From an uncultured virus (IMG/VR IMGVR_UViG_3300043466_001742) (lineage: Duplodnaviria > Heunggongvirae > Uroviricota > Caudoviricetes), in the IMG/VR virus record IMGVR_UViG_3300043466_001742, positions 54,096 through 74,095 of that record: a DNA stretch of 20,000 nucleotides. One strand, written 5' to 3'. A program made the position numbers and the translations under genes. Below the pieces are notes generated by a model. That model did no database searches. It had not been told where the DNA came from and worked only from the letters and a program-made list of their open reading frames with translations. Positions 1 to 20,000 of this stretch are shown here, in pieces (position 1 is the stretch's first letter; each line of letters opens with the position of its first letter).

Positions 1-210
1 AGTAAGAAAATGAAAGATAAAAAATACCATAAAGCTAAATTGGCGGCTTATAGAAAATCAAAACAACCTATAAGTGATGGAACTGGTGAAAATTCTGGAG
101 AAGGACTTAATATAAAACTTGAATCTGATTTAGATAAAAAAAGAGATCTTGTCCTAGAAGAGTTTTCAAAAATTCAAAAACTTATTAACTACGATAGAGC
201 GACACAATAA
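1..210 (+). CDS. 3' end of a hypothetical phage protein (frame open from the window edge)
   Basis: No stop between base 1 and the ATG at 10, so the gene probably starts upstream; ends TAA at 210. Confidence 0.7.
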   Translation, partial: SKKMKDKKYHKAKLAAYRKSKQPISDGTGENSGEGLNIKLESDLDKKRDLVLEEFSKIQKLINYDRATQ

Positions 211-261
211 TTTACTTATAATTTAACTATGATATTATTCTCCATAGACACTTAATAGTTT

Positions 262-738
262 ATGGAGAATAATTTTTTTAACTATATTACAAAACAAGTA
301 GAAAAAGAGGATGTTGATATTTGGATGAAAATGAATAATATCTATCCAGAAAAAATGGAGTTATACTATGACTTTTGTAATTCATTATACCTTAAAGTAA
401 CATCAACATACCTTGGTTTTGAAGGTAAAGACGAAACCAATACAATAATGTCAGAAGAAGATAATATAAATCATTTCAACTGGTGTTGGGACCAATTATT
501 GGAAGATTTCAAAAAAGAAAACATAAGTTTTGAACCGGATGGTGATCATTATGATTATTTCATAACATTTTTTGATGAAATATTTTACAAACAAAAAGAA
601 AAAAAAATAAGAGAATCAATAGATAAGTTTTTTAGAGATGTTTTTGATTTAGAACAATCATTTACACAATCTGATTTAGACCTTATATTGACGATATATA
701 AGAACCTTGATAAAAATATGACCGTTAATATTTACTAA
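262..738 (+). CDS. hypothetical protein (158 aa, acidic/aromatic-rich)
   Basis: Long ORF preceded by TTTAC-N17-TATTATT; no motif recognised. Confidence 0.8.
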   Translation: MENNFFNYITKQVEKEDVDIWMKMNNIYPEKMELYYDFCNSLYLKVTSTYLGFEGKDETNTIMSEEDNINHFNWCWDQLLEDFKKENISFEPDGDHYDYFITFFDEIFYKQKEKKIRESIDKFFRDVFDLEQSFTQSDLDLILTIYKNLDKNMTVNIY

Positions 739-789
739 AGGCGAATCATACCATATCTTATAGTTTAATAAACAAATAAAAATTTAAAA

Positions 790-966
790 ATGGAAACTTT
801 AGAAAAAATTAAAACATTGGTTGAGACAATATCAGCAGAATCAACAAAGTTTTTTGAAAAAGGAAACAAATCTGCCGGAACAAGAGCAAGAACCTCAGCA
901 CAAGAATTACGAGAATTGTTAAAAACATTTAGAGCTGAAATATTAGAAGCTAAAAAAAATGACTAA
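790..966 (+). CDS. Hc1 / histone H1-like small DNA-binding protein (58 aa; not in ORF track)
   Basis: Hand translation METLEKIKTLVETISAESTKFFEKGNKSAGTRARTSAQELRELLKTFRAEILEAKKND; KGNKxAGTRAR is the Hc1-family signature; A-rich start context; overlaps the next ATG. Confidence 0.85.
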   Translation: METLEKIKTLVETISAESTKFFEKGNKSAGTRARTSAQELRELLKTFRAEILEAKKND

Positions 967-1147
967 TATAAATACAATATTTCTTTTTCTATTTATATTT
1001 TCTTTGATTGGAGTAATACGACTTTGTTTTAAAACAATAATTTTATTATTACAAAACACTCCACAAAAGTTAAATTTACAAAAGAATGAATTGTTTTTTT
1101 ATGGGATTTTGATTTCATATATAATAACCTACATTATACAAAAATAA
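959..1147 (+). CDS. small membrane protein with two predicted TM helices
   Basis: Two hydrophobic stretches (IFLFLFIFSLIGVI; LFFYGILISYIITYII); tightly coupled to both neighbours. Confidence 0.7.
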   Translation: MTNINTIFLFLFIFSLIGVIRLCFKTIILLLQNTPQKLNLQKNELFFYGILISYIITYIIQK

Positions 1148-1148
1148 G

Positions 1149-1592
1149 ATGAGTATTTACAAAGAATTTAGTGATTTTTATCCTTATATCCAGTCAATCA
1201 GAAAATTAAAAAATTATTTGAGTTTTGATATGAATTTTCCAAAAGAATGGAAATTACCAAAAAAGTTTGTTCCAGAAAATAGTGTTGTTGAAAATGAATC
1301 ACAAGATCCAAATAAAAGGTTAATCTCTTTTGTTTCAGAATTTGAAGAGGAAAAAATCAATACGATTGCCACAAACATCAAAAATGTTATTAAATACAAT
1401 AAGGAACTTGAAGAAAAAGAAAGGTTATTCAATTTGAAAGTCAAAGAACTTAAAAATATATTTGAAAAACAAAATTTAACAACACTCAAAGATTTGAAGT
1501 TTGATCTTGAAGATAAATTTAAATTGATAGATGATGAGCAGGATAATGACAGACAAGGAGAAGAATCTCCAATGGTTGAAGAACGAGATTGA
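1149..1592 (+). CDS. hypothetical protein with coiled-coil region
   Basis: 147 aa ORF starting 1 nt after the previous stop. Confidence 0.8.
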   Translation: MSIYKEFSDFYPYIQSIRKLKNYLSFDMNFPKEWKLPKKFVPENSVVENESQDPNKRLISFVSEFEEEKINTIATNIKNVIKYNKELEEKERLFNLKVKELKNIFEKQNLTTLKDLKFDLEDKFKLIDDEQDNDRQGEESPMVEERD

Positions 1593-1734
1593 AGCTGACG
1601 AAAAAGAACTTCATAGGGAAAAAATGGAGTTCATATCACAAATTAAAAACCTAAAAAAAGAAGAGATAATCCCAACTGAAAAAGAAAAAATGTCCTTATG
1701 GCAAAGAATGAAGAAAGTATTGTTGGGGATTTAG
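1546..1734 (+). CDS. hypothetical coiled-coil protein (probable start ATG 1546)
   Basis: MTDKEKNLQWLKNEIE...SLWQRMKKVLLGI; overlaps both neighbours; start choice uncertain (1531 or 1534 possible). Confidence 0.65.
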   Translation: MTDKEKNLQWLKNEIEADEKELHREKMEFISQIKNLKKEEIIPTEKEKMSLWQRMKKVLLGI

Positions 1735-2015
1735 AAAAATTAGCACTAATTACCGATGGAATGCAAAACATTTTTCCAGATGGTGTTGGTGCTATTGTTT
1801 TTGAATTAAGACCACACGATTTTTATAGAGTTAAAAATTATTTTAAACAATTAAAAACTGATGGAAGTAGGTTTAAAATTGATATATCGGGTGTTGAGGT
1901 AATTTTTATTCTTGAAGGGACTATTGAAGAAAAAATAGAAGATGAACCTATTATTGAAAAAAAATCGTTCTGGTCTCAAATTTTAACAAAATTTAATCGT
2001 AAAAGTAAGTCGTAG
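1698..2015 (+). CDS. hypothetical protein
   Basis: 105 aa ORF with a basic amphipathic C-tail (KKSFWSQILTKF) similar in style to the previous ORF. Confidence 0.75.
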   Translation: MAKNEESIVGDLEKLALITDGMQNIFPDGVGAIVFELRPHDFYRVKNYFKQLKTDGSRFKIDISGVEVIFILEGTIEEKIEDEPIIEKKSFWSQILTKFNRKSKS

Positions 2016-2625
2016 AGTTTCTATAAAGGGTTGATTTTGAAAAACCCTTCTGCTCCAGTGTTGAGTATAAATATCTTTTTTGATCCTTAGTTGTTTCTGG
2101 AACCACAATACAATCACTCCTCCTATTTTTATATAAAACATCAGAAAGTATATTTAAAAATCTGTTAGATTCTGGTTCACACTTTAATGAAAATAAGTTA
2201 TAATTATCGTCTTCCTGAACAACAATTTTATTATTTAGACTTGATATGAATTTTAATCCACCACCTTTGAGGTATTGATTGTAGAATTTTTTAAAACTTA
2301 TTTTTTTATTTGATTGAAGATCAAAAAGAAATTCCTCAACCTTATAGTCAGAAACTTTTGATAATTTATAATCTGGATCATCAAGTTCTATTTTTAATTG
2401 TCTTCCCAGACTATCTTTTTTATAAAAAATTGTAAAATCGTTAGAATCCTTTTCAAGCAACCCAACCTCAAAAAAAACACTTTTACCGTTTTCGACTCTT
2501 TTATCAAAAATAACATCATTGTTTGTTAGACCGGTAAAATATGAATTGGCTCGTTTAAATGTTTTAAATTTCTTTAAAATCTTTTTTCTTTCTTTATTTT
2601 TGAATAAAACTATTAGATATTTCAT
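1993..2625 (-). CDS. hypothetical protein (210 aa, basic)
   Basis: Long ORF, convergent overlap with the previous gene, divergent from dnaJ. Confidence 0.8.
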   Translation of the reverse strand: MKYLIVLFKNKERKKILKKFKTFKRANSYFTGLTNNDVIFDKRVENGKSVFFEVGLLEKDSNDFTIFYKKDSLGRQLKIELDDPDYKLSKVSDYKVEEFLFDLQSNKKISFKKFYNQYLKGGGLKFISSLNNKIVVQEDDNYNLFSLKCEPESNRFLNILSDVLYKNRRSDCIVVPETTKDQKRYLYSTLEQKGFSKSTLYRNSTTYFYD

Positions 2626-2670
2626 AAAAATATTCCTATAATTAAAAAGTATATTAAAAACATTAGATAA

Positions 2671-3612
2671 ATGAATGGTGAAACATATTACGACATTTTA
2701 GGTGTTGCTGAAACCGCGACACAAGACGACATAAAAAAAGCATATAGAAAACTTGCAAAAGAAAATCATCCAGATAAAGGTGGAAATGAGGATGTTTTTA
2801 AAAAGATTTCTGCGGCCTATGATACTATTGGTGATGAACAAAAAAGACAACAATATGATATGGAAAGAAAGAATCCATTTGCCGGTATGGGTGGTGGTTT
2901 CGGTTCTTCAATGAGTGACTTATTTAATAGTGTTTTTGGTGCTGGAAGACAACAAAGACAACAACCAAGAACTCACACAACAAATCTTACAATATCTATT
3001 GGTGCTGTAGAATCTTTTTTGGGTAAAACTAAAACAATCACATATCAAAGAAAAACAGTGTGTGAACCTTGTAACGGTAGTGGGGGTGATAGTCAAACTT
3101 GTTCAACCTGCCACGGACAAGGTCAGGTCGTAAGACAAGTCGGATCAAATATGTTTATACAAATGGTTCAAATGCAATGTCCAACCTGTATGGGTTCTGG
3201 AAAAATAATGATAAACGCTTGCCATTCCTGTGGTGGTCAAGGAACAAAAGATGAAATTAAAAATGTTGATATTAAATTACCACATGGGGCTGATGACGGT
3301 CAGTTTTTAAGATTACAAGGACAAGGTGATTTTAGAAACGGAATTTTTGGTGATTTAATTTTGAGAATACAAGTGGATAAAGAAAATAACTTTGAAAAAT
3401 TCGGAAACCATTTAGTTTATAATTGTTATTTTACACTTAAAGATCTGGAAAAGGATAGTTTTGAAATCCCACATCCGGACGGATCAATGACAATCAAGTT
3501 TCCAAAGAATATTGACACATCAAAACCTTTAAGAGTTAAAGGAAAGGGATTTAGAATTGAAAATGGGGGTGATTTAATGATAAATCAATTTTTGAGATAC
3601 GAAAGAAATTAG
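2671..3612 (+). CDS. dnaJ: DnaJ (class A) co-chaperone
   Basis: J-domain YYDILGV...IKKAYRKLAKENHPDK, G/F-rich linker, four CxxCxGxG motifs (CEPCNGSG, CSTCHGQG, CPTCMGSG, CHSCGGQG), C-terminal GDL and LRVKGKG motifs. Confidence 0.97.
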   Translation: MNGETYYDILGVAETATQDDIKKAYRKLAKENHPDKGGNEDVFKKISAAYDTIGDEQKRQQYDMERKNPFAGMGGGFGSSMSDLFNSVFGAGRQQRQQPRTHTTNLTISIGAVESFLGKTKTITYQRKTVCEPCNGSGGDSQTCSTCHGQGQVVRQVGSNMFIQMVQMQCPTCMGSGKIMINACHSCGGQGTKDEIKNVDIKLPHGADDGQFLRLQGQGDFRNGIFGDLILRIQVDKENNFEKFGNHLVYNCYFTLKDLEKDSFEIPHPDGSMTIKFPKNIDTSKPLRVKGKGFRIENGGDLMINQFLRYERN

Positions 3613-3770
3613 AAAAAAGACATAATATCTTTTACTAACGCTATTCCACCATATATTGATAAAACAAACATTACAATACCAAAACCAATTAAAAAATTTT
3701 GTGTTCTTTTAACACCCTTGTCAGTTTTACAAGATTGACACCCTACTTTTGTTGCTTCTTTATTTTCCAT
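3609..3770 (-). CDS. small CxxC + single-TM protein (53 aa; not in ORF track)
   Basis: MENKEATKVGCQSCKTDKGVKRTQNFLIGFGIVMFVLSIYGGIALVKDIMSFF; TATTTATT on the minus strand at 3782-3789. Confidence 0.7.
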   Translation of the reverse strand: MENKEATKVGCQSCKTDKGVKRTQNFLIGFGIVMFVLSIYGGIALVKDIMSFF

Positions 3771-3773
3771 ATT

Positions 3774-3926
3774 TTAATTATAATAAATAATTATATCACC
3801 TCTTACGATTTTAGTAAAGTAATTAAAACTTAATTCTTCTCTAATTAAAATGTCTTCATTTTTTGTGACAATAATTTCTTCAACACCAGCTCTTCCACTT
3901 TTATATAACTCCACCGAAAAACTCAT
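3774..3926 (-). CDS. possible 50 aa hypothetical protein or gene remnant
   Basis: MSFSVELYKSGRAGVEEIIVTKNEDILIREELSFNYFTKIVRGDIIIYYN; fills the gap and stops 3 nt before the next ATG. Confidence 0.4.
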   Translation of the reverse strand: MSFSVELYKSGRAGVEEIIVTKNEDILIREELSFNYFTKIVRGDIIIYYN

Positions 3927-4049
3927 AAATCTTTAGTTTTTAGGTAGTTCACATTTATCAAATAAATAATTAATTTTTTTTAAATTGACATATAAATAAT
4001 AAATAGTTATTTTTTTACTTGGTTATAATATTTATAGTAAAAACAAATT

Positions 4050-6005
4050 ATGGAATTAATCAACCTATTATCAAAAGTAGTTAAGGAGAACGCTAACACT
4101 AAAAAAATTCTATTGGAATACCCAGAATCCACAATTAAAAAGTTAGTAGATAAATTTTCTAAAGAGACTCAAGATTCTGAAGAAATGATAAGAAAAAATA
4201 TTGCCGACTTTGAAAGATTTAAAAGTGCGTTTGCAAATGAGGACAAAGACATTTTTAAACATACATACGAAAAACTTAAAAAACTTATTGAAGATAAGGC
4301 AACAAAACAAAAAAGTAAAAAGAATCTTGAAGATATGGTTCAAGACTATATCCAAAAATATAAAGGAACCGATTTACAATTAGCAAAAACAAATATCAAG
4401 AAGTTTTTTGAAATTAAAACACAATTACCACAATTAAAAGAATTTAAGAAAGAAGTTACAACTTATACTCCGGCAGAATTAAATTCTTTGGTTGAAAGAT
4501 ACTTTTCAAAATTTAATAACCAAGGTGTCAATGAACTTATTGTTGCTATCGCACAAAAATTCCACGATCAATTACCGGAAGAAGATGTTATGACAGTAAT
4601 TTTACCGAGAGCAAAAAGATTTGTAAAACACTACAACTTATTTCCAATCAATATGAAGTTAAGTGCGTTTATGACATTTGATGAATTTGAACATGCTGTT
4701 GATGGTTATACACCAATGGAAGAAAGTGAGTATGATGTTCCTGAAGTTGACACAAGCGATGTTGATATTGCATATGAGGATGATAATGTATTAATCTTTG
4801 CACCAGATCAAAAACATAAATGTATTAACATTAGAAAGAAATTTGCACCAGATAGAAGATGGTGTACATCTTGGGAGGGTGCTTCAAATTACTATTACAA
4901 TTATAGATTAAACCAAAATCTTACACTTTATTATATCATCAACAAAAATTTACCAGAATCAGATTTAAATTACGCTTCAGTTATTCTTGTTGATAAGTGG
5001 GGTGAAAAGAGGTTAGCTGATGGTTCTAATTCTGGAAGATATGCCGGATCCACTGTTATTCCTTGGAGTGAGATTTTAAGTAAAATTCCGGTTCTTAAAG
5101 ATAAAGAAAAATATTTGGAAGGAAAACCATTTACTGATGAGGATCAAGCTAAAATGCAAAAATATAAGTCTTATAATTTAAAAACTACAGATCCTATAAC
5201 TGAACTTGGTGGTTACCAAGAAGTTGAAATGTGGTTAGAATTAAGAAGTCCAGATTTAAAATCAACACAAAATGGGGATGAAATATTTAAGAATCTTCCA
5301 GAAGAAATGCAAAAGAAATACATTGGACTTGGAAATGAGTTAAGTGCTGGAATGGTTAGAGTCCTTACACCAAGTGCTATGTCATATTATGTGTCAAAGA
5401 AAAAAGAAAAATTGCTTACAAAATCCTTGAAAGATTTAAGTGAAAATGATATGGAAGTTATTATGAGTAGAGAAATGAGACCATATTTAAAAAGTTTGAA
5501 AGCAAAATACAAAAAAGAAATTGAAAATTTTAACACAGGGTTTATTCAAATCATTTATCCAAGTGACCCAAATGCGAAATATGCCAGAATGTTTGGATTT
5601 AGAGAAGTTTTTGATTTAATACCGGAAAATACAACAATGCTTACAATAGAAAATAAATCAAAGGATGAGATTTATATTGAACTCCCTGAAACGATTGGTA
5701 GGCTTAAAAATTTATATACACTTTCTGTTACTAATATTGTTAAATCAATTCCTGAAGAAATTGGTGAATGTAAAGAATTATCTTTCTTGAATATAACAAA
5801 TTGTCGTGAATTAAAAACACTACCTGTGACACTACTTAATTGTCCTTGTTTGACCTTTATATCAAAAAGAAATTCTGGTTTGGATATTAAGAATGTGCCA
5901 GAAGAATTGGCACAATATTTAATTGTTGGTGATGAGTTGTGGTCACCAAACTTCCCAGATTATATTACCGATCAATGTGTTAGTGAAGGACCAACTGATT
6001 TTTAA
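4050..6005 (+). CDS. multidomain protein: N-terminal leader, helical repeats, 'WC' domain, C-terminal leucine-rich repeats
   Basis: LRR pattern ELPETIGRLKNLYTLSV / SIPEEIGECKELSFLNITNC / LKTLPVTLLNCPCLTFI; YEDD..P...WCTS motif; TATTTATA at 4029-4036. Confidence 0.85.
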   Translation: MELINLLSKVVKENANTKKILLEYPESTIKKLVDKFSKETQDSEEMIRKNIADFERFKSAFANEDKDIFKHTYEKLKKLIEDKATKQKSKKNLEDMVQDYIQKYKGTDLQLAKTNIKKFFEIKTQLPQLKEFKKEVTTYTPAELNSLVERYFSKFNNQGVNELIVAIAQKFHDQLPEEDVMTVILPRAKRFVKHYNLFPINMKLSAFMTFDEFEHAVDGYTPMEESEYDVPEVDTSDVDIAYEDDNVLIFAPDQKHKCINIRKKFAPDRRWCTSWEGASNYYYNYRLNQNLTLYYIINKNLPESDLNYASVILVDKWGEKRLADGSNSGRYAGSTVIPWSEILSKIPVLKDKEKYLEGKPFTDEDQAKMQKYKSYNLKTTDPITELGGYQEVEMWLELRSPDLKSTQNGDEIFKNLPEEMQKKYIGLGNELSAGMVRVLTPSAMSYYVSKKKEKLLTKSLKDLSENDMEVIMSREMRPYLKSLKAKYKKEIENFNTGFIQIIYPSDPNAKYARMFGFREVFDLIPENTTMLTIENKSKDEIYIELPETIGRLKNLYTLSVTNIVKSIPEEIGECKELSFLNITNCRELKTLPVTLLNCPCLTFISKRNSGLDIKNVPEELAQYLIVGDELWSPNFPDYITDQCVSEGPTDF

Positions 6006-6008
6006 TTT

Positions 6009-6299
6009 ATGAAAAATATTGATGTAGAAATTTACATTTCAAATTTAATTTCTTTTTTTGAAAACAACCCAAATGATTTAATTGATCTTATTGGGTCACT
6101 ACAAAAGGATGAGTTTTATCAAAAATTGAGACAAAGGAGCGAATTAAATTTTAAAGAAGGAAAAGATTTTATTTTGTCAAGAGAACAAATTATTGATATT
6201 GTTCTTGAACTAAAAATACCAGAAATTGTATCAGACAAAAAAATAGATTTAGATAAGATTATACACAAGACAAAGTTTGGTGACATTATTTTAAATTAA
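6009..6299 (+). CDS. hypothetical protein
   Basis: 96 aa ORF 3 nt after the previous stop. Confidence 0.75.
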   Translation: MKNIDVEIYISNLISFFENNPNDLIDLIGSLQKDEFYQKLRQRSELNFKEGKDFILSREQIIDIVLELKIPEIVSDKKIDLDKIIHKTKFGDIILN

Positions 6300-6311
6300 T
6301 TTCAAAAAATA

Positions 6312-6342
6312 TTTGGAGATTAAAAAAATGTTTGTATCTTTG
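6312..6342 (+). promoter_or_regulatory. Bacteroidota primary-sigma promoter (-33 TTTG / -7 TAnnTTTG)
   Basis: TTTG 6312-6315, 19-nt spacer, TATCTTTG 6335-6342. Confidence 0.8.
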
Positions 6343-6381
6343 TTAAACAATAATTGATACTAACACTTAAAAAATATAAAA

Positions 6382-6495
6382 ATGAAAACTGTAGAAATAA
6401 CAATACAAGAAATCTGGGCAGCAACGAGACCAATTGTTCAAAAGAGTAAGAAACAATATTCTCGTAAAGAGAAACATAAAAACAAATCCTACTAA
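6382..6495 (+). CDS. 37 aa basic micro-protein with ArfA-like C-terminus (not in ORF track)
   Basis: MKTVEITIQEIWAATRPIVQKSKKQYSRKEKHKNKSY; has its own promoter and terminator; KKxYxRKxKHK resembles the ArfA tail. Confidence 0.7.
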   Translation: MKTVEITIQEIWAATRPIVQKSKKQYSRKEKHKNKSY

Positions 6496-6507
6496 AATAT
6501 GTAGGTT

Positions 6508-6537
6508 AAAGTGGTGACTTTCTCACCACTTTTTTTA
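6508..6537 (+). terminator. intrinsic terminator
   Basis: AAAGTGGTGA-CTTTC-TCACCACTTT followed by a T-run. Confidence 0.85.
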
Positions 6538-6548
6538 TTTTTAGTTAT

Positions 6549-6896
6549 ATGGAAAAAAAATACTTTAAAAAGGAAGATATTTTTATTGAAGAATTAACTA
6601 AAAAAAACGGAAACATATATAGTTCAGTTTTAATTGAAACACCAAATTTAGTTCCAAACGATTTAATTAGTAGAGATAATTTCACAACTGAATATCTGGA
6701 TAGTGTTTGGTTCCAGACAGAAAAAAAAATGTTTCACTTTGAAGGTATTTTTAAAAATAGATCAGATATTTATCTTTATCTATCTAGGTATGATGGTCAA
6801 TCATATCAATTAAAGATAATTTATGAAATTAGTAAGCTTGATGAGGTTACTCTTTTCATTAAACAATTAACTAAATTAAAACAAAATGGAAATTAG
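6549..6896 (+). CDS. hypothetical protein
   Basis: 115 aa ORF; no motif recognised. Confidence 0.75.
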   Translation: MEKKYFKKEDIFIEELTKKNGNIYSSVLIETPNLVPNDLISRDNFTTEYLDSVWFQTEKKMFHFEGIFKNRSDIYLYLSRYDGQSYQLKIIYEISKLDEVTLFIKQLTKLKQNGN

Positions 6897-6929
6897 TCAA
6901 TATGGTGATATTTATAATAAAACACCATT

Positions 6930-7592
6930 ATGACTAATCTTGGAAAAATATATAAAATAAAAAATTTAGTAAACCAAAAAGAATATGTTGGTTGTACTGT
7001 ATCAACACTAAAGAAAAGATTTGAAGAACATATTTTTAGGTGTACGAAAAGTGATTCTAACACAAAATTATGTAATTCGGTTAGAAAATATGGTTCTGAT
7101 AAATTTATGATAGAATTAATTGAGGAATGTGAGTTGTCAAGTATTTATGAAAGAGAAAAATTTTACATTAATGAAATGAAAACATTTGATTCTGGACTAA
7201 ACTCAACAATTGGTGGTGAAGGTTGTTTAGGTTATAAACATAGTAAAGAAATTCGTGAAAAAATATCAAAATTGATAAAAGAAGGAAAATCACATAAAAA
7301 TAAAACATATGATGTTATATATGGTGAACGAAGTATTGAGGAGAAAAAAAATAGACAAGAATCTGTTAAGAAAAGTTGGGAAACTATGACGGAAGATGAT
7401 AGAAATGAAAGAGTTGAAAATATTAGAAAAGCAAGACAAAAAAATTCAAAATATGGTGTTGAGTTAATAAAAGAAGTTAAAGAAAAATTAAAAAATGGGA
7501 TAAAAGTTCCTCAACTTATCAAGGAATACCCAAATATGAAAAGTCATATTCTTTATGACATAAAAAATAATAGAAGATGGAAAAACATTTAG
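6930..7592 (+). CDS. free-standing GIY-YIG (Seg-like) homing endonuclease
   Basis: KIYKIKNLVNQKEYVGCT (GIY..YIG variant), conserved R..EH, EREKFYI, GLNSTIGGEG, then NUMOD3-like GYKHSKEIREKIS and an HTH-like C-terminus. Confidence 0.9.
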   Translation: MTNLGKIYKIKNLVNQKEYVGCTVSTLKKRFEEHIFRCTKSDSNTKLCNSVRKYGSDKFMIELIEECELSSIYEREKFYINEMKTFDSGLNSTIGGEGCLGYKHSKEIREKISKLIKEGKSHKNKTYDVIYGERSIEEKKNRQESVKKSWETMTEDDRNERVENIRKARQKNSKYGVELIKEVKEKLKNGIKVPQLIKEYPNMKSHILYDIKNNRRWKNI

Positions 7593-7595
7593 ATT

Positions 7596-7910
7596 ATGGA
7601 AATTACAAGTGTAGAATTACAAGAAAAAATTAAAAATGGTGAAAAAATTATTCTTAAATTGGGGGCGTCTTGGTGTCAACCTTGTTCAGTTTTAAACCCA
7701 ATATTCGAAAAAGTCGCTAGTCAAAATACATCTGATGTTCAGATGTATACGATGGATGTAGATTTAAATAGAGAAGTTGCAATGTCTCTTGGTGTAAGGA
7801 GTGTACCGACAATTAAAATTTTCAACGGTGGAGAACTTGTTGATACAAGAGTTGGTGTTTTAACAGAAGGACAAATAAATGGTTTAGTAACAGAGTTAAT
7901 CAATGGATAA
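7596..7910 (+). CDS. trxA: thioredoxin
   Basis: ASWCQPC active site, GVRSVPT cis-Pro motif, 104 aa. Confidence 0.92.
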   Translation: MEITSVELQEKIKNGEKIILKLGASWCQPCSVLNPIFEKVASQNTSDVQMYTMDVDLNREVAMSLGVRSVPTIKIFNGGELVDTRVGVLTEGQINGLVTELING

Positions 7911-8190
7911 GGTAGCCGTATTGTTCACAATGAAAGGATGTCCTTTTTGTGTTGAACTAAAAGAAATGTTAGAAAAAGAAGATATTTTTTTTGTTGATAG
8001 AGATATTCACGAACACGAAGAAGAATATGATTTGTTTGTTGAATTAACTGGTAATGATTATATTCCGGCTTTTATGTTAATTGAAGCTCCAGAATCTGAT
8101 GAACCAATAACAGAACTTTTCGCACCGGACAGAGATTTTGATGACATTAACGAAGGTTTTGAAATAATTAAAAATTTCTTAAATGATTAA
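7903..8190 (+). CDS. glutaredoxin / NrdH-like redoxin
   Basis: FTMKGCPFC and TGNDYIP motifs; 8-nt overlap with thioredoxin. Confidence 0.85.
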   Translation: MDKVAVLFTMKGCPFCVELKEMLEKEDIFFVDRDIHEHEEEYDLFVELTGNDYIPAFMLIEAPESDEPITELFAPDRDFDDINEGFEIIKNFLND

Positions 8191-8225
8191 AAAAACCCCA
8201 TCCTAAAAAGGTGGGGTTTCTTTTT
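8189..8225. terminator. bidirectional intrinsic terminator between convergent genes
   Basis: AAACCCCATC-loop-GGTGGGGTTT flanked by A and T runs. Confidence 0.8.
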
Positions 8226-8919
8226 AAAAGAATATTATATGTTCTAACATATCTTGTTTTACATATGGTTTTTCTTCATCTGGAAATAGTATATCTTGTA
8301 AAAGGTCATAATCCTTAATTCTCTCACTAAACTCTTCTAAATTAAAAGAAAATACATCAAGAACCAAAGACTTAATACCATCTATATTATATTTTGAATC
8401 CGCAACAATTTTTATTTTAAAATCTTCATTTTCATTCATTTCTTTGGTAAAATAAAAATCTAAACGATTAACACCCATTGTATTGTATAAATGATTAAAA
8501 ATGTAGTGTGAATAATACACCATAAGACGACCACAATTATGACTATATCCGTATGGAAACTCTGATGATGTTGAAAGTTCCATAATTGGTTCTGGTTCAT
8601 CAACGAACACACTTTTATTTACATCAATCCAACCTTTCTCAATATTATTGATTTCTTGTCCATAACGAATAATATCAATTGTATTTATTTGGGTAATACC
8701 AACTTCATCTAAAATATCCTTGAACCACTCAAAAAAATCTGTTTTTATTTTTTCTAGATCTAAAATATCATTTGATGTTGTGTGACCGTGGATAACCATA
8801 AATGATTCACAATCTGTAACCTGGATGATTGAATTTTCTTTTTTGTCTATTCTTGTAAGAATAAAATCGGCAAATAGATTTACAATACCTCTCCTTGAAT
8901 TTTTGTTAATTTTTCTCAT
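8224..8919 (-). CDS. hypothetical protein; possibly a degenerate S-adenosylmethionine synthetase (MetK) homologue
   Basis: 231 aa ORF is solid; the MetK resemblance is by eye only and the catalytic signatures are absent. Confidence 0.7.
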   Translation of the reverse strand: MRKINKNSRRGIVNLFADFILTRIDKKENSIIQVTDCESFMVIHGHTTSNDILDLEKIKTDFFEWFKDILDEVGITQINTIDIIRYGQEINNIEKGWIDVNKSVFVDEPEPIMELSTSSEFPYGYSHNCGRLMVYYSHYIFNHLYNTMGVNRLDFYFTKEMNENEDFKIKIVADSKYNIDGIKSLVLDVFSFNLEEFSERIKDYDLLQDILFPDEEKPYVKQDMLEHIIFF

Positions 8920-8972
8920 ATTCCATCATTTTTTATAATGAATATGATTTTTAATTAAAAATCTAAATAGTT

Positions 8973-10094
8973 TTAGATATATTCACCAAAATAATCGTTA
9001 ATTGCTAAATCAACCTCTCTATAGTCTGGATAATCATCAACTCTAAAATCAATTGGTTCATAAATATCTTCACTGAATAATTGGTTCATCATTCCAGTAT
9101 AAGAACCAAAATATTCTAAAACACTTTCATTCCAGTCATCACCCAAGTTATTTTCAATAAAAGCTAAGACATTAGAATAAAAATCACGAATTTTAATATA
9201 TGAAATATATTTTGTTTTTTCACCAACTTTTGTTGCAATTTCATCAATTGGTGGAGAAAAATATTCTGTAAGACCATCCATAACTTGTTTATAAATCATA
9301 CTTTCATATGCGCTATTATAAGCGTTTTCGTGTATTGAATGTAATTCACTTTCTAAATCAGATAAATCACCATCCATTAGTTCTTCCATTGCTTCAGCAT
9401 CATTTATTAAAGGAATAACATCATCTTGTGTAATTTGGAACATACCATCACGAGCCTGAATCTGAGCCAATTCTTCAAAGAAATCAGAATTATAATCACT
9501 AACATTTAAATCTTTGTTTCCGATATGTTTTAAAATGTAATTTGCAAGATATTGAATATTTTTTTTGTTTAATACTTTAATAACATCTTCATAGACATCA
9601 TTTGTTGTATCCCAATATCTTCCATAATCTAAACCATCACCTAATGCTTGTTTTGCAATTTCTTGTAAGTCATAATCACTTCTTCTACTACTACTTCTAA
9701 AAAATTCTGCGAGTTCTTCTCTATCCCTTAATCTTAACCAATATCCATCACTCCTTGGTTCAACATCAGTTAACAAGTTGTCACATATAAACTTTAATGT
9801 TGAAACCTCGTCTCTGTTCATCATCCAAAGAAGATAGTAATTCCTTAAATGATCACTTAAATCGTTATACTTAACATCTTCCAAAAAACCATTTTCACTT
9901 AAAAAATCAAAAAGTTCTGGGTCTTTTTTAAATTCATTTGCTGGAATATAAGAAATATCTATGTTGTCTTTTTCACCAAATTTTATGGCGGAATTTAAGA
10001 AGTTTCTTGTTGTTACAAAAATTTTGAGTATTTCATCATACTCACTTTCTCTACCATCGTGAAACCATTCTAAAAATTGATCCAATCTTCCCAT
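8973..10094 (-). CDS. highly acidic hypothetical protein (373 aa)
   Basis: Long D/E/Y-rich ORF; TATTTATA on the minus strand at 10099-10106. Confidence 0.85.
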   Translation of the reverse strand: MGRLDQFLEWFHDGRESEYDEILKIFVTTRNFLNSAIKFGEKDNIDISYIPANEFKKDPELFDFLSENGFLEDVKYNDLSDHLRNYYLLWMMNRDEVSTLKFICDNLLTDVEPRSDGYWLRLRDREELAEFFRSSSRRSDYDLQEIAKQALGDGLDYGRYWDTTNDVYEDVIKVLNKKNIQYLANYILKHIGNKDLNVSDYNSDFFEELAQIQARDGMFQITQDDVIPLINDAEAMEELMDGDLSDLESELHSIHENAYNSAYESMIYKQVMDGLTEYFSPPIDEIATKVGEKTKYISYIKIRDFYSNVLAFIENNLGDDWNESVLEYFGSYTGMMNQLFSEDIYEPIDFRVDDYPDYREVDLAINDYFGEYI

Positions 10095-10107
10095 ATTTTA
10101 TAAATAT

Positions 10108-10137
10108 AAAAAAAGGTGGAAAATTACTTCCACCTTT
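10108..10137 (-). terminator. intrinsic terminator after the 47 aa ORF
   Basis: Minus strand AAAGGTGGAA-GTAATT-TTCCACCTTT plus T-run. Confidence 0.8.
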
Positions 10138-10160
10138 AATTTTTCTTTGGCCAAAGGAAA

Positions 10161-10304
10161 TTATTTTTTGTTGTAATATTTCTCAACGATTTTTTTTACT
10201 GAATCTTTTACAGAGTCAGTAGTTTTAGCTTGTTCAGATACAGTTTTTTGTACTGGTTGTTGAGCAGCTTGTTGATTTCCTTTGTTTTTACATCCACAAC
10301 TCAT
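10161..10304 (-). CDS. 47 aa MSCGCK micro-protein (not in ORF track)
   Basis: MSCGCKNKGNQQAAQQPVQKTVSEQAKTTDSVKDSVKKIVEKYYNKK; upstream TATTTAT (10335-10341, minus) and downstream terminator. Confidence 0.8.
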   Translation of the reverse strand: MSCGCKNKGNQQAAQQPVQKTVSEQAKTTDSVKDSVKKIVEKYYNKK

Positions 10305-10386
10305 AATGATTTGTTTTTACAAGTTTATTTATTCATAAATATTACAATACATTCATATTTGTAAAGTTTTAAGTATTTATTATTAT

Positions 10387-11895
10387 ATGAAACGAATTTT
10401 AAGACTTACAGAATCAAATTTGATTAAGTTGGTTAAGGATATTATTAGAGAACAAGAAGTGGAGGAAGTAAGATTTACCCCAGAAGAATATACAATGCTT
10501 TTAAGAAATGTGGGATATAATGCACATTTAATTCCAAAAATGCCAAAATTTAAAAATAAAAAAATTGTTGTAACTGGTAGTTTAAAATTAAACGGTACTG
10601 ATAGTAATAATTTAATAGATCTTGGACCAATTAGAATTGAGGGTGATTTAGAGGTTAGTCACACTAAAATAAAAAATCTTGACGACACCGAAGTTACCGG
10701 AAGTAAAAGGTATTGGAGCACACCTTATTATGATTTAGTCCAAAGAAGAATACAACAAGAAAAATATAGAGAACAGGAAGAACGGAGAAGAAATGATGTA
10801 TGGAATCTGACCAATACAGATGATGAAGGATTAAGAGCAAATGCTGCCTTTTTATATGCGATGGAAAGAGGTGATGTTAGTGGTTTAACGGACGATGATA
10901 GAGAAAGAGCCAAAGAAATTGAGGAAGAAATTCAAAGACTTGAAGAAGAACAACAAAATTTGGACCTAGATGATGAAGATTATAGTGAAAAATTTGATGA
11001 GATTACAGATAAACAATTAGAACTTGAAGAAGAAAGAGATGAGTTAATTTCAGGAAAATCCGATGTTTATGATTTCTATCCGAGTGGAACTAACTATAGA
11101 ATGGATAGTTTTGAATGTTTATCAACCGGTTATGAATATACCGTTGGAACAGAATCTGAAGCTGATTTTGCTATGGAGGATTACTACGAAGAATGGGCCG
11201 AGAATCCAGAACATTATATCAGTAAAGACCGACTATCTTATTATATAGATGGAGACGCTTTAGCCGAAGGTTGGGAAGACATAGTAAGAGATTGGATATA
11301 TGAAGAACCAGAGTCTTATAATGTTGAAAAACAATTAAGCTCAGACCAAAAAGAAGAAATTTGGGTACTTGAAATGGAAAAATATATTCTTGAAAATACC
11401 GGTGTAAGATTTCCAATTCTATACCCAACAAAAAAAGATGGCTTTTTTGATTTTATGGATGAAGAAGATAATCATTTCCAATATAAAGAAGAAGGCGACA
11501 ATTGGTTTTTATACAAAGATGGTGTAAGAGTAGATCCTAATAACATATACGATGACGAGGACACACAAGATCATCAAGATGATAGAGATAGTAGAATATC
11601 AGATATTGAATATGAGATTGAAGAAATAAAAGATAATCCAGATGGCGACCCAAGTGATGATGATATTGAAGAAGCTGTTGAAGATTATTTGGACGAAATA
11701 AGGAGAAGACCTGCTGAATGGTTAGATGAAATGGGTTTTGGTGGTGATGAGCTTTACAATTATATTGACAAGGATCGACTAAAAGACGATTTGATTAGAG
11801 ATAGTGATTATGGTGAAACTTTGAGTTCATACGACGGACAATACAGCATGATTGATGTCGGTGATAAAGAATTTGTTGTAATGAGAACCAACTAA
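10387..11895 (+). CDS. highly acidic protein with N-terminal leader (putative internal virion protein)
   Basis: MKRILRLTESNLIKLVKDIIRE leader, short VxGxL beta/LRR-like repeat, coiled coil, D/E-rich body; TATTTATT at 10374-10381. Confidence 0.85.
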   Translation: MKRILRLTESNLIKLVKDIIREQEVEEVRFTPEEYTMLLRNVGYNAHLIPKMPKFKNKKIVVTGSLKLNGTDSNNLIDLGPIRIEGDLEVSHTKIKNLDDTEVTGSKRYWSTPYYDLVQRRIQQEKYREQEERRRNDVWNLTNTDDEGLRANAAFLYAMERGDVSGLTDDDRERAKEIEEEIQRLEEEQQNLDLDDEDYSEKFDEITDKQLELEEERDELISGKSDVYDFYPSGTNYRMDSFECLSTGYEYTVGTESEADFAMEDYYEEWAENPEHYISKDRLSYYIDGDALAEGWEDIVRDWIYEEPESYNVEKQLSSDQKEEIWVLEMEKYILENTGVRFPILYPTKKDGFFDFMDEEDNHFQYKEEGDNWFLYKDGVRVDPNNIYDDEDTQDHQDDRDSRISDIEYEIEEIKDNPDGDPSDDDIEEAVEDYLDEIRRRPAEWLDEMGFGGDELYNYIDKDRLKDDLIRDSDYGETLSSYDGQYSMIDVGDKEFVVMRTN

Positions 11896-11933
11896 TATTT
11901 ACTGAAAATATTATATGATTATTATTATGTCAA

Positions 11934-12710
11934 ATGGCAAAGAAAAAGAAGATAGAATTTTTAATGAACACCGAATGGATGTTTGAAAAACCAATTGACA
12001 AGGAACACAAAGAATATAAATTACTTTCTTATTTCCAAAAAATGGGTGAAAAACTAGATAATTTGGAATTATACCCAGGATTTATTGAACTTGCATTACA
12101 TTTGGCAAATGTTCAAACACTTGTAAAAGACAAAAAAATTCTATACACAAACAAAAGATTTTCTTCAATTGACGATGAACTATTGGTGAAAGATTTAAAG
12201 ATTAAAGATGTTCCAGAAATGACAAAGGACGAGCATGAAGAATTTATCCAAATTTTATCATATACAACACCAAGAATGATTGAATACTTTAATATTGCCA
12301 AATCTGTTTGGGAACTTGTTTTTGATAAGATTTATTTGGTTGTTAAAAAAAACAAAGAAAATATTATAAATGATTCTGGTTTTATGTATTTTAATGATAA
12401 GAAAAACAAAAGAATTATTGTTTGGGAATATGAAAAAAAACCAGTTGCTAAAGGATCACCGGAAAATAAGTTAATCACAAAAATAATTTATGATGGAGAA
12501 AGAAATAATTTGACTCCCTCAAGAATAATATCTACATTTAGTTTATTGGAAGATAAAAAGAAATTATCAGTAGTTGAAATGGTAAGTAATGGTGATTTTC
12601 CTTTAGAAGAAACTTTATTACCATTATTCAAGAGAAAACTAATTTCTTATATTGAACAGAAAAAAATAGTTGAATATTATAAAAGTGTTAAAACAGAACA
12701 AGATGAATGA
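11934..12710 (+). CDS. hypothetical protein (258 aa)
   Basis: Long ORF with W..EKPIDxEHKEYKLLSY motif; upstream TTTAC-N17-TATTATT. Confidence 0.85.
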   Translation: MAKKKKIEFLMNTEWMFEKPIDKEHKEYKLLSYFQKMGEKLDNLELYPGFIELALHLANVQTLVKDKKILYTNKRFSSIDDELLVKDLKIKDVPEMTKDEHEEFIQILSYTTPRMIEYFNIAKSVWELVFDKIYLVVKKNKENIINDSGFMYFNDKKNKRIIVWEYEKKPVAKGSPENKLITKIIYDGERNNLTPSRIISTFSLLEDKKKLSVVEMVSNGDFPLEETLLPLFKRKLISYIEQKKIVEYYKSVKTEQDE

Positions 12711-12813
12711 GAAAGAACTTATTGAATTAGTAAAAAAATTTCCTAACGATTATGATTTGGGTGAAGAGATTAGAAGAATCGTAAATGAACTTAAACAAAA
12801 AAATGGAAAATAA
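12703..12813 (+). CDS. 36 aa hypothetical protein with PNDxxLG motif (not in ORF track)
   Basis: MNEKELIELVKKFPNDYDLGEEIRRIVNELKQKNGK; overlaps the previous stop and the next ATG (12803). Confidence 0.75.
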   Translation: MNEKELIELVKKFPNDYDLGEEIRRIVNELKQKNGK

Positions 12814-13030
12814 GGAACAGGTAAATCATCCTAATCATTATGGTGGAGAAACGAACATTTATGAAGCCATAAAGGTGATTGATGCTTGGAACCTTGGATT
12901 TTCATTGGGCAACACGGTAAAATACATTTCAAGAGCCGGAAAGAAAGATCCGGATAAGGAAATACAAGATTTGGAAAAAGCTGCGTGGTATTTAAAACAT
13001 CATATTGATACATTAAAATCTAATCGTTAA
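12803..13030 (+). CDS. DUF3310 protein (T7 gp1.7-like nucleotide kinase / SaV-like)
   Basis: VNHPNHY, EAIKVI, GFSLGNTVKYISRAGKK, DLEKAAWYL; ATG 12803 preferred over 12785. Confidence 0.9.
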   Translation: MENKEQVNHPNHYGGETNIYEAIKVIDAWNLGFSLGNTVKYISRAGKKDPDKEIQDLEKAAWYLKHHIDTLKSNR

Positions 13031-13367
13031 AAACGATTAAATCACCAATCTCAATATCATACTCATTACAGAAACCACCTCTAACTTCTAGGATCAGATT
13101 ACCAGTTCCCTTATACCTTTTACAAGGTTCTTCCCTACAAGGCTTACAGTTGTGATGTATCTTTGTGATTCTATTATCTTCAATAAAGATAATGTCCAAT
13201 GGTATTATACAATCTTTCATCCAGAAAGAATGTTCATCATCATTCATAAGAAATAACATACCATCAAATTCGTTTGAAAATTTTCTACCCATCATTCCTT
13301 TTTGAATGTCTTTTGAATTCATTACACATTTTACATTCAACAGATTATTATTAAGTAAAATCTCCAT
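13020..13367 (-). CDS. DUF192 family protein
   Basis: KGMMGR, GMLF, FWMKDCIIPLDIIFI, ILEVRGG, IEIGD motifs. Confidence 0.9.
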   Translation of the reverse strand: MEILLNNNLLNVKCVMNSKDIQKGMMGRKFSNEFDGMLFLMNDDEHSFWMKDCIIPLDIIFIEDNRITKIHHNCKPCREEPCKRYKGTGNLILEVRGGFCNEYDIEIGDLIVFND

Positions 13368-13380
13368 ATTTATATAAATA
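13367..13380. promoter_or_regulatory. palindromic double TATTTATA element between divergent genes
   Basis: TATTTATATAAATA is a perfect palindrome, giving one motif copy per strand in a 19-nt gap. Confidence 0.65.
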
Positions 13381-13386
13381 TATCTT

Positions 13387-13803
13387 ATGTCTGAATTAAA
13401 AAAAATAGCCGGAGTTGTTGTTAAATATAATGGTAAATTACTTTTGTGTAAAAGATCAAAAAACGAATCTTTACCATTGGAATGGTCTATACCATCTGGA
13501 CATATGGATAAAGATGAATTACCAATTGATGCTGCAGTTAGAGAATTTAAGGAAGAAACGCATTTGAAAATTGATAAAAAAAATTTGAATCTTATTGGTA
13601 TTTTAAATGGTTATATAAAAAACAAAACGGAGAAAACCAAAATTATATTTGTTTATGGATATAATTCGGATAAGGAACTAATTCCGGATTTAAAAAAGGC
13701 TAAAGATGGTAAAGAACATACTGAATGTAGGTATTTTACTAAAAATGACCTTCCGGAGACAAAAAAAACAAAAAATATGATGGAAATTTTGAAAAATTTT
13801 TGA
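13387..13803 (+). CDS. Nudix hydrolase
   Basis: Nudix box GHMDKDELPIDAAVREFKEETHL preceded by LLLCKR..WSIP. Confidence 0.92.
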   Translation: MSELKKIAGVVVKYNGKLLLCKRSKNESLPLEWSIPSGHMDKDELPIDAAVREFKEETHLKIDKKNLNLIGILNGYIKNKTEKTKIIFVYGYNSDKELIPDLKKAKDGKEHTECRYFTKNDLPETKKTKNMMEILKNF

Positions 13804-13822
13804 CTTTTCGTGAATTTCATAG

Positions 13823-13917
13823 TATTTATAAAACACAAAAAAACCACATATCCTTCTTATTTTGTTGGTAATAATTTAAAATCTCATAGATTAGTAATAT
13901 AATTTGTGAGATTTTTT
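13823..13917 (+). ncRNA. candidate small RNA (about 85 nt) with its own promoter motif and terminator
   Basis: TATTTATA at 13823-13830, no ATG-initiated ORF, 16-bp hairpin 13878-13893/13900-13915 with T-run. Confidence 0.4.
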
Positions 13918-13946
13918 GTTTTATATCAAAAAGTTCATTATATTTG
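13915..13946 (+). promoter_or_regulatory. Bacteroidota primary-sigma promoter
   Basis: TTTG 13915-13918, N20, TATATTTG 13939-13946. Confidence 0.75.
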
Positions 13947-13950
13947 TAAT

Positions 13951-14223
13951 ATGAAATTAGGATTTAACATAAGAATATTACACGAAACCTTTGGTGAATT
14001 ACTAAATGAAACATTTATGGATCAGACACAATTCAAATTATTTTTGAAGATGGTTCATGCAAGTGTTGAATTAAAAGAGAATTTATCTTTTTTTAATGGA
14101 GATACATTTTATGTAAATATACCAGCAAAAACATTGGGTGATTGTATCATAGTTACAAACACAAAAGAAATATCAATAACCGAACAGGTTAAAAGTAAGA
14201 TTGAGGCGTTGGTTACAAAATAG
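13951..14223 (+). CDS. hypothetical protein (90 aa; start re-assigned from 13906)
   Basis: ATG 13951 lies 4 nt after the -7 box; the track's GTG 13906 falls inside the terminator hairpin. Confidence 0.75.
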   Translation: MKLGFNIRILHETFGELLNETFMDQTQFKLFLKMVHASVELKENLSFFNGDTFYVNIPAKTLGDCIIVTNTKEISITEQVKSKIEALVTK

Positions 14224-14282
14224 TTTCCTTGTTCTATCAAAACAAGGTGGTGGAGAGTTGACATTCAATGTCGACCCAAATT

Positions 14283-14310
14283 AAAGGAATCAGAAATGGT
14301 TCCTTTTCTT
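14283..14310 (+). terminator. intrinsic terminator with GAAA tetraloop
   Basis: AAAGGAATCA-GAAA-TGGTTCCTTT then TCTT. Confidence 0.8.
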
Positions 14311-14339
14311 GTTTTTATAAGATATTTTTTTTAATTTTG
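14308..14339 (+). promoter_or_regulatory. Bacteroidota primary-sigma promoter
   Basis: CTTG 14308-14311, N20, TAATTTTG 14332-14339. Confidence 0.6.
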
Positions 14340-14343
14340 TTTT

Positions 14344-14736
14344 ATGGAAAAAATACTTGTGATATGCCGCGGGATTTGTGGTGCTGGAAAATCAACATTT
14401 GCTAAAACTTTAGGTGGAAAACATTATGAAGCTGATATGTATTTTATTGATCCAAATACCGGTGAATATAAATTTGATGGGACAAAAATTAAAAATGCTC
14501 ATACTTGGTGTTTAGATAAGGTTAAAACCGATATGGCCGTTGCTCGTGAAAAAATTGTTGTCTCAAACACCTTTACACAAGAATGGGAGATGACACCATA
14601 TTTTGATTTAGCAAAAGAATTTGGATATAAAGTTTTTACTATAATTGTTGAAAATCGTCACGGAAATACCAACGAACACAATGTTCCAGAAGATAAGATA
14701 GAACAAATGAAAAATCGTTTTAGTATAAAATTATGA
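14344..14736 (+). CDS. P-loop kinase (AAA_33 / polynucleotide-kinase-like)
   Basis: Walker A RGICGAGKSTFA; EADMYF, VVSNTF, HNVP..I..M..RF. Confidence 0.88.
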   Translation: MEKILVICRGICGAGKSTFAKTLGGKHYEADMYFIDPNTGEYKFDGTKIKNAHTWCLDKVKTDMAVAREKIVVSNTFTQEWEMTPYFDLAKEFGYKVFTIIVENRHGNTNEHNVPEDKIEQMKNRFSIKL

Positions 14737-15695
14737 GTAGATTAGACAGATTAAAAGAACAACATCCGGATTTGAACATATCACTAATTGATATTATTTC
14801 ACATTTGGATCCAACGGATTCTTACAAATATACAGAGTTCTTAATTAAGAATTTTAAAAGAGATAGTGATTATTATAGTTCTAACAAAGATGAATTTATG
14901 GGATATATGGGTATATTCCTATTTGGTTCCGGTGAGGTTGAAACTCTAAATGAATTTGAAAGACATTCAAAGGCAAATAGAATTAAAATTAAAGATATTA
15001 GTCAATACAAAAATTTTTTAGAATTAAACGAAGCCGTTAAAGTCGCCGAAGAAATTGAAAACAGAAAAAAAATTGAAAAAGAAATATTAAATATTCACGA
15101 AGATGAAACCTGGTTTATTCTAACACCATTAAGTTTTGAAGCATCTAAAGTATATGGTACAAACACAAAATGGTGTGTAACACAAGAAAAATATTGGAAT
15201 CAATATTTAACAACACATAGGTTGATTTATGTTTTAAATAAAAAAACGGATACAAAAATCGCATTCTCAAGAGAGTTTAGAAATGAAAAGTTCCAAGCTT
15301 GGGATCAACAAGATAGAGAAGTTGATCCAATGTTTATTGACTTTATTCCGGATGAATTGTTTTTAAAAATTAGAAAAGAACTACAAAGGGATAAGACAAC
15401 TGGAGATTTAATTGGTTGGGGTGATAATGTGAAAAGTGTAAGAAAAATAGCTGACTACCCAATTAGTGATAGAATATTAACAAATGATCCACATTTTTAT
15501 GGACATACCATATCTGGAAACGCGAATTATGGGGATATTGTTATAAGTAATCCTCAACCGAGTACAACTGGAAATATCCAACTTGGTAGGATTAAAGAAT
15601 TGTTAGGACTATCGAGTGCAACGATAGGATTAAATAATACCATAGATTATAATTATTTAGATGAAGATTATAATTATTTAGATGATTTACCTTAA
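14733..15695 (+). CDS. hypothetical protein with 'YG..TKWC' domain
   Basis: ATGA overlap with the kinase; KDISQY..F.EL and P.SFEAS..YG.NTKWCVT motifs; low-complexity C-tail. Confidence 0.85.
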   Translation: MSRLDRLKEQHPDLNISLIDIISHLDPTDSYKYTEFLIKNFKRDSDYYSSNKDEFMGYMGIFLFGSGEVETLNEFERHSKANRIKIKDISQYKNFLELNEAVKVAEEIENRKKIEKEILNIHEDETWFILTPLSFEASKVYGTNTKWCVTQEKYWNQYLTTHRLIYVLNKKTDTKIAFSREFRNEKFQAWDQQDREVDPMFIDFIPDELFLKIRKELQRDKTTGDLIGWGDNVKSVRKIADYPISDRILTNDPHFYGHTISGNANYGDIVISNPQPSTTGNIQLGRIKELLGLSSATIGLNNTIDYNYLDEDYNYLDDLP

Positions 15696-15706
15696 AGATA
15701 AAAACT

Positions 15707-16360
15707 ATGAAATTTAAAACATTAGAAACAATAGGAAAAGTGTTTATAGTGAGCGATACACATTTCGGACACCAAAATATTTGTCGTGGTGTGACGAATT
15801 GGAGAACTCAAGATGGAAAAATTCCAGTTGATTCAACAAGAGATTTTCAAACTATCGAGCAGATGAACCAACGATTGGTAGATGGAATTAACAATATGGT
15901 GGGTCAGGACGATACATTGATTATGTTAGGTGATGTTTCATTTGGTGGGTTTGAGAATATTGGTATTTTCTTAGAAAGATTGATTTGTAAAAACATTCAT
16001 CTAATACTTGGTAATCACGACCAACATATAGTTAATAACAAAGAAAATATCCAATCAAGATTTTTAAGTGTAAATCACTACTTGGAAGTTAGAATAAATG
16101 ACAGAAACTTTGTTTTATGTCATTATCCATTACAAAGTTGGAATGGTCTTAACAAAGGTGTTATCCATTTACACGGACACTCACACCTTGGACGAGAAGC
16201 CAAATTCGGTAATGGTAAAAAAATGGATGTTGGTGTTGATGGAAATGGATTGGACCCATATAGTATTGATGAAATAATCAAAATTATGGATAAAAGACCA
16301 GTTGGGTCCGATATGTCTGGAGATCACCACCTGGATGATTTAGTTGGTGTTGTTGGATAA
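15707..16360 (+). CDS. calcineurin-like metallophosphoesterase
   Basis: SDTHFGH, LGDV, LGNHD, CHYP, LHGHSH, DVGVD motifs. Confidence 0.93.
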   Translation: MKFKTLETIGKVFIVSDTHFGHQNICRGVTNWRTQDGKIPVDSTRDFQTIEQMNQRLVDGINNMVGQDDTLIMLGDVSFGGFENIGIFLERLICKNIHLILGNHDQHIVNNKENIQSRFLSVNHYLEVRINDRNFVLCHYPLQSWNGLNKGVIHLHGHSHLGREAKFGNGKKMDVGVDGNGLDPYSIDEIIKIMDKRPVGSDMSGDHHLDDLVGVVG

Positions 16361-16386
16361 ACTATAACTCCAATATATTTATTATT

Positions 16387-17616
16387 ATGAAAATCCTAAT
16401 AACCGAAAATCAATTAAGACTAATCACAGAAGCTGTTGGTGTTCCAAAAGGAATTATGGAAGCGGCCGAAGAACTATATAGTATTGTTCTAGAAAAGTTA
16501 AAATCAATAAATGAAAATGATATAGAATACGAATTTGATATTGAAGATAAAGAATTACAAATTTCAGATATAACAATAGATCATATCAAAGTTATAGTTG
16601 AAATCCAAGAAGTTGAAGATTACGATGGAAAACCAGAAATAGCGGCGATGGGTGTCTCAAACGAATTTATTTTTGATAATGCTATACTCATGCAGATTTC
16701 ACCGGTAAATAAAACTTTAATATTACACATTAATTTTGTTGCGGCAGAAATGTGGGAACCAGAGGAAATATTAGAAAAATTCCAAGAAGATGAAGCACAT
16801 ACAGTTTCAGTTATGGCTCACGAATTAAAACACAAATACGATAGAACAAAAAAAACAAAAGGATTCGTAGGCGATCTTGCCGATTACCAGGCGTACTCAT
16901 CAGGTAGATTAAATTTTGGAATACCAATCTTAAATAAGTTTATGAGATACAGTTATTTTATTCAAATGACCGAAAATCTGGTAAGACCAACTGAGATCTC
17001 AACTAGAATGTTAAAGAAAGGTATTACAAAAGAACAGTTTTATGATTTTATAACAAATGATACGGCATATAAAGAATTACAAGATATTAAAAATTTTTCA
17101 TTTGATTATTTGATTGAAAGTTTGTATAATGAAATGGAAAGGGTTGATAGATTATTAGAACACGCTGGAATGGAAACAAATGTTGATGATGAAACAAAAA
17201 TAAAAATGGTGCTTAGATTGGTATATGTTAATTTAGTAAATACTAAAGTTGAAAATTTTGATAATTATTTTTATTCACAACGAGAAAAGATTAACAGTAT
17301 GTTTGATGGGTTTATGGCACAACTATTGGGTGGTGGAGAGAAAATAAATCCAAATAAAGAAAAAGTTAGGAATAAATTTATAAATCATATAACCAAATAC
17401 CAAAATAGAGAGTTGGATTTCTTCAAAGACGAATGTGAAAGATTTAATTATGTTGCAACAAAACTTATGAAAAAAATATCAAAAATTTATTCATTGATTC
17501 CGGATGAAAAGGAACAAACAAATGAATCAATATTAGATTGGGATCTACACCAGAAACTTATGGAAAAAAAGTATGGTAAAAGACCAATTCAAACTTCCTA
17601 CAATTTCAAAAAATAG
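16387..17616 (+). CDS. leader-bearing protein with HExxH (zincin-like) motif
   Basis: MKILITENQLRLITE leader; VMAHELKHKYD (HExxH at 16819-16833); TATTTATT at 16376-16383. Confidence 0.8.
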   Translation: MKILITENQLRLITEAVGVPKGIMEAAEELYSIVLEKLKSINENDIEYEFDIEDKELQISDITIDHIKVIVEIQEVEDYDGKPEIAAMGVSNEFIFDNAILMQISPVNKTLILHINFVAAEMWEPEEILEKFQEDEAHTVSVMAHELKHKYDRTKKTKGFVGDLADYQAYSSGRLNFGIPILNKFMRYSYFIQMTENLVRPTEISTRMLKKGITKEQFYDFITNDTAYKELQDIKNFSFDYLIESLYNEMERVDRLLEHAGMETNVDDETKIKMVLRLVYVNLVNTKVENFDNYFYSQREKINSMFDGFMAQLLGGGEKINPNKEKVRNKFINHITKYQNRELDFFKDECERFNYVATKLMKKISKIYSLIPDEKEQTNESILDWDLHQKLMEKKYGKRPIQTSYNFKK

Positions 17617-17647
17617 TTTGGTAATCTGATTTTTTTCTATATCTTTG
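17617..17647 (+). promoter_or_regulatory. Bacteroidota primary-sigma promoter
   Basis: TTTG 17617-17620, N19, TATCTTTG 17640-17647. Confidence 0.8.
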
Positions 17648-17651
17648 TGAT

Positions 17652-17885
17652 ATGGAAAATAAAACATTAGGTCAATTATTGAAGGGTAAAACATCTGGTG
17701 TCTTTGTTAATGATAAAGACGAACATTGTTATGTTGGTTCATATTATACTGGTAATAAAAGAAAGTTTCAAATCATATTTTCAAAAGGACTTAATGATAT
17801 AGCAACAAAACCAGCAATAAACTCAACTTCTGAAAAAAGAGTGTTGAAGTTTTTAAGTTCTGAAAACTTTGTATTAGTTGATTAA
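17652..17885 (+). CDS. hypothetical protein (77 aa)
   Basis: ATG 4 nt after the -7 box; TAATG coupling to the next gene. Confidence 0.75.
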   Translation: MENKTLGQLLKGKTSGVFVNDKDEHCYVGSYYTGNKRKFQIIFSKGLNDIATKPAINSTSEKRVLKFLSSENFVLVD

Positions 17886-18055
17886 TGAAAAAACCCTGTA
17901 AAGAATGTCCTCACTTTATTCGTAATCGTCATAATGATATGATTGTGGAGTTCGGTAAAAGAACCGGAAAGAAACACAATTGTCATATGACAGAAGGAAA
18001 AAAAGATTTGTGGAATGTAACGGATAAGAAACTTGAATGTTATGGAAGTAAATAA
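17885..18055 (+). CDS. Cys/His-rich putative metal-binding micro-protein, copy 1 (56 aa; not in ORF track)
   Basis: MKKPCKECPHFIRNRHNDMIVEFGKRTGKKHNCHMTEGKKDLWNVTDKKLECYGSK; mostly synonymous divergence from copy 2. Confidence 0.88.
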   Translation: MKKPCKECPHFIRNRHNDMIVEFGKRTGKKHNCHMTEGKKDLWNVTDKKLECYGSK

Positions 18056-18146
18056 AACATATTTAGGGGATTGTTTAAAAGTGATGAAATCTATTCCCGA
18101 TGGTAGGATTTGGACTAAAATAAAGCTTCTGAATATTTATATATAA
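18042..18146 (+). pseudogene. N-terminal fragment of an N4C/N6A (beta-class) DNA methyltransferase
   Basis: MEVNKTYLGDCLKVMKSIPDG matches the typical N-terminus (NKIYxGDCLxxMKxIPDxSVDLxxxDPPY) but breaks off before the DPPY motif. Confidence 0.75.
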
Positions 18147-18154
18147 AGAAAACG

Positions 18155-18688
18155 ATGAAAGATTTGAAACAATTTATTAAAACTACGATAAGAGATTTCT
18201 TGAATGAGAATAAAAACATATCACAAAGAATTGATAATGCCTTAGATTGGATGAATAAGTACGATATAAAAATATCTGATAAATCATTTCAAAATTATGT
18301 TGATTATACCAATAAACATCTTCATAAAATTGAAAGTTTAGTTAACAAAATAAACAAAGAAGGATATATATGGACTTCTGACTTACCTATGTTTTTTACA
18401 ACAACATTAGATGATTTAGAAAACAATAGTACTGATTTAGGTGAAATAAATATATATAAACAAAAGGTGGAAATTTTTTATAAATATACTCACGTTGGTA
18501 ATAATCCTTACGAGAAAGTATCTGATAGATATAAGGTTATTTATAAAAATGAAAATAGTAGAGATATTACAGATGAAATAAGTGGTGAAGAATTAATTGA
18601 ATTGTTAGAAAAAAATGTTATTATGACCGAGCAAGGTATAATAGGATTGTCTAAAGAAAGTGTTAAAAAATACATTCAAAATTTATAA
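18155..18688 (+). CDS. leader-bearing hypothetical protein (177 aa)
   Basis: MKDLKQFIKTTIRDFLNE leader; TATTTATA at 18134-18141. Confidence 0.85.
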   Translation: MKDLKQFIKTTIRDFLNENKNISQRIDNALDWMNKYDIKISDKSFQNYVDYTNKHLHKIESLVNKINKEGYIWTSDLPMFFTTTLDDLENNSTDLGEINIYKQKVEIFYKYTHVGNNPYEKVSDRYKVIYKNENSRDITDEISGEELIELLEKNVIMTEQGIIGLSKESVKKYIQNL

Positions 18689-18725
18689 AGTGCGTTGGAT
18701 TTTTCTTTTAAAATTTTCAACTGAA

Positions 18726-18941
18726 ATGTTGATTAGAACGATGAACGGAACACTTAAAAAATATTTAGGTGAAAATTACCACATACACCAATTAAGACAT
18801 TCTTGCTTCACAAATCTTTTAGAGTCTGGAACTGATCTTCGTTTGATTCAGAAAATTGCGGGTCATACTAATGTTAAAACTACTGAAATATATACTCATG
18901 TTTCAAATCAAATGTTAAGTAAAGTAAAATTACCAATTTAA
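18726..18941 (+). pseudogene. C-terminal fragment of a tyrosine recombinase (XerD / integron-integrase-like)
   Basis: HQLRHSCFTNLLESGTDLRLIQKIAGHTNVKTTEIYTHVS keeps HxxR, the second H and the catalytic Y; the N-terminal domain and first catalytic Arg are absent. Confidence 0.88.
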
Positions 18942-18943
18942 TA

Positions 18944-18975
18944 TTTGTTTAATTCAAATTAGTTTCTTACCTTTG
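18944..18975 (+). promoter_or_regulatory. Bacteroidota primary-sigma promoter
   Basis: TTTG 18944-18947, N20, TACCTTTG 18968-18975. Confidence 0.8.
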
Positions 18976-18979
18976 TAAG

Positions 18980-19156
18980 GTGAAAAAACCTTGTAAAGAA
19001 TGTCCCCACTTCATTCGTAATCGTCACAACGATACTATTGTTGATTTTGCTGAGAGAACCGGTAAGAAACACAATTGTCATATGACAGAGGGAAAAAAAG
19101 ATTTGTGGAATGTAACTAATAAAAATTTGGAATGTTATGGAAGTAAAAGAAAGTAG
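18980..19156 (+). CDS. Cys/His-rich putative metal-binding micro-protein, copy 2 (58 aa, GTG start; not in ORF track)
   Basis: MKKPCKECPHFIRNRHNDTIVDFAERTGKKHNCHMTEGKKDLWNVTNKNLECYGSKRK. Confidence 0.88.
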   Translation: MKKPCKECPHFIRNRHNDTIVDFAERTGKKHNCHMTEGKKDLWNVTNKNLECYGSKRK

Positions 19157-19448
19157 ATTAAAAAAAATTAAAAGTAGATTATTATTTTTTATAAAGTTGG
19201 TAATACCCTTTTATGTTATTAGGATTAAAAAAATTTTAACAACAGGAAAAGATATAGAAAAACTTCCACCACCAACAAAAGGGTATGGTAGAATATACTT
19301 TTTTGAACCTGATGAGAATGGGAATTTTTGGGCGAGACATCACGAAATGCCTTTATATCTTGCGGATAAATTTAACAAAGAATATAAAGATAAATTAGTT
19401 GGTTTAACTAGAGAAGAAATTGTTGAATGGATTATAAAAAATAAATAA
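19137..19448 (+). CDS. hypothetical protein (103 aa) bounded by junction repeats
   Basis: Starts inside junction copy 2 and ends inside junction copy 3; short hydrophobic stretch near the N-terminus. Confidence 0.75.
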   Translation: MEVKESRLKKIKSRLLFFIKLVIPFYVIRIKKILTTGKDIEKLPPPTKGYGRIYFFEPDENGNFWARHHEMPLYLADKFNKEYKDKLVGLTREEIVEWIIKNK

Positions 19449-19458
19449 TTAGAATGTT

Positions 19459-19989
19459 ATGGAGGTAAAACAGACAGCAGTAGAATGGTTGGTTGAACAA
19501 TTAGATGGCGAAAGACATTTAACAGAAAATGAAATAAAACGACTTATTCAACAAGCCAAAGAAATGGATGATGAGTTTTTAGAAAAACTTAAAGACTTTG
19601 ATAATTGGAGAGAATGGAAAAATTCTAGTATGAAAACAAAAGAAACTAAATTTGGAACTTATATGGAAACAGAAAGACCAACAAAACTAACCGGTGATAA
19701 AATCACAAGGTTTGTTGAAAGATTGAAAAAAATTGGTATTGACGTAAAACTATCAGGAAACTTTCCTTGGGTTTATATTGATGAAATCTGTGGTATAAGA
19801 GTAACAGAAAAATTTCTAGCAAACCACGGATTTACTTTGATATTTCTTCCTGGTAGAAATGATAGTCCAGTGTCTGAATTTACGGACATTACAGAGATAT
19901 TCAAACTTATACGAAGGTATTCAAGAGAAGCTAGATTAACACAAATGATGAAAGACGACGAAGAAAATGGATTATATGAAGAAATTTAA
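19459..19989 (+). CDS. mosaic hypothetical protein (KQTAVEWL..QAKEM module fused to an NFPWVY domain)
   Basis: 176 aa ORF starting at junction copy 3, with an internal start-like site at 19630. Confidence 0.75.
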   Translation: MEVKQTAVEWLVEQLDGERHLTENEIKRLIQQAKEMDDEFLEKLKDFDNWREWKNSSMKTKETKFGTYMETERPTKLTGDKITRFVERLKKIGIDVKLSGNFPWVYIDEICGIRVTEKFLANHGFTLIFLPGRNDSPVSEFTDITEIFKLIRRYSREARLTQMMKDDEENGLYEEI

Positions 19990-20000
19990 ACTCTTTTTAG

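Follow-up and report, generated by a model that had tools for sequence, protein, structure and literature searches.

Organization of the locus

The window analysed in this work, a stretch of 20,000 nucleotides, closes a 74-kb fragment from the genome, about 257 kb in size, of a T4-like lake phage, the host of which is probably a member of the Bacteroidota. Complete relatives encode a T4-type prohead protease, and the related contig L085 is 257 kb long and 100% complete by CheckV's estimate. The features of the locus, an array of small genes lying between a conserved left-flank gene and an anchor gene, are reported in Table 1.

Table 1. Coordinates of the features within the window
Feature	Position	Strand	Remarks
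Conserved left-flank gene, 409 aa, no family	16387..17616	+	upstream of the micro-gene in most relatives
-7 box TATCTTTG	17640-17647	+	motif
77-aa ORF, stop overlapping the M1 start	17652-17885	+	same ORF before the micro-gene in L067/L069 and L084-L086
Micro-gene copy 1 (M1), 56 aa	17885..18055	+	invariant C5, C8, H31, C33, H34, C52
1095-nt block missing from near-identical phages	17912..19006	+	boundaries within a 5-nt interval, micro-gene nt 28-32
Junction copy 1, 18-mer, embedded ATG 18042	18035..18052	+	sequence search
Putative N6/N4-type DNA methyltransferase N-terminal fragment	18042..18146	+	weak; ~21 aa recognisable, then unrelated residues
177-aa ORFan cargo	18155..18688	+	18-aa leader common to many unrelated phage proteins
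Tyrosine recombinase C-terminal remnant	18660..18941	+	PF00589 E 8e-17, profile positions 94-171 of 172
Predicted Bacteroidota-type promoter of M2	18944..18979	+	TTTG 18944-18947, 20-nt spacer, TACCTTTG 18968-18975, 4 nt to GTG
Micro-gene copy 2 (M2), 58 aa, GTG start	18980..19156	+	ORF list, repeat search
Junction copy 2, embedded ATG 19137	19130..19147	+	sequence search
103-aa ORFan cargo	19137..19448	+	homologues behind the micro-gene in L005, L010, L035, L039
Remnant of a third-lineage micro-gene 3' end, embedded ATG 19459	19449..19470	+	TTA-Leu type, as L067/L037
Fused ORF, 176 aa	19459..19989	+	MEVKQT module 19459-19629 in frame with anchor gene 19630-19989 (phrog_38683)
Recombination breakpoint interval at the anchor's conserved 5' end	19562..19669	+	window vs L085

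The recurrent element of the array is a micro-gene encoding a Cys/His protein, the two full copies of which, M1 and M2, form a 172-nt repeat of 87% identity. Within it the 18-mer GAATGTTATGGARGTAAA is found on the + strand at 18035 and 19130, and once more at 19452, with no further sites in the window at up to 2 mismatches: three copies compare with 0.01 expected, and none of 200 shuffled sequences contained at least three. The internal ATG of the 18-mer (18042, 19137, 19459) is the start of three unrelated ORFs, so that the original prediction of a thrice repeated motif, opening a different gene each time and encoding in its first two copies the C-terminal end of the micro-gene, holds on both counts. 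The prediction also called for a genome scan for the motif beyond the array: in the whole 74,095-base record it is found at the same three places only, and in four records of 224-281 kb, with one micro-gene per record, it lies at the micro-gene locus alone, in one or two copies, one-mismatch matches elsewhere in these four being at control level. The motif is therefore confined to a single locus.

The third copy had been described as part of a 42-nt direct repeat bracketing the ORF at 19137-19448. Counted by hand on the sequences, 34 of the 42 positions are indeed identical to copy 2; the left 18-20 nt (19428-19448), however, are the native C-terminus of that ORF, and the same ...EWIIKNK-stop ending is found in its L087 homologue, at another locus without a micro-gene. 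The full 42-nt repeat is therefore not sustained, and the secure remnant is just the 22 nt reported in Table 1, or at most about 32 nt when A-rich microhomology is included. The three junction copies feature three different Leu codons, each typical of one lineage. A fourth, degenerate start at 19630 is real, and corresponds to the anchor gene's own start region, internal to the fused ORF.

The ORF opened by the first junction had been labelled a methyltransferase fragment. Its first 22 aa match phage gene N-termini, at E values of 0.2-0.5 (14 of the 15 matches listed are annotated as methylases, one has no annotation), and 21 aa are 47.6% identical to the N-terminus of a relative's PF01555 gene. 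The ORF has no Pfam match, and ends before the catalytic (D/S)PPY motif that, with an AdoMet-binding region, marks PF01555 enzymes; its N-terminal likeness to methyltransferases is a weak one. The leader of the 177-aa cargo protein is possibly a capsid-targeting one. The 103-aa cargo protein has homologues of 49-50% aa identity behind the micro-gene of four relatives, and a closer one (77%) at the other locus of L087, whose neighbours lie, in relatives, at about 20-30 kb from the micro-gene; this free homologue lacks MEVKESR, the MEVK prefix being absent.

L067/L069 carry the MEVKQT module as an ORF of its own (76 aa), behind which come a micro-gene remnant of 58 nt and then the anchor. Between the window and L085, no differences are found over 19007-19556, two immediately after (19557 and 19561), and 38 over 19670-19983. 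The possibility that the TKFGTY segment of the anchor (ACTAAATTTGG, containing TAAATTTG) is a promoter instead of coding was rejected, because its variants are synonymous and box-breaking (TCAAAATTCGG in L015) and its length differences are multiples of 3.

The micro-gene and its promoter

The micro-gene shows a dN/dS of 0.06 (686 pairs, 39 distinct sequences), a value indicative of strong purifying selection. Of 82 copies, 38 are preceded by a Bacteroidota-type -7 box, TAnnTTTG, 3-6 nt ahead of the start codon, a motif compatible with the proposed promoter-proximal position of the micro-gene; PMC6847099 gives the -7 consensus and a distance of 4-5 nt between transcription start site and -7 element. 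The predicted M2 promoter is 96.6% identical, over 58 nt, to that of the L037 micro-gene.

The micro-protein belongs to no Pfam or PHROG family. Searches with its AlphaFold model (pLDDT 71) gave no matches, either by Foldseek (E <= 0.001) or by VIA (Z >= 2), and the protein's matches in the ESM Atlas are viral hypothetical clusters only. No match was found among the 50,697 phage records, and nothing beyond a 10-residue match among 185,579 species genomes. A likeness to haemoglobin, found with a PDB sequence profile (best E 0.031), was taken as chance, and homologues of 42-54 aa, at first regarded as truncated forms, were dropped as ORFs called from the internal Met19. More distant relatives of the micro-gene (22 loci, 54-70% aa identity) carry a longer conserved tail and have neither anchor nor left-flank gene within 2.5 kb, so that the junction is specific to the clade of the window.

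The locus in related phages

Comparison by blastn of positions 17600-20000 with the 50,697 phage records found no related DNA, and an exact search of viral contigs for the junction between micro-gene and methyltransferase fragment returned none. A total of 217 relatives were identified, and the slot is present in hundreds of lake-metagenome variants. The 80 loci examined are the best of the 217 by match to M1, and are therefore biased towards close relatives; many are near-duplicates.

Within this set the micro-gene is present, with its position kept, in all 80 contigs, and the embedded ATG in 77. The sequence diverges 1-2 nt past the last conserved codon of the micro-gene. As read from ORFs only, the micro-gene leads directly into the anchor gene (MEVKTKFGTY) at 32 of the 80 loci, one of seven unrelated ORFan families opens at the embedded ATG at 36, and the ATG is unused at 12. 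The gene following the junction, for which a tabulation had been suggested, is thus variable. The anchor was found at 67 loci, and its distance from the micro-gene is 1 nt in 15, 10 nt in 12, about 170-1650 nt in 38 and unscorable in two. The left-flank gene is found in most relatives, with an aa identity of 40-61%, and lies at a variable distance.

At least nine different continuations diverge within 1-2 nt of one position, and four unrelated families have an ATG of their own exactly 12 nt after the embedded one; neither observation is accounted for by homologous recombination. This codon-5 ATG is present in L005, L016, L017, L057 and L062, and replaced in the ORF of the window and in L040. 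Partial micro-gene copies also recur: the 58 nt of L067/L069 are 100% identical to their own micro-gene, and L017 carries a remnant of about 45 nt, so that repeat lengths at the locus are 22, ~45, 58 and 172 nt. Among 83 micro-gene copies, 21 upstream and 18 downstream flank classes are combined in 33 ways, and a single four-gamete quartet is complete; flank reassortment may partly reflect two independently variable flanks.

The closest comparison is provided by L084, L085 and L086, which are identical to the window over 1343 of 1343 nt on the left, and lack the 1095-nt block. Their single micro-gene is a perfect chimera, identical to M1 as far as nt 32 and, from nt 28 onwards, to M2, which is the signature of homologous recombination inside the micro-gene. 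A contig of run X6, from another study, likewise joins 17911 to 19007. Recombination at the repeat is hence documented as predicted, the crossover lying at nt 28-32 of the micro-gene and not in the 18-mer; the 1095-nt event may be a deletion or an insertion. Near-identical phages with and without a block between micro-gene copies represent the anticipated cassette polymorphism. Together with at least seven unrelated cargo families at the same ATG, and one cargo family found elsewhere without MEVK, this polymorphism upholds the proposal of a gene-capture or shuffling hotspot.

Probable recombination and gene capture at the micro-gene

We consider it reasonably probable, at roughly 0.6, that a single-locus recombination and gene-capture hotspot has been identified among large T4-like lake phages of one clade. 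Its platform would be the 56-aa micro-gene, which in many cases directly follows a Bacteroidota-type promoter. The final codons of the micro-gene (..Cys-Tyr-Gly = TGT TAT GGN) hold an ATG in the +2 frame, which in the presumed base state starts the anchor MEVKTKFGTY, so that micro-gene and anchor overlap. Being far better conserved than its flanks, the micro-gene could serve as portable homology: homologous recombination within it would join different left and right flanks, and recombination between two tandem copies would delete the interval, the reverse reaction inserting a circle that carries one copy. The L084-L086 chimera documents this shuffling step.

Capture would be a separate step, in which new cargo is joined directly behind the conserved core, probably by illegitimate or microhomology-mediated events. 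The captured gene would then start at the embedded ATG, and its original start codon may disappear, as suggested by the codon-5 ATG, which part of the family members retain and the rest have replaced. Where genomes differ in cargo, unequal exchange between them could leave partial micro-gene 3' ends of 22-58 nt, by which the following gene would regain a start, cargo would pile up as an array and excision would become possible again. The recombinase gene of the phage is a weak candidate, its RecA family match scoring 16-23 bits, below the cut-off.

It is rather unlikely, in our judgement, that the micro-gene is just a conserved island, where random illegitimate recombination, and then selection that keeps the micro-gene intact and the anchor expressed, would give rise to all boundaries, the junction being neither substrate nor target. 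This is one of the two standard models in the accessible part of PMC3233612. It fits the left side, where the homology of relatives ends exactly at the micro-gene start codon, as selection alone would give, and also the right-hand ends of many inserts, which have a separate promoter and anchor start and no micro-gene remnant. Left breakpoints within 1-2 nt for at least nine continuations are less easily reconciled with it, as are the perfect identity of the L067/L069 remnant to the resident copy and the L084-L086 chimera, which, with its identical flanks, represents a homologous crossover inside the micro-gene.

A bolder version of the hotspot, which we hold only tentatively and regard as unlikely, would make of promoter, micro-gene and embedded ATG a docking platform, an integrase-free functional analogue of the integron, with insertion targeted to one phosphodiester bond behind the micro-gene, for instance by a nuclease break or a template switch of replication at the junction, and circles of cargo plus one micro-gene copy as intermediates that pass from one co-infecting phage to another. 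If this were true, the exact left junction of the nine or more continuations and the 12-nt ATGs of four families would be the targeting footprint.

Integron-like recombination proper, as originally suggested, would instead have a site-specific recombinase, or a sequence-specific nuclease, act at the junction on discrete cassettes, and is improbable, although the nucleotide-precise breakpoints and the 12-nt spacing of the four families' ATGs would suit it. A GIY-YIG homing endonuclease gene does lie 11 kb upstream of the array; no cargo family matches a nuclease family. The predicted recombinase remnant was found within the array, but it is a C-terminal fragment: the extended match holds two stops, and the full catalytic domain is not contained in one open frame. 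A homologous remnant in L015 (68.5% nt identity) is likewise decayed, and no PF00589 gene was found in the two relatives at least 96% complete (G001, 100%; G002, 96%). Folding of the 71-nt junctions, on the + strand only, gave energies of -2.1, 0 and -1.0 kcal/mol (z-scores -0.38, +1.42 and +0.70); neither attC-like hairpins in these folds nor inverted repeats were seen at the junctions of the window. Repeat lengths, moreover, are not constant. Since neither an intact integrase nor an attC-like hairpin was found, the integron-like reading fails. The recombinase fragment represents debris of cargo, and does not drive the exchange.

It is very improbable that the array is an assembly artefact, a chimera of co-occurring strains joined via their common micro-gene, even if many strains carrying it are present in the same samples. 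Depth in the micro-gene climbs to about 130-180, the flanks being at about 10, unitigs break inside the micro-gene, and M1, block and M2 are found together in this record only, the single-copy form occurring in three other assemblies. On the other side, exact stretches common to M1 and M2 are, by inspection, 26 nt at most. Contiguity was checked in Logan on assembled contigs, not reads, no single contig spanning the whole array: in run X1, the left flank, the block and the right side have comparable contig depths (9.1, 9.9, 8.4, 12.9, 13.4, 11.5), and the single-copy joint was not seen. The piece comprising M1, methyltransferase fragment and 177-aa ORF (18023-18704) is present with zero differences in run X2, from another study, the part containing the 103-aa ORF, remnant and MEVKQT module recurs in three independent assemblies, and L015 features in the same slot a related module of 177-aa ORF and integrase remnant. 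The 322-nt skip corresponding to excision of the ORF at 19137-19448 is not among the joints listed for four runs, nor is any backward joint of the kind that mini-circles would give, in contigs with coverage gaps in X2, X3 and X6, which speaks neither for nor against excision.

A recent local tandem duplication followed by decay, which the presence of two full copies and a remnant inside 1.6 kb, all directly oriented, might recall, is hardly credible, because M1 and M2 have diverged to a dS of 0.76 (dN 0.057, dN/dS 0.075) next to a left flank identical to that of other phages over 1343 nt, and each is closer to copies in other contigs (M1 to L006/7/11/12, 96.4% nt; M2 to L082, 93.5%, and L037, 91.7%) than to its neighbour.

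Relation to known systems

Exchange of small accessory genes in phages is usually read from blurred mosaics, and, in the accessible part of PMC3233612, the argument between targeted exchange at conserved sequences and random exchange plus selection is still open. The locus offers a clean natural case, with a nucleotide-exact junction, a crossover within 5 nt and a cargo family both docked and free; were the host to be found, the question of targeting versus selection would become testable there. This kind of gene shuffling is already known in phages: the new flavour is a coding micro-gene repeat that donates a start codon. Such a donation to promoterless newcomers would be a simple route to immediate ORFan expression.

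The nearest parallel is with PeSLs (promoter-early stem-loop), described in the accessible parts of PMC2839356 and PMC4122927 as mobile regulatory cassettes of T4-type phages. As far as these texts go, both systems feature direct repeats that enclose small ORFans within the variable part of a T4-like genome (PMC2839356), indels between close relatives that leave one chimeric repeat (here the window against L084-L086, L067/L069 and L017), repeat-repeat recombination able to excise and in principle re-insert an ORF, and a repeat that gives expression signals to whatever comes next. PeSLs are, in the same texts, non-coding modules of terminator, promoter and SD, dispersed through variable regions, which donate a promoter; the micro-gene repeat, in contrast, is a protein-coding gene under constraint or its 3' end, has no stem-loop at its junctions, is found at one locus and donates a start codon plus 3-4 codons. 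A protein-coding micro-gene can thus do the job of the non-coding PeSL repeats of T4-type coliphages.

The original papers on boundary sequences concerned lambdoid phages. In the model summarised in PMC3233612, homologous recombination acts at short conserved sequences that mark the boundaries of phage genes, where otherwise unrelated modules are exchanged, as at our locus; here, however, the conserved unit is a whole micro-gene overlapping the next start, and capture of new cargo still needs illegitimate joining.

The integron platform is composed of intI, attI, attC and Pc. Like an integron, the locus would have, in its functional layout, one promoter-proximal site, behind which promoterless genes accrue in an array, with predicted expression from the platform; it differs in having no intact integrase and no attC-like folded sites, in its variable repeat length and in a crossover inside a coding gene. 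Integrons have been reported in phages (PMC9892861). Finally, the cargo is reminiscent of lambdoid morons, extra genes inserted between two conserved genes, with the difference that most cargo genes here have no promoter or terminator of their own and would depend on the ATG embedded in the micro-gene.

Layout and reality of the array

The window makes up the final 20 kb of a 74,095-base viral record (30% G+C, estimated 25% complete). The 18-mer GAATGTTATGGARGTAAA is found at window positions 18035, 19130 and 19452 and at no further site in the record, against 0.01 copies expected; three or more copies were found in 0 of 200 shuffles. It forms the 3' end of a 56-aa Cys/His micro-gene, present in two full copies, M1 and M2, which make up a 172-nt repeat of 87% identity, while the third site, a remnant, has no gene body. 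The ATG embedded in the 18-mer is read in the +2 frame over the Tyr-Gly codons (TAT GGN) of the micro-gene, and three unrelated ORFs start at the three embedded ATGs. The original prediction was thus confirmed as to the three junctions with their different genes, the identity of the first two with the micro-gene end and the tyrosine recombinase remnant, which contains stops within the extended match.

Features of the array and neighbouring genes (window coordinates)
Position	Feature	Remarks
2671-3612	Full-length phage DnaJ	J domain, CXXCXGXG zinc domain and C-terminal domain
6930-7592	Free-standing GIY-YIG-type homing endonuclease gene	phrog_7168, E 2.4e-24
14344-16360	P-loop kinase-like ATPase, 320-aa ORF, metallophosphoesterase, in a row	phrog_2071 (ATPase), phrog_547 (metallophosphoesterase)
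17885-18055	M1, full micro-gene copy	
	M1-M2 interval, item 1: DNA methyltransferase N-terminus	~21 recognisable residues; weak evidence
	M1-M2 interval, item 2: 177-aa ORFan	
	M1-M2 interval, item 3: tyrosine recombinase, C-terminal half	PF00589 E 8e-17, profile positions 94-171 of 172
18980-19156	M2, full micro-gene copy	GTG start
19449-19470	Micro-gene remnant	Leu codon TTA, typical of L067/L037-type micro-genes

None of the Logan contigs of the runs examined spans the whole array, since unitigs break in the micro-gene, the meeting point of many strains; that the array is an assembly artefact is nonetheless very improbable. Contigs of sequencing run X1 (88% of sampled words) tile the 1095-nt block 17912-19006 with zero differences, at depths similar in block and flanks (9.1, 9.9, 8.4, 12.9, 13.4, 11.5), and no single-copy joint was seen among them. 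Positions 18023-18704 are present unchanged in run X2, from another study, and the related contig L015 carries in the same slot a related module, an ORF177-type leader with a decayed integrase remnant (68.5% nt).

Variable cargo behind the junction

Of 217 relatives found by scanning viral contigs, the best 80 were used for locus comparison. Their shared order is a left-flank gene, a variable gap, the micro-gene, a variable insert and a conserved anchor gene (phrog_38683 core), which was detected in 67 of the 80 loci; within these 67, the micro-gene lies 1 nt from the anchor in 15, 10 nt in 12 and ~170-1650 nt in 38, two being unscorable. A single micro-gene copy within ~4 kb is found in 77 loci, an extra partial 3' copy in the other three (L017, L067, L069). 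The base-state sequence at the overlap of micro-gene and anchor reads ..TGTTATGGAAGTAAAAACTAAATTTGG, which makes 'MEVK' the N-terminus of the anchor itself (MEVKTKFGTY), overlapping the micro-gene end.

As had been predicted, different genes follow the junction in relatives. The embedded ATG leads into the anchor in 32 of the 80 loci, three with an N-terminal 'MEVKQT' extension, opens one of seven unrelated families in 36 (10, 9, 5, 4, 4, 2 and 2 loci) and is unused in 12, where it is replaced by ACG (3) or followed by ORFs of 3-22 aa (9). At least nine different continuations occur, the sequences parting 1-2 nt past micro-gene codon 56. Seven of eight cargo proteins scanned against PHROG and Pfam gave no match above cut-off; the eighth, from L015, matches DUF4326. 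The L015 micro-gene carries an acidic extension of 60 aa, fused in frame at its C-terminus, which brings it to 120 aa, and the DUF4326 gene occupies the cargo slot (2386-2748, 2830-3186).

Four families keep their own in-frame ATG exactly at codon 5 (GTARAA|ATG; L005, L016, L017/L057, L062), and in two ORFs, the window's 103-aa ORF and that of L040, codon 5 is no longer ATG; for this reason cargo probably arrived with its own start and later came to depend on the embedded one.

Recombination at the micro-gene

The predicted presence/absence polymorphism of a cassette was borne out by three separate records, L084, L085 and L086, of which the second measures 257 kb, carries terminal repeats and is estimated by CheckV to be 100% complete. 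Left of the micro-gene, all three match the window without a difference for 1343 nt. The single micro-gene of each agrees fully with M1 through nt 32 and with M2 from nt 28 onwards, and runs on into the 103-aa ORF; the window is therefore longer by 1095 nt. A run X6 contig of depth 25 joins 17911 to 19007 in the same way, 5 nt being ambiguous. Recombination between M1 and M2, with deletion, would leave this structure; so, equally, would an integrating circle with one micro-gene copy. Between window and L085 there is no difference over 19007-19556, and there are 38 over 19670-19983. Between, at 19562-19669, identity drops sharply from 100% to ~88%, and a second recombination joint is accordingly placed at the anchor's conserved 5' end.

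Among 83 micro-gene copies, 21 upstream and 18 downstream classes are seen in 33 combinations, six upstream and eight downstream classes having more than one partner class, with one complete four-gamete quartet. In L087, a further contig, the homologue of the 103-aa ORF (77% protein identity) lacks the MEVKESR prefix, and its neighbour genes map ~20-30 kb from the micro-gene in relatives.

Remnants recur in L067/L069, where an exact 58-nt copy of the 3' end of the resident micro-gene lies between a 76-aa 'MEVKQT' ORF and the anchor, and in L017 (~45 nt). The Leu codon that is TTA in the window's remnant is CTT in M1 and TTG in M2, so that three lineages contributed. The proposed extension of the third copy to 42 nt stands as an identity (34/42). 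Its left part, however, belongs to the 103-aa ORF as the native C-terminus, since L087, which has no micro-gene in the vicinity, shares this ending; the stretch may have provided the microhomology for the join. In L086 (1792-1860), the stop codon of this ORF is AAA, and the ORF continues through the remnant (..WIIKNKKLECYGSKTDSSRMVG).

Of the overall interpretation, gene shuffling or capture at this locus is upheld by the varied cargo and the chimeric micro-gene. Integron-like recombination is not: PF00589 is absent from both relatives at least 96% complete, no hairpin was found at the junctions on the + strand, repeat lengths vary, and in each of four records of 224-281 kb the motif is restricted to a single locus. 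The closest known system, in the available text of its reports, is that of the PeSL cassettes of T4-type phages, where ORFans lie between repeats, indels that leave a chimeric repeat distinguish relatives, and mini-circles are formed (PMC2839356; PMC4122927). In contrast with PeSLs as described there, the repeat here is a coding gene, donates a start codon, has no stem-loop and is confined to one locus. Of two general models, one of exchange targeted to conserved boundaries and one of random joining followed by selection (PMC3233612, in the part available), both seem active: the chimeric micro-gene shows the former, and the latter is needed for the first capture of cargo.

The micro-gene product

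The micro-gene has no family in Pfam or PHROG, and the 143 protein clusters matching it at E <= 0.01 are named only 'hypothetical protein'. Residues C5, C8, H31, C33, H34 and C52 are among those invariant in 36 aligned sequences, which suggests a small zinc-binding protein; the structure model (pLDDT 71) gave no fold matches. The gene is under strong purifying selection (dN/dS 0.06; 686 pairs, 39 distinct sequences). M1 is nearest to L006/7/11/12 (96.4% nt), M2 to L082 (93.5%) and L037 (91.7%). With dS 0.76 and dN 0.057 between them, the copies do not derive from a recent local duplication.

Other phage contigs contain more distant relatives of the CKECPW type (L104-L125, 54-70% aa), whose conserved tail is longer (..GRKEYE..) and whose neighbourhood differs; the protein family thus has a wider distribution than the junction.

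Promoters and neighbouring genes

M2 and several other genes are preceded by TTTG, ~20 nt, TAnnTTTG, 4 nt and the start codon, and in 38 of 82 copies of the micro-gene the -7 box lies 3-6 nt ahead of the start. TAnnTTTG boxes 4-6 nt before start codons lie at 13936-13950, 14329-14343, 17640-17651, 18968-18979 and G000:C1:6551-6566. The motif matches the Bacteroidota promoter consensus, in which, in the text available, transcription starts 4-5 nt behind the box (PMC6847099); with such spacing, leaderless transcripts are likely, and the boxes imply a Bacteroidota host.

Complete relatives encode a T4-type prohead protease. The T4 prohead-protease site is (L/I)-x-E. The 177-aa ORF begins with an 18-aa leader, MKDLKQFIKTTIR(D/E)FLNE, whose end, L-N-E, is similar to that site, with a conserved AT-rich stretch ahead (window 18127-18211; L015:3319-3399; L088-L103). 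Leader and stretch are common to at least 10 otherwise unrelated proteins of other viral contigs, including a GNAT acetyltransferase (30 bits, over cut-off) and one with a weak PARP-domain match (E 2e-5, below cut-off). There is also a resemblance between the leader and the capsid-targeting sequence of T4 internal proteins, as available in PMC9026906, and the leader may mark packaged, ejected proteins. Farther upstream, the gene row ending in a metallophosphoesterase suggests a nucleic-acid repair or end-healing module.
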